A stretch of DNA of 62,417 nt, filler included, from Rhabdomonas costata (lineage: Eukaryota): NCBI GenBank assembly GCA_019059605.1. It is 22 parts of 22 records of this genome, joined end to end, with 100 filler letters (N's around TTAATTAATTAA, not from the genome) between each part and the next. Parts side by side here need not be neighbours in the genome. Positions count along the whole stretch, not along the records: positions 11,347 to 14,083 come from JAHMHO010002195.1; 21 more parts are not named here. One strand, given 5' to 3'. Below, in pieces: positions 1-62,417 of the stretch; the first letter of the stretch is position 1; the number at the start of each line of letters is the position of its first letter. Both the position numbers and the translations under genes were made by a program. The notes under the pieces were generated by a model that saw only the letters and a program-made list of their open reading frames with translations, was not told the DNA's origin and did no database searches.

Positions 1-1472
1 TGTGTTGTGGCTCAAGAGTGCATTTCTCAAAGCATCGAAATTACAAATCGCAACAGGTCCGTTTGAGGTGCCAAAGTCGAACCAAAAAATACAACCGCCT
101 TCCAAATTCCTGGAGAAAAACTGTGCTATGTCTTTCCTCCCGTTCATAACTGCAAAGCAAGCATCAAGCACGGGCACCTCTGGGCAGATAACTCTGCCCA
201 TGAGGCGCAGCTTTAAAAGCTGTCGCGCAACATGTATAGTTGGGAGGAAGGGCAGGCAAAAACGGAAAGCACGGAAAGAAGCAAAAGAAGGCATAGAAAA
301 ACGAAGCACAAGCACGGTCCAGTCAGCTGTGGAGGACAGTGACCCCCTGCCCCCCTTTCTTTTCCTTAAGTTATTGAGCCCACGTTGGAACAGAGAAAGC
401 CCAACGCGTAACACCGCACCACAGTCACTCAACGCACGACAAGCGAAGAAAAAAGACGGGGCGGGGTTGCTCAGTGGGTTTCAGGGCGCGTATCCGCCCT
501 TGATTGTGGTGCACAACGAATGAGCTCCACTTCACCACAGCCCCAAAAATACCTTCCCCCTTCTCTCACCGAAGTGTATAGCAAATGTTTGCTATACACA
601 CATGCGCTCTCTCCCCGTCCCCGCACAGAAATCTGGTCTTCAAAAAGCATCGCTCGTTCCTCCACATGGAAAGGGAGGAGACTAGCACAGCATCTCCACG
701 AGCACAAAACGCACGCAAAAAACAAGCATCCCACGCAGAGAAGAAAAGGGTAGGGTGGTGTCGCAACCTGTTTAAGGGTTGCAGACACCGCTCCGAAGAG
801 GGAATGGGAAGGGAAGGAGGGGTGGCCTTACGCTCCCATTGAACGTACTCAGAGCAGTCGAACTCGTCTGTACAGAGCAAGAGAGACTCACCCCGAAAGC
901 GAAGGAAGCGCTCAGCGCGGGAAAATATGCATGAACTCCGGTCAGACGGGGTCGAATGTATCGGAAAATACACGCAATGCAAGATGTACAGGAATGGAGT
1001 CTGCGACTTGCCCATAGTTCAATGGCAAACGCCAGCAAGACAAACAAAAACAACCTCTGTGCAAAAAGCACTATACGTCATTGCCCAAGAAATGGTTGCG
1101 GTTCACCGTTTCACTCGCTTTTTCTCGTGTAAAGGCCGAAACGCTACAGGTTAGCGGTGAGAGGCGTTTTAAAATTTAGGAAAGAAAATTAGACAATTTG
1201 TTAAAAATTTCAGAAAGTTTCTTTTGATTTGATTTTGTGAAATTCTCAACGGATTGGGCCCTAATTTCAAGTGACTTGGCACTTAGGTATTAGGTGCAAA
1301 AAGAACTGCGCGTCCAAAGCTAGAACTATTCTAACGATGACGATAATGCTTGGGTTGCGTGGCTTCTATTTTAAAAAAACATAGACCCACGACAGCCTAC
1401 CGAGACACATCAACACAACAGACCTCTATAAAAAGCCTTCCACAGCTCAGAAAGCGCACACGCAGAGTGGGG

Positions 1473-2331
1473 TCACAGGTTGAGGTCATCGCTGGCGTTG
1501 GCGTTGTAGACGTCATCACGTGAGCTGATGCCAGGGATCGTTGAGGACCTCCGGTCATCCTGCAGGATCGTCTCAAACTTGCGAAACTGAGCTGCTTTGA
1601 TGTCCTCCAGCTGGTTCGCGGTGTACCGCGGCACCAGAAACGTACACACGATCCCGGCCAGACCGACACCGGCGCAGACGTAAACCACCCCCTGAATCCC
1701 AAAGCTGCTGTTGTCCAGCAGCGGAGGGAACACGTAGCCCGCAATGGCAGCTCCGATCTTCCCCGAGGCTGCACTGATCCCATGGCAGGTCGCCTTCACC
1801 TGTGACGGGAAGTACTCTCCAGGGATGATGTAGGTCGTGCTGTTGGGTCCGAAGTTGGAGAAGAAGTAGGTCAGGCCGTAGATGAAGATAAACAATCCAG
1901 GGTAGCCTTGCAGGTGGAAGAACGCCGCGGACAGGATCACGAACAGTACCACCAGCATCACGAAGCCCCCCATCTGGAGGTTCCACCGCCCCACCCGGTC
2001 CAGCAGGGCGATGGTGCAGAAGTATCCCGGCAGCGCCATCAGGACCACGTACAGCGAGCTCAACGCCGTCTGCTCCACGGAGGACCCCAGGCCCATCATC
2101 TTCGTGATCGTGGTGCTGAACAGCCCGTTGCCGTAGAACGAGATATCCAGCAGGAACCACGTTGAGGCGGTGCCCAGGATTTGCCGCCACCAGACGGTGA
2201 ACGCCGCCTTGAGGTTCCTGGCGTGGCTCACGCGGGTCGTCTTGGCAACCGTGAAGGCTTCCGACTCGTGCATCTTGGCCCGGAAGTAGGCAGTGGGGAT
2301 CGCTGGTACAGCACCGAAGGCCAGTGCAAAC
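1473..2331 (-). CDS. MFS inorganic phosphate:H+ symporter (PHO84/PHT1 family), 3' exon(s)
   Basis: Translation contains RFALAFGAVPAIPTAYFRAKMHES, GTASTWFLLDISFYG, ALPGYF, FFSNFGPNSTTYIIPGEYFPSQVKATCHGISAASGKIGA. AG acceptor at 2332-2334; TGA stop at 1473. Confidence 0.93.
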
Positions 2332-2735
2332 CTGTTTCGTGTTGTTCATTAGATCGTTAGACGTTCGGATAAAAAATACTCTCATTGTATAAAACGTTCG
2401 GAGCAAAAATCGTGTTCAAGAGAAGCTTCGTAGAAGCCTTTCGGAATTTGGCAGCACCACTATGCTTGAACGTAAATCGGGCTTTTGGCGGATGGGATTC
2501 CGAACTATTAGCTTAGACAAAACCGAACCGGTAACGCACAAACTTGCCTGCTCTGGTACCAATGACTCGAACCAATATAAAGAAACCCTATATTCATCGG
2601 CAGTCATGGAGTGACGGCAAAGTACATAGGCCGGGAAGTTTTAGCGTAGTTAAGGCGTCTTTAAAAGCCAACAAATCGGAGCTCCATTCGAGAAAAGATG
2701 TAATGCAATTGCACTCGGCCGAACCCCCCAACCCC

Positions 2736-2835
2736 NNNNNNNNNNNNNNNNNNNNNNNNNNNNNNNNNNNNNNNNNNNNTTAATTAATTAANNNNNNNNN
2801 NNNNNNNNNNNNNNNNNNNNNNNNNNNNNNNNNNN
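2736..2835. other. Artificial contig spacer N44-TTAATTAATTAA-N44 (first of 21; others start at 5573, 8410, 11247, 14084, 16920, 19756, 22720, 25556, 28389, 31224, 34059, 36894, 39730, 42582, 45416, 48250, 51086, 53918, 56752, 59586)
   Basis: An identical 100-nt block recurs about every 2.8 kb. TTAATTAATTAA places stop codons in all six frames. Confidence 0.98.
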
Positions 2836-5800
2836 TGTGTTAGGTGTGTTTAGTGTGTGGTGTCATTGGGTGTACTTGCGGTATTGCTTTCGTGTATGGG
2901 TTTGCTTGTGGTGTGTCAGATGGCTTGTGGTAAGATGCTGCTTTTGGGTGGTGCTTTGGGTGGACGCTGCTTCTTTGGTGATCCTCGGGATGGTGGTGCG
3001 TGGGGTGTCGGTGTCGAGACACGTGTAGAGAATGCATGAGGGGTTCTTGGGTGAGGAGGAACGTACCACCCTATGGTGGGGAGTTACGACGAGTAGGAAT
3101 GCCTTAAGAGGGGTGTTTGATGTCGGTCAGTTGATGCGTTGCATCTCCTTCCATCCTAAATGCGTTTTTCGGTCGCTCCCCGCATGCGGTACGCTCCCTC
3201 ACAGATACAGGGTAAAGAGAAGAAGAAGAAGACCGCCTCCGGCGACTCTCTCACTACGTTCGCTACGCTCACTTCGTTCGTAATGCAGTGGTTCTCTTCG
3301 CTAAGTTAGTACTTAGTACTCTCAGTACTATCAATATATTAAGGCCTCAACTATTGGTATCACTCAGTGTTCTGGTGAGATTTTCCATATACACAAGGTT
3401 CATCTCTGCTAGAAAGAAAAGAACTGTGATGTTCAAGTGGAAAAGTTAGGGTATTTTTGGAGCTTAATTTGCAGTGCGTTTGAGAATGGAAGGAGCTTAA
3501 AACGACATATTTATATCTGAATGTAGCTTACTATACTTTTTGAAGGCAAAAATGTGCTGGACAACAAGCGCAAGCACTAAGTGGTAAATTTGGAGACAAA
3601 GTAGATTAGTTAGTTTGCAACGAAGTAATATTATTTGCTACTATTGTTATTATTGCTGTTATTCGGGATGAACAATAGAAAGTAGAAAGTACTTAAGACT
3701 AACATCCACTGTTTTATTCAGGAGACTTTCTTCATTACGAGACAAGAGGTTTTGATACATCAGTATGGTTGCCGGAATGCGATAAAAAATGTAGTGGTGA
3801 AAATGAGGAACGTGATGAAGGAAACTTCGGTAATAATCACAGGTGAGAAAAATTATCTTGAAGATAAGTTCATAAAGCAAGCGTTCCAGATAATTTTCCT
3901 GAAATGTAGCCAACATGAGGGCATTAAAAGTAGTGGATGGTTAGAAAGTTTTACGCAGTGAATAAGAAAGGTCTCTTTATAAGAGTCAAAGAATGTAATT
4001 CTTCTCACCGGTTCCTATTTAGTCAAGGTGCCGGAAGAAGGTAATTTGCTGACTGGAGTTCAAACTTGACTAATGGGTGGAGAACTGGACAAGGCGGAGA
4101 TCGGAAGAATAATGTTCAGGACAGACCTCAAGATTTTGATATGGAAGTTGAAAGTTACGACATATTCATACGAAGATGATGTCCTTGATGACGATCATGG
4201 GTATTCAGAGCAAAGATCATATGAAGTCCTCAAAAGTAGATAAAGTTGCTTGAACGCAAACGGTTCATGACCCAGCCCTAAGTGAGCAATATCAGTTGGT
4301 CCGTTCAAATTAGGAAACGCTATTAATATAGCATGAAGTTGGGTAGGTAAGCTTTCTGGTAGGCTGATGCCGAGACCTCGGCAAACAACGCCGTTTTCGC
4401 ATTATGTTGGTGATGGTGGTTTTTGTTGAATTTACGCAGTTTGTTGTTGGTTTAAGTGAAGTTGCTCTTTTAGTGCGCATTTTTTACCTTTTATCTTTCA
4501 TATGAAACCATTTCGTTTTGATGGAGTCGCAGTGTGAAAGTTGGACATAATGTGCATGGCTTGGTGTGCAAAGCCTGGGGTGCACAGCTTTTGCAAAGAG
4601 ACGGATTTGAGACAGTTTTTTTCTTAAAAAGACCACACCACCCGAGAAAAAGCAGAATACCAAACAGGGAAAGCGAACACTCTCGGATTGTGCAGCTTTT
4701 TCGTCGCAAGGTTCCAGCTTGATGCGTTAATGGTACGGGGCCACGGCCCAGTTTTGGAAAACGCTTGGTTGTAAGAAAAAAATCCCCGGTTGCTTTGCAT
4801 TTTGCAGATTTGGGTAGCCAAAAAGCGTAATCTGAGCCCGGAGGGCAAAGAAATGGTTTCCAAAGAAGGGGCGGAGTTTTCAGTTTAGATGCGCGCATCA
4901 ATAAAAATGAGCGGGCGATACAACGACCATGACCGCTGGAAGAAAGAGGCTCTCATCAGAAGGTTCGGCAGGTCTACGTTCAGGACTATCACATCAATTG
5001 AAAAGGAAACCGTGCAGAAGTTCATTAAAAAACGAGATTCTGGACGAGAACCGCCCGTTCACCAAGGAAAAGCGGGAGTCCCCGTCCCTACGCGCGCCTA
5101 TGGCGTTTGGCAGTAAGCCTCATAGGCTGGCCCCGACACCGGGGCTCACGGCCACAACGCGCTGTAGCAGGGAGGGCTTTGGAGGCAAAGAAAAGCCGGA
5201 AAAAAGAGAACTTTCCAACGGAGCCCGGGCGGGGGCGGGCAAAAGGTTGCATGAATGCCAAGCGCCGAACTGTCACATCCGTGGGATCTGGCCGACGCGC
5301 CGTACAAAGGAATGTCTATGTCGACCGCGGCCTGGGGCTCCCCAAAAGAAGGACGCACAGGAGAGACCGAGACCCAGGCTGCCAAGCGGGCTCTGGCGCC
5401 TCCTGCTAGTGTCGGCGTCCGTTACGTATCTGCGGATGTCGCGAGTGGTCACGGAAGTCTCGGCACGGGAGCAACGCGCTGGGCTCCCTTCACCATTGCG
5501 AAAAAGGGCCACGAAAAAAGTTCCCATTGTAACTGGGTTGGACGGGAGGCGGCCTGTCTTCCACAAAACCACNNNNNNNNNNNNNNNNNNNNNNNNNNNN
5601 NNNNNNNNNNNNNNNNTTAATTAATTAANNNNNNNNNNNNNNNNNNNNNNNNNNNNNNNNNNNNNNNNNNNNTGCCTCCGCCCTCGCCCCCGCTGGGCCC
5701 CACGGCTGAGTCGGAACAGTCAAGGCAGGTTTGTTCCACTGGGATGCGGGGTGCATTTTCTCTTCCGTCCTTGCTGGGTGGCAAACTGACATCGATCCGA

Positions 5801-6255
5801 GCGCTTCATGCTTTTTATAATCTTTGAATTGTTTTCTGACGAGTTACGGCCCTGCCGACTTCAAGATACGAGGTGGCTATGGATGAGGGCCGGCCGTTTC
5901 GCACATTTCTAGATACAAAACCCTGGACCAACACACTCTCTTTGCTGCGTTTTCTGGTTTGGGTCTGCGCGTCTGCTGTCTTTCCCCTCCACTTCTCCAA
6001 CTCCCCAACCACCGCCACCACCACCACTCAGCGCTCCGGTTCTCTCAGAGGTATCGTAAAGGGCGGTGAGGATGGCTTTGAACGGTCACTACTACTACTG
6101 GTTATGCTTATTCTAAGTGCGTGGAATTTCGTTGAACTGGCATTCTCCGTCAGTGTGAGATACCGAAAAAACTCGTCGTCTGACCAAGCACTAGATGCAG
6201 CATCCACCGATGCGAGGCTTTCTGCGCTTCTCCTGCTTTATGGCCCTTCCCGCAG

Positions 6256-7952
6256 GTGCGTCTGGCCGCCGCAATTGCAGCTCTGGAGGAACTGGGCCAG
6301 CGCTACCACCTTCGCGAGGTGCATCGCAGGGCAGAGAGCCTTGGGAAGACCGTGCTGGAGCTGGGCTCAGATCAATGCTTCCAGGTCTTTTCCGAGGTGT
6401 GTGTGTTGCGGCCAACCAGTGCACGCTGTTTTCGTGGAGCAGGAGGGGGAGGGGGGGTGTCAATGAATTTTTTTTTTACAAAAACGGAGAACTGGGGGTC
6501 GCTATTCATTTGACATCGGCATACCCAAACCCTCCCGTCGGATGAAGATCGTTTGGGTTTCGGTTGGCGTTTGGGTTTGTTACGGTGGAGTGCGCACGTT
6601 CTTTTCTTCCCATGTACCGGATTCCTGTTGTAAGCACATGCCCTTCATAAAAACTAAGCATATGGTGACAGTGCCGTTGCCAGCAGTACAACAGGATGCA
6701 TTACTGTGCTTTGTATACCCCCTATACATTGCCGAGCTCTTGAAGTCTACCCAAGGGGGGACGCAAAACTGACTCATCATGATAACCTAAGTTCCGGAAC
6801 AACAACTAGGACTCAAGACGGTCATGACCACAATCCGGAGTCACAGAAGCGGACGCGCGGGGGACAACCCCCCTCCAACCCTACCGAATACAATCCCATG
6901 GAGCTCAAATGCAATGGTACAAAGTCAGACGGCGCTTTGCTGGTGGCCGGGGAAAAGCTAAATGCACCAGCCTCCAATCCCTCCACACCGCAGACGTCTA
7001 AGGGACTGGACCAGCAGAAGCAGACACACCAGTTCTACTTGCAGTGCAAGGCACAGGCAAAAGAGAAGGGCCAGAGCCTGCAGGACTGCTTGCTGGCGCT
7101 GCGGCAGGCCAAGCGGGACCTCGAGTTGCTGAACCAGGTGTGCTTACCCTCGCCCCAAGCTCCAAGCCCCAAGACTCTGTGCCAGCAGGAAGCCCGTGAG
7201 TAGTTTTGCCCGACCCTCCATTTGCGGTATTTTGTTGCTTGGCTTTTTTGGTGCTTGGCCCCGATTTTGATTGACTTTGGCAAAGCAAGAGGAAAATGAA
7301 CCATGCACATCCTAGTTATTCCTCGCGAAACATTTTTATGTGCGCCGACTTTTCCTCATAATTTTCTCCCATGTTCCATGATTGTCTCCAAGCGGGGGGC
7401 TCGTTTGGCGTCAAACCTATCTAACAAAAAGAACTGTAGGTTTTAAGCCCAAACTTGAACAGTGGTTTTCAAGGAGTTTCAGGCGCAACATCCCGTAGTG
7501 AGCTGTGTCCCCAGGGTTTCCAAAAAACAAAATTCATGTATTCTGTAATTGCCTTTATTCTCTCTGGTGTTTCTGGATTTAAGATCGCTTCTTCTGGAAG
7601 CCACGCGCAGTGAAGTTGAACCGTAATCAAAACCGATCAGGCACCGATCGGTGAGGACGGCGCGGAGCCTGCAGGAGTGGCTCAGCGCAGAGAAGATCTT
7701 CGGGTGACCATAGCAGGCGGACAGCAGACCCTGGACTCACTCGCCGCAGAAGTCCGACGGTTGAAGGCTGAGTGCGAGCAGACTCAGCTCCACCTTTCCA
7801 AGTGGGACGCCGCGCGCCGCAGGGACTTTGAGGTTTGGTGGGGTATTGTGAAGGACATTGCCGGAGACTAGCGACTCTGAAAAAAGCTAGCTTTGAGAAC
7901 ATGGCAAAGGCTGTGGAATGAGATGTTGAAGGAGATGCCGAAGGCTGCTTGA
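6256..7952 (+). CDS. Multi-exon coiled-coil protein, possibly the C-terminal BAR region of a sorting nexin (exons ~6256-6384, 7003-7137, ~7675-7832, ~7854-7952)
   Basis: AG/GT-bounded helical exons. KWDAARRRDFE followed by ..KASFENMA..LWNEML resembles the end of an SNX/Vps5 BAR domain. A 1-nt indel near 7905 is needed to keep the frame. Confidence 0.4.
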
Positions 7953-9560
7953 CCTCCTGCCCATCGTGTACTTTAGCAACGTAGCAGCCGTTGTTTTTTG
8001 TTCAAAGCACCTCTCATTTGGCAGATGAAAGGATACCTTTACTCGTTTGATTGTTACTGACCTTGGTCTTTACTGTACTCCTGCCAGTTGACGTTCACGT
8101 TCACGGGTGTTTTACGTTGGGTCTTTTAGGTCAAGGGATTCGTCTTGTCCTTTGCCATACACCCACTCGATGATGCAACCAATCGCTGCCAGGCGGCTTT
8201 CCATCGACCCGCGCCAAGTTCTAATTGTTCTCTGTTCATCCTAAACGTTGAGGGGAAGTTTCGGACCAACTGGGGCGAAAGCAAAACAAGCGAACCAACC
8301 AACAAACCAACAAACAAACAGTCGAACAAACAAACAACAAGCGAGGCGCAGAGGCAACAGTGCTGAGACCTGAATCCGGAAAATGCAATGCGCACGAATA
8401 CCCAACACANNNNNNNNNNNNNNNNNNNNNNNNNNNNNNNNNNNNNNNNNNNNTTAATTAATTAANNNNNNNNNNNNNNNNNNNNNNNNNNNNNNNNNNN
8501 NNNNNNNNNCCATTGTGGTGTAATCATCTCAGCGGGGACACATTCACTCCAGGAGATTAGGGTGGTAGAAGGGTGGGTTGTGTACAGGGCAAGCAGCGGT
8601 GGGACATTAACCCCGATGGCACCTCCAGTGGGGGCAAGGCGGTGCGGTCTGCCGTGCTGGAATTCAGCCAGCAGGTTCACAGGCAGGTTGGGGTCACCTA
8701 CGAAGACCTGTGGCCCTCCTGGTATCTCCGCAAGTGAAGTGAGCGGAGAACCACCTTCGAGCGGTTTGCAAGGCACCACTGCCCCGCGCTTTGCACTGCG
8801 ATACTAGGGCTGCGTTGGCTGTGCCTTCCATTGTCTCTGCAGGGTCGATGGGCCGAGTAGCGAAATATGCAAGCCGCTGCAGGCACCTTTTCGGACCGAC
8901 GGGAACCCTGTTGTGCTGGAAAGACGTCAGCTTCGCTTGATTTCTTCACGGTTCCTCCGAGTGTCCGTTCAAGTAGACCCAGACGGGGCAGACGTGACAC
9001 GTGGCATTGAGGGTTGGCTGGCCCCGCGGCCACGCGTTGTCATCTTGCTTTTGCTGGACTGCTAACTGATGCAATGCAATGATTTTTGCAACATCCCGAC
9101 CGTGGCACATGCCTGCTTTGCCCTCGCACAACTCCCTAGAAGCACTTTTGAACAAGTTTTCGGCGTCATTAAGAATTAATTTGTTCTGCGAATGATGTCT
9201 TTTAGGATTGGCTTTGCTGAAATGGTGGCTGGTGTTGTTTGGGGGCCACTAGTGCTTCACTGTGCTTTGGCTTTATTAGAACGTCGACCTGGATTTCCAG
9301 CGGGCTGTTTTAGCTTCGTTTAGGTCAAGGTGCTGAGATTTTTCTTCTGGACTTCTTAGAAAGAATACTTTGCTCTTTCCATTGGGGTACGCGAGCAAAG
9401 TCTATGGGAACCGTCCATTCAGTTATCAAATGTTATCCGCGGCAGTGGGATAAGACGACCAATATCTCGTCTTCTGATGCTGTGGTGCGTGAATGGGAAG
9501 GTGTTTCTTTCTCAAAGCTCTTGTTTCGAAATCGCCTTTGCGCATTGTGAGGAGCGGGGA

Positions 9561-10139
9561 ATGGCGGCGCACCAGTTGTTCTCTTGCGGCACGAAGAACC
9601 GCCCCGAGCTCCCACCCAACGACCGCAACTGGGACGCCCGGGTGCTGCAGCGGAACCCCCACAACGAGCCCACTTTGAAGGCGCTGACAGGGCTGTGCCC
9701 TGAGGTGCAGGAGTACGTTCGGGGTGACCCAGGTGAGTGTTTAACAATTGGCAATACCCAATGAACTGCGGGGTGTGCTGGGGGAACGAGGCGACGTTGC
9801 GAAGTTTGCCATTGTAGCCGATGAAGTCCCTTCCACACCCCTAAAGTCTCAAAAATATTTTTGCGAAGAAACGCTTGGAAAAAAATACGAAGAATTTCAA
9901 AAGCAGAAAAAATACAAAAATTGTTCTTCGCTTGTACACACACAGGGTTTTCGCCGCTGGTTGCCGAGGTGGTTGGGTTCCTGTCAGCGGCGGATCCAGT
10001 GAAGACCCCGCTGCGGGCATGTGTGTACTGCATTGGGGGCACCCATCGCAGCGTCAGCATCGTGGAGGAGGCTAACAAGCAGCTGAAGGCAAAGGGCATC
10101 CCCGTGCAAGTGACTCATATGGAGCTGCCGGCGCAGTGA
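9561..10139 (+). CDS. RapZ (YhbJ/YvcJ) C-terminal-domain protein, copy 1 (exons 9561-9732 and 9946-10139, ~121 aa)
   Basis: The spliced product reads LFSCG..WDARVLQRNPHNEPTLKALTGLCPEVQEYV...VYCIGGTHRSVSIVE...VTHMEL, paralleling the RapZ CTD motifs SFG..FDVRFLPNPH..L..TGLD..V and IGCTGGKHRSV..E..HR. A GTGAGT..CAG phase-1 intron keeps the frame. Confidence 0.85.
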
Positions 10140-10697
10140 GCAGAACGCACTTGTTTATTGGCTTTATGCCTGTACTGTACTAATGCACCATACCATATCA
10201 ACCATAGGTTGAGGGAGAACCGCATTATCTCTGGACATGTTTTTCCTCGCCGATTCACTCCGAGAACCGAGAGCACACGGCGAACACAAGCGACCGCCAC
10301 GTTCCCTCTTTCATGGAGCACATTGGTCTTGGGGTGCGGATGTGCGCGATGCCGCTGCGCGCACTTAACAGTTAGATGCTTTCCTTCAACCACTTCAAGT
10401 GGTTTGGCGCTAAATTTCCAAGCGAACACCCAGTGTTTTTTCAGAAGCTCCATTTGGATTTGGAGTCGCTGCGGTTGCCAAGGAAAGAATTTGGTTTGGG
10501 TGAGACGAAAGAGCAACCACCGCCGAAGAAGAAACCCGGAACGGGATGCAAATACCGGTGTAGATGTGAAGCCGGTTCTGGCATCCCCCCCCCCGGCCCC
10601 CGCCCACTAAAGCGCTGGGTTCGCTGTTTTTTGTCAAGGAATGCTATTCTTTCTTCTCTTGGCTTTCGTTGCCTCTGCTACTTTTGTGGACCTTGAA

Positions 10698-10884
10698 ATG
10701 GACAGTGCGAGGAGAGCTACTCACCGCTTGTACTCGTGCGGGGTGCACCGTCTGCGCACTAACCCGCCAAAGTGTGACTCCTTTTTTGATGCTCGAGTCG
10801 TACCTGACCCTTTCTTTGTGCCTTCGCTGCGTTCCCGGACTGGTCTGGATCCGGAAGTGCAAACCTTTCTCAGCCATTCCCCAA
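10698..10884 (+). CDS. RapZ C-terminal-domain protein, copy 2, first exon (downstream exon unresolved)
   Basis: HRLYSCG...FFDARVVPDPFFVPSLRSRTGLDPEVQTFL. GT donor at 10885 falls at the same position and phase as the copy 1 intron. Confidence 0.7.
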
Positions 10885-11346
10885 GTCAGAGCCCCTCCCC
10901 ACACACATCATCTTCCTCTTTCTTTCTCTTTTTGGTGCACCTCTAACCTGATTTTCTGTGCTCACATGGGTTTTGCTCAGTTTGGGGTTAACCGAAACGG
11001 AGCTGGACACATTGATTGACCACCGTGAAATCTAAGAATCAGTGAGTAGGCCGAAAATTCTCCCCCCCCCCTCCTGGTCCGCGAATTGTCGAAAAGTCGA
11101 CTTTTGTGAAGGACTTGAATTTGGACATTGAGTGTGCCCTACCTTGCTTTGAGACTTTGGGGTGGAGTCTGAGGCACCCATCCCGTCGTGTCCCGTCGTG
11201 TCAGATGAAACCGAAGCCTCTGACAGCAGTCCAACGAACTGAGGTTNNNNNNNNNNNNNNNNNNNNNNNNNNNNNNNNNNNNNNNNNNNNTTAATTAATT
11301 AANNNNNNNNNNNNNNNNNNNNNNNNNNNNNNNNNNNNNNNNNNNN

Positions 11347-12855
11347 GTTGTTGTTGAAAAACGAGAACTCTGGAAAGCACTGAGCGATGCCGCTGTGGTA
11401 TTGCAGCGAGAGATGAACTCACAAGACGTCGCGGTCTGCATTAACGGCTTCTCGAAAGTAGCTTTTCTTAGGTGCAAATACGCCCTGTGGGAAGCTCTTG
11501 CAGAAGCTACTCTTTCACTGCTGGACGCGATGAGTTCTCGGGGGCTGGCGACATGCGTGAATGGCTTCTCCAAGGTGGAGTTTCTTCTCGACGATGAAGG
11601 TCTTTGGGTTCCTCTCGGTGGAAAAGTTGCTGCTGTCAGAAGGCGGATGAATTCCCAAGATCTGGCAAATTGCGTCAATGGCTTATCGAAGGCCGGCCCT
11701 CTCATGGAAAGGCGAGGCATTTGGGACAAGCTTGGGGAGGCCACCGCCTTGGCTGCACAAGAGATGGGTACTCTGGGAGTTGCAATGTGCGTGAATGGCT
11801 TTTCGAAAATTCCGAGCTCTCTTGCCGACAAAAGCCTCTGGGCAGCGCTTAGTGGTGCCGCCATTTCCGAAGTGAGGAATTTGAGTCCTCAGGAGGTGGC
11901 CATCTGCGCAAACGGTTTCTCTAAAGTCAGCCTGCTGCAGGACAATCATCCTCTCTGGATAGCGCTGAAAGAAGCCGCCGTTGCTGCTATTGAGCGGATG
12001 ACACCCCATCAAATCACAAACTGCGTCAATGGCTTTTCGAAGATTCCCATTCTGGCAGAGGACTTCCTGTTGTGGGAGTGCCTGGGGAAAGCATGTGTCT
12101 CAGTGTTGCGTCTTATGCAACCCCATGGCGTGGCAAACTGCGTCAATGGGTTTTCTAAAATTAAACTGCTTCTTCCCGTGGAAAACTTGTGGGTTGCCCT
12201 TGCAAGGGCAGCTTCCTTCCTTCTGAATAAGATGAGTGCACAGAACGTGGCCAGCTGTGTGAATGGCTTCTCGAAAGTCAGCTGTGTGTTGAATGATATG
12301 GTCCTTTGGAGGGAGCTGGGCATTGCGAGTACATACGTGGTTTCCGAGATGAACAGGCAGCACCTGGCGAACTCCGTGAACGGCTTCTCGAAGTGCGAGC
12401 TCATCTTCTGCGAGGTGGAGCTGTGGGAGACTTTGGGCAGCGCCGTTGTTCCCATGGCAGCGGGAATGAACTCTCAGGATATCTCCAATTGCGTTAACGG
12501 CTTTTCCAAGGTCGAGGCACTTCTGGGGAACGAGGCGCTGTGGAATGAACTAGGGAAGCGTTCCGTGTCCCTGCTGTACGCCCCAGAAGCACAGCATGTT
12601 GCGAGCTGCGTGAACGGCTTTTCCAAAATTGTATTTCTGCTGGAGAACTGTACCCTTTGGGAGTCCCTCAGCCGAGCATCGGCTTCTCTTGTGGGGCAGA
12701 TGAGTGCCCAGCAAGTATCCAATTGTGTGAATGGGTTTTCCAAGGTCGACATTCTTTTTGGGGACACCGCCCTGTGGGAGGCTTTCGGGAGGGCAGCTGT
12801 ATCCATGGTGCCTCAGATGGACCCTCAGGGGGTGGCGAACTGCGTGAATGGGTTC
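11347..12855 (+). CDS. Alpha-solenoid protein of tandem 39-aa repeats (OPR/HPR/SKWP-like), 5'-truncated by the contig edge
   Basis: 12 complete 39-aa (117-nt) units from 11413 plus partial units at each end. Consensus MxxQxVANCVNGFSKVxxLxxxxxLWxxLGxAxxxxxxx. No introns. The frame stays open to TAG at 12945, but periodicity stops at 12855. Confidence 0.9.
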
Positions 12856-13262
12856 CCCACGGCACCGTTCGCTCCAACGGCACCTCTCGCGAGCATCCGT
12901 GGCCAACAGCGCTCACTCTCTAAAGGTGGTGGTCCCACGTTTTAGGTTGAGTTATACCCGCCAGCCACCGACCGAACGCCACCCCTCAGCCAGCGCCCAT
13001 TGTTGATGCGCCATAATCCTGACTCGCTGCAGTTCTTGGAGTTCTTGGATTGGTGTGAAGGCACTTCTTCAGTGCCCTTCCTTCAGATCTGGTTTTAGCG
13101 AGAACCACAGATTATATACATCCATAAAAGTGTCCCATCCCAACGTTTGGTCTTTCCTGGTCCCGCTTCATTGCTTTTATGGTTGTAGAGTGGTCATGTG
13201 GCTCTGCTTCGCAGCATCTGCCCCTTCACCACTTTCTCTCCCTTCTTTCTTTCTTTACGAAG

Positions 13263-13716
13263 ACAACCGCGGGGCCCAGGCCTTGGCTGGGGTCCTCCCC
13301 ACCAACCGTAGCTTGACCCATCTCAACTTGAGCCACAACCTGCTTGGACCCGAGGGCAGCGCGGTCTTGGCTCATGCTGTCCAGGCAAATCCACGAATCC
13401 GGTGTGAGTCCGCATCGCGATACCATTGGGGGTCGGTGGAATCAGTATTAGTGGCTGGCTATCGTGATTGTTTTGGTGATTACCATTTGGTCAGGAGGAT
13501 TCCTGTAGCCTTACCTATAGGAACTATAGGGGCATCATGACGAAAGAGAAACTGCTGATGCTTCTCAAAAGGAAGTGCACGTACCGTGCCAAATAAACAC
13601 GAATCATTACTTCTAAGTTGGTTGTGTCGGAGTTTGATTTGTGTTCTGTGTATGTGTTTTTTCTTTTCTGCTATTCAGGCACATTGACCTCGCTGGAAAT
13701 TGTGTCAGCGAATCAG
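13263..13716 (+). CDS. Ribonuclease-inhibitor-type leucine-rich repeat protein, internal exons (13263-13401, 13679-13716)
   Basis: GAQALAGVLPTNRSLTHLNLSHNLLGPEGSAVLAHAVQANPRIR|HIDLAGNCVS shows LxxLxLxxNxL at 28-aa spacing. GT-AG junctions are in frame. Confidence 0.8.
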
Positions 13717-14567
13717 GTAACGTTTTCGGATTTGCAGCGCTTTTACCTGCACCACGATTTGGGGATGCTCCCCATTTTGTCTTTACTTCTTTAACGTCTT
13801 CGGGTGTCCCAGGTTGGGTTACTTTTCTCTACCCCTCAACCCCTCATTCAAGATTCTGCCCCTCTCTTCGATGAAACTAGAAGCGTGACTTAAAGTCCGA
13901 CCAATATTTCCAGAATACAACGCGTAATCGTAACGGAGACCATGAAACTGATAGTGTCAGTATTGCAAGACGGGCCCTCTATCTTCAGTGGATTTTAGAC
14001 AGGGCCCTCCCACACACGTGCGCACCAGTTTCTGAAAGAAGGCAGCTGCAGTGACCAACACCAAAACAGAGCAAACCCTCTTTNNNNNNNNNNNNNNNNN
14101 NNNNNNNNNNNNNNNNNNNNNNNNNNNTTAATTAATTAANNNNNNNNNNNNNNNNNNNNNNNNNNNNNNNNNNNNNNNNNNNNGGGGGTTTGGAGAGAGG
14201 CTATTCTGGCTGGTGGTTCTGAGTTTGGAAAAGAAAGAGGCCTAAAATGCAGATGTCTGTGGCATGGAACGCATGACTGCAAAGCATCGCACTCCATATG
14301 ATAGAGAAATGAACATTGACCGGTTAATTCCACCGCTGTAATTAATTGCGTTGCTTTGGACGAAATCAACTGGGCAAAGAAAACGACCGGAAGAATGCAA
14401 TTGCAAGACAAAACACGCAGCGGTAGACAGCCCAGAACAAAATCTAAATCCTCGCATGCCCACAAAAGAGATGCAACATGAAGGGCGAACATGAAGGACG
14501 AAGCCCGACAGACTACTGTCATGCAAAACAGGAGCAACTCGTTCCCATTGCGAAGGAAGTTCTTGGC

Positions 14568-16506
14568 TCATGAGCCGAGCTTCTCTGCTGCAAACGCCGA
14601 GTTTACGGTAAGTCGAGGAAGTCTTCGGGCTACCATGCACGCAACAGTGTCCCACGGGGTCGACTCCTGAGAAAAATGAAAAAAACAAAAACGAATTTAA
14701 AATAATTGATTGGATGCATTATTGCAGCCAATGCCTGAAAGCCTGGCAGGCTGTAAACCGTGCCCTACTCGATACACGTTCGATGAAGAACAGTGGCTGA
14801 GCCCCCCCTATCTTTTCCTTTTGTAAAGACTGAGCTGTTTCGTGAATCAGCGCTGAGTATGGACCACACCTCAGGCCAGCCCACGCACTGGTTGGAGAGA
14901 AGCTCTGAAGTAAACTCCACCGCCCCGGCGTTGTATGCCAGGATGTGGAAGTCCAGCGAGGGATAGCGACCCCGGAAGTGCCGGGCCAGGCTCCACAAAT
15001 GGCTCAAGTGGTCTCCTCCCACTGGGACTCCATCAACGGTGACTGGGCAGTCTTTCACGGGAAGCCCCACGAACAGGAAAACCACCCGCCGAGCAGCCTG
15101 TGCACCCTCCCCTCACACATCAATCTCAGGTGCATCAACCCGCGCATGAACAACGACACACAAAAGCATGGCACCACAAAGAGGTTCACGTTAGACAGAT
15201 TTAGGTCCAAACAGATGCAGACGAGGAAACAAAGACATTTTATTCCCCGGCAGCGGTCTACAGACTGACACAATCACCCCTGGCTATGGCCTTCAGGAGG
15301 AAAAGGTCGATCAGAATCCATTTTCAGCAGCATTCTACCTGCAGCTCCTGCCCTTCCGAATAAGCCATTTGCCTGGGAGAGCCCGAGAAAGGCAGGAGGG
15401 TACATAACACAATACAAAACGCCGGGAAAAAAGCGAAAAAAGCCACCGAGCATTAAAATTGCACGCTCGGTTGGAAGTCAAGAGCGACCTGTGCTACATG
15501 TATACCAAAAAGTGGAAAGGCAGATACCTCAAGGGTGGTATACAGTCGGTGCATTCGGCGGGCATATTTTGTCTCCCCACGGAGCTCCTCTGCGCCCCCG
15601 TCGTGGCAGCTGATGAGCCCAGTCGCCCGGTCCATGGCAATAACAGAGCCGTCGCTGCACGACATCTCCTCAAACCTGAATGGCGCACACCCATGCGAAT
15701 GCATGAGTTTGCGAACGAGCGTGAAACATATAGCATGACTGCGAAAATAGTCATGAAAATGTCCCCACCGGTCTCAATATGTTCGACGCACCCGTTTGAA
15801 TGTTTCGAACGCGTGCAATAGAGACAGACAGACAGACATGGCGACAGGGCTCGTTACGAAGTCATGAAGCGTTGTGATGATGAAGACGACAAATAGTGAA
15901 TAAGAATAAGCGAGGGCATGTTTGAAACACGGTGTACTGAATACATTGGCATCTAGTTAGAGCACCCGCAGGAGACCTGTTTGTGGCCGAAGCCCGCAAG
16001 GAGCACAAGGAGGCGGGGTCTCCAAAGAGAGTCTGCGCGTTCTGCTGCAAAACCTATCAAAAAGGAGGATTTTGCTCCATTCCCTTTTGACTAGATGCAC
16101 GACAAAGACGATGGATGTGCTTAGTACAATCCCTATCATCAGCGAAGATGGAGAATTCAACGCTCGGCTCATCAGATGGGAGTCTCTCCTATTCCGAGCT
16201 TTTAGCTTTCTCTTCCTCTGCGCTGACGGTGGCGCATACCCCAAGCGTACAGCTCGAGGAAAAATGGAAATGAACCAGAGTTAGATATTGACCTTGTTAA
16301 CGCGATTCCTTAGCAGTTAGGTTCTGATTGGCTGCCTCAGCAGAAGAGCACCGTCTCTGGTAGTTTCACAGGAAACCCTCAGCACAGCAAACCAGCAGGA
16401 TCGCGGCGGGCTCGGCTTTCAGCCAATCAAAGGGGTAGGCCACCCGCCGGAGCCCCGCAAAGCGCAGCGCCTGTGCCGCGCCGCAGTCGCAGCCGAGAGG
16501 GATAAT
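14568..16506 (-). CDS. DUF1796-like putative papain-like cysteine peptidase (exons 16393-16506, 15977-~16044, 15528-15654, 14870-15097, 14568-14666; a further 5' exon is possible near 16770-16866)
   Basis: IIPLGCDCGAAQALRFAGLRRVAYPFDW matches the family motif SLGxxCxxAxxLxxxxLRxxxxPFDW. CHD...TKYARRMHRL and VVFLFV follow. All junctions are GT-AG and phase-compatible. Confidence 0.75.
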
Positions 16507-18506
16507 CTGCAGTGTCCCCCACAGCACACGGCGGGAAGGCTCTTGGGAAATGACGCGTGTTTGTGTTTGTGTGTGTGTGTGTGTGGTTGAGGTGACGCTT
16601 CTGGGAGTCCCAATTTGTAGCAAAACACCGACACCGCTCATGTCAATCACACAACTTTGCAAAGCCCGTGAAGCAAAAAAATACTGGTGGCAAAGGGGAA
16701 AGGGTGGGGATCAACAGCGCTTTTCAGCGCACTAGTGGACACCAGAAAGAGAAGGAGCAATGCACACACTGCGTCCACTTCGAGGCCCGGATCACCATGG
16801 CTACAGAGACAGGGAGGCTCGATGCTATGCTCCGGCACGCCGAGAAACCTCGGGGGCGTGGACAGCACTGAAAAACGACACAGTGGAGCTCAAACTCCAG
16901 GAATTGGAATCATTGGCTCNNNNNNNNNNNNNNNNNNNNNNNNNNNNNNNNNNNNNNNNNNNNTTAATTAATTAANNNNNNNNNNNNNNNNNNNNNNNNN
17001 NNNNNNNNNNNNNNNNNNNGGGTTGTGGTTATTATATTTTCTATTTTTCCGTGGACTTCGTAAATTCTTCGCAGTTGTGCAGATGCGTGTTCAGGAAAAG
17101 ACCTGCCCATTTAAGCGGTATCAAGATTTCCGCCTCAGAGCTCACCAAAAATTGTGACAAGGATTTGTCACCTGAAACTAACCGTTCACCGCTTTACGAC
17201 AATTGCTAAGTCATTTGTTGTTGATCCTGTGAAGAGAACCTGTGTCCTTCAGCAGGGGAGGAGGCAAGGCCTCCACCCCCCGGTGGCGCCAGGGACTGAA
17301 TCCCTCCCTGTCCCTGTCCCGGTATCAGGTCGGGCTGCCGCAGCCCTGGCAGCAGGGCCAGTCCACCGAGCAGCCCTGTTGGAAGCATCCCCAGCCTGGA
17401 CAGCGCCCAGTGCAACTCTGGGGCGAGTACGGAGTAGGGCACGGCCCCCTCAGACGGTCGAGAGAGCACCCCTTCAACGGGTAAGATCGTTTTGGACAGT
17501 GCCATGAATTGAAATCAGCAGGAAAAAAAACAGGCACGCAAAAGTGGGTGAGTGAGTGAGAGAGCACAGTGTTTCGAGGAGCGTAGGAATCTCGGCTATA
17601 GAAAAAGGTGGGGAAACACATTATAAACAATCCCATGTGAGATATCCAAAAGGTTTTTGAGACATTGTGGGCAATACTCCAGGCGACACGTCCCTCACCG
17701 TCCAGCCGAGTGCAGCTGTTGCTCCATATTGCAGGAGACGTGGTTCAGGTAAAAGCGTGGTTCCTGTAACACCTTCTGCGCGAATACCAAGGAACTGATG
17801 ACGCGGGGGAATGCCCACTGCTGCCCATTGCTTGTGGTGTGGGGGCCACTTGCGGCACACCTTACGTTGCCGAGGGAGAACCTACCCTATCCTACTCTTT
17901 CGTGGTGTTCGAAACTTCATTTACACCATTTCAAACTTCAACAAAAGTTCTGAACAAACACAGCCCGAACACAGCAGACACGCCCCATCTCGTTCAACAC
18001 AACCGCAATTTCTGGGTTTTCCTGCCAGCAACCGTTTTTCACCTGTGCACCTGTGCGTGCCGAATCCCATTTTTCTGTAAACTCTACTGCCAGAACTTTT
18101 GGGACCAAGTGCATTTTCTGATATCAGATTAGTAATAGCGCGGGGGGTGGGGGGCTAACGGGCTCAAACGGACGATAAAAATTGACCGAAAAGTCTGCAA
18201 ATCGGTGGGGTCAAAAATTCATCCGTCAAACGAAGATATGACGACACTGACGCCATTCCAAACAAACCATGCTGCCTCGCCTGCGCTTCGCCTCTCAGTC
18301 TGTGTTTTTGTGCTTTTACGCACAAATGATTTGATACGGCACCATCCTCACTGGAAGAGGAAGAAAAGATGTTGAAACAAAGGTTCACACTGGCCAATGA
18401 CGCACCCAGGTCCGTCCAACATGCATCAACGTCAGGAATCCCGCCACGTACTCCGATGATGGCAAAGACCGGAAAGCAAACAGTCCAACGCAACGCAGGC
18501 AATGAC

Positions 18507-19443
18507 TCACCCTGCGGGGTTCTTTACCACAAGGATGACCGAGTCACCCCTGAGAAACAGCTTAGAAATGAACCGGAACTTGTTCACCGGCTTCGCTTTT
18601 TTCTGGCCCTTACCCACTTTCGGAAGTTCAGTCCACATCTCTTGGACCTGCAATAATACATGACAGATGATAAATGGCGAAGATAAAAGTGAATACAAAA
18701 GAGTTGGCCAGAAGTCCACCACGCGACATAACGTCACGACCCAACTGAAAAGCACGTATACATACATTTTCCAGGACCATGTTCATGTGACGGTCGAAAG
18801 CCTTTATTCTCGCCAGCAGCTTCTTGTTATTTCTGAAAAAGGACAAAAAAAATATACATAAAAAAGACAAGTAATAATAAGATTAACGATAATAAGATTA
18901 AGATTAAGCCTCATATCTTATTTTGGACCGTGCACACCGAGGCAAAATTGGAGCCGCACGCACGCACGCACAGCCTCTGGACCTTACCAAAACTGACCAA
19001 ATCCAGTATCAGAGCTGTGTCCACCGACCAGAACAGGTTCTAAGCTGCTGTCGCCAACTTATTCAAACTGGGTGACATTTCGGACGGACGTTGTGTGCAA
19101 GCTGGCTGCCGCGTTTACACATGAAAATGATGAAACGTAACGCTCAGATTCACACTTCCTCTTCCTCTTCCCGTTCAGCTCCGTCACTGGTCAAAGGGTT
19201 CTAAAGGTGAACATGCACTCGCTTGTGGCGTCTTCATTTGAAGTTGGCCAAGAAAAAAACAAGTGGGGTTTTGGGGGCACGCATGTATTCCTATCATGCA
19301 CCCGGCAAGCACCTGCAGTTGATGAGTATTTGCGTCTGATCTCGCACGGAGTCAGTGAGAACTGCCATAGGACCAGTTCGAAACTCTTCCTCCTCCTTCT
19401 TCTCCTGCTCTTCAGGATCTGGAGGAGGAGTACGCTCCTTCAT
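18507..19443 (-). CDS. SNRPD2: Small nuclear ribonucleoprotein Sm D2 (exons 19313-19443, 18766-18832, 18507-18647)
   Basis: Spliced product [94 protein letters not shown] is a classic SmD2 sequence. Confidence 0.97.
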
Positions 19444-21387
19444 GGGAGGCCTGGATAAAACAACAAAGAGGGCAACGTTAACAACCAGCCAGAACCTGGA
19501 GGCAGTACATGCACCGGTTGGAGTTGTGAACTTCTTTAAGGAGGGTGGAAACCCCCGCAACTTTTCATCTGCGCATCAACCGACTGCAATAGTACGCTCC
19601 ACGTGCGCAAGCGTAAACTTGCTGGCCTCGGATGTGACTTCTTGTGTCCCTCCAAAAAGAGAAATACTTGCTAGTCTGCACATGCGCAGCGTAAATGGGC
19701 AGTAAGAGATGTCGACAAATATTTCTCTTTTTGCTGTTTTTTTGGGGGGAGTCCTNNNNNNNNNNNNNNNNNNNNNNNNNNNNNNNNNNNNNNNNNNNNT
19801 TAATTAATTAANNNNNNNNNNNNNNNNNNNNNNNNNNNNNNNNNNNNNNNNNNNNTTGAAGGTGCGACGTCCCCTAACCCGAGGTGAGTTGGTGGGGGGG
19901 CTCGGTCCCCCCCCCTCCGTCGTGCATCGCCTCCCAACCACACGCCATCACATTATCATGATCAAGAGGGCCCATATACAAGACAGTTACGGTTGTACCT
20001 GTTGCAGTACCGTTTGTGTGGCGCAGACTCGTTCACGTACCGAGACATTGAAGACAAGCGCGAAGCAGAGCAACGTGATACGACGGCTGCAATAAGCCGG
20101 CGTGTTCAAGGCTCTGGATCAGTGCAGGTGTGGGAACGAGGAGTTGAAGCTGTCCAACCGGAAGGGGAAGACAGTTCTTCGGTGCATTTAAAGCGACGTT
20201 GCACTGCGACGTACGCGGTTGCGTCGGTGTTTGGGAGGAAGAAGAGAGTTGTGCTGGGAAACAACGTGAACATGGTGTACTTATGGGCAAAGAAGACGCC
20301 TTCAAGACGAATGTCCGAATACTTGGTATCGGCCAGGAAGCACTGAACGCCTACCAGCTACACATCCGGCAACCAAACTGATGAGGAGGGGTGCCTCAGC
20401 CGAACAGCTGGGGTGGGGGTGCCATAGCCGAACTAGAACCGCTCGTTCATCACCGAAACACGGAAAATATCTGGACTACAACCTGCCCTCTGCTGTGCGC
20501 GTTTCCAACGGAAACCTCAGTAATAAATATGCCTCGCCCGCAAGCGGGACGGGCGCCGCTATTACCTCGTACACCTCAAAGACTTGGAGGCAAGGACTAC
20601 ACCTTCAAGAACTCCTTCGTTGAAGTGCGGGCGCAACTGTCCGATACTACAGTGGGGCCGTGGCCAGCAATTCGGTTCCTGCCGGGACTGGGAAGCAGCG
20701 GGGGCGAGAGTGACCTCCACGAAGGAAAACACGAGGGACACTGAAGCTGTGTTATAGTGCCATATTTTTCTTTTGGTATTCTCCTCTGCACGGTTCCATC
20801 GAGGCAAGTCTTGACAATTGTACAAAGTGTGAAGCATCGAATATAGTTTTAAGTTGGGACAACGTGGTCTCCAGCGCGCGGTGAAGACCGGGGAGGGCTT
20901 CCGCAATGGTCAGGCTCCAAACCTCACCAATCGTCGATTCGAATCAACCACTCATTTTGGCAGGAAGTATTTTTCTGACCTTTCACCCTTGACGACTCTT
21001 GCGTATCCGCTTTTTGCCGCACGCCGCGTGTAGTGTACTTGAGGGTGGGAAGGTGCTGGTAGTGGAACGCTCTGTGAAGATTTTGGTTCCTTGTTGGTTG
21101 TTTTTTCAAAGACAGAAATGCTTGATGCTGGTTTTGGACTTCCAGACAATAAGACAGAATTAGTTTTTAGGCGGAGGTGATACCCCGCGTTCGGTAAGGA
21201 CGGTGAGGTGAACTTTGGCTTTGGTTAAAAACAATTTTAGAAGCGGGGGTAGGCAAAGTACTGTTTTCGCAAGGTCCAAGATGTGTGTGTGAAGGAGTTT
21301 CAACGTGGACAGACTGATTGGGTTCCCTTTTTGGTTTTGCTGGAATGAAGTGTTGAGCAGACTTCTTTTCTTCTACCCAAAGCAAAC

Positions 21388-21946
21388 ATGAGCGGAGCGG
21401 CTTTCCTGGGTTCCAACAAGCTACGTAGCGTGAGTATGTGGCTGTTGCGGGGTTCCGGTCGTTCGTTCCATTCAGGCCGCAACCTTCTGGAAAAATTTGT
21501 TCGCAGCAAGGTGTGTCGGAGTCCTTCCAGAAACGGAGAAAATGGGCTTGCTGGAGATTCTAAAGAACAACCACCACAGAAAAAGGGAATAGAAATGGTG
21601 GGGTTCCTTCTGCAGGCTCATCTCAACGTGGGTACGATTGGGCATGTCGATCACGGAAAAACCACTTTGACAGCAGCAATCACGATGGTTTTGGCGAAGA
21701 AGAACCTCGCAAAGCTTCGAAAGTACGATGAAATTGACAACTCCCCCGAAGAAAAGGCCCGGAAGATCACCATCAACACCACACATGTCGAGTATGAGAC
21801 TGAGCAAAGGTAACTGTTCTGCTGCAGCTGGGGGACTTGAAAGCTGCCACCTCTTGCGTTCGAAGCAAGACCAACGCCTTAAGCGCTTTATGTGCTTCCA
21901 TGAGTATCTGAAAACATGTACGTTGGTTTCTTTTACCAAGTTTCTC

Positions 21947-22003
<57 letters not shown>

Positions 22004-22487
22004 CGTGCAGGCACTACTCCCATATCGACTGCCCAGGACACGCAGACTACGTTAAGAACATGATCACCGGTGCTGCGCAAATGGACGGAGCCATTCTTGT
22101 CGTCGCCGCCACCGACGGCCCGATGCCTCAGACAAGGGAGCACCTTCTTCTGGCCCACCAGGTTGCTCACCCGCCATTACACACACACACACACACACAC
22201 ACAGACACCTGTAAAACAACTTTGCTCGTTGTGGTTATGCAGTGCATCCTAGTTCTCCCGCTGGAAAATAGGGGTTGTTGCCCCTCCACAAAGACGCTAG
22301 ACCTCCCTTGCACAGCTTCTTGGATGTCTTGGGTGCCTTGTTGAGACACGAAATCCAACAGGTTGGAATCCCCAACCTGGTCGTTTTTGTGAACAAGTGC
22401 GACGACCAGGGCGACAAAGACATGCTGGAACTGGTGGAGTTGGAAATCCGAGAGCTCCTGGACAAGTTCAAGTTTGACTCAAAGAAG
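21388..22487 (+). CDS. tuf: Nuclear-encoded organellar (probably mitochondrial) elongation factor Tu, 5' part (core exons 21616-21809, 22011-22161, 22362-22487; N-terminal exons less certain)
   Basis: [84 protein letters not shown] bacterial-type EF-Tu interrupted by GT-AG introns. Confidence 0.96.
21947..22002. repeat. (TTG)n microsatellite in an EF-Tu intron
   Basis: About 18 perfect TTG units. Confidence 0.95.
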
Positions 22488-22819
22488 GTCATTCCTCTTG
22501 GTTGGAGTGCGGTGCACACTCCTGTTCTTTGATTGGCTGCGTGCATGCTTTCGTTTTCTCAAGAACCGAGATACAGTGCAGCTCTCTGGCATGTTGCAAT
22601 TGTGTGTCAACAGTGAACGTCACGGAAAACTCACAAGATCTGCGAGTCTCAAAGGGCTTGAACAGAATATATAGGTTTAGTAGATAATTGTTTTTTTGCA
22701 GCGTCACTGTAAAAAAACANNNNNNNNNNNNNNNNNNNNNNNNNNNNNNNNNNNNNNNNNNNNTTAATTAATTAANNNNNNNNNNNNNNNNNNNNNNNNN
22801 NNNNNNNNNNNNNNNNNNN

Positions 22820-23289
22820 TGTGTGTTGGGGGAGTGGCGAAGGACCTTGCACGTGCGGCGGAACTTTATTGGGTTGCTGCGGAGCAGGGTCTCGCGGAAG
22901 CGCAGGTCAGCCTTGGCTTGTGCTACGAGACCGGCGAGGGGGTGACCAAGGACCTTGCACGTGCTGCAGAGCTGTATAGGAAGGCCGCGGAGCAGGGCCA
23001 TGCAGATGCGCAGTGCCACCTGGGGTTGTGTTACGAGAATGGCAAGGGGGTGGCGAAAGACCTTGTACGTGCGGCGGAGCTGTATAGGAAGGCCGCGGAG
23101 CAGGGCCACGCAGATGCGCAGTTCAACCTGGGGTTGTGCTACGAGAATGGTGAGGGGGTGACCAAGGACCTTGTTCGTGCTGCGGAGCTGTATGAGGAGG
23201 CCGCGGAACAGGGCCATCCTGAAGCGCAGTTCAACCTGGGTTTATGCTACGATCTATATAGGAAGACCTCGGAGCAGGGTTACGGATAA
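22820..23289 (+). CDS. Sel1-like repeat protein, C-terminal fragment
   Basis: 36-aa units AQFNLGLCYENGEGVTKDLVRAAELYRKAAEQGH, repeated about four times and near-identical at DNA level (108 bp). Confidence 0.95.
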
Positions 23290-25707
23290 GTGCTTTGCAA
23301 GCTTCACGTTTGAACGTGAACATCTGATCCAATGCGCAGTGCCGGGGGCAACCCGCCGCAGCCAATATTCGATAGGACCCTTTCCCTTTCAATCTTTTCT
23401 GATCTCACCATCTCAGTCTTCATTCATCCCTCGGTCCAACTTGCCGCATTGGCTTTGACATTTTCGTTCTCTCGTTTATGTGTTTACGTCTCGCACTGTG
23501 GCTTTTACACACTTCTCATCGGCAGCCTCTTTCTCCCTTTCGTTCGCTATGCTATTCCTTGTCCTGCCGAACTCCAAGCAACCTGTTCACCTGCTGTGGC
23601 TTGCCGAGTCAAACTTGTGCTGCTGTTCAGTCATGCCTTTTGGGCATCTGGATTTGGGCGGGGTATCGTCATTTTTGGGGGGGTGGGGATTAGGCTGGAT
23701 TCGTAAAAGAAGAATTAACAACATAAGACAGTTGTAAATGCTACTGGGTGGTGACTCCCGTCCGGGTGTGGTGTGGGCCGGGCTCCTTTGGACCTGGACA
23801 TTGGGAAGAAGTTTTCTGGCAAGAACATGGACAAGAATTTCTTTTACGACAGAAGAAGAACCGAGAGAGAAACTGTGGCCCGTTTCATCTCAAAAGTGCG
23901 GATTCCCCACACAAACCTCAAATTGTCAGAGCACCGAGGAAAGACCCACACCAAACGGCACCCCAATCACCCAAATTCATCAGAAAACACTTGCAGGCGC
24001 ATTTCATGCAGACAATTCCCCCCCCAAAACCAGTGTAAGTCCGAAATGTCTCGTTTTTTGGAACCATTTTACCCCTTCTTCCAATCCAGTCTCTTGTTTC
24101 CTTCGTTTGCCCACGCGCCTCTCCCAGAAGTTTTTGGGTAGTTCCTCTCTTAGATGCGTGCCCAACCTTTCGCTCCCACCGCGACACCAGACACATACGA
24201 ACACAATGCCAGGCTTGTCTTATAGCGCCCCCATTCAAGGCAAAAATTATCCTGTTCCCCGCGCCCGTCAGTCTGCCCGTTGTTTTCCTTGGTTTACTTT
24301 TTATTTTTCCCCTTTTAGTGTTGAGGTGTAACGGGCGATATCACTCAGCATCAGGAGCATTCGATTACGATTACCATAAGAACCGCTTGTTTTGCCACCA
24401 TTAGGACTTCAACTTTCTTTGCTGGTGTGTTGTATCTTTGACGGGGATCATGGTGCGTCACGCGGGTGTGCGGTCCCTTTCCTGCCGAACCCAACATTAC
24501 TGTAAAACAAAACTCGGGTGCCGGGTTTTCGAGCCTCGGGGGGGGGGCATGCCGGGAATCATCAATTTGAGGCGCGAGGATTGCAAGAAAATATGTCCTG
24601 CGCAACATTTTTAGCAGATTCGAGGTCTCATTCAGAAACCAGAATGACCTGTCCAGGACAGCAGGACCACTGTAGGTGATTCTACGGATTTGGATGGGCA
24701 TTTGAATCCTGAACGTTTCGGGCAAGTACCCCGGTGTTGGCACATGTCTTGTTTGCCAAGGAGGTTCAAAGGGATAAGCTGCGCCTGGTCGTGTGTGTGC
24801 GTTTGGTTCTTGAGCAGCCATCTAGCATCGCGCTCTTCTACTCAATGCGTTCCTTGCCCCTGCGCGTCCACTTGCCCGGGAAGGTATGTGTGACGAAGCG
24901 GAAAAACAAGAAGAAAAGGCTCAGTGTCAGCAAGCTAGGCTGATCAAGACACCAGCGACGTTTTGCTTTAGATTGAGGATCGTGCCTCCCAGCCGACCTT
25001 GTCCGAACCTAACCCGCCATTCTTTCTGGGTCGCTTGGATCCTATCTAGGCGCCTTGGCGCACAGCGGCTTGAGGATAGTTAGCATTAGACGGTTCGGTG
25101 GTCTTTTTTGGTTCAGACCTTGGCGGTGTTGGATTCCACCCTATTTCACCCGAACAATTCTTAGTGGGGCGTTTTCTTCTCTTTTCTGGAGCTCTTTTTG
25201 GGTCGTCGCACCACCACCATTAATCCCCGCGTGGAGGTCAATGCCAGAGACTGGAAGAGGACAAGGCTGGACAAGGCCCTCCAAGGAGGTCTGCAATTCC
25301 GCTCAGTTGTGGCAGACTCACAAGAAACACAAAATACGCGGGGTACACGGGCCGTTCCGGCCATGATCCGGGGCAACACCAGCGAACGTCCAGACAGAGT
25401 TTGGATGCATGGAATGAAAGTCAGGGTAAAGAGCAAGAGCGGCACGCTCAGGGGAATTGTATAAATTGTACTTCCTCTACGAGGACACGAAACTAGACTC
25501 CAAAAAGGCATGGCCGAGTCAGCAAGGAAACCGTTGTGAGGACACAAACCCCAACNNNNNNNNNNNNNNNNNNNNNNNNNNNNNNNNNNNNNNNNNNNNT
25601 TAATTAATTAANNNNNNNNNNNNNNNNNNNNNNNNNNNNNNNNNNNNNNNNNNNNGGTGGTGGTGGTAGTGGTAGTGGTGGTGGTGGTGGTGGTGGTGGT
25701 GGTTCAG

Positions 25708-27265
25708 TGCGAACCATCGCCCAGTCCATGGTGCAGACAGGGGCCGTTGGGCTGCGCCGCCAGGGCAGGCCCTGTCAAAGACCGTCGCCCAGAGAACGCG
25801 CAGCAGTGACAGGGACGGAAAAGGACTCGCCTCCAAAGTGGGGGAGGCCGCCTGGGCAGAGGCTTGTGAACTCACTGTGGGGAGAGCATGTCGGATCCTC
25901 TAATGAGCCCGCGGAGCATCTCAAAGACCAGTGGGAGGCCTTCTATCGCGGCAAGGAAGCGCCCTTTGGCTTGGGCAAGGGCAAGGAGAGAGCTCATTTG
26001 GAAGGAGAGGAGCTAGGGGATGAAGACGATAGCCAGGATTATGACGAAGACGATGATGGGGAGGAGGAGGAGGAGGACGATGATGACGACGAAGGTCAAC
26101 TCGGTAAGGAAGAACATGGAGGAGATACGGAAATGCCCGATAACCCCCCTGCAGCGGGTGAAGACAACGACGACTCCAGCGAGGGCTCATCCTCGTCTGG
26201 TGATGGGCAAGCGGATAGGATGAATGAGGATGTCAGCGAGGCTCCTGAGAACAGGGGTTCTGCACCTCCGGGGCGAACAATTCAGAGTGAAAGTGAAGGC
26301 GAAGGTCCAGAGCTGGTTGTGGCGGGTGGAGTAGAAGGCCGAGGGCTGCGTGCGGTGGCCCCTACGGAGCAGATCACAGAGGAGGAGCGCGAGTTTTTGC
26401 AATCTCAGTTCGTGGAGATGATGAAGCAGAGATTCCTGGAGGGTCAAGAATCGCAGTGGTGTGATGCGCATTGTGCTTCTGATAGAAAATTTGATAAGCC
26501 ATGCCGTTCGAGCTGAAATGTCAGTGCAGGAGTCGAGGAGCGGTGCTAAGTGCAGCAAGGGAACACCTGACATAGTCGTCCGCATTTTTGGGAGGGGGAA
26601 ACGTTGAGAGGTCAAAATGGGAACCATGGTCCTTCCCGCATCTAGAAACGTCACAATAGAGAAAATCGAATGTGAATTTTTAGTGTTTCGAAGCACAATG
26701 GCATAGTTTTTAAAGAATCTTTCCTCAACACGTACTTTGCAAATTCATGTGGTTGTATTGTTTAGAACACATTTTTACCCGTCCCCCCCCTTCAGAGTTG
26801 GCACTGGCAATATTTCAACCACAGGTTTCCGCTCTCCGGGTTGCAATGGGCCAAGATGGGTCAAAGATTCACTCTTCCCCGTTATATATAATAGTTGCGC
26901 AGAAATGCACCTCTGCGGGATTGGTTAGCAGCAATTCATCAACCTGAGGATCTAGCGAGTCCTTGGCTAGTGTTGAGTCTTTGGGTTTCGGCTGTAGGGT
27001 GGACTACCACACGATCGATGAGGACACCACGCTGGATGATCTCCGGCAGCTCACCCTGGACGCCGAGGAAACTTACTTTGAGGACGAGCAGCCCGAGGAG
27101 AGCAGGCCCCCGGGAACTGGGGGCAGGGCCTCCGGCTGCACAAGCCATGGGTTCCGCTCCGCGTGGCACATGGCCCGAATGCGAGAGGCCACGAGATGCA
27201 GTGGTACACCCCCGCCGGATCCCGCTTCACAGGAGTACAACGAGGAGAACAACTGGGGGTTTTGA
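25708..27265 (+). CDS. CCDC97: CCDC97-like (DUF2052) protein, 3' exons (25708-26458, 26998-27265)
   Basis: An acidic low-complexity tract, then EEREFLQSQFVEMMKQRFLEGQESQW|VDYHTIDEDTTLDDLRQLTLDAEETYFEDE, matching the CCDC97 C-terminal pattern RFLxGxD..DY..VD....D......EExYF. Confidence 0.82.
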
Positions 27266-28138
27266 TGGGTCGTTGTCAGGAAGCAACTCCACCCAGCCAG
27301 ACCCCATCTCTGTGTGTGTTCCGCTGATGGAATTCACCATTACTTGTTGCTGGGATGGTTTATCACCGTCGGGTCTGAAATCGCATATTTACCATCGCTC
27401 CCCTTCTTTGCATTGGAGCGATGGTGACTTTCAGTGACTGCAAAATTTGTTTTCTGCTTGTGGCGCTCAGTGCTGTACTGCACAACTTTTCAGGATAGTA
27501 CCTTGACCAACGTTTCAGCGTCAGCCAGTTTCTTAATCAACTTCCCCAATTGTCCTGAGTTACTGAGCTTACGAGGCTCGGGATGCTGGTTTCAGTGTTG
27601 TGAATGTCATAGCTATAGACGAGTACTGCAATGACCTTCCTTTTCAGTTTATTGGTCAATTGCTGTGATAAAACCGCCTCGAAATTGAAAACTGTCCCAG
27701 CCATCCGACGCAAGCTGCCTCATTTCTTTGAATCATTGCTTGTGATGGACGACCTGACGTGTCATGTTTCTGTCAATCACATGAGATACGGTAATGATAT
27801 AACGATTGGCACTGCGGATATTGGATCGCCTTTTCGAAGATGTGTGAAGTTGTGGAAGTGGGGTCGAGTTGTGGCCCTTTTGGCCAAGTGTTGTAAAGCT
27901 GAAGAGCTATTTTTCTGTCAATGGCGTACTGGTTGGTTGATGGTGATGCGTGCTAGCCCAGCCTGGGTGAACTGACCTCCCGGGACACTGGAACTGATTT
28001 TCTTTCGCAGACGTGCTCGTTTGCTTCATTCTGAGCTGGGCATTTCTTGGTTCAAATATTCCACCTTCCCAACTTTCTGCTTGTGTGGGAGTTCCTTCTT
28101 ATCCACGACCCCGTCAACCCCCCCCCCCCTTCTTCCAG

Positions 28139-28340
28139 ATGTCACTTACCGCACTGCTCTGTGCCCGAATCGCCCGCAAGCCCGTCACCCCTGCAGACCT
28201 CTCGTTGGCAAGCACCTTTGTTCTGGATGCCTTGGCCAACATTGCCGGGGCTCGCCACAGCCCCACCGCTGCTGTGCTGAACCGGTGGGCTCCCGTCTCA
28301 CAGACTTCGGGCGACGCCGGCCGGTTGGCCTTTCGGCTTG
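28139..28340 (+). CDS. MmgE/PrpD family protein, first exon
   Basis: MSLTALLCARIARKPVTPADLSLASTFVLDALANIAGARHSPTAAVL...AGRLAFRLG resembles the PrpD N-terminus (A..xxLDxLGxxxAG..P). GT donor at 28341. Confidence 0.6.
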
Positions 28341-28488
28341 GTTGGCCCTACTTCCTTTTAGTCTTTCTAGAGTTGTTTCAAGGTTTCGNNNNNNNNNNNN
28401 NNNNNNNNNNNNNNNNNNNNNNNNNNNNNNNNTTAATTAATTAANNNNNNNNNNNNNNNNNNNNNNNNNNNNNNNNNNNNNNNNNNNN

Positions 28489-29822
28489 GTTGTGGTGGAG
28501 GGGGGTGGGGGTGGCGGACCAGCCACCGCTGGTACAGGCCCTCGAACCCCCGCAGGGCCTCTGGGAAGCGCTCTGCCTTCCACCGTGCCACCTCGGGCTC
28601 CACGAGGGTCTTCAGCTGCCGGAACTTGCCCTGCTTGATGCTCCACACCACAGTGCCACCTTCCACGTACTCTGACGAAACAAATCACCGCATACAGCCC
28701 CCTCCCCTGTGGGTTTGTGCGCGGCGCATCACTGCGCTCAAGTGCAAGACAAACGGGCGGCGCACAAAAAAAAACTGAACAGGTGTTTGGTACAAGAGAG
28801 GTACAAGAGGTACAAGAGACGCAGGTCAGCAAAATAACAACAATCCCATGACAAACTGGCAAGGAACATTCCCAAAACAACCAGACTTAGGCATTCCTAT
28901 AAATCTTAAGCGGGGTGCAGGGTTTTGAGATTTTGAGCATTTTACAGGAATCGAAAACCCACCGCTTCGAAACTCAGCACCGGTTATACAAAAGCAGCAC
29001 TGAACGCAGTGGAGACGGCACCCGCGGCGCACCTTTGCGAAACTGCCTGGCCCTCAGGTAGGACACGAGGCCCTCATTGCGGTCCGTCCGAAAGCAAATA
29101 TCTGCTTCGGGATCCGCGCTAGCGGGCTCTCCTACGCAAAAAAGAAAAACATATGGCAGGAGAAATCGGAGATGGGGGGACCCTTCCAAGATTATACGCG
29201 ACTACGGCAGGAAGACGTCTGGCTACAGCAAAAATCATTCCGTCGCGTTCCTCAAACACAGCAAAGAGGTGCACCACATACTCAACAGACGTGTGGTGGG
29301 GTCTTGCAAGCTTGTGAGCTTGTGTGAAAATGGGGACAATATGGTATCCATTAATTTCCGACTCCCAAGTTTCAAGTTTCGTGAAACTATTGGGGAGAAG
29401 GCGAGCCAATCCCTGCGAGTCGAGAGTTTTACAAAAGGTTAGGGAAAACACAGATCGGCGTTCATTTCAATTCATCACGCGATCACTTCACTTCACAAGA
29501 CCCAGCATGGGAGATCTCAGGTCACGAAATCACCGCCTCCTGTCAAGCAGCAAGGTGTGAGGAATCGGGAAACACCAGCGAAAAAAAGAAAACAGAATTA
29601 GCCCGTCGGACTCCTGCAAGAGCCCGGCGAACTGTAGACTGAAGTATTTTTCCAGCAGGAGGTCAGGGCTGCATACCCACGAGTGGAGGCAGGAGCCTTT
29701 CATTACGGGGGCTGAGAGAACGTATGTCAAGCAGAAAACACGAACAGGCCTTGCTTGTAGTCGGGGTGCTCCTGCACGATCATGCGGTCGACCACGAGGT
29801 AGATCATGTCCCTGTCCTTCAT
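28489..29822 (-). CDS. Hypothetical multi-exon protein (exons ~29749-29822, ~29002-29131, 28489-~28671)
   Basis: GC3-rich segments bounded by AG/GT: MKDRDMIYLVVDRMIVQEHPDYKQ, EPASADPEADICFRTDRNEGLVSYLRARQF, EGGTVVWSIKQGKFRQLKTLVEPEVARW. No family recognised. Confidence 0.5.
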
Positions 29823-30530
29823 CTTGTTCCAAAGGGAGAGGGAGTAAGCACAAGGAAAGTTGGAAACTGAGGGAAGGAAGGGTGTTGCTGGGTGGACCAA
29901 TCGAGAATAGAAGTCGAAGGGGCACAACCCACAACAAAATAGAAGCACCGAAGGATTCGGGGGGTTCCCAGGAGATGGCAATACAAAAGGGATTTTGATT
30001 AGTTTGGGTGCGAAGGCCAGCGCCGCGGAGGCCAGTCCGCGGCGCGGCTGGAGCGGGTGGATGGGTTGGGGCGTTCCACGGGGTAGGCGATGCTCCGTTT
30101 AGCACCGCTAAACGTCCGAATCAGACACGTTTTTTGGGGTGCTTTTTTTTTAGTACACGGGGGTTAGGTAAACTGTGTCAACTTCCTCTAAATACATGGG
30201 CACAATGGGCTGACCCCAAAATACAAGAGATCAAAACACCTCCACAGGCTCCACCCAGGGTTACGCCGAAGTTCAATGTGGGATGCCCAAAGGGTCAATT
30301 CAATTTCAACAGTGACCCCTGTGACCGATTCAAATTCAAACCGCAGCAAACAATTCAAAAACTCAAGGACATCGCTGAAAACCAAAGCGAAGGTTAAAGG
30401 TCAAGGTGCAGAGTTCCAAGTTCAATGGGACCAGCTCAAAGCTCAGCGAAGGGCAGTTCAAAGTTCAATTCAATTAAATGGCCAACCCACGACACACCTC
30501 AACGGCGGTGTGGGGGGGTGGCAATGGTGT

Positions 30531-31223
30531 TTAGTAACGGCCCCCACGCCGAACCGAACCCGCGTACGTCGGCACCAGCTGCATCACCATTGTGGGCACC
30601 ATCTGATACTGGGGCGTCATTGGTTGCTCAAACTGGTGGTGGTGGTGGTGGTGATGGTGGTGGTGGGCGACGGCCATCCCTTCCATGGAACCCTGCATGT
30701 ATTTATCACAACGTTTAAAATTTCTGCACGGAATATCGCTGCGAGGAGCTTCCAATTGAAGGGTTACATGAAATAGAATTCTGATGGCTTGCATTCCTCC
30801 GAACAAAAAGGGTTGCAAGAGGATCCAATCAAAAGTTGAGGTGAGGTGACCACACTGGCGTGGCTTCCGCAAGCAAGCAAACAAGTGAGAGACTGGAGTG
30901 ACGGAGGGTCGCCGAACCGGTCTGCAAATGACAAAGCTCTCGAGCTCCGTGGGTCAAATGCTACCCGTACGACGACGACAGGATAAAGTGTCTGCGTAAT
31001 GCAAGTAAAATGGAGTTCTGGTTGCGCAAAGGATGCCGGAGATTATGATGGTCCCCACGCGAGTGCACGCCACCATCATGGGCCGCGAAACCGATGCGGA
31101 GGGGTCCATCGCGTAGGCCCTGCTGACCGAGGCCGACGGGTCCATCACGTAGCCTCTCGAAACGGAGGAGGAGGAATCCATCACATAGCCCCTGTTCGTC
31201 GAGGCAGATGAGTCCACCACAAA
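30531..31223 (-). CDS. Low-complexity protein with 12-aa tandem repeats (YxMDxSxSVSRx) and a poly-His final exon
   Basis: Four 36-bp units at ~31075-31220. A probable last exon at ~30531-30692 encodes GSMEGMAVAHHHHHHHHHQFEQPMTPQYQMVPTM. Confidence 0.5.
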
Positions 31224-31551
31224 NNNNNNNNNNNNNNNNNNNNNNNNNNNNNNNNNNNNNNNNNNNNTTAATTAATTAANNNNNNNNNNNNNNNNNNNNN
31301 NNNNNNNNNNNNNNNNNNNNNNNGTTTGATGAAATGTCTGTCCCCTCACTTGCGATTTTAGATTCCGCTGCTACCTCAAAATGACAGATGAAAAGAGTTT
31401 TGACTACGAGCCACCATTTCAGCCAGCTGGCACGTTGTATATTTGAAGCGCCATATTTACTTTGAGCAGTATATGCAGATGTTTTTTTAAATGCATGAGA
31501 TTCTCACATTTGCAAGGACAAGAGCCATTTCTGTGTGAAACGTGTGTGCAG

Positions 31552-32709
31552 ATGCCACAGCAGATCCCCTTTTACCTGCTCCGGTGACGTACGACCCCAA
31601 CGAATGGCTGCAGTGCGCTTCCTGTATGGCCCATAATAATGAGTGGGCTAGTGAGGGAGCAGGCTATTGCCGCAGCGGGCTGTCCATGTTAGGCGTTGAG
31701 GACGTGCTGAGGGACAGTGGAACCGCTTGCTGTGGTTTGATCCTGAAGCCGCCCTGGCCTCAGCCGCAGCGGGAACCGAAGGTGGAAACTGTGGGGCTTT
31801 CAGCGCAACAGCGGCAGATGATTTTGGGGTGCAGCGTGGTGGTGGGGATGCATCCAGACCAGGCCCGTATCGTGTGTGCGTGTGTTTGTGTTTGTGTTTG
31901 TGCTTTTGTGTTTGTGTTTGTGTTTGTCTGATCTGTGTGTCCGATTGGGTAAGGGTCGAAAAGTGCAATCATCATGTGGTTGTATCCTCCACTCGGGCGT
32001 GAGTTTGGGAACCGTTTTGGCCGATGGTTGGAGTGGAAAATGCTTTGTATATGGCTCCTGCTCTGACATTTGCGGGCTCGAGTCCCTTGTCTTATGTTGA
32101 CATGCTCACATTCCCAATACTGACCTTTCCACATGCAATCCTGAGGCATTATGTTGGCCTTGCTGGAACCACCGCGACGCTGCTACGGCCACACAGTGCA
32201 GGCTACCGCCCTCACCTTGGCAGATGCCCCCCTCCTCCTGTCCGACTGTTGATGTTCCGGTCACCACAACCACCACCGGCACTGTTTTGTTTCTTGTTGC
32301 TTCCCATCTGAACATCCTTTTCTGTGCTTCGCTTCGCTGGACAACCGGTCATACCGCTGCTCCTGTCGTTGCCTGTTCACAGGCCACGGAGTGTCTGGTG
32401 GACTTCGCGGTGGCCTTCCGCAAGCCCTTCGCCGTGGTGCCGTGCTGCGTGTTCTCGCAGGACTACCCCCACCGCCGCCTGCGCCCACCACCACAGCCAT
32501 CGCCACTGTCACAGGAGGCATTACCTTCGGGGTCGTCTTCGGAGATGGTGCGGAAGGTGGGGGATTCTCCCCTTAAGGTGGAGGATCAGCCCAAGGGTCG
32601 CCCTGTGGAGAGCTTTGAGGACTTCCTGGAGTACCTCACTGAAAAGCATCCCGGGACGAGATGTGCAGAGCTTCCCTTCCTGGGCCGCAACGTCGTCGTG
32701 TTTACGTAA
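31552..32709 (+). CDS. Uncharacterised class I methyltransferase-like protein, 3' exons (~31552-31862, 32383-32709)
   Basis: CSVVVGMHPDQ|ATECLVDFAVAFRKPFAVVPCCVF..YPHRRL...FLEYL...LPFLGRNVVVF matches a conserved eukaryotic GMHPD/VPCCVF methyltransferase-like family. Confidence 0.7.
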
Positions 32710-33949
32710 CGCTGCATTGTGGCTGTTGCGCACGTTTCGGAAGATGTGAGTTGTCTGAGCCCGATACCTCCATCTATCCGATAGATGGATGAAAGAAATT
32801 TCTTCTTTTTGATCTTGAAGCTTTACGGCTATATTTTTTGAAGCTGCACGCCCGTAGCTCTCGTTTCCAGACGGCCATTACTCTCGTTTTGCAAGGAGTC
32901 ACCATTGAAACCATACTAGTCTTATTAATCGCCTTCCCACGGAAACCACAACAAACCCCCCGACATTTGAGTGCGAGCCCCTCACCCTCGCTATGGCAAA
33001 TGTGTGGTTCTCGTGAGCCGGAGAGCCTGCTGTTATGACGGGGTTTTGGATCAAGGTCAAAATATGATTCATCTAAATGGCTGTCTGTTGAAAATATATC
33101 AGAAAAGACGATATTGTTCGTGCGGAAAATATCAAGCGGTCATTGTCCGCTTCAATACAAAGGTGAGAACAATATTCGCTAAAAGTTGCGATTTCGGACC
33201 AGCAGCTCAAACTTTTTTATATGTTTTTTGTTCAATTTTAACACGAAGCAGAGCATTTTTCGCAGCTGTCACAAGTGTAGGGTCTTTCGAAGAAATCACT
33301 TGAACACAATTCTGCGTGTTCTCCCGCAGCACTCCGCTCTTGGTATTCCTTCGGCACGGCATTAATTTTGCGGTGCAGCTCTGCTGGCGACAAAAATAGT
33401 ACCACACAAAACATTGTTGAGGACTTGCACCACCACTCGGTCATATAGCTCGATGTGAGTAAAAAGCGAACAGCACAACCGATCAGATAAACGTCCTTTC
33501 TTTTTTTTCTTTCCTTTATTAGCTGGTTTGATTGTAAGCATCTTTTCAACTCTTCTTCTTCAGCCCAAGAAGCTATGGCACTTTTGGACCTCACTGCCTG
33601 CCATAGTTGTGGCGTGTCCGTGGGATGCACATGTCCCGGGGTAAGGCAAGGCCTTTCCTCGCGGGGCAGGCCAACCTGCTTTGCGTGCCTCAGTGGCGCC
33701 ATGCTGGGCTCAGGCTCCCTCGCTGAAGCAAACCCTCTGGTGGCAGTCTTAGGGAGCGAAAAAAGAGGGTGACTCTACAGGAGCTCTTGTGGTTGGCGTT
33801 GGGAAAGGAGGTGATATTTGGTGGAGTCCTCGAGCTTTGTATTCCAAGCAGCTTGGAATAACCCAATAACAACCCGCCCAAATGCGCACCGCAGCAAGGG
33901 GACTTAGCTGTTCGAACCTCGAAGAGGTGATGCTCAGATTCTCGTATGA

Positions 33950-33996
33950 AGCAAAGCAGAAGCAGAAGCAGAAGCAGAAGCAGAAGCAGAAGCAAG
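33950..33996. repeat. (GCAGAA)n hexanucleotide microsatellite
   Basis: About seven tandem units. Confidence 0.9.
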
Positions 33997-35265
33997 CGTG
34001 TCCATCACTTTCAAAGTATACTGCCTTGGCGCAAGTGCATTTATACCCCACCAAAAACNNNNNNNNNNNNNNNNNNNNNNNNNNNNNNNNNNNNNNNNNN
34101 NNTTAATTAATTAANNNNNNNNNNNNNNNNNNNNNNNNNNNNNNNNNNNNNNNNNNNNGGGTTCGTACTGAGCCTTCTTGCCCTGTGCACCGCCATTGGA
34201 CGTAGAAGATGAGGAGAGCAAAAGACAACTGTACGCTGTCGCAACGGGTTGGGAGGGGGATCACGGAGCAGTTTACATAAATCAATCAGAAAAACTCAGC
34301 AAAGAAGGACCTCAACGAAAACCTGGCGAATTGGTGTCGCCAACGAAAACCTGGCGAATTGTTGTCGCAAGGAAGACAGTTCTGAGATTGGATTTTGGGA
34401 GGAGGCTGCAACTTCTCTGCCGCGAGGGACGCCCCATCAGTGGCGCCATGGCAATACTCAAATCTAAACCAGCCAGCCTGAGGTCCAATCGTTCAGATTA
34501 ACCAAGCACATTGGGGCATACTGCTACCGATGGGCCAACTGGCAGAATTTAATAATTTATGAAACAAAGGGCCTTTTGTATTTGGAGGGGGAACGTTTTG
34601 CACAGCTAAACGTTTAGCACAGCCAAACGTCATAAATAACCTAAACCTAACCCACTCAGAATAAAATATGTCTCTCTGGGGATTTGCTAGAAATTATTTT
34701 CGCTAAAATCAATGCATTTAGAGGTTGACACAGTTGACATAGTTTACCTAGCCCCATGTCCTAAAGCAACATCCGAAAATGTGTCTGATTCGGATGTTCA
34801 CCATGCTAAACGTTTAAAACCGCTCCTGCAGGCACAAACGTACACACATATTTTTACACTTGGCAGTATGAATTTATCTGGGGAGAGCTCGAGATCCACT
34901 TCACCCCTGGGCTCCCAACTTTTGATGATGGGCCCATTGGGCCTCACACCCTCACACCCTTGTCGGTCCTTGTCCCTCGCTCGTGTCACCTTCCCCATGT
35001 GACCCTCGATCCACAGTGTATGCGGGGACTGGGGAACCTCGAACAATGCATTTAGAGATCTCTTTGTGGGCACCCAACCTTCCGCGCTCGTACACTGCAC
35101 TTGTGGGCTTGGGTCTTCATTCCCACTCCGGGCTTGGAACCGCTTCCTGGTGGACGTTTTTGGTGAACGGACTTGGTTGCCTTACTCTGTCCATGATGGC
35201 ACCTGGACCTCACTTCTCTCCACTCTCCGCTTGCCACACACATACACACACAGACACTCACGCAC

Positions 35266-36893
35266 CGCCTTGATGGCCTCCTCCAGAGCCTCCAGGGCCT
35301 CAAAGCCCTTCTGCACCTGAGCCTCAGAAAGCTTCCCCAGGGGCATCTTCTTGGTGTCAATGTTCATGGCCTGCATGGACTCCTTGAACATGTCCTCGCT
35401 AAACACCAGCTCCAGGAAGGCCTTCAGCGACGACTCCAGCTGGCACGGCCGGTACTTCACCTGTGCCCCCCATTCGAAGGACACAGAAGACCAAAGCAAC
35501 CGATGCCAACGTGAGCATACAAACTCTCACCAATTCTTCAACGAAGGTGACAAAAAAACAGGCAACAAAGCCATACACTTGCCTCATTGTTGTCATTCTC
35601 AACCTCACCCAAGACTCCACCCGTACGAACGTTGAACATGTCAGCAAAATATATTATTTCACACTATACGCACCGCGTAAGCAAAACCATGACTCCCCAA
35701 AAAATCTGTGTTTGTGCAGACAACAAAGAACCGGAGGGTGGGGAGGGTGGGGGGACGCGCCGGCGTCGTGGAGGCTGCAGCCTGAGGTGGGGCCTCGTCA
35801 GGGTCCTCGTGCTGCACCTCCAGCAGGTCGTACTTCCCGGGGTGCTTCACGAAGTTGGCGCGGTCATCCCATTTGTTCTTCGTTTTGTCTGTTGGGAAGT
35901 GGTGGGGTGGGGACATCGAACTGCAACGTGTTCTGGGCGCCCCCATACTATCGCTTTATCACCCCACTTTCCAGAGCACTGCATGCCCATAACTACGATG
36001 GCACCTGGGCGCGAGTAAAAAGAGGGAGAGGGACACTCCAAGTGGGGCGATTTACATTCTCAGCTATCAGCCTCAGCTTCATTGCTGAAGCGATGGAAAG
36101 GAGAACGCAACAAAGAGGGCTGGATGGGAGTTGGGGAGTTGCTGGATCAGTTAAGAGAGGAATTATAGGTATGCAAAGGATAATTCCGTCTTTGGAGAGT
36201 CGGGTGGAACGAATTCCTCCTCCCGAACTCCCCATCGGGGCAGGGCTATGCAGAAGTGTTTACAGCCAGTCATTCCGCAGGGGAGGAGTGTGAGAGAAAA
36301 TATGCCAAACGTCAAATAGTGGTCAGCGATAGCCACAAATCAACACATGTTTGACCACACTTCGCAGGAGAGGAAAAATGAGAAGAGCAGGGAAGCTTGT
36401 GTGATTGTCTGTTGTGACGTGCGGCACGCGGAGACGCGGAGAGACCGAAGAACTGCGCCGCACATACCCCGAAACTTTCCGTCAAAGTTCTTCTTGCCGT
36501 CTTCCAGGCTAGAGCAGTTCATGAGCTGATTCTGGCCCGGCTCGCCCACACGACCCCACCGAGTCCAAAGGAAGAACTTCGCTCCTGGACAGTGGAGCAA
36601 AAGGCGAAGGACTGGAGGGTCGTCCGGGCGCTAAACATCGCAGGAACGATACCACACCAGTACCGCACGAGTTCAACCCCCGAGTTGCTCTGCACAGAAG
36701 AACGCACTTCACAATCTGTGTTCTCAAAAATCTATGTGGGAGGGACATCTTAACCCCTGCCAAAAAAAAAGGAGGAGAGCTTGGCCGTACCGGACTGCAG
36801 AAGCTGGATATTGTAGTACTTGTTGTTGTTCTGGCCGACGTTGGTCTGGTTCAGGGTGGCGTCCCAGAAGCAGCCGTCGGCCTCCACCAAACC
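35266..36893 (-). CDS. Poly(ADP-ribose) polymerase, PARP2/3-like, WGR plus regulatory domain exons (36791-36893, 36468-36584, 35761-35888, 35266-35460)
   Basis: WDATLNQTNVGQNNNKYYNIQLL, FFLWTRWGRVGE, FDGKFRDKTKNKWDDRANFVKHPGKYDLLE (WGR domain); MNIDTKKMPLGKLSEAQVQKGFEAL (PARP regulatory domain). Confidence 0.95.
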
Positions 36894-36993
36894 NNNNNNN
36901 NNNNNNNNNNNNNNNNNNNNNNNNNNNNNNNNNNNNNTTAATTAATTAANNNNNNNNNNNNNNNNNNNNNNNNNNNNNNNNNNNNNNNNNNNN

Positions 36994-37037
36994 GGGTTTG
37001 GTGTGAAACGCAGTCTCCTGCGCTTCACTCCAAACCC
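36994..37037. terminator. Imperfect palindrome just downstream of the tRNA (terminator or Rickettsia-palindromic-element-like hairpin)
   Basis: GGGTTTGG-T-GTGAA-A-CGCAG tctc CTGCG-C-TTCAC-T-CCAAACCC, a stem of about 20 bp. It is truncated by the contig edge. Confidence 0.55.
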
Positions 37038-37041
37038 ATTT

Positions 37042-37118
37042 TGGCGCACCCGAGATGAGTCGAACCCCTAACCTTATGATCCGTAGTCATATACTCAATG
37101 CAATTGAGCTACGGGTGC
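37042..37118 (-). tRNA. trnR-ACG: Bacterial-type tRNA-Arg(ACG) with encoded CCA, possibly degenerate
   Basis: Reverse complement GCACCCGTAGCTCAATTGCATTGAGTATATGACT-ACG-GATCATAAGGTTAGGGGTTCGACTCATCTCGGGTGCGCCA (77 nt). The acceptor and anticodon stems pair. The D-loop GG is lost and the T stem has a G-A mismatch. Confidence 0.88.
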
Positions 37119-37124
37119 ACTATA

Positions 37125-37159
37125 GTAAGTTATGTATGACTAAATAGCCAATCTGTCAA
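37125..37159 (-). promoter_or_regulatory. Putative sigma70 promoter for the tRNA
   Basis: A perfect TTGACA on the minus strand at 37154-37159, with an AT-rich -10-like TACATAAC about 17 nt downstream, just before the tRNA 5' end. Confidence 0.5.
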
Positions 37160-37169
37160 GATTATAGGA

Positions 37170-37606
37170 CTAATGAATCTCCACCCAATTATCCCCGGTC
37201 TTTGTCTCCACTATAGTAGGCACGCTTAAAGGTAATGATTTCTCCATAGCCAATTTTATCATAGGTGAGACTATATCAGCTTCATCTAAAGGTACTTCGA
37301 ATAAAAGTTCGTCATGAATTTGAAGAATAAGTTTAGTCTTTAATTGTTGCTGGCTTAGCTTCTTATCAAGGCTAGTCATAGCAATTTTTATTATATCTGC
37401 ATTGGTACCTTGAATAGGAGCATTGATAGCAGCCCTCTCAGCAAATTGCCGCAAATTATAATTTTTATCATTAATGGATGGTACAAAACATTTTCTCCCA
37501 AACAAATTTTTAACATATCCATGTTCCCTAGCGTAGCTTTTAGTGCGCTCCATATATTCCAAAATACCTGGATACTCTTCAAAGTATTTTTTTTAATATA
37601 TTCAGC
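37170..37606 (-). pseudogene. polA: C-terminal fragment of bacterial DNA polymerase I, Rickettsiaceae-like
   Basis: [36 protein letters not shown]...[22 protein letters not shown]...[13 protein letters not shown]...[10 protein letters not shown]-rich and intronless, 5'-truncated, with a frameshift in an A8 run at 37587-37594. Confidence 0.9.
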
Positions 37607-39729
37607 TCTTCTTTTTCATCAGGTCCGTCAGGTTGGCTTCCACTGTGGAGTAGTCCTCCACGAACCTCTGGTAAAAGCCACACAGTCATAAGAAGCTTTT
37701 AACATCCGTCGGGTTCTTTAGCTGCGGCCACTTATATATCGCCATTGAGCTTTCTCGGCTGTGGCCTGATTCCATTCCTTCCAACAATGAAACCACAGTA
37801 CTCTACCTCAGACTGAGCAAACACGCATTTATCCGGATTTGCATATAGCTTTTCTTTATCCAACCTCTGGTATAGCACTCGCAACGCCTCGACGTGCGCT
37901 TCTAACGTGTCCGTGTGTACCAATATATCATTCACGTACGCCCCCGTCGTCTCCCAAAGGTCTTCCAGAATGAAATCCATCGTCCGTTGAAATGTATCTG
38001 TGGCGTGACACAATACAAACGGCATCACCAAAACCCGGTAAGCTCCGTACTTTGTCTTAAATGCCGTCTGATCCACGTGGTCTGGATGTATCCTCATCTG
38101 GTGAAATCCTGCGTGCAAGTCTAACTTCAAAAACCACTTAGCTTTCCCTGCGTGATCAATAATCTCGTCTATCCGTGGCATGTGGTACGAATCCGTGACA
38201 GCAATTGCATTTAGCGGTTTGTAGTCCACACACAGTCTCAATTTACCGTTGGCTTTGGCACAAACAGCACTCCAGCTCCGTAAGGAGAGGTTTCTGGCTC
38301 TATGAAACCTAGCTTCCTCAGCTCCTCATCTTCAGCTGGTGACAAGGAAACTGGGGCTGCTCGGGGGGCTTGTCGCTGGCATGTCCGCTGTCTCGCTCCG
38401 CATCCAACATGCCCGCAGTTGGACAAGTGATGCGGAAGGAATCTATAGCTGGTAACGCCTGAATCTCATATATCCGTCTGCTTCTCCATACTTTAACGAA
38501 ACGGCGTTTCCAATCAATCTGGTGTTGTAGCCTAGTCAATAACGGGTATCCTAGTACCACTGGGATCGCCGTCTTTATCACTCTCAAGAATAGCTTTACC
38601 GGAATTGTACCCAACATTCCCACGATCTTCACGAAATGAGTCACAGGAAGGCCTTCCCCATTGTCCACTCTCACTGTGAGCTTCTGCTGAAGCGGGTACA
38701 GCTGTAGCCTCAAACGCTGCACCACATCTTCACTTATAAAGGAGTCCGACGCTCCTGAGTCCAACAGAGCTCTCACTTGGATATTCCAAATTCACAACGG
38801 CAGAAACAATAGCGGATGAGGGGTGGATGGTCGGGTGGAGTCCCGACGAACCCATTCACTTCCTTGCCCACTTTTTGGAAGGGCAGCACGAAAAGCGGTA
38901 CCGGGCAACTTTCCTTGCCGCGACGGATGCTGTTGACGGCTACCTCCTGCCGTTATTCTAACCACTCTTCCAATGAAGCATTCTCTGAAATCTCTTCTGT
39001 CACAACATTCCATTAACAAATCAACGCTTTATCTTGGGTACAAGAATCACTCGAGAACTTACCTTTGGAATGGCCATCCTTCCACTCCGTTATCACGAAC
39101 AACACTGGACCTTCTCCTGATTCTCGGACCTTTTTCTCGCTTTCTGAAAACTCAGAGGATGTGCTTTGCAACAAAGGTTCCCGTAACCTTTTCCTGGTCT
39201 TAATCAACGCAGGGTTCTCTTCCTTGGTGAAATTTGTTTTCGCTAGGGGAGACTATGCCTCCGTCGATGGACTGAGCGGTCTTCTAATGCCTTTCTCTTC
39301 AACAGGGAGCACATTCATAGCCGATCTATATCATTTCTTCAACTTTGGCTCATACTCTTGACCTTTAGCTCCACTTTTCAAGGTCTTTAGCCTGGCTTGC
39401 ACAACTGCGGGCAACGTCTCTGCCTTTCCAACTGCGAGACCAGAACTCTTTGCAAGCGCTAACTGCGACGTGGTCATCCCCCCCTTGACTGGGGTGGGTT
39501 GGCTTTCACTTCTTTCCTCAGAAGCTCTTTTGAGGATGCGGCTGGGAACTTTAGCTGTGGCGGGCCCAATTGGTTGGACAGGAGAGGTCAGGCTTCCTGC
39601 CCCATCTATTTTGGGAACTCCACTTTCCTTGGTTGTTCTCCAGCCACTGCGGTCACTTGTCTCCGGTTTTACAGTTCCTTTTTAGCCAGTTTACAATCTC
39701 TGTAAACGTGTGCGTGGCTCCCCCACCCC
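37607..39729 (-). mobile_element. Decayed Ty3/gypsy LTR retrotransposon (gag-like region, aspartic protease ~38318-38800, reverse transcriptase ~37610-38310)
   Basis: Protease RALLDSGASDSFISE. RT motifs SPYGAGVLFVPK, LRLCVDYKPLN, DSYHMPRIDE, KLDLHAGFHQMRI, TAFKTKYG, VMPF, and YVND in place of YVDD. Frameshifts are present; no RNase H or integrase follows. Confidence 0.92.
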
Positions 39730-40086
39730 NNNNNNNNNNNNNNNNNNNNNNNNNNNNNNNNNNNNNNNNNNNNTTAATTAATTAANNNNNNNNNNNNNNN
39801 NNNNNNNNNNNNNNNNNNNNNNNNNNNNNTGTACCACGAGTACTTGACACGGAGACAATACGGAGACACGGAGACAAATTTGGCGCTGGGGATTTGGCGC
39901 TGGCCCATTACGGGGACCCGGCTCCCAAAATGTACTTGTGCAGGGGAAGTCCCATAATACCCGAACACCAATTGTTCTGGTTATATGGTGCACACCTATC
40001 CGCCGGCAGCTCGTCTCCACGGAGAAATGTGCGTTGTACACCCAATGATTTCTCTTTTTTTCTTCACCTTTTCATCCCTATCAAAG

Positions 40087-42233
40087 GGCCTGGCGATCGT
40101 GCGCCAGCTTGTGACCATCATGGGGGGCACGCTGAAGGTGGTCTCGGTTGAGGGCGAGGGCTCGACGTTCTCGTTCTCGCTGTTTCTCGAGGCCCACTCT
40201 ACAGACCAGGGCCACGCCGGCACGGCTCCGCAGGACGCCGTGGTGCTGGGCTCGAATTTGGGCCTGAACGTTCTGGTTCTTCATTTTTTGTTCCATTTTT
40301 ATATTCAGAGTTGGTGAATGGCTGTCTCAGAGCTTCACTACATCTTACTTTTTGTATGACATTCCACCCCTGCAAGTTTGGGTTCACTGATTATCCTTTG
40401 CTTTTGCATTGCTTTTTTTGGGTGGCGTGAAAAAGAAAATGTCTATCAAAGCCTTCTGCCTTTTTCTGGCGTCTCTGCACGGAAACGGCGTTTCCCGATT
40501 TTGCTGTCAACCTTTCCTTCCCGCATTCCAACAATCATCATCCCTTCGTTTCATTGCCATTCAGTTAAAGCGTTATGAACTTTTCACAAGAGGATCACCA
40601 GATTCAAAATCCTTTTGCCCTCTGGCAGCGATAATGTCCCCACAGGGACACGCTTCCCTGGCTCACAAAAAGGGCCGCCGCAAAACCGACCGACACCTAG
40701 AAACAAACAGTTTCGCAGTAGCAAATGCTCACCAGTTCGCGGAAGAAAAGAACTGATAGACCTAGAAACAGAAGAGAAGCGGCTTCGTGTGCACGTGTGT
40801 GTGTGTGGGGTTACTAAATCTGAAAATGGGTTTTTATCTTTGTCTTTGGTGAGCGACCTTGACTCTCGTTTGCAAGTTTAGGGCCGAAGCGGTTGGATGT
40901 GGGAAGCTGTCTTCGGTGGTGAGATGTCAGGTTCACTAGTTGTAAGCGGTCGCGTCTCCAAAGTCAGCAAAGGATAAAATATAGAAGCAAAGGAAACAAT
41001 GAAACAAGCACACAAGCAAATGGTTCCAGTGATTACAAACAATTAACAGTTAAGATGCGTTTTATACGGAATTTGGTAGTGGAGTAATAGTGCACCATGG
41101 CGGACCTCCTCCTGAACAATCAAACGTTGGAAAAGAAAATCCGGCTGAGAATCGTGTCTTCGCGCGCGCAGGTGGTTGATGACAACGACATCAATCGGGC
41201 AGTGGCGCGTAACTTCGCCACGAAGTTGGGCTGTGCCGTGGAATTTGCTGTGGACGGGTTGCAAGCCGTGCGCTTCTTTGACGCGGTGTGTTTCCCTACT
41301 TTTCCTAGGTAGTGGTGAAATACTGAATTGTATGCGTTATACTCGAAAACGGTAAGAAAAAAGTTGTGCCAGCACCGAAACGAATTTGTTTTAGGGAAGC
41401 GATGTTAAGTAAACTGTTCCGGTGATGAGAAAAATCGCGGACACGGGACGTGATTCGTGATTTACCAACGGGGTACCAACAAACAGGTTGTACTTCCAAG
41501 CATCGCCCCTGCCTGGGGATAGGAGAAGCAATCAAAGAACAGGTAAACACAATAAGTATTTTTCGATGGCACCCCAAAACGCCTGGATCGCATTTTGGTG
41601 GATAGGACGGCATTTGTTTGGGGCGAAGACCAAGTTCAGGCTAAGCAACATCTCAGAGCCTGATGGTTGGTGAAAGCCTTGGCCAATACACAAAAGGGAG
41701 CTTTTCAGGACACGGTGCGTTCAGGACGCTTTGACGCGGATGATGTATTTGCTATAGTAATAGCCGTATATTTGGAGCGGTAGTATAGAGACTGGTTTGC
41801 CCGAGTCTCGCCAGGGTGTTGTTCTTTAAGCAACCCTCTTCCAGTGAACGCATAAGGTGGGATCCCACTCGGGGAATGGACTGCATCTCCGGAAAGGGAG
41901 ATGCTCTTTTCGTGATGCGAAAGCATCTCTTCTCTGCGCAGTCGATTTGCTTTCTTTTCTTTTCTTTTCTTTTCTTTTCTTTTCTTTTCTTTTCTTTTCT
42001 TTTCTTTTCTTTTCTTTTCTTTTCTTTTCTTTTCTTTCTTTTCTTTTCGAAAGGAGCGATCGGCGGTGACCAGTGAGGAAGCTCTAAATTCCATGGGCTC
42101 AGGCAGTCCGCTGCAGTCGGATCCTTGCTCTGTACTATTCACGGGAAGCTCGCTAAGCCCGTGCACGCGGGGCGCGCCCAGCTCCTCACCTCGGGCATTC
42201 CCCTGCACGTCGGTTGACATAGTCTTCATGGAC
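40087..42233 (+). CDS. Hybrid sensor histidine kinase: end of the HATPase domain plus receiver domain (exons 40087-40275, 41172-41267, 42054-42233)
   Basis: [32 protein letters not shown] (G2 box), [43 protein letters not shown] (phospho-acceptor Asp). GT-AG introns. Confidence 0.92.
41950..42048. repeat. (TTTTC)n pentanucleotide microsatellite forming an intron polypyrimidine tract
   Basis: About 19 units immediately before the AG acceptor at 42052-42053. Confidence 0.95.
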
Positions 42234-43070
42234 GTATGCGGATGTCACCTTATCCCTCAACTTTGGTCGAGCGCCTTCTTTTCTAGTTAGCTTCCTTCCC
42301 TTTGATAGGCGGGCAAAATAGACTTAAGCCCAGAGGAATATTGCTTTGATTACGACAGTACTCCGAGGTCAGACGAAACGTAATGTAGTGTACGGTTTAT
42401 TACGAGAAAAACGGGAAAATGTCCGTGTATGTGTGTCTGTGTGTGTAGACTTTTTTGCGCTTTTTTTTCCCGCGAAGGAGTCGGCGTTTCAAGCCTCCGT
42501 AGGGCCTTCAAGCCCAGTTTTGTTGGGGTGGGCTATCCGATGGAAAAATTCCGGGGCAAAAATGTCTACACACACAAACACNNNNNNNNNNNNNNNNNNN
42601 NNNNNNNNNNNNNNNNNNNNNNNNNTTAATTAATTAANNNNNNNNNNNNNNNNNNNNNNNNNNNNNNNNNNNNNNNNNNNNGTGGTGGGTGTGGTTGGGG
42701 TTGTTGGGAAAGCATCAGCGTGATGCGTATTTGTTGTCCAATTGTTTCAGTTTACTTTAAAATGATAACTAGATTTCGTGTTGGTCGGGAGAAATTTCCC
42801 GATCCAAACAACACCTTTCTTCATTGGAAATGATCGGATGGGGTGGCGGAGGTTCAAGATCAAATCAGGTCGAACAGTTCACATCCTACTGTCTCTCCAG
42901 ATCTGAAAAAACCCTGCCCTGGTATGTTCTGGAGACTGGAAAATGTACCCTGTGTGCTGGAGAGGGATGCGAACACTTTGAAGTGCAATGAAGGCTGGAT
43001 TTTTTTTGGCACTCCACAGCTTACTTTGCATGCCTTTTTCTCTTTTCTTGCTTCGTTTGTGTCACTTGCC

Positions 43071-45415
43071 ATGGGCTCGAACAGCTTCAAAGCCGCGCCT
43101 GGGCGGGTTCAGCTTTCTCCTACACAAGTGGGCGGAACCCTTTTGATAGCGCCTTCCATTCACGATCATGTCGCCGGTGGAATCACTGGGAATTTGCTGG
43201 ATACCGCCATGGAGGGTGATGGTTCTCGGCTCGATATACTTGCTGTTCCCCCTTCGATTTGCAAGCCTGACTCCTCTCGCTGCGGTGAATGTGTGTATCG
43301 CATTCCATCAGAGGAAGGAAAACATTCCCTTGGTTCAGACTTAGTACCTACTGAGCTTCCTTTCAGCAATTTGGATGGCTCATTGCCGGGCCAAGTTCCC
43401 CCTGAAGAATGCCCCAGTGAGATTGGCGATGAAGCTCGACTTGGGGCGCTCATCAAGCGTGGTGACGTGAATGGGCTGCGACTGTATCTTTCTATGGAGC
43501 GACCGTCTCCCGATCAGCTGCGAAAGGAGCCGTACGCCTCGATGCTGTACTTTGCCTCACGGCATGGCTGCGTGGAGCTGATGACAGTGGCCTTTGAGTG
43601 GTGCGGGTGGGAATGCTTGGATTGGGCTGGTCCCCTTTCTGGAAACCGTGCTTTACATACCGCCGCGGGTCATGGGCACCTGAAAGCTCTGGTTTGGCTT
43701 CTAGTGCGTCATGGTGACCGTGACCGTTGCTTGAATGTACGAAAGTTGAAGAACAAAGTCGGTGAATCTCCGGTGGATGTGTGCATGCGACTTTCCAGTG
43801 TCCACCCGGAATGCCTCCAGGTGCTCGAAACGTTCCTGGCTTCGGAATCTGGATTAGTGGATAGCGTACCACTCCGCGAAACTGCAGCATCAGCTGGTTT
43901 CTACCATCCGAAGTTCACTCGTTGCTCCACTTCGAGTCCGTTCATCGGAGATCGGTTTCGTATGGTCACCTTTGACGACATTTCAGTCGACCATCTTCTC
44001 GACGGCATTCGACAAGAAGGGTCGACTTTTTTGTCAATCATCCCCGCTTATTCGGAATGGAATAAAATTCGGCAAACGCTTCTGTGCGACGACGGTGCTA
44101 AGCGCAACCCATGGGCCCGCCATCCTACGCCGGAGTAGATTGAGGCGCGCCTGAAGGAGGCCTACTTAAATGGTAGTGAGGAGGAGCTCTACAACGCCGC
44201 TATCCAGGTGTTCACGCTGGAGTCCTTTGTGTCCCGTTCTGTCAATGCTGCTCTGTGTAGCAGCAGCGACGCCGAGGCTAGGTTTCATTTGAGGCCCTAT
44301 GTGTGGCTGCTGCACAGTGCGGTGCGGCGGCTGACGGAAACAATGCCGCACAGAGGGCCGTGCTACTGCTCATTTTCCCTGAGCGCTGAGCTGCAGGGAA
44401 AGTATGCTCCACAGCAAGACGAGCGGCGCAACTTGATATCCATGGAAGGGCTGCTGCTATGCACAGCCTCGGCGGAGAAGGCGGTGCTCAGGCTGCAGTT
44501 GTTGCAGCACAACACTCTGCTGCTGATCAAACCAGGAAATGCGAACGATCCGCGGTGTTGTGGGGCGAAAATTTCGCATATATCGGCGTATCCCAACGAA
44601 GAGGAGGTGCTGTTTTGTTCAGGGCAGCACTTTCGACTGAAAGGCGTTGAGATAATGACGTTTTCCAAAGCTTGTAGTCGTTTGTGCGTGCTCGGAGGAT
44701 GCTGTGATGAGGTTCAGCAGGTCTGCGTTGTTGAACTTGAAGCAGTGGATGAGTTTTGGAGATTTGCCCCTGACCTGTTTGTTGATGATGGGAATACTCA
44801 GGATATTGTTCAACTTTTAGAAAGTCGTCTGGCGGCCGACATCCGGATGCACAGAGATTGTTACTCTGAAGTTGCGAGAGTTCAGGATACCATGGCGAGA
44901 ATTCTGGAAAGTAAAGGAATGCTGGCCGAGGCGGAGGTCCTGTTCACAGAGTCTCTAAAGATACGAAAGCAGCATTTGGGCGAAGAGCACCCTGAGGTTG
45001 CCGTCAGCATGAGTAATCTTGCTGACGTGCACCGCGTTCAGGGAAGATACTCAGCTGCTGGACCTTTGTATGAGGAGTCATTAAGGATTTTCAACCAAAG
45101 CCGTATTGGTGACCAATCTAAGCGTGCTGCTACGATGTGTAACTTGGCAACTCTGTATCGCAACCAGGGTAAGTTTTCGGCTGCTGAGCCATTATTTCAG
45201 GAGGCACTAAGAGTCCGAAAACAAGAGCTCGGAAGTAATCATCCAGAGGTGGCTGTCGTTTTGAGCAGTCTTGCGGGACTCTACCGAGACCAGCAAAAGT
45301 ACTCGGCAGCGGAGCTTCTGTATGAGGAGTGCTTGAAAATCCGGAGGCTGCATTGCGGCCGTGACCATCCCTCCGTGGTTAGTTGTATGAACAATCTTGC
45401 GCTGGTGTACCGGGC
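43071..45415 (+). CDS. Ankyrin repeat + ARTC-type ADP-ribosyltransferase-like domain + TPR (kinesin-light-chain type) protein, with one in-frame TAG at 44136-44138; 3'-truncated
   Basis: Ankyrin: MLYFASRHGCVELM, GNRALHTAAGHGHLKALVWLL, KNKVGESPVD. ART: FTLESFVSRSVNAAL, ISHISAYPNEEEVLF. TPR: ESLKIRKQHLGEEHPEVAVSMSNLA, about five 42-aa units. ORFs 42843-44138 and 44208-45415 share one frame. Confidence 0.85.
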
Positions 45416-46060
45416 NNNNNNNNNNNNNNNNNNNNNNNNNNNNNNNNNNNNNNNNNNNNTTAATTAATTAANNNNNNNNNNNNNNNNNNNNNNNNNNNNN
45501 NNNNNNNNNNNNNNNCCACTCCCAGACCGGACCGTACCAGACCGGAGACCTGACATTGACCTCAGAACTCGAGCTAGAGTGACGGGTTGGAGCTCATATT
45601 TGGTGGTAAGGTAGTACTCCTGAGATGAGTTGGTTGGCCGCTTCCCACCCTCGGACTCCTTCTCTACGCCGAGATATGGCCCCTTCAAGGTCCCATTTTG
45701 GAACTTTTAAGGGCATTTTCGACTTCGCAAATTTTCATGGTCCCGGGGTGCGCTTTTCGGACCTTTGCAGGCCTGCGTACTGAGCCTAAGCTTTCGGCCG
45801 GGCCTGCTTAGCATACCTAAGGGTAGAGCCCAGGAGTACTTCATGCTGGCACCGGAGTGGGCTGGAATGCTTCGGTTTAGAGCCACGCTAGAGGCCATTT
45901 CAGGGCCATTTTGGGGTATTTTTGAGCCCTTTTTGCCTTTACACAGGCTTGCAAGGGCCCTTTTTGGCCCTTTGCAGGCCTGCATACTGATAAGAGAAAG
46001 AACTGTAGGCTGGCGCACCGTCCGCCCACCTGCACGCCGGTGTGCCAGCAGCGATTTTTG

Positions 46061-46092
<32 letters not shown>

Positions 46093-46280
46093 GCTTAAGT
46101 GCATCAAAGAGGTGTAGGAGAAAAAAGAGTCTTCTTTGCTCTTGTCTCATTTGTGGGGAAGGGGAGGCGCGAGGTTTACCATTGTGGGCTTCAAAGAACC
46201 AAAGAACCGACAGAAACTCTCCTGTGAAACGGTCAATAAAAGCTTTCTGTTCCAAACAGAGGAGTGGCGTGCACAAACAC

Positions 46281-47638
46281 CTGCGCTTCGTCCTCGTTCT
46301 CGGGGTTGTTGTACCGGTTGAAGTCCTGTGAGTTTTTGTGGGAGTTGTGGGGGAATCAGAGAATGGAGGCCGTGTGTGTGTGTGCCTGAGGGGCACATGT
46401 GTGCAATGTGAGCAAGGTTATCACTGTGTGGGTGCATAATTTGGAAAAAGCCATTCTCTGTTCATCGTTCGGGAGAGCAAGAGAAGTGAAAGAAGAAAAG
46501 CAGCTGTTGTCCTACAACCACCCCTGACGCGTTGCGAGGGAGCTACCTGTCACAATAAACGTAATGAGAGTGCTCTATTACCAGCGGTCATTGCGCGGAA
46601 ACGCCGTCGAGGTAGCGCCAAACAGCGCACATGTGGTAAAGGACGTTATAATCCACTCGATCGCTCCTCTGCAAAATTTCCGCGTTTTCTCCCGAATGCA
46701 ACATCTGATAATCTACGAGCCACGAACCGGGGCAGTGATGTGACGCGACAAGCGAGAAGCTCTGCGATAGGTTTTGAATCAGAAAACATGTTTCCCGACG
46801 CTGGCCAGGTCTCTTGTGCTCGCTGCATGGGAGGGGGTGAGGCTGTGTCCCAAGCGGCGTCTCCTGAGGAGTTTTGTGATCATCACTGCTATTATTCTTA
46901 TTATCCCTTTTAAGATTGCTTCGGCGGCTCGGTCAATGCACAAAATGGACACCTTGTGAAGGGCTCGAAGCATGATCATCGCCACCATCCCGGAAAGACA
47001 CAAAACTGCGCAGGCACAAGCGGGTCCCAAGTACCAAAGTGCATGAGAACACTACTCTCGTGTGTGCCGCTTTCTACATTCCTTCAAACAACACCGCAGC
47101 CGTCAATTCAAAAGAGAGGCGGAAGCAAACCGCTTACCCGTGTGGTGGATGTACTCTGCGGGTGTGTCTGAGCGAGCTCGCGTATGCGCAAGTGTGCGAG
47201 AGCACTTCAATGAACCATGAACTTACCCCTCGGTACAGGGAAGGGGATGGAGTGATGTTGAAGTGCTCCAAACAGAAAAAAAAACAGAACAAGTTTCGTG
47301 TGGAGTGGACCAGCTGAAGGTCTGTGTGATTCTAATGCGCCACTGAGGTTTCCCTAGGACCCTCGCCCAACAGTAGAGAAAGGTGCCGCCGTTCCGCAAA
47401 TGAGCGGCCACGGAGGCGGGAGAATCGATCGGAGGAGAGCTCCAAACGAACTTGTGCCCCCGTGTGCAAAAAACGTGCCGCGTGGGTGAGCGCGCAAAGA
47501 GCGAGGGTGCACTCACCGATCATCAGGGAATTGACAATGGCGAACCAATGGATGTTCGCGGCGTTGGCGTCCGAGCTGCGTAGGTAGTGGTCCCAGCGGG
47601 AGCTCCACGCAACCTCCTTGTCCTCGACCCACTTCACA
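46281..47638 (-). CDS. TM9SF / endomembrane protein 70 (nonaspanin), internal exons (47517-47638, 46953-47005, 46281-46325)
   Basis: VKWVEDKEVAWSSRWDHYL...IHWFAIVNSLMI|VLCLSGMVAMIMLRALHK|DFNRYNNPENEDEAQ. All junctions are GT-AG and in frame. Confidence 0.93.
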
Positions 47639-49490
47639 CTGCGTCCCCATCACCGAACGTCACCGGACGCAAGATTCACCGACAGCTTTGCCCATGTGCG
47701 ACATTAGAAGTGAGAAATCAAAAAGGACTGCAAAAAAATTCACCATTTTGCACTTACCGAGATCTAGGAACAGATGTCGATATTATCTCACACTGAAAAA
47801 ACATATCCGGTAGCGTCCGAATCGTGATAGGCCATGGGCCCTTTTTGTGTAATACGCGGCCGTTCTTCACATGTACAAGCGACTGTTGCTGCGGTTCCTG
47901 TCCGTGTGATATAACAGGTGATATTACACAATAAGGTCGTGCCTCAACGAAGATGCCCCTTATGGGCATAGATCAAATAGCTTCCAGAAACGTGAGGGTC
48001 GCAAGTATGGCCACTCATTCCTTGGTCTTTCAATACAGTTGCCAGGTTTGGGCGGCTGAATGCCCGGCGTCTGCCGAAGGTATTTTGACAAAAGCTAAAC
48101 GCTTTGCTCCATCGAATCAGCTGCTTCCGGTTCCATCGATCAATCGACCGAGGATACCCAAGGAAGCATTGACACTGGCGACTGGCTGATTACTGAAACG
48201 AACCCATTTGCAACCTAACACCCAATCCCACCCATTCTGTCCCACAACCNNNNNNNNNNNNNNNNNNNNNNNNNNNNNNNNNNNNNNNNNNNNTTAATTA
48301 ATTAANNNNNNNNNNNNNNNNNNNNNNNNNNNNNNNNNNNNNNNNNNNNGGTTTTTTGTTCACGCGTCGTTGTGGAGACATTATTAAACAACCCTGGGTG
48401 CATCATCTCATGAGGATTTCTGATGGGGTTAATATGAGCAAGTTATTACACACTGTTCTTTGTTTGGTGGTCATTCCATGTGAGCAGCCTAATTATTCGC
48501 GCGCACACAATGCAGTTGAACGTGTTTTTATGGGGTTGAAGTTCGAGGCGTAGAATGCAGAATGTATTGCCGGTATTTCTGTGAATTCCCCAATCGTAAA
48601 ACATAATGTACCGCTACTTTTCTTTCCAGTTTTTCGGTTTCGAACCATGACGAAGCTGTGCTGTTTTTTGTGCCGTCTAAGAAAAAGAAAATATGTCTCT
48701 TAATTCATCAATATGCCCTGGCTTGTTGCCTCGCTTTTGCAGGTCACTGAGTTTATCGATGACGCTGGCCCATCTTGTCCACCCCTGACCTTTATTTTCA
48801 GCATTGTGAAAGCCAAGAGTTGACACTTGTGCGAGTCGCATTCCCCCCTCCCCCTTGTGTGTCTTGTGAATAGTGCCGCTTTTTTTGTTGTTGTTTCGGT
48901 TCTTGCGTCTTCGCAGTTTGGAGGCATTGTTTCTTTTCTCTATGGCCAAGTGCGAAGGAGGTTCCGGTTAAGGGTGAGAGGACCAACTATTGCGGACGGT
49001 TTTGGGTTGTGTTTCTTGAAAAATAAGTATCATGTTAAGGTTCTATTATATCCCAAGCGATTCATGCCACGACCACCGTTATCGTTTGTCGCTTTTGCCT
49101 TGTGTGAATCGAAATGAGGGGACGGGTCTCCGGGACAGAGGCCCAGCCAAGCACAAGCACTGCTGAGCCATCCGCTAGGGGACCGAGGAACCAGGTCGTG
49201 TACATATGTACATGTTTCAAAGTGCACATTTATCTCCTGATTCGGCGCAGTGCCAGTTTGGGTTGGGGTCGGTGTTCCCTACACCCCCCGTTCAAGGTGT
49301 CTCACTCGAAATGAACAAAACGAACTTCGAATTAAAACTTGCCGCGTAATACTTGAGGCCCGAAAATGCTGCGGGTCATCCAGGGGCCAAGTGCAGCTTT
49401 TCCGAGCTGGAAGAATATGATAGTGTATATGTGTACGTGTTTTTGTGGTTCAAAATGGTTTGCATAGGCATATCATTGTTTTTTGGAGAA

Positions 49491-50488
49491 ATGTGGGCAG
49501 TTCTGTTCGCTGTGGTCCTTGCCGGGACCGTTCGTGCAAGCCCGCTCCAGATGCAAGTCGACAAGCTGACAATTTCGAGCTTTTGCACGCTTCCGGTACG
49601 GTACCATTACGACTTCAAAGACACGACCAAGTTCGTAACGCTTCAGGAGGGCGATACAAAAAGCTGGACGCAGGCGGATGGTTCGCAGATCGATCTCACT
49701 CAGCGAATCCAATTCTCCTACGCCGACCCCGTGATTACCGACAATGAGGTAACGTTTCATGCCCAGATTGTTCTCTGACTGAGGTTCTGATGATTTTCTA
49801 TTCGTCCGTTGCTGTCGTCTGTTTATAGGTGATCATCGAGCTCAACGGGGGTGTTGGTGGTTTTGGCAAGCTTTACCCACGTTTCAACTTCAACCTGGAC
49901 CAGCAAGAGGGGTTCATTCCGATGAACGTGGAGATGAATATGTGGAAAGACGAGGTTGGTGGGGAGCTCGTTTGCGAGGACGCCAGCATCCGTACCACCT
50001 TCAATATCGCGGACTGCGGCAAGGTGGGGGACACCGTGGTTATCCCGATGCAAGGCTATAGCCGCTGCGCCACTAAGTGGGCCCCTGTCAATGGAACGTA
50101 CTTTCCTCAGGCGTGCACCTCGGATTATGCCGTTTACGTCAACAAGAATTCCTTGTTGTACAGTAAATCCTTGGCGAAGTGGGTTCCGAGCGCTCGCTCT
50201 GTGGGGCTATCCTTTCTGAATTGGACGTTTGCCAAGTTTTCTGACGGACTTGTTCCCTCCACCCCCACCGGGCGCCAGGATAACCTCCCGGCGATCAACT
50301 TCGAATGCTTCGAAGCGCCGTGCAGGTTTCCTCTTCCCGATGGCAATCCTACCTGCAAAGCGGACTACCAGGTTTCTGTGGGTAGTTGTGGGTTCAACAT
50401 GTGCGAAGACTTGAGCCCTTCCACCCCCGAAGTTGTGGGTGTCATGGAAGTTCTTTTGTGCCCTGAGCTTTCGCCTGCCCGTGCTTAA
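49491..50488 (+). CDS. Secreted cysteine-rich protein (~305 aa; exons 49491-49748, 49829-50488), possibly a divergent thaumatin-like fold
   Basis: Signal-peptide-like MWAVLFAVVLAGTVRA, a phase-0 GTAACG..TAG intron of 80 nt, and a complete ORF to TAA. Confidence 0.75.
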
Positions 50489-50545
50489 GCGTTTTCTTCC
50501 ACGTTTTCGCTTTCGCGGTGCATGGCGCTAAACGAGCGAGTTAAT

Positions 50546-50549
<4 letters not shown>

Positions 50550-50579
<30 letters not shown>
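50550..50579. repeat. (GA)n microsatellite
   Basis: About 14 GA units; a shorter run lies near 50726-50743. Confidence 0.9.
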
Positions 50580-50581
<2 letters not shown>

Positions 50582-53500
50582 CAGTCCCTGCTGCCCACCA
50601 CAGCCTCCACGAGCCGAAGAAGAGATCCTCTCTCCCCTTAATTGAGAGAGTTTCATCATCAAGGACCCGGCTCTAGGGGACCCAAGCTCCTGCGCCACCA
50701 CTCATTTCCACATTTCCTCACCCAAAGAGAGAGAGAGAGAGAGACAGCGAAAGCGGAGGGAAAGCTGTTTGAGCAACTGTCAGTTGTAGGGGTTTTCTAT
50801 CTTCTATGTACCGCTCATATATATGCGGTTTAGTGAACGCTTATGGGGGTGCGGAAGGTGGAACCTTCTGGCTCTTTGAGATTTTTGGAGAAGCAGTCCA
50901 TGCATCTTTCTGGAAAGGACGTTCGAACAAGGTGGACTGAGTTTTTTTGTCGCTCTTTGGTGGGACATTGGTTGGGAAACCTATAGGTGAGAGGTTGTCC
51001 TCTGGCCGCTATTTTGACTTTCGTCGACCGACAAGAATACCTATTATTGCTGAATTCTGACAAAAACCTCCATCTCAAAACCCACNNNNNNNNNNNNNNN
51101 NNNNNNNNNNNNNNNNNNNNNNNNNNNNNTTAATTAATTAANNNNNNNNNNNNNNNNNNNNNNNNNNNNNNNNNNNNNNNNNNNNGGGGTGTTGTACTTC
51201 ATCTCTTTGTTGCTCTCTGCTTGCCTCCTCTCGCACTTTTGACCACGCAGCGCGTCTGCTGCGAGAGGAGGCAAGCAGAGAGCAACAAAGAGATGAAGTA
51301 CAATACCTTCCGGAACTTTCAGCTTATGAAACTCCAGCACGTACTGCAGCAGCAGATTGCGCTCCTCCAGAAGGCGACCATCTGAGGCCGACGCCATTGC
51401 CAAAGGCACGTGATGACAGCCTTTGCAATTACAACTTGCCAAACAACTGCGCCTCTGACATATCTGCAGGGCTACTCAGGATGCACACGTCACAAAAAAT
51501 AAGTTGGCAACCCCACTGCAGATAATCGGCTTAGCTGCAGCAGAACCATTGTGTGCGCGGGGTGGGGAAGGGGTTGATCGCCAATATATGGGCTCCAGCA
51601 TATTCCCCAAACAATATGACACCAGACTTTTGGCATAGTCATAATGCACTACCATCCTTTAGCAAAACTGGGTGGGTTGACCTGGGCTGATCGATCACAA
51701 AATGCAAGCGGGCGAAACTAAGCCTTGCTGTTGGAAGCAACAAGCAGTAATTCGTTCAGGTAATCCAAAAGGCCTGCAAAGTGCCCGCCGAGGACCAAGA
51801 AACTTGCGAGCGAAACAATTCGGCAGCAACTGCAGCCATAGCTGAGGTTGCGAAGGGGCTTTCAAAAAGTTCGATGTTCCCGAATTCTCTAATGCGGCGA
51901 TTGCTACGGAATTCCAGATCAAAATGGCACAACGCAAGGGGTCCATCTTTTTCTTGTCAAGCTGAAAGAGTAGCAGAGAAGAAAAAGACGGGGAAAAGAA
52001 AGTAGAGAGAACAGAACAGGACAAAACACAGAGGAACGCAAAAAGGGAGAGAATCCCACAAGCGTATTCCACCGAGGGCTTGCCTCAGCATACGGGGGTT
52101 CGAAATCCACCACACAATTGAAAAGGGCATGTCGTATGTATATGCCCCTCTAAAAAAGCCCGAGTGGGGACTAAACTCGCCACCCTGGGCGGGCGTTGCC
52201 GCATAACGGCTCGCTTCTTGGCGCCTTCTCATCGCGCCCCTCCAGCAACACGATCCGTTTCGCGAACGGAAACCTGTCAGCAACCTAAGGAAGGAAGTGG
52301 GAGGGGGGTCAAAAGGTAAAGGGGGAGGAGAAACGAATGCACTGGTATGGCGGGGACAGGAAGGAGGAACGCAAGGAAGATGATACAAGAATTTGGACAG
52401 TACATTCGCTCGAGGAAAAAGAGCCTGAAAATATCTCCCAGCTTGGATGCCAGGAAGCAGGCAACCGGAAATGAAGGTGGTGGTGGAAATGGCACATAGT
52501 TACACTTGCACCTAAAAGCACAACATACCTGAGCTGATATGAAAAGCAAGGAGCACAGGTCCATGGAGGACGTGAGCGGACGTGAGCGTCGCATGGGAAG
52601 AAACGAAAAGCACGGGCAGTGAGACAGAGAATAGGCGGAGCAATGTAACCGCCATCGATGATCGACAACTGGGAGCTAGAGTACTGGCTACTGGGACGGA
52701 AAGAGAAAGAGATAAGAGAGAGAGAAAGGTGGGGGCGGGGGAACGCCGCAAGGAACAAGCACAAGCGGCCTGACAGAGAAACACCGACGACGTAGGGAGC
52801 GATAGCTCTTTCCAACGGTACCATACCTCACGCGGACCCACCGAAGAAATGCGGTGGATGGTGGTAGCGGTGGAGGGAGGCAGGAGAGGACAAGAAAGCA
52901 AGAAAGCAAGGAAAGAGGGAGGGGGGGCGGAGTGTGCACTGACGCTTCAAAAAGACAATCTATCTGGACTTATTCCACAACGGCCTTGCCAGCTGGCGGC
53001 AAGGAGATGACGCCCAGCTGGCCCCGGGAGCTTGCCGTGGCGTAGGTAACCGACAGTCGTGGGGCAGTCACCGTGACCCTCTTAGGAAAGGTCAAAACAG
53101 AGAACATGGCTGCCGTTTCCATTACCAGCCGGATGTATGAACCTCTTTTACAAGGCACCCACCCGAAAGAAAATCTGCGGGCTGACATGAGCGGAAATAG
53201 GCGCAGCGGTTTTTTTCTTCAAACGGGGTGCATAAAACACAGCGATAACAGCGCACCACGTACCACGGTGGAAACCCTGCGCAAAAAACAGCCTGGCACA
53301 ATGTGGCACAACAGCGGCAACACATACATATACCGCCGACTTCAGCCAATTACAATCGCACCACCTTCCTGACAAGAAAGAGTGAGTCAGGGGAGGGAAA
53401 GTACAGCCGACAGAATGGTGCCTTCTTTGCTGTGCGCGATCGAAACGCTTAGCAGCAGCACACATAAGACAGGGTCTGGGATAGAACGCGAGCGCGCACA

Positions 53501-56500
53501 CACACACACACATACACACCGGAATTTGAGGAAACTGCACCGTCCGAGGGCAGCGGCTCTGCGGTGGAGGAGTCCGAACGTAGGCAGCGGTGGTCTGTGT
53601 GCATAAGCCGCGCGAGCAGAGGTGAGAAGGTCTGACGAACAAACGCCGCGAGCTTCTGAAATAAGAGGCTCTGCGTAGAGCAAGCCAGCTCAGACGCCGC
53701 AGGACCACCCCGGGGTGCAACACAGCAGCAAAATAAAGCGAAGGAAAGGAAAAGCGAATCGACGTCATCTCCTACCCCAAAACAGCTCCTCGGGATTCGA
53801 TTCTGTTCCCGTTCATTCGTTCGTTTCGCTGCCAGAATATCTCTAAACCCAATCTCCACGTTAAGCCAAGTTAAGAGTGGTGGGCATGAACCCCCGAACT
53901 CTCAGCGCCCAACCACANNNNNNNNNNNNNNNNNNNNNNNNNNNNNNNNNNNNNNNNNNNNTTAATTAATTAANNNNNNNNNNNNNNNNNNNNNNNNNNN
54001 NNNNNNNNNNNNNNNNNGGTGTGAGGTGTAAGGGGTGCGATAGAAAGGGATGACGTTGCTATTTGCCGGATTGTTTTATTGATTGGTTCATTGGTTGAAG
54101 GAACAAAAGCCGGTCTAAGCATCTCGCAGTCAAACTGGTCAGGTGAAAAACTTTCGCCGAAGCAGTTGGTGCGAAAAATACCAATAATCCCAGTAATATG
54201 TGGGAGCACAAGTAAGAGCTAACGCACAAGTAACTGCTAACCATCCAAGTATCCATACTTTGACCTGTCATCTGTCAGGGGACTCAAGCCCCATGCGTAT
54301 CTTCACTACTAAAGCAAAGCTCTTGTGTCACTTTCCCAGGCAGCCTCTCCTTGTTTTGTGTTTCCTCCCTCGAGGATCTTGGTTTTAGTTGCGCTATGAA
54401 GCTGTGGATACACTTCAGTGGTATACGTTTGGCAGAGATTGGGGCGACAGAGAGAGGTTCTCGCGAAACTTTTTGCCCTATGGGCTGAACTGATGTCTGG
54501 AGTGTGCGCTCCCCGTGGGCACCGGTGCCTGCTCCTAGCACTGCTTCTGCTCGCTGGGGTCGCGGTGACCCTCTCATCGGTGGGCTTATTTCTGACTTCG
54601 CTGCCTTGGAGGCGAGCTTTTGCCAGCTCTTCTGTCGGTGACTTGCCCTTGCCCTTGCCCTCGCCTGTGCGGACACCCAATCAGTCATCGTTGTCCTTAC
54701 CCTTGTCCATGCTGCTCATGACTATGTACCGCGGGAGGGTAACGGTTGGAGCTTTTGTTGGTAACGGCCTATATGACTGTCCTTTTGGTTAAACGCGCCT
54801 CTGCCGGACCCCAGCCCAGTGCACGGTCCCTCCACCTCTCCCACTCATCTTCCACAGACCGTAAGCGGTATTAATGAAAGGGGGGGCCTCTGGCCTCTGG
54901 GTGGAATGCTCTGATCAAGGATCGGCCTCGCCGCCACCACACCCGGATGCGTCATCCCATGGCATGACACTTGACTGTAACCCCTTGTTGAGATCAGTTC
55001 TTTGATGCTGCCACAACTCCAACATGTGCTAAAACTTCTGTGATCACCAGCATTACACAATACTTTATACTTTGACCCATTTAAATCCCTTTTCGCACAT
55101 GCCCTCCATTCGTCGTAAACGTCCCTCCAGGGTGTGAAAATGTGCTGGACTTGCCTGCGCCCCCTTGCCTGCGTCTCTGTCAGCACCAACATTGTCTAAA
55201 GTTGAGGGGGGGAGGGGTGCGAGGCCATTCATTCTTGCATTCTTGCAACGGACTGCATGAAATAACATCTTTTTATCAAAGACAACCTGAATAAAAGGCC
55301 AAAAATGAGAAAAACCGCGTTAATATGAAAACTTATCACAGAAATTTGTCACACCTTGTCTCTTCTCCTCGAGCGAGAAGCCCTTTCAGGCAGTATTCTG
55401 CGACTTCCGGCCTTTCTGTCATCTATCATTTTCACAAGCAACCGTTACCCCTCTACCAAGGTCGGTCCCTTGGATGTTACCATCGCCTTTCCCTTCGGTC
55501 ACATCATCATCAGCAACAGAGGCTGGAGCCACCTCCGCAGTGCAGTCGTCTCAGCAAAACCGCTCCGAACTCAGCAGCGGGAGGAGCTCCACGGAAAGCA
55601 GAGGGTGGATGGGAGTCGGGAGTAACCTCAGCGATGCCGGGGGGACGGTTACCGAGGTCGTGTTTCCGCCCTCGCCCTTCCCCAAGGCGCAGGAGCTCCC
55701 GTTCTGGGCCCTTCCTGAGGCCATCCCGGAGAGCGTCGTGGAAAAGGTCTGTACCCCAACCCCCGATCCTATCCTTCACCCTTGTCATGCGTATGAGACT
55801 TCGATGAATAGACTGCCCCGTCTTGTCAGAGCCTCGGTCCGCCATCCACATCTTCAACGCTAGGAATATGCATACGTTGATTTGGATGACCAGAAACCAG
55901 AAGCAAAAAAGCTCTAACCCCTAAACACTCAGGAAAACAGATGGCCCAATTGATTTACGGACAAACCTTCTCGGTTTCGTTATTTTTGCTCTTCTTCAGG
56001 TAATCTACCCCAACATCCCGAAACTCAGAGCTTAGCACGTGACGATTTTCTCTTTTGTACTCCTGGGAAAGGCTCCAAAAATGCCAAAAGTGTTTCTGCA
56101 GGCGCATAGGACGGATTGTTTTGAGTTGAGGGTGTACCTTACTTTGTTTCATAAAGATTTATGCGTCATCGTCTCATCGTGTTGGTGCTATTTGCCATGT
56201 GAAGAAATCGTTCGGGTTACTAGCGCCAAAAGGGAGAAAGAACAGCCTATTTCAAAAGCGGTCTAAGAAACGAAATGTATGGGTGTCGTGAATCACACCC
56301 ATGCACTTTCACTTTCTTGAACGCGGAAGTGGGTTCGGGACGTGTGTATCCCATGGGTGGGTCGTGCCCCCCCCCCCACACACACACGCCATGCACTCGT
56401 CCTAATGCGGTTATTTAGGCCCGGCGGGTTCGATCCGTCGCAGTGGTGGGGCGGTTCATTGGGCTAGGCAACTCCAACATGGCCCCTGTGCTTCATTTCC

Positions 56501-57747
56501 TGACGTGGCTGGCGACCCTGCACGCCCGGGGGCGTGCCCCGGGGAGAATGGTCTCGCCCGCGCTGAATGTAAGCTTCAACCGATGCAACGGCACGGTGGC
56601 GGGCTGTGCGGCGAGCGCGGAGCACATCGCCACGGCCACCATCGTGCTTGTGGTGAGTTTCTCATCCTTCACCCCTGCACAGTTAGGACCAGGGGAACCC
56701 CACGGTCCATTGCCTCACAGATTATTGCTTCAGCTCAATCCTTTCCAAACANNNNNNNNNNNNNNNNNNNNNNNNNNNNNNNNNNNNNNNNNNNNTTAAT
56801 TAATTAANNNNNNNNNNNNNNNNNNNNNNNNNNNNNNNNNNNNNNNNNNNNGGTGTGGGGTGAGCCGAGTATGAGACAACGCATGAACCAGCGGCGTTCT
56901 CGATCAAGAGTCGAGGGCTCTGCCTCTGAGCTACGGCTGGTAGCTTGACGTCGTACCCAAGCGGTTACGGGGTCAGACTCGAAATTTGATAGGTGCCTGC
57001 GCAGGTTCATGTCCTCCGACGAGGTTCATGCGTTGTCTCATACTCGGCTCACTCCCACATCCTTACGCAACGGCAATGGGCATGCGCTTAAACCGTCTGC
57101 AGAGAGGCGCTGGTTAGCGCCGCCACGGGGAAGCCGCTCGCCACTTCCTGAGCCCGCACGGTGCTGTGGTGAGTGGGAACCACCCGAGAGGCCAGCTTCG
57201 CTTTGCTGAACCCTCTGCCACTGGTGGTGTGCAGCAATGGCAGATTCGCGAGGGGGGCCATCTCAGGGACGGCCATCACAGACCAGCCTGTGAGGAAGAA
57301 ACAGCCATTCATAATGGCCTCAAAGAAAAAGGACGGCGACGGAGATGAAGAACCCCACAACACACATTTCTAGTCCTCGCCTCTATGTGCCTGCAACATC
57401 GATGCTTAGCTTGAGCACGCTGTCATGCCTTCCACTAATCAGCGACATCTCTGAACGTTGACTGGTGCTCGATTTCAGAAGGCAAGGTCCCACCGTGCAC
57501 TGCAGAAAGAGAATTTTTGCGCGGCCGGCTGAGAAAGAAAATACGGAAAAGACGGCCTCAACCCTTGCGCACCTATTGAATCAATGCTCTGTCTGATTTC
57601 TAGTATGGCGATGACAGGCTATATAGCTGTGGGCCGGTGAATGGGAATGGAAATGGGAATGGGAATGAGAATGGGAGTGAGTCCGTGAGAGAGTGAGTGA
57701 GTGAGTGAGTGTGTGTGTGTGTGTGTGTTTGGCTGAGGTAACACACC

Positions 57748-59416
57748 TGGGTGAGGGTGGCCTTGAGCGGTGAGCACAAGATCCTCCCCGCTAGCTCCGG
57801 TGTAGTTCCGGGCCAGCCTGACCACGGTGACCTGCTTCGTCAACTCCATCACCACCCCAAGCACCACCGCAGTGGGGGTGAGGGCGCCGTACTGCACCGC
57901 CCCACCAAAGTCCAGGCCCCCGGAGGGGTACGCGGGGTCCAGCAGCCCCGTGGCCGAGCGGAAGACAAGCATGGGCTCCGGGCCGGCGTACACCCGCCCG
58001 TATTCCGTGTCGGAGAGCACGAAGGCGAAGCGCACCGCGAAAGTCCCCATCTTTACCTGTCGGGTGAGGGCCGTTGAGGCACTTTTGGATGATTGAGTCA
58101 GTGGGGGAGAATCAAAATGAATGAGTGGGTGCACGGGTTCCGGACTTTGAGCCCAACGTTTTCAAGGCTCATGGCGATGATCCACAATGCGCCCCCTCCT
58201 CCATGAAGTCGAGCAGACCTTCTGTTTGATTTTGGGGGCGCCAAGGTCCCGTCCCCATCTCCAGTTTCATTCATTTTGGCTCGGTGGTGGACGAACGTTT
58301 AGCGTGTCACTGCTGGTGTTGAAAACCTCAATGGATGGCCATTCGCCATTCGGAAGCAGCTGTGATTTCCCACGGGTCCCCCTTACATACCGCTGTACTT
58401 CAACGTGTGTTACAAAACTCAGTGATCATTTTTCATACTTACCAAGTTTACTATATTTATTTTCCATATTCGGTGTTTTTTGGCATGCGTGTGTTATTTG
58501 CCAGTGTTGGGAAAGCTGATGGAACTACAGGCAATTAATGCTTTGCATTACAATGAATCCTTCCGCCCCTACTATTTTCAATACACACCACGGACAGTTT
58601 TTGAATACAACCTGTGACCAAACTCTGTGATCTTTTTTTTCATATTTTCGGGGGTTTTCTCATTTTGGCCTTTTATTGAGGTTGTCTTTGCTAAAAGGGT
58701 GTCTTTTCCAAGCAGTTCGTGGCCCGGATGCAATAGAGGAAAGCTCGCACCCCCATCAGATTCACACAATGTTGGTGATGAAAGAGGTCTTGTCTTTTTA
58801 CCGGGGGAAGGGAGCGCGGGCAGCTCCAACAGAGTTTCCCACCCTGTAGGGATGCCGTCTAAGGCAAATGGAGGGCCAATGCAAAAAGGGAATTAAATGG
58901 GCCAAAGTAGTAGTGTATATATAGTGGTTATCCCAGAGGTTTTGGCACATGTTGCTCTTGTGTCACGAGTCTGCGTCGTGAGCTCAGAAATGTTCCCGAA
59001 TTGCTCCAGCCAGCCCACCCGTCGTTCTCACCATTTAGTTGTGAAGTGATGCCCTCCTGAAACCCAATAAAAAACAGGTCAAAGGAATAGCAGCTTGTGA
59101 GTCTTGACAATTTTCAGTGCCTCTGTGGGACACGTTGGGACTTTCCAGCGCACCAGTTGGTTTCCTTTGCCTTCTCACACCATGATTAGAAACTCATGTA
59201 CAGGCTGCTTTAAACAAATGTGCACTTTGCCACAGGCCAAGGGGCAAACCCAGCCCGACCCGAGCTGAAAGGGGAAATGAGGGATCGCACGGCGACCTCT
59301 CGGGACAGGGAGAGATTGGTGCTCACTGTGATGAAGTTGTTCTTTTCGCGGCACAGAGGTTCGAGGTACTCGTCGGCACACCGCTCGCAGCTCAGGCCGC
59401 TCCAGTATCCGTTGTC
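57748..59416 (-). CDS. Large extracellular protein with a laminin-type EGF-like module, internal exons (59327-59416, ~58967-59056, ~57748-58056)
   Basis: Exon DNGYWSGLSCERCADEYLEPLC fits GYWxGxxCxxCxxxYxxxxC. Downstream GC3-rich exons are AG/GT-bounded. Confidence 0.55.
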
Positions 59417-60754
59417 CTGAGCGGTAAAGTCAGATCGATCAGCCAGTGTAAGTGTGTAGTGGGGCCTGGGTTTGCCTGGAGACCGATAAAAGGCGAGCTT
59501 ATTATCAATCGCTTTTTGGCTGCCGTGACAAGCAGGGAATCTCTGAGACCATTTTTTACCGAGTAGCTGGCCTCAAGGTAACGTGNNNNNNNNNNNNNNN
59601 NNNNNNNNNNNNNNNNNNNNNNNNNNNNNTTAATTAATTAANNNNNNNNNNNNNNNNNNNNNNNNNNNNNNNNNNNNNNNNNNNNGGTGTTGGGAGAGAG
59701 TGACCCCGATCGGCTCGCACGCTTTTGCAACCTCTGTAATCTCTGCAAACTATATTGAAGACGTTGCGTTCCCTGCTGTGTGGATATCAGTGATTGCTAT
59801 GGCTGTCATTGTCCCGACACTTCCTTCCTCCTTCCCTTTTCATGGAGCAGTAGCACCGATTCCACACATCAACAAGCTTTCCTGCATCTCTCTTTTCTGT
59901 AGTCTCTGAGGTTCTGGGCAGCAAGAGAATTGCATTTCGCTTCATGGAAGCTTGCTTTTCTCTCTCTCTCTTTACGTGTAACTTTGTCTCACTTTCGATG
60001 TTATCTCTGTCCCCCAGGTCACAACTAGATTACAACACAGACGCAAGACTCCCTCCTTCCAATGTATCCCTGGTGGCAGTGTCCCTCCATTCGCTGCAAC
60101 CTCCGGCGTCCCCCGTTGCCCGGTACATATATTGGCTTCCGTTTTGTTGTACTCCTTGTGCTCGTTCACGAACTGTTCCACTTAAGCGTCCTTCGGAGAA
60201 ATCACGAGTGATGTAGAACTCACTATCCTCTTCCTTGGCCCTAGCAGTTCAAACGTTGGCCTCACTTGGAACTTTGCCAGCCGTAGGGACTCCGCTTGTG
60301 TGCGCGACTCCAATCCTGCGACACGTGGCAGTGCTGCGGCAATGAGAAAAACCTCTTTGTTGAGGTGGTGTTCTTCAAATCTCCCGTTCCAGGCATATAT
60401 GCCCGATTTAACGGGTGTTGGCATAAACCACCGTTGGGTCAGTAAAAAGGATTTGCCAAAAAAAGGTTCCCCGCGGCATGTGAAAACCTGTATATAGTTA
60501 AGTATGCAGCGTCGAAGTCCCGAAAAGACATTGTTGGCAAATTCAAAGATGAGACGCACAACCTGGCGAACGGGAACCACGGACTCAAGGGGATGGATTC
60601 TCTAAGATCGAAGGAGAGCGGTGAGGAGGGGAAGAGATAATGCGCACAACGTTGAAAGGTGGGGTTCCAAGCGAGCGTCCTGCTGTCCCCAGTTCCATAG
60701 CACTCTCCTCCCGCCTCGCCGCCCCTATCGCTGAAACTCAGTTGTGCCCCGGAA

Positions 60755-60832
60755 ATGGAAGAACACTTACCCTCACCTCGCTCACACATAACTATGGAAG
60801 AACACTTACCCTCACCTCGCTCACACATAACT
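60755..60832. repeat. Perfect 39-bp tandem duplication
   Basis: ATGGAAGAACACTTACCCTCACCTCGCTCACACATAACT occurs twice (60755 and 60794). Confidence 0.95.
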
Positions 60833-61599
60833 ACAAACTCGGCACCAGACTTTCTCACAGTGCGAAAGCTTCTTATTTCCTCCTTGGAAACCAAAGGCCA
60901 AAAAGAGTGCTGGATAGTGGGCGGGGGACCCGGCACCAGTGGTGCCCGTTCGGAGCCCAAAATTAAACGAGCAGTTAATAAGTTATAAGCTAGTCCGAGC
61001 TCAGTGAAGCGGCGCGAGACATCCTCAAATTGTTTCCTTCCATTGAAATCCCAGGAGACACCTGCATTGCCACCTGTCCCACCTGCCCCCTGCCCGTTAC
61101 CACACCACACCACACCACACCACACACATGCGCACTCACTACTTCACAAGAGCCTGTATCCAGCACCGAATAAGTGAGGGCACTGTCGCGCTTCCTGCAC
61201 GAAGCGGATGCGTTTGAGTTGTAGTTGTTGGTTCAGAAACGTTTACCGTGACATTATCACTCCCTGAACCTTTGAACTCTGGAATAACACCTCACAATAC
61301 TATTGTTTTCTGATCCAGTCGGGCTTCGTGCAGGGGCGTGGGTCGAAGTTTCTCATTTAGTAAGAACGCTCAGAGGTGTTGCCGGGGCGTTTCTCACTGT
61401 CACAAGAGAAGCCCCATCTGATCGACCTCGGTCTGCGATGTTGAAACGCAGGGGTGTTCCCGGAAGCCTTTCAAACATATCTGTCCGTCAAACATTAACG
61501 GAAATGCATTCGTGTGCCTTCACCCCCATCAAACTCAGCTCGCTTCGCCACTCCTTTCTCACAGTGCTCTTTCCTCTCAAACACTCACGTAATCGAAAA

Positions 61600-62417
61600 A
61601 TGGAGATCCCCGCTGCGGTTACCCATGCCCTTGGACGCCCACTGAGTGCAGAGGAGGCGGAACTGCTGCGGTGCCTGTCCGCGTCTGGGGTGGCGAAGCT
61701 GAACGCCGACCTGTGCCGAGGTTTGTTTGGTGCCCTTTGGACGTCTATCTCTCTGTGGATAGTTTCACCGCTCATTTCGGAATTACCATTGCCAGAACTT
61801 TGTGCAAAAAGTTTCGAAGAACGACTTGGCCGCAGTCGTGGAGCAGGTAAACGCTATTGTTGGATTTTTTTTCCTTGGCGCTTGTGGGAAGTAAGAATCT
61901 GAAGGCGTTTGTGCAATCGGATGCGAGGCAATGTGTCCGTAGTTGGTCTTAGATTTTTTTTAGAGAGATGGGAGATGAGTGCAGAGGGTGAGGGAAGGGC
62001 AGGGAATGAAAGGAAATGAAGCGAAATGACGGAAGGGAAGGAGAGGGAAGGAATGCTGGCAGCACATATAACCTTTCGCAAACGTGTCGGAGGGCGGTGT
62101 CCAGTCAGCAGCCTTTAGGTCCAAATGTCGTCTGTCGGTTTCCGATGCGGGGATAGATCGGCATTGTGAGAGGAATGGTGCGCGCCGCAGGGTCCGATCT
62201 GGAACGTACTCTGGCCGAACTGCAGTTCGTTTTTGAGCACATGCAAGCTCGCCGGAACCGTGCTGCAGACCACCTGACCGCTCCTTCCAAGGCTCTGCTG
62301 GATCAGCTCAGCGCTCCGTGCCCGACAGAAGTACTTGTGCTGGTTGCCGGCACTCAGCCCAGTGAGCTTTTGGCCACAACCAGCCAGAGGATGGCCGCGG
62401 TGTCGTTTTTGTGAGGG
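61600..62417 (+). CDS. Hypothetical multi-exon protein, 5' part
   Basis: ATG at 61600 (MEIPAAVTHALGRPLSAEEAELLRCL) and a later open GC-rich segment at ~62158-62400. No family recognised. Confidence 0.4.

Follow-up and report, generated by a model that had tools for sequence, protein, structure and literature searches.

What kind of protein is built from 39-residue repeats that follow one another in unbroken register, and what would it do in the cell that encodes it? The question is raised by an open reading frame (ORF) of Rhabdomonas costata (GenBank assembly GCA_019059605.1). The frame lies in a 62,417-nucleotide stretch of DNA, here called the window, which consists of 22 contigs, each some 2.7 kb long, joined through 21 N linkers. 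Organellar RNA is controlled by OPR, HPR and FASTK proteins, and RNA recognition by their repeats is hard to decipher, partly because most natural arrays are degenerate. An array that has kept its register is worth placing among these proteins.

The reading frame and its contig

The repeat frame is carried by the contig at positions 11347–14083, of which base 11347 is the first past an assembly linker. Because the contig's 5' end cuts the frame, the ORF is without a start codon and the gene is incomplete. What the contig preserves is best explained as the 3' portion of a nuclear gene of a eukaryote. The features of this region, in window positions, are as follows.

11247–11346, no strand: assembly linker, N44 + TTAATTAATTAA + N44, marking the contig boundary
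11347–12945, plus strand: ORF of 532 codons plus a TAG stop (12943–12945), without start codon
11347–11412, plus strand: partial unit 0, 22 aa, helix-B part with the L-W motif
11413–12816, plus strand: 12 complete 39-aa units
12817–12855, plus strand: partial unit 13, 13 aa, helix A only, ending after N-G-F
12856–12942, plus strand: non-repeat Pro/Ala-rich tail, 29 aa before the stop, of low model confidence

A preliminary description, made from the sequence alone, had taken the lack of introns as a hint that the gene was retroposed or bacterial. This is not supported: the ORF is a fragment bounded by its contig, and in codon usage and GC3 it is much like the window's other ORFs. Retroposition was rejected on the same ordinary codon usage and GC3 and on the presence in the window of other long uninterrupted frames (434, 442 and 290 aa). 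Reverse-strand ORFs over the array were rejected as shadows of the repeat, and a tblastn search with the ORF as query found no second copy among the window's 22 contigs.

Register and sequence constraint of the array

Thirteen N-G-[FL]-[SP] anchors run through the array, and their spacing is exactly 39 residues in 12 of 12 intervals. All 12 complete units keep N11, G12, S14, K15 and W26; C9 is kept in 11 of them, as is F13. The scaffold consensus is C-V-N-G-F-S-K ... L-W, with M-x-x-Q-x-V-A-N-C-V-N-G-F-S-K as the consensus of helix A. Unit positions 21–24 are variable, with Pro in few units only, and unit 5 begins with Leu (TTG).

In DNA the units share 45–62% pairwise nucleotide identity (mean 52%), third-codon-position identity between them is 36%, and the invariant residues are encoded by mixed synonymous codons. 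Purifying selection has acted on the C-V-N-G-F-S-K ... L-W scaffold, and synonymous sites are saturated. A DNA minisatellite was rejected, since the units are diverged in DNA and Tandem Repeats Finder detected no DNA repeat in the ORF.

Much of the preliminary description is thereby borne out. The anchor spacing agrees with its 12 full 39-aa units, free of indels and with a partial unit at both ends, the column counts over the complete units with its near-invariant C-[VIA]-N-G-[FL]-S-K core and Trp 26, and the mean identity and mixed codons with its well-diverged, selected array that is not a minisatellite. Its residue triplets for positions 4, 5 and 8 match the alignment columns, but these positions are not specially variable: position 4 is Q in 8 of the 12 units (entropy 1.42), and variability is at least that of position 8 at 20 of the 39 unit positions.

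A predicted solenoid and its structural neighbours

The AlphaFold2 model of the ORF (mean pLDDT 80.1, pTM 0.71) consists of helices throughout, each unit having two main ones. Helix A occupies unit positions 3–14, a short helix positions 18–21, and helix B positions 23–35, opening with L25-W26; in the tail region pLDDT is below 50 at residues 506–511 and 525–532. The model supports the earlier helix-turn-helix reading of the repeats and predicts an alpha-solenoid of at least 13 such repeats in strict 39-residue phase. A helical-wheel reading of helix A places positions 4, 8, 11 and 15 on one polar stripe; the face taken by positions 4/5/8/11/15 is deduced from helical periodicity only.

When the model was compared with the PDB by Foldseek, the top match was RESC6 (8fni_6, E 1.8e-9), and a second RESC6 structure was also matched (8fn4_6, E 3.0e-9, TM 0.64/0.74). 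After RESC6 came other RESC chains together with mitoribosome chains of Toxoplasma, Polytomella and Chlamydomonas. The Polytomella ATP synthase chain 6rd4_2 and HEAT proteins were also among the structural neighbours, and designed PPRs gave weaker matches (E ~6e-4, TM 0.34).

Sequence relatives and class membership

RESC6, named 'RAP domain-containing protein', was also the best PDB sequence match in a phmmer search (E 2.6e-10 over 259 residues), and its N-x-x-x-A-F-S-K motif lies in register with the repeats in that alignment. The homologue P0044, which aligns to the ORF at E 7e-37 (tblastn), carries FAST_1 (E 1.2e-17), and P0004, a match at E 5.5e-8, carries a RAP domain. A profile of the unit aligned with RAP/FAST_1-linked 37-aa units along the entire unit (E 3.7e-13, 36 columns), whereas its alignment with bacterial SKWP/DUF1601 units covered helix A only (columns 2–17). 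Judged by RESC6, P0044, P0004 and the unit profiles, the helical-repeat region is homologous to that of RAP proteins. We place the protein in the FASTK/RESC6/HPR/OPR helical-repeat class, as a lineage-restricted member; bacterial SKWP/DUF1601 effector repeats have helix A in common with that class.

Relatives are few, the unit profile matching 47 of 1.84 billion representative proteins. The nearest are short-contig proteins with 38–50% identity and presequence-like leaders. The leaders of P0001, P0035, P0052 and P0058, the one hint of organellar targeting, are basic and acid-poor (8–17 K+R against 4–7 D+E in the first 110 aa); these homologue N-termini were predicted by automatic gene calling on short contigs, and part of them may be non-coding. 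P0001 and P0052 also have a conserved N-terminal module. P0001–P0003 and SKWP proteins bear the precomputed Pfam labels PF26188 / PF26172, which a further Pfam scan did not return.

Searches for domains in the ORF itself gave no real Pfam match. The one candidate, PF11108 (viral glycoprotein L; 27.1 bits against a gathering score of 25, over 27 residues of one repeat), was rejected as a chance match. Neither FAST_1, FAST_2 nor RAP was found by Pfam at E up to 10 on the ORF, which is cut at its 5' end and may have further 3' exons, and the window as a whole contains no RAP-like stretch. The single-unit profile found nothing real in the PDB (best E 0.44), and scans of metagenome-contig loci confirmed 0 of 36 pattern matches with an alignment as query and 0 of 26 with the ORF. 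Full-text literature searches with the motif strings returned only papers that are unrelated by title, and searches for PF26188/PF26172/PF07671/DUF1601 returned none. Among Pfam and NCBIfam families no full-length, high-scoring match with the same consensus was found; the Paulinella OPR and HPR lists may hold closer relatives. The preliminary proposal of a new OPR/SKWP-related family thus stands as to relationship, the repeats being related both to the OPR/HPR/FASTK-RAP class and to SKWP repeats, but the novelty is at subfamily level only, because the superfamily and the OPR-SKWP link have already been published (see the part cited of PMC7729196).

The SKWP likeness noted in that description is real. 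The NCBIfam XopAD model NF041399 matches at E 8.8e-46, with 155.9 bits against a 2000-bit cut-off and over repeat positions 330–639 of the model only, and rhizobial SKWP plus shikimate-kinase effectors match at up to E 9.6e-40. That these are the strongest long matches, that the SKWP core has the same N-G-F-S-K motif, and that a Bradyrhizobium DUF1601 protein and a Chlamydiales protein are likewise phased at 39–40 aa would be consistent with a recent bacterial origin of the ORF, either as a horizontally acquired SKWP/DUF1601-type effector gene or as a contaminant contig. We regard such an origin as highly improbable. Identity to the bacterial proteins is only 25–30%, the bacterial profile match ends after helix A while the eukaryotic RAP/FAST_1-linked match spans the whole unit, and S-K is not followed by W-P in the ORF. 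GC3 (0.60) and RSCU correlation (0.55) are both within the range of the window's other ORFs, candidate spliced exons lie on the same contig, and the nearest relatives are those with presequence-like leaders.

Candidate leucine-rich repeat exons downstream of the array

Candidate features beyond the array bear on where the gene ends.

Between 12925 and 12926, plus strand: weak phase-1 donor candidate in the tail, sequence read by eye
13263–13401, plus strand: candidate exon, RNI-type leucine-rich repeat (LRR_6, E 3.7e-5, 23.9 bits against a 23.4 cut-off)
13679–13716, plus strand: candidate 38-nt mini-exon continuing the LRR (H-I-D-L-A-G-N-C-V-S-E-S), read by eye

The exon at 13263–13401 has a polypyrimidine tract and AG upstream and GTGTGAGT downstream (borders by eye); the mini-exon lies between CAG and GTAACG, and its phase is compatible with that of the exon. 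The LRR exon may belong to the repeat gene or to the next gene. In the former case the array would be the N-terminal part of a fusion with RNI-type LRR 3' exons and need not be organellar, an architecture not known among OPR or HPR proteins. The exons, with canonical splice sites, lie on the same strand from 318 nt past the stop; the first is preceded by an acceptor-like tract and AG and starts mid-domain, the donor in the tail would join both frames in phase (by eye), and unit 13 stops after N-G-F, suggesting that the domain does not naturally end where annotated. That donor, AAAG/GTGGTG, is however weak beside the clear nearby donors GTGTGAGT and GTAACG, and with several GT dinucleotides in the tail a chance phase match is likely. 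An in-frame ATG at 13196 could begin a separate LRR gene, and none of 15 homologues scanned with Pfam has an LRR match. The fusion thus appears decidedly unlikely.

A proposed organellar role

On the analogy of the nearest relatives with a solved structure and a characterised function, we propose, at a probability of roughly 0.6, that the protein is a solenoid of the FASTK/RESC6/HPR/OPR class, most likely organellar and probably mitochondrial, that binds RNA or holds an RNA-protein complex. RESC6 holds gRNA by its concave surface and a crevice formed with RESC5 (PMC12687428, PMC12936278, in the parts cited), and HPR and FASTK proteins are described as binding mitochondrial RNA (PMC6212722). 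The protein would work inside the organelle, where one face of the solenoid would bind RNA or keep an RNA-protein complex together; the invariant N11 and K15 would form a ladder of generic contacts, to which the variable polar residues 5 and 8 could add specificity. Any targeting peptide at the N-terminus and any C-terminal domain, perhaps RAP or LRR, would lie beyond the part of the gene visible here.

Many RNA-binding solenoids are basic, and the RNA-binding reading is weakened by an array that is not (net charge −3, pI 6.0). The proposal is weakened further in that the incomplete gene shows no targeting peptide and no FAST_1, FAST_2 or RAP domain, in that some structural neighbours, such as 6rd4_2, are plain structural subunits, and in that RESC6 has also been called a molecular scaffold (PMC12687428). 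The near-neutral charge, the ATP synthase chain and HEAT proteins among the neighbours, and the scaffold role ascribed to RESC6 would also suit a protein that acts as a protein-protein scaffold or as a structural subunit in a mitochondrial complex (peripheral mitoribosomal or ATP-synthase-type), with no RNA sequence recognition and with invariant residues that serve packing only. Those residues do lie where residues for packing would be expected, at the end of helix A, in the turn and where helix B begins, and HPR and RAP proteins occupy peripheral positions in the Toxoplasma mitoribosome (PMC11652630). The Lys and the Asn that every unit keeps on the polar stripe of helix A nevertheless exceed packing needs, and the closest characterised relatives, RESC6, FASTK and HPR, all contact RNA (PMC12687428, PMC6212722, as far as the parts cited describe them). 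A pure scaffold is therefore possible but rather unlikely, and an organellar solenoid engaged with RNA is the reading that we prefer.

A bolder version of the RNA-binding reading is that the protein is a naturally 'idealised' FASTK/HPR/OPR/SKWP array, in which each 39-aa unit would recognise one nucleotide via helix A positions 5 and 8 while the N11/K15 ladder holds the backbone. We think this unlikely to hold. If true, it would provide the first decipherable recognition code for the superfamily, for which none is known according to the part cited of PMC12691811, and by extension would make the targets of bacterial SKWP effectors predictable; the code could be decipherable because the 12 units stand in perfect register on a near-constant scaffold. 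At present the ORF represents only part of a gene, of a class already known, and is itself known from sequence and predicted fold. Its indel-free units, near-constant scaffold and scarcity of public relatives make it a handy natural template for testing a repeat code. With a helix A almost identical to that of SKWP repeats and a helix B of eukaryotic type, it is also a useful intermediate for tracing the relation of both groups.

Comparison with known repeat systems

The closest fold match is RESC6, likewise a solenoid of two-helix repeats (TM 0.62–0.74), although identity in the structural alignments is only 16–17%. RESC6 has shorter, irregular repeats, with 259 query residues aligning to 249 chain residues; RESC6 is a named RAP-domain protein, whereas no RAP is seen in the ORF; and kinetoplastid editing is unexpected in the source organism of the ORF.

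The apicomplexan HPR and human FASTK/FASTKD1-5 proteins resemble the ORF over the whole unit in profile alignment, with a helix A consensus, F-N-A-Q-x-L-A-N-T-V-N-A-F-A-K, close to that of the array, and Toxoplasma mitoribosome chains are among the structural neighbours of the ORF. The HPR period is 37 aa, in contrast to 39 aa at all 12 spacings here, and human FASTK repeats are degenerate (PMC6212722), whereas the ORF has 12 units without indels. Helix B of the ORF opens with an invariant L-W, and the ORF has no FAST_1, FAST_2 or RAP match. PPR proteins have 35-aa repeats, and the ORF has no PPR Pfam match.

With the SKWP/XopAD/RipS and DUF1601 proteins the ORF shares the helix A motif Q-x-L-A-N-x-V-N-G-F-S-K, and the SKWP repeat region has recently been likened to the helical repeats of RAP proteins (PMC13667924). 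SKWP repeats are about 42 aa long and the period in the effectors is 40–46 aa instead of 39, the unit-profile match is restricted to helix A, and in place of W-P after S14-K15 the ORF has V/I and a variable residue at positions 16 and 17. Unlike XopAD, whose family score it falls far under, the ORF is without RdRP-like, pyrophosphokinase or shikimate kinase modules, and its context is eukaryotic whereas SKWP effectors belong to host-associated bacteria.

The OPR proteins of Chlamydomonas, plants and Paulinella, compared here by their published descriptions, differ in their PPPEW motif (PMC6212722, PMC12691811), of which the ORF keeps only the W (W26, preceded by L25), and in the Paulinella core L-N-A-x-A-K-L (PMC7729196) as against N-G-F-S-K. 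They resemble the ORF in several respects. Its 39-aa period is inside the published 38–40 (PMC6212722, PMC8635915), and the two main helices per unit in its model agree with a two-helix repeat of that length. OPR repeats have a conserved Trp near 24–26 and Q/L near 5–6 (PMC12691811), and the fold matches of the ORF include mitoribosome chains of Chlamydomonas and Polytomella. SKWP effectors are also the top BLAST matches of the Paulinella OPR proteins (PMC7729196), a likeness that they share with the R. costata array.

A repeat array in a 5'-truncated gene

The 62,417-base window contains 42 runs of exactly 44 N, which form 21 pairs, each around the 12-mer TTAATTAATTAA. These N44-TTAATTAATTAA-N44 linkers lie at 2736-2835, 5573-5672, 8410-8509, 11247-11346 and 17 further sites across the whole window, and splitting at them yields 22 contigs of 2,732-2,864 bases each (about 2.73 kb). 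The adjacency of the contigs is artificial, and genes on other contigs are therefore uninformative on the genomic context of the repeat gene; inferences from "neighbouring genes" or "long-range context" across this window are unsafe. The contig carrying the repeat ORF spans 11347-14083. Since the frame is already open at the base that directly follows a linker, the gene is truncated at its 5' end; 532 open codons run from 11347 to a TAG at 12943-12945.

Features of the repeat contig
before 11413, + strand: partial unit within the repeat ORF, 22 aa
11413-12816, + strand: complete repeat units, n = 12, by anchor spacing
ending at 12855, + strand: partial unit, 13 aa, last residues N-G-F
12855 to the stop: Pro/Ala-rich tail, 29 aa
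13263-13401 and 13679-13716, + strand: candidate RNI-type LRR exons, n = 2 (LRR_6, E 3.7e-5)

Thirteen N-G-[FL]-[SP] anchors punctuate the frame at spacings of exactly 39 residues in 12 of 12 cases, in agreement with the 12 complete 39-residue units of the preliminary description. N11, G12, S14, K15 and W26 (numbered within the unit) are invariant across the complete units, while M1, C9, F13, L25 and L29 are conserved in 11 of the 12; the first residue of unit 5 is Leu. Pairwise DNA identity between units is 45-62% (mean 52%), falling to 36% at third codon positions, each of the invariant residues is encoded by two to three alternative codons, and Tandem Repeats Finder detected no DNA repeat within the ORF. 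On these grounds the array is an ancient repeat at the protein level, maintained by purifying selection, and not a minisatellite, as had been proposed. The residues listed in the preliminary description at positions 4, 5 and 8 are correct, but their supposed special status does not hold: eight of the 12 units have Q at position 4, and 20 of the 39 positions vary at least as much as position 8.

Native origin and the 3' end of the gene

The absence of introns had been taken as a hint of retroposition or bacterial origin. That argument is without support, because unbroken frames of 434 and 442 aa (42834-45467) and 290 aa (1473-2345) occur elsewhere in the window. The GC3 of the repeat ORF is 0.60 (0.51-0.82 in the four other window ORFs), and its RSCU correlation with those four is 0.55 (r = 0.26-0.52 among themselves); both fall inside the spread of the four ORFs.

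The candidate LRR exons begin 318 nt 3' of the repeat ORF stop, on the same contig and strand, and between them lies an intron of 277 nt bounded by canonical GT-AG. Their acceptors carry a polypyrimidine tract and AG, and their donors read GTGTGAGT and GTAACG. With two such exons and their splice borders 3' of the array, the predicted gene structure shows the contig to be eukaryotic and spliced. It is quite improbable that the repeat ORF and the LRR exons form one fusion gene: the ORF would be joined in phase to the first of these exons through a weak donor at 12925|12926, but a separate LRR gene could just as well start at the in-frame ATG at 13196.

Predicted structure

An AlphaFold2 model built from a 22-row alignment (mean pLDDT 80.1, pTM 0.71; low confidence at residues 319-356 and in the tail) is all-helical, each unit comprising helix A (3-14), a short helix (18-21) and helix B (23-35). 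Nine to 12 of the 12 units have hydrophobic residues at positions 6, 7, 10 and 13; helical periodicity alone would make these positions the buried face, and would place positions 4, 8, 11 and 15 on a polar stripe bearing the invariant Asn and Lys. In a Foldseek search of the PDB the top matches were to RESC6 (E 1.8e-9 and 3.0e-9, TM 0.62-0.74), a protein of the trypanosome RNA-editing substrate-binding complex; other RESC chains and mitoribosome chains of Toxoplasma, Polytomella and Chlamydomonas came next, then a Polytomella ATP synthase chain, and lowest, designed PPR proteins (E ~6e-4) and generic HEAT proteins with poor TM scores.

Sequence relatives and unit comparison

RESC6, which also bears the name "RAP domain-containing protein", was likewise matched by sequence search of solved structures (E 2.6e-10 over 259 residues), with successive repeats in register on N-x-x-x-A-F-S-K. 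A Pfam scan of the repeat ORF gave no meaningful match. PF11108 (viral glycoprotein L), at 27.1 bits against a gathering score of 25, was rejected; it covers 11389-11469 (ORF residues 15-41), no more than 27 residues of a single unit, and the model has probably given a false positive on this repeat type.

A near-length search of 5.8 billion proteins returned five relatives. P0001 (E 9.1e-68, 38% identity), P0002 and P0003 are unnamed proteins from short ENA contigs, P0004 contains a RAP domain, and a Cardinium protein matched weakly. A search for longer proteins returned 17, mostly annotated "shikimate kinase" or "XopAD/skwp family type III secretion system effector", the named ones all from Bradyrhizobium, Mesorhizobium, Sinorhizobium or Ralstonia (best E 9.6e-40, 28% identity); NCBIfam NF041399 (XopAD/skwp) scored 155.9 bits (E 8.8e-46) against a full-length cut-off of 2000. 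HMMER searching with the unit profile, without a word filter, found only 47 of 1.84 billion representative proteins at E <=0.001, and 9 at E <=1e-30. P0001 and P0052, homologues that both retain their N-termini, have in common a conserved pre-repeat module (~R-x-L ... T-P ... E-x-L ... V-T ... S-F ... C-V-N-x-L-S), which suggests a defined N-terminal domain for the family, one absent from the window's fragment. FAST_1 was matched in P0044 and P0068, relatives with 37-38-aa spacing.

Repeat spacing in homologous proteins
P0001, P0003, P0037, P0040, P0043: 39 aa
P0069 (JGI): 39 aa
P0065, Chlamydiales protein: 39-41 aa
P0033, Bradyrhizobium "DUF1601" protein: 39-40 aa (one 48)
P0002, P0035, P0044, P0058, P0068: 37-38 aa
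SKWP effectors: 40-46 aa

Consensus units
Window: M..Q.vAnCVNGFSKv..Ll.d..LWeaLg.A.vs....
RAP/FAST_1-linked units: FNAQ.LANTVNAFAK.NH..PeLFD.VATAAIpII.T
Rhizobial SKWP: FthQ.LANLVNGFSKWPeea.cRqAtvAIA.EV.RRa.rLSd

In profile-profile comparison, with all groups taken from matches to the repeat ORF itself, the match of the window unit to the RAP/FAST_1-linked units extended across 36 columns (E 3.7e-13, probability 97.9%), and that to the SKWP and DUF1601 units across helix A only (E 4e-11 to 4e-10, columns 2-17 or 2-19). It is thus the many copies of a common helix A that make the E-values so low against the giant effectors. Over the whole unit, as judged from these groups of matches to the same query, the window family groups with eukaryotic FASTK/HPR/OPR-type repeats.

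Proposed role

Homology and predicted fold identify the protein as an alpha-solenoid of a class whose characterised members act on organellar RNA. We therefore propose, with a probability of roughly 0.6, an organellar, probably mitochondrial, role in RNA binding or RNP scaffolding. RESC6 shields guide RNA through its concave face and a crevice with RESC5 (PMC12687428, PMC12936278), binding to mitochondrial RNA is described for HPR proteins and for the human FASTK family (PMC6212722), and the Toxoplasma mitoribosome is described as decorated with HPR and RAP proteins (PMC11652630). The ladder of N11 and K15 would provide generic contacts, and variable polar residues of helix A might confer specificity; a code in which one repeat reads one base is unlikely. 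Counting against the proposed role, the array is slightly acidic (net charge -3, pI 6.0), some structural relatives are plain scaffolds, and neither a targeting peptide nor a RAP domain was seen on the 5'-truncated fragment. The basic leaders of homologues are only suggestive of organellar targeting.

Other genes in the window

42834-45413, + strand: two long frames back to back with one stop between; the first (434 aa) has ankyrin repeats, the second (at least 425 aa, running off the contig end) a weak, sub-cut-off match to NAD:arginine ADP-ribosyltransferase (E 3e-4), then strong TPR_10/TPR_12 repeats
22822-23289, + strand: Sel1-repeat ORF (E 1.6e-41), starting at the contig end
1473-2345, - strand: 290-aa unbroken stretch, PHS-family phosphate:H+ symporter
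37732-38791, - strand: two adjacent frames, putative retroelement protease and reverse transcriptase by translation
37045-37118, - strand: tRNA gene (Rfam, 48.9 bits)
21349-21813, + strand: frame with a leader, then an EF-Tu-type GTPase G1 region at its end, read by eye

The two frames at 42834-45413 may together make up a single gene, interrupted by a short intron or read through at the stop. The symporter is closest to an unnamed ENA protein (73%), then to two Amoebidium parasiticum proteins (62%, 55%), the closest among named proteins. As a single marker it gives no more than a hint at Ichthyosporea/Holozoa, and it was the sole pointer to lineage. The tRNA gene lies ~600 nt from the putative retroelement frames, on the same contig and strand. 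The frame at 21349-21813 resembles exon 1 of an organellar EF-Tu, and a long poly-Gln frame, also read by eye, overlaps it on the opposite strand.

Comparison with known repeat classes

The superfamily is already well described. The nearest database matches of Paulinella OPR-type proteins are reported as SKWP effectors and bacterial RAP proteins (PMC7729196), and in 2026 the SKWP repeat region was likened to the helical repeats of RAP proteins (PMC13667924). Although a 2025 review words 39-aa tricopeptide repeats as "apparently missing" (PMC12691811), the length is not new in kind, since the definition of OPRs covers 38-40 aa (PMC6212722). What is particular to this array is its strict 39-aa register across 12 units, its hybrid consensus, in which helix A carries N-G-F-S-K as in SKWP and helix B opens with a Trp resembling that of OPRs, and its few relatives in databases. 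The HPR unit is 37 aa, whereas the array's 39 aa places it outside that definition; OPRs carry a PPPEW motif that the array lacks; and the W-P, 42-aa length and family score of SKWP are all absent from it. The array nevertheless clearly belongs to the common class of HPR, OPR and SKWP.

Follow-up and report, generated by a model that had tools for sequence, protein, structure and literature searches.

PMC3641634 describes how, in the assembly of Trichoplax adhaerens, sequence of a Rickettsiales endosymbiont was sifted out, mostly as small scaffolds, and reports that large eukaryotic scaffolds carry 12 bacterial CDS; its introduction also cites Wolbachia-to-host transfers, which are nuclear insertions of endosymbiont DNA. 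The locus described here resembles the Trichoplax case in that Rickettsiales DNA stands in a eukaryote assembly and raises the question of contaminant, symbiont or lateral gene transfer (LGT); it differs in being a single 613-nt fragment that is fused to a retrotransposon and belongs to the Rickettsiaceae, near Trichorickettsia. A literature search on Rickettsiaceae together with Ichthyosporea found nothing relevant. Artefact or insertion alike, this is a kind of thing already known; the reading preferred here, at a probability of roughly 0.58, is a chimera into which DNA of a live associate of the sequenced eukaryote was joined.

The window, that is, the whole stretch of 62,417 nt that was analysed (GC 51%), consists of 22 pieces of about 2.73 kb divided by 21 identical 100-nt spacers; the spacer at 36894..36993 (no strand) is artificial, consists of 44 N, TTAATTAATTAA and a further 44 N, and lies between joined contigs. 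The contig with the bacterial piece is 2736 nt long and begins at 36994, exactly at the contig boundary, and the bacterial DNA forms its terminal 613 nt (about 610 bases; 36994-37606, minus strand). A single junction is visible between the bacterial part and a retroelement, with host flank on one side only because the contig stops at 36994, inside or at the bacterial hairpin; all parts lie on the same strand and run, from 5', retroelement pol, polA 3' end, tRNA-CCA, hairpin. Self-BLAST within the window found no second copy of either the bacterial or the gypsy part, and across the remaining 21 contigs (57 kb of genome) neither self-BLAST nor Pfam revealed a further bacterial piece. The Pfam scan took 94 of the 258 ORFs of at least 90 aa, namely the longer ones (by eye roughly at least 125 aa), and also included two ORFs from an AT-rich island at 3662-3958; matches among those 94 ORFs were eukaryote-type or weak only. 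The assembly is not poor overall, since a neighbouring host contig gives a clean reading across a 283-aa exon.

This layout bears on a competing explanation, held here as a tentative possibility, in which end-joining recently put a fragment of the symbiont chromosome into a dead nuclear gypsy copy of the host, where it is starting to decay. Host sequence of good quality in the neighbourhood speaks for such an insertion; however, host sequence is seen on one side of the bacterial piece rather than on both, the piece sits at the end of an unplaced 2.7-kb contig, and the other 21 contigs (57 kb) yielded no further bacterial piece.

The bacterial origin of the fragment is clear from several comparisons. 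The best 20 genome loci are 63-73% identical to it, 18 of them named Rickettsia, Tisiphia or Rickettsiaceae, and the next reach at most 51%; the closest named relatives (Rickettsia, Tisiphia and Trichorickettsia) fall in the same 63-73% range, and 121 of the 130 Rickettsiaceae genomes scored give a match, the best at 73%. At the protein level a full-length PolA, P0001, is 95% identical and a second protein, P0002, 81%; no closer DNA relative was found, the best being 73% in genome contigs and 72% in metagenome contigs, and the DNA behind P0001 and P0002 was not recovered in either scan. In a FastTree phylogeny of the last 390 columns of PolA, of which the window sequence fills 36%, the window polA is sister to P0001 (support 97) and lies near Trichorickettsia, its nearest named neighbour; the terminal branch of the window sequence is 0.046 compared to 0.014 for P0001, over only 140 columns. 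None of the 120 PolA relatives listed is named Megaira, the type of symbiont that the earlier note had in mind. The BLAST and phylogeny of polA that the earlier note called for thus place both the best matches and the tree position inside the Rickettsiaceae, in agreement with its proposal of a Rickettsiaceae-type origin, and the DNA is, judged by its relatives, bacterial and of Rickettsiaceae origin. Its source is an undescribed lineage of the family without a genome among the 130 scored.

The polA 3' end (the final ~148 codons, in the polymerase domain of DNA polymerase I) was located at 37170..37606 on the minus strand by Pfam and protein comparison, in line with the earlier note; an ORF at 37170-37592 (minus strand) matches Pfam DNA_pol_A (PF00476) over profile positions 242-380 of 381 with an E of 5.8e-51. 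The gene is incomplete, retaining the last ~148 of ~883 codons, with the first ~735 codons and any start absent. The frameshift that had been noted in it is real: a run of 8 A at 37587-37594 (minus strand) is two longer than the 6 A required by P0001, which reads IKKYF at this site. The fragment retains the QIHDELLFE motif, and measured against 120 relatives it deviates at none of 40 columns conserved at 98%, none of 61 at 95% and none of 69 at 90%; at 80% conservation 2 of 79 columns deviate, equal to the relatives' median of 2. There are 7 differences from P0001, every one in variable columns, and the ~5 that are specific to the window could each be explained by a single transition (codons judged by eye). 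The composition (GC 34.6%, GC3 30%) is nearly that of the closest genome locus, L001 (34.8% and 30%). By these measures polA appears to be under intact constraint, without drift towards host composition; the lack of relaxed constraint or of a composition shift argues against nuclear insertion, but a very recent insertion would likewise leave polA healthy-looking, and, with 5% of amino acids differing from the closest live relative known, some change after transfer could be accommodated, as it could by the longer terminal branch of the window sequence.

The well-conserved polA also suits another explanation, which is very unlikely here, that the sequence has been read correctly from a live bacterium that tolerates the poly(A) frameshift via slippage and whose tRNA-Arg here is degenerate or a second copy, with the join an artefact. 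In insect endosymbionts poly(A) frameshifts are rescued through polymerase slippage; the A tracts known as slippage-prone are, however, longer than the 8-A run here.

Downstream of polA, at 37042..37118 (minus strand), ARAGORN and Rfam identify a bacterial-type tRNA-Arg(ACG) with encoded CCA, as had been read from the sequence; cloverleaf, anticodon and CCA are all present. Rfam scores it at 48.9 bits as a tRNA (gathering score 29), compared to 63.0 and 62.7 for the copies of relatives. Of its 77 positions 74 agree with the family consensus, and the other three are unique changes, G19 to C, A21 to T and C62 to A, the last of which gives a G.A mismatch in the T stem. The loss of the D-loop GG (through G19) and the T-stem mismatch, both remarked on before, are therefore real, and the change at A21 is a third. 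The sites G19, A21 and C62 are invariant in 6/6 relatives, across genera, and the tRNA sequence is identical among three relatives, one labelled Tisiphia and two Rickettsia; the window tRNA lacks the full set of conserved tertiary-contact bases (G18-G19, A21) and the fully paired T stem. All three changes are transversions, lie 49-125 nt from the contig end and together cost 14 bits.

These changes weigh on each explanation differently. For a live bacterium, the tRNA is still called by ARAGORN and Rfam and the anticodon stem keeps the U-A pair of the family's consensus; however, tRNA-Arg(ACG) is normally single and essential, the altered sites are invariant across genera, and loss of G19 and A21 plus a broken T-stem pair would be hard to tolerate. 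For a nuclear insertion, two essential genes are damaged (+2 in the 8-A run and three invariant tRNA sites); decay would here consist of A-run slippage and tRNA substitutions, with the fragment now non-functional, an account as tentative as the insertion itself. The damage is, however, concentrated in the 77-nt tRNA beside the contig end and consists, in the tRNA, of transversions only.

Between polA and the tRNA lies an AT-rich spacer of 51 nt (GC 29%; 37119..37169, minus strand). It contains TCTTGACA, a -35-like box that aligns with one in L001, with only a weak -10; in a consensus scan, 36994-37700 showed neither a promoter-like nor a terminator-like site. Of the TTGACA promoter proposed by the earlier note, the perfect -35 hexamer stands, while no site passes the promoter scan. 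L001 also places a tRNA-Arg(ACG) downstream of polA, which makes the gene order plausibly natural, as had been suggested; the gap there is ~1.1 kb with two ORFs versus 51 nt in the window. A tRNA-Arg downstream of polA occurs at 1/19, 0/4 and 1/6 loci in three sets of relatives, and the adjacency is backed by one relative only because the locus in the set of six shares a contig with L001.

Just 3' of the tRNA, at 36994..37037 (minus strand), folding predicts an imperfect hairpin with a 20-bp stem, where a hairpin had been noted before; it has a free energy of -32.7 kcal/mol (z -6.73), as good a fold arises in 0/200 shuffles, and its arms match only each other within the window. The contig ends with the outer base of the hairpin. 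The hairpin is probably a bacterial terminator stem, the T-run of which is not visible because the contig ends there. Its GC of 52% led to its being considered as host flank instead; however, short hairpins follow tRNA-Arg in relatives (alignment by eye), which favours a bacterial terminator.

The remainder of the contig, 37609..39729 (minus strand), is a degenerate fragment of a Ty3/gypsy-type retroelement, identified by Pfam and protein comparison, that contains a protease, then a reverse transcriptase (RT), then the start of the RT-RNase H connection. Pfam gives RVT_1 at an E of 1.9e-25 and RVP_2, a retroviral protease family, at 1.9e-07; the relatives are metagenome polyproteins at 58-71% identity. 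The matches are spread over three frames, an in-frame TGA turns FLGLCGF of the relatives into FL*LCGF, and the copy (GC 49%) is cut at 37608, before RNase H and integrase; no long direct repeats or LTR were found in the contig. To judge from these features the copy is dead and not an intact element, and a dead copy as the flank is counted in favour of the insertion reading.

The two parts meet in a purine-rich run (GAAGAG; 37606..37611, minus strand) where the two homologies overlap: that of the retroelement extends through LTDLMKKK to 37608, and that of polA begins with AEYIKK at 37606, confirming the direct join of polA to the gypsy connection region that was first read here. Both genes are broken mid-domain, and at most a few bases are shared, so that these few could be assigned to either parent. 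Little or no homology at the junction is compatible with end-joining and to that extent favours a nuclear insertion. The junction could also reflect capture by the retroelement, in which the gypsy RT would have switched template from its own RNA to a read-through transcript of bacterial polA and tRNA that had been set free in the cytoplasm, with integration of the hybrid cDNA; members of the Rickettsiaceae do live free in the host cytoplasm, the parts stand on one strand in the order pol, polA, tRNA-CCA, hairpin, and the switch point in a purine-rich run offers possible microhomology. This is highly improbable, however, as any random join yields the same layout, direct evidence for capture is absent, and neither an LTR nor a target-site duplication nor a second copy can be seen. 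That the join is real, a protist-like eukaryote having very recently taken Rickettsiaceae DNA into a nuclear gypsy element, possibly by template switching, is rather unlikely; if true, symbiont-to-nucleus transfer in a protist would have been caught almost in the act.

What the parts are, where they derive from and how they are built is established by the comparisons above; a chimera, with thin coverage and sequencing errors, is proposed to account for their arrangement. Under the preferred reading of a chimeric join, the 613 nt would truly come from the genome of an undescribed member of the Rickettsiaceae that lived in or with the sequenced eukaryote, probably a cytoplasmic symbiont that groups near Trichorickettsia-type protist symbionts. 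The gypsy join would most likely be absent from the host chromosome and have arisen artefactually in sequencing or assembly, where the assembler may have extended a chimeric clone, read or amplification product into retrotransposon reads. Contaminant screens would discard purely bacterial contigs, and a chimeric contig would pass them because it is mostly eukaryotic. The terminal piece of 613 nt is no longer than one Sanger-type read, which is counted in favour of a chimera, as are the single visible junction and the mid-domain break of both genes with so few bases in common. The tRNA changes, and probably the length of the A run as well, would stem from miscalled bases at a contig end of thin coverage; with three changes in the tRNA versus none at constrained polA sites, a positional error gradient fits better than uniform decay, under which the chance of such a pattern is roughly estimated at <1%.

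It counts against a chimera that inserted DNA without function would accumulate just such a frameshift and such tRNA damage. Symbiont DNA integrated in hosts is, moreover, often located in repeats. Similar claims have been made for other hosts, e.g. Trichoplax (PMC3641634). The three lesions had been taken by the earlier note to favour a decaying nuclear insertion; this argument is not supported, because polA is unrelaxed (0/69 deviations, composition unshifted) and the tRNA changes near the contig end, all transversions, look error-like. The chimera with amplification errors that the same note gave as its alternative has become the preferred reading, with a true insertion kept beside it at the tentative level given above. 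In either event the bacterial piece has no host function, because its polA lacks the first ~735 codons and a start and its tRNA is bacterial.

The fragment shows that a bacterium was present with the sequenced eukaryote, and is a cheap marker that a poorly known eukaryote carried, or was sequenced with, a member of the Rickettsiaceae, which makes it a useful lead for protist symbiosis research. It also advises caution: where bacterial DNA stands at the end of a contig and its "lesions" are confined to the vicinity of that end, LGT should be claimed only with support from reads. A real join would add one more host group with recent insertions of symbiont DNA and leave the understanding of such insertions unchanged.

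Compared with known systems, the fragment is like PolA and tRNA-Arg(ACG) of the Rickettsiaceae in its intact conserved polA columns, its tRNA (74/77) and a gene order as in L001; it is unlike the described members (Rickettsia, Tisiphia and Trichorickettsia mobilis) in reaching at most 73% identity to the 130 genomes and 95% only to P0001. The retroelement is like Ty3/gypsy in its protease-then-RT order and its connection motif FLGLCGFYQRF...PLTDLMKKK, and unlike an intact element in its truncation before RNase H and integrase, its frame changes and in-frame stop, with no LTR seen. Given a real join, the locus would resemble the Wolbachia-to-host insertions cited in PMC3641634 as a promoterless, truncated, frameshifted and non-functional symbiont fragment beside repeats; it differs from them in a polA without sign of decay, an unshifted composition and a single visible flank.

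The window is divided by 21 identical 100-nt spacers (44 N, TTAATTAATTAA, 44 N) into 22 pieces of 2732-2864 nt each; the small unplaced contigs strung together here are roughly size-sorted at ~2.73 kb each and do not form a single chromosome stretch, so any spacer-crossing feature is artificial. GC content across the window is 51%. The bacterial DNA lies in piece 14 (36994-39729, 2736 nt) and begins at the first base of that contig; the remaining pieces look eukaryotic and contain ORFs with TPR, ankyrin and Sel1 repeats.

Several features were seen elsewhere in the window. A clean 283 aa exon of a PHS-type phosphate transporter (1476-2345, minus strand) best matches metagenome and protist-transcriptome proteins (73% and 62%), followed by an Ichthyophonus-labelled protein (58%) and Chromera velia (45%), which points to a protist-like host from a sparsely sampled group. 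At 21616-22176 (plus strand), one frame carries Pfam positions 2-68 of a bacterial- or mitochondrial-type EF-Tu GTPase domain and a second frame, ~200 nt away, carries positions 69-124; this resembles an intron-containing nuclear gene for organellar EF-Tu. In 42834-45416 (plus strand), a long ORF encoding ankyrin and NPHP3-like TPR_10/TPR_12 repeats is open apart from one in-frame TAG (44136-44138); the locus may be a pseudogene, the TAG may be an error, or it may truly end one gene ahead of another. ARAGORN places a tRNA-Ser(CGA) at 56946-57025 (plus strand), on a contig other than piece 14. On two different contigs, 55009-55359 and 58607-58965 align in inverted orientation over 372 nt (72% identity) and are probably copies of a dispersed host repeat; 30096-30197 matches 34712-34812 more weakly over 108 nt, and a purine-rich, low-complexity coding-like run with many KEKKR repeats and a period of ~15 nt occupies 41826-42138 (minus strand).

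The bacterial part of piece 14 reads on the minus strand. The polA 3' end extends from 37606 to a stop at 37170-37172 (PF00476, profile positions 242-380 of 381, E 5.8e-51); it begins AEYIKK, followed by a run of 8 A (37587-37594), and comparison with the nearest PolA protein, P0001, indicates that the residues KRR ahead of AEYI are not polA. The frameshift described in the earlier note is confirmed as two surplus A in this run relative to the full-length, 95% identical P0001; this surplus could be a homopolymer miscall or true slippage. A 51-nt spacer (29% GC) leads to tRNA-Arg(ACG) with encoded CCA (37118-37042); a hairpin starts four bases 3' of the tRNA, its 20-pair stem broken by a single A.A mismatch (-32.7 kcal/mol, z -6.7), and ends at the contig's last base on this strand. 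The promoter proposed for this segment is present in part: a -35-like TCTTGACA lies upstream of the tRNA and is common to L001, the closest genome-contig locus with a polA relative, but the consensus scan reported no promoter-like or terminator-like site.

A genome-contig search with one genome per species returned 329 pattern hits, 194 of which encode relatives. Of the best 20, at 63-73% identity, two are MAGs under different labels and the other 18 are named Rickettsia, Tisiphia or Rickettsiaceae; the 21st and later ones, from Pelagibacterales, Chloroflexota and others, do not exceed 51%. In a large protein collection the best matches are P0001 (95%, 883 aa), P0002 (81%) and P0003 (78%), beyond which Tisiphia, Trichorickettsia and Rickettsia proteins reach at most 73%; within the same GTDB family, 130 genomes were scored, of which 121 match, none above 73%. 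A FastTree phylogeny of the last 390 residues with 27 relatives, of which the window polA covers only 36% of columns, places it beside P0001 (support 97), the pair grouping weakly (86) with P0002, P0003 and Trichorickettsia mobilis. The identity gap to other bacteria, the family scan and the tree placement together establish a Rickettsiaceae donor, as the earlier note had proposed; this donor is a lineage without a sequenced representative among the 130 scored family genomes. The bacterial DNA is real, and it points to this eukaryote having a Rickettsiaceae associate that is still undescribed.

L001 is the sole relative with tRNA-Arg(ACG) downstream of polA, at a distance of 1.1 kb with two small ORFs between; polA-tRNA adjacency was found in 1/19, 0/4 and 1/6 loci scanned, the last being the L001 contig again. 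This 5.7-kb contig, also recovered by the search limited to the family of genome G001 (as G046, locus L169), is labelled a Janthinobacterium lividum MAG; it carries the family's tRNA-Arg(ACG) as well as a PolA of Rickettsiaceae type, and the label or binning given to it in the source record is probably wrong.

The rest of piece 14 is a degenerate Ty3/gypsy fragment (39729-37609, minus strand) with protease (RVP_2, E 1.9e-07) and reverse transcriptase (RVT_1, E 1.9e-25) domains. Its nearest relatives are metagenome polyproteins (58-71% identity), the matches are spread over three frames, and where relatives conserve a Gly (FLGLCGF) the fragment has an in-frame TGA (FL*LCGF). Homology extends through the connection motif PLTDLMKKK, after which relatives continue (K/G/W)(D/E)W.W, and ends at 37608; the direct join of polA to this connection region holds, as the two homologies meet at 37606-37608. 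Both partners are broken mid-domain: the retroelement is cut after RT and ahead of RNase H, polA at about codon 735/883. The junction sequence GAAGAG leaves no more than a handful of bases that could come from either parent. Such a junction is equally compatible with in vivo end-joining, a chimera made during amplification and co-ligation in a clone. Neither a second junction nor a target duplication, LTR or further copy was visible in the data examined; capture of the bacterial sequence by the retroelement is the least probable of the readings weighed.

The tRNA and polA differ in their apparent damage. One identical tRNA-Arg(ACG) sequence occurs in relatives' loci L081-L083 (one labelled Tisiphia, two Rickettsia), from which the window copy differs at exactly three positions: the two lesions already noticed, G19 to C and C62 to A, and a third, A21 to T. 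All are transversions at sites invariant in 6/6 relatives, and the Rfam score falls to 48.9 bits vs 63.0 and 62.7 for relatives' copies; an anticodon-stem U-A pair differs from L001 and equals the family consensus. Against 120 relatives, polA deviates at 0/69 columns conserved at ≥90% and at 2/79 of the 80% columns, the relatives' median. Its seven differences from P0001 all fall in variable columns; ~5 of the 7 are window-specific by outgroup comparison, each one transition away in the window's codon on codon inspection. The fragment matches L001 in GC (34.6%) and GC3 (30%). If three changes in 77 nt of tRNA represented uniform neutral decay, about a dozen replacements would be expected in polA's 420 nt, about half of them in constrained columns, where none was observed; uniform decay of both genes therefore has, by rough estimate, less than one chance in a hundred. 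In polA the differences resemble the normal divergence of a gene under selection in a living bacterium, and the tRNA changes, 49-125 nt from the contig end, have a spectrum that looks error-like. A nearby host exon reads cleanly, so any poor quality would be confined to this contig end, as expected for one overhanging read. The argument that the three lesions favour a decaying insertion is not supported in the form first given; the reading in which a live bacterium with odd genes was accurately sequenced is very improbable.

The polA-retroelement fusion is best read as an artefact, with a rough probability of 0.58, since the bacterial piece is terminal, read-sized and flanked on one side only, no decay is seen where it is measurable, and the 'lesions' resemble end-of-contig errors. 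The same observations stand against a recent nuclear insertion, which the junction would accommodate; it is ranked below an artefact and considered rather doubtful. The closest precedent is the rickettsial DNA sifted from the Trichoplax genome project (PMC3641634): small scaffolds carried 93% of the bacterial CDS, and the proposed transfers were limited to 12 CDS located on large eukaryotic scaffolds.
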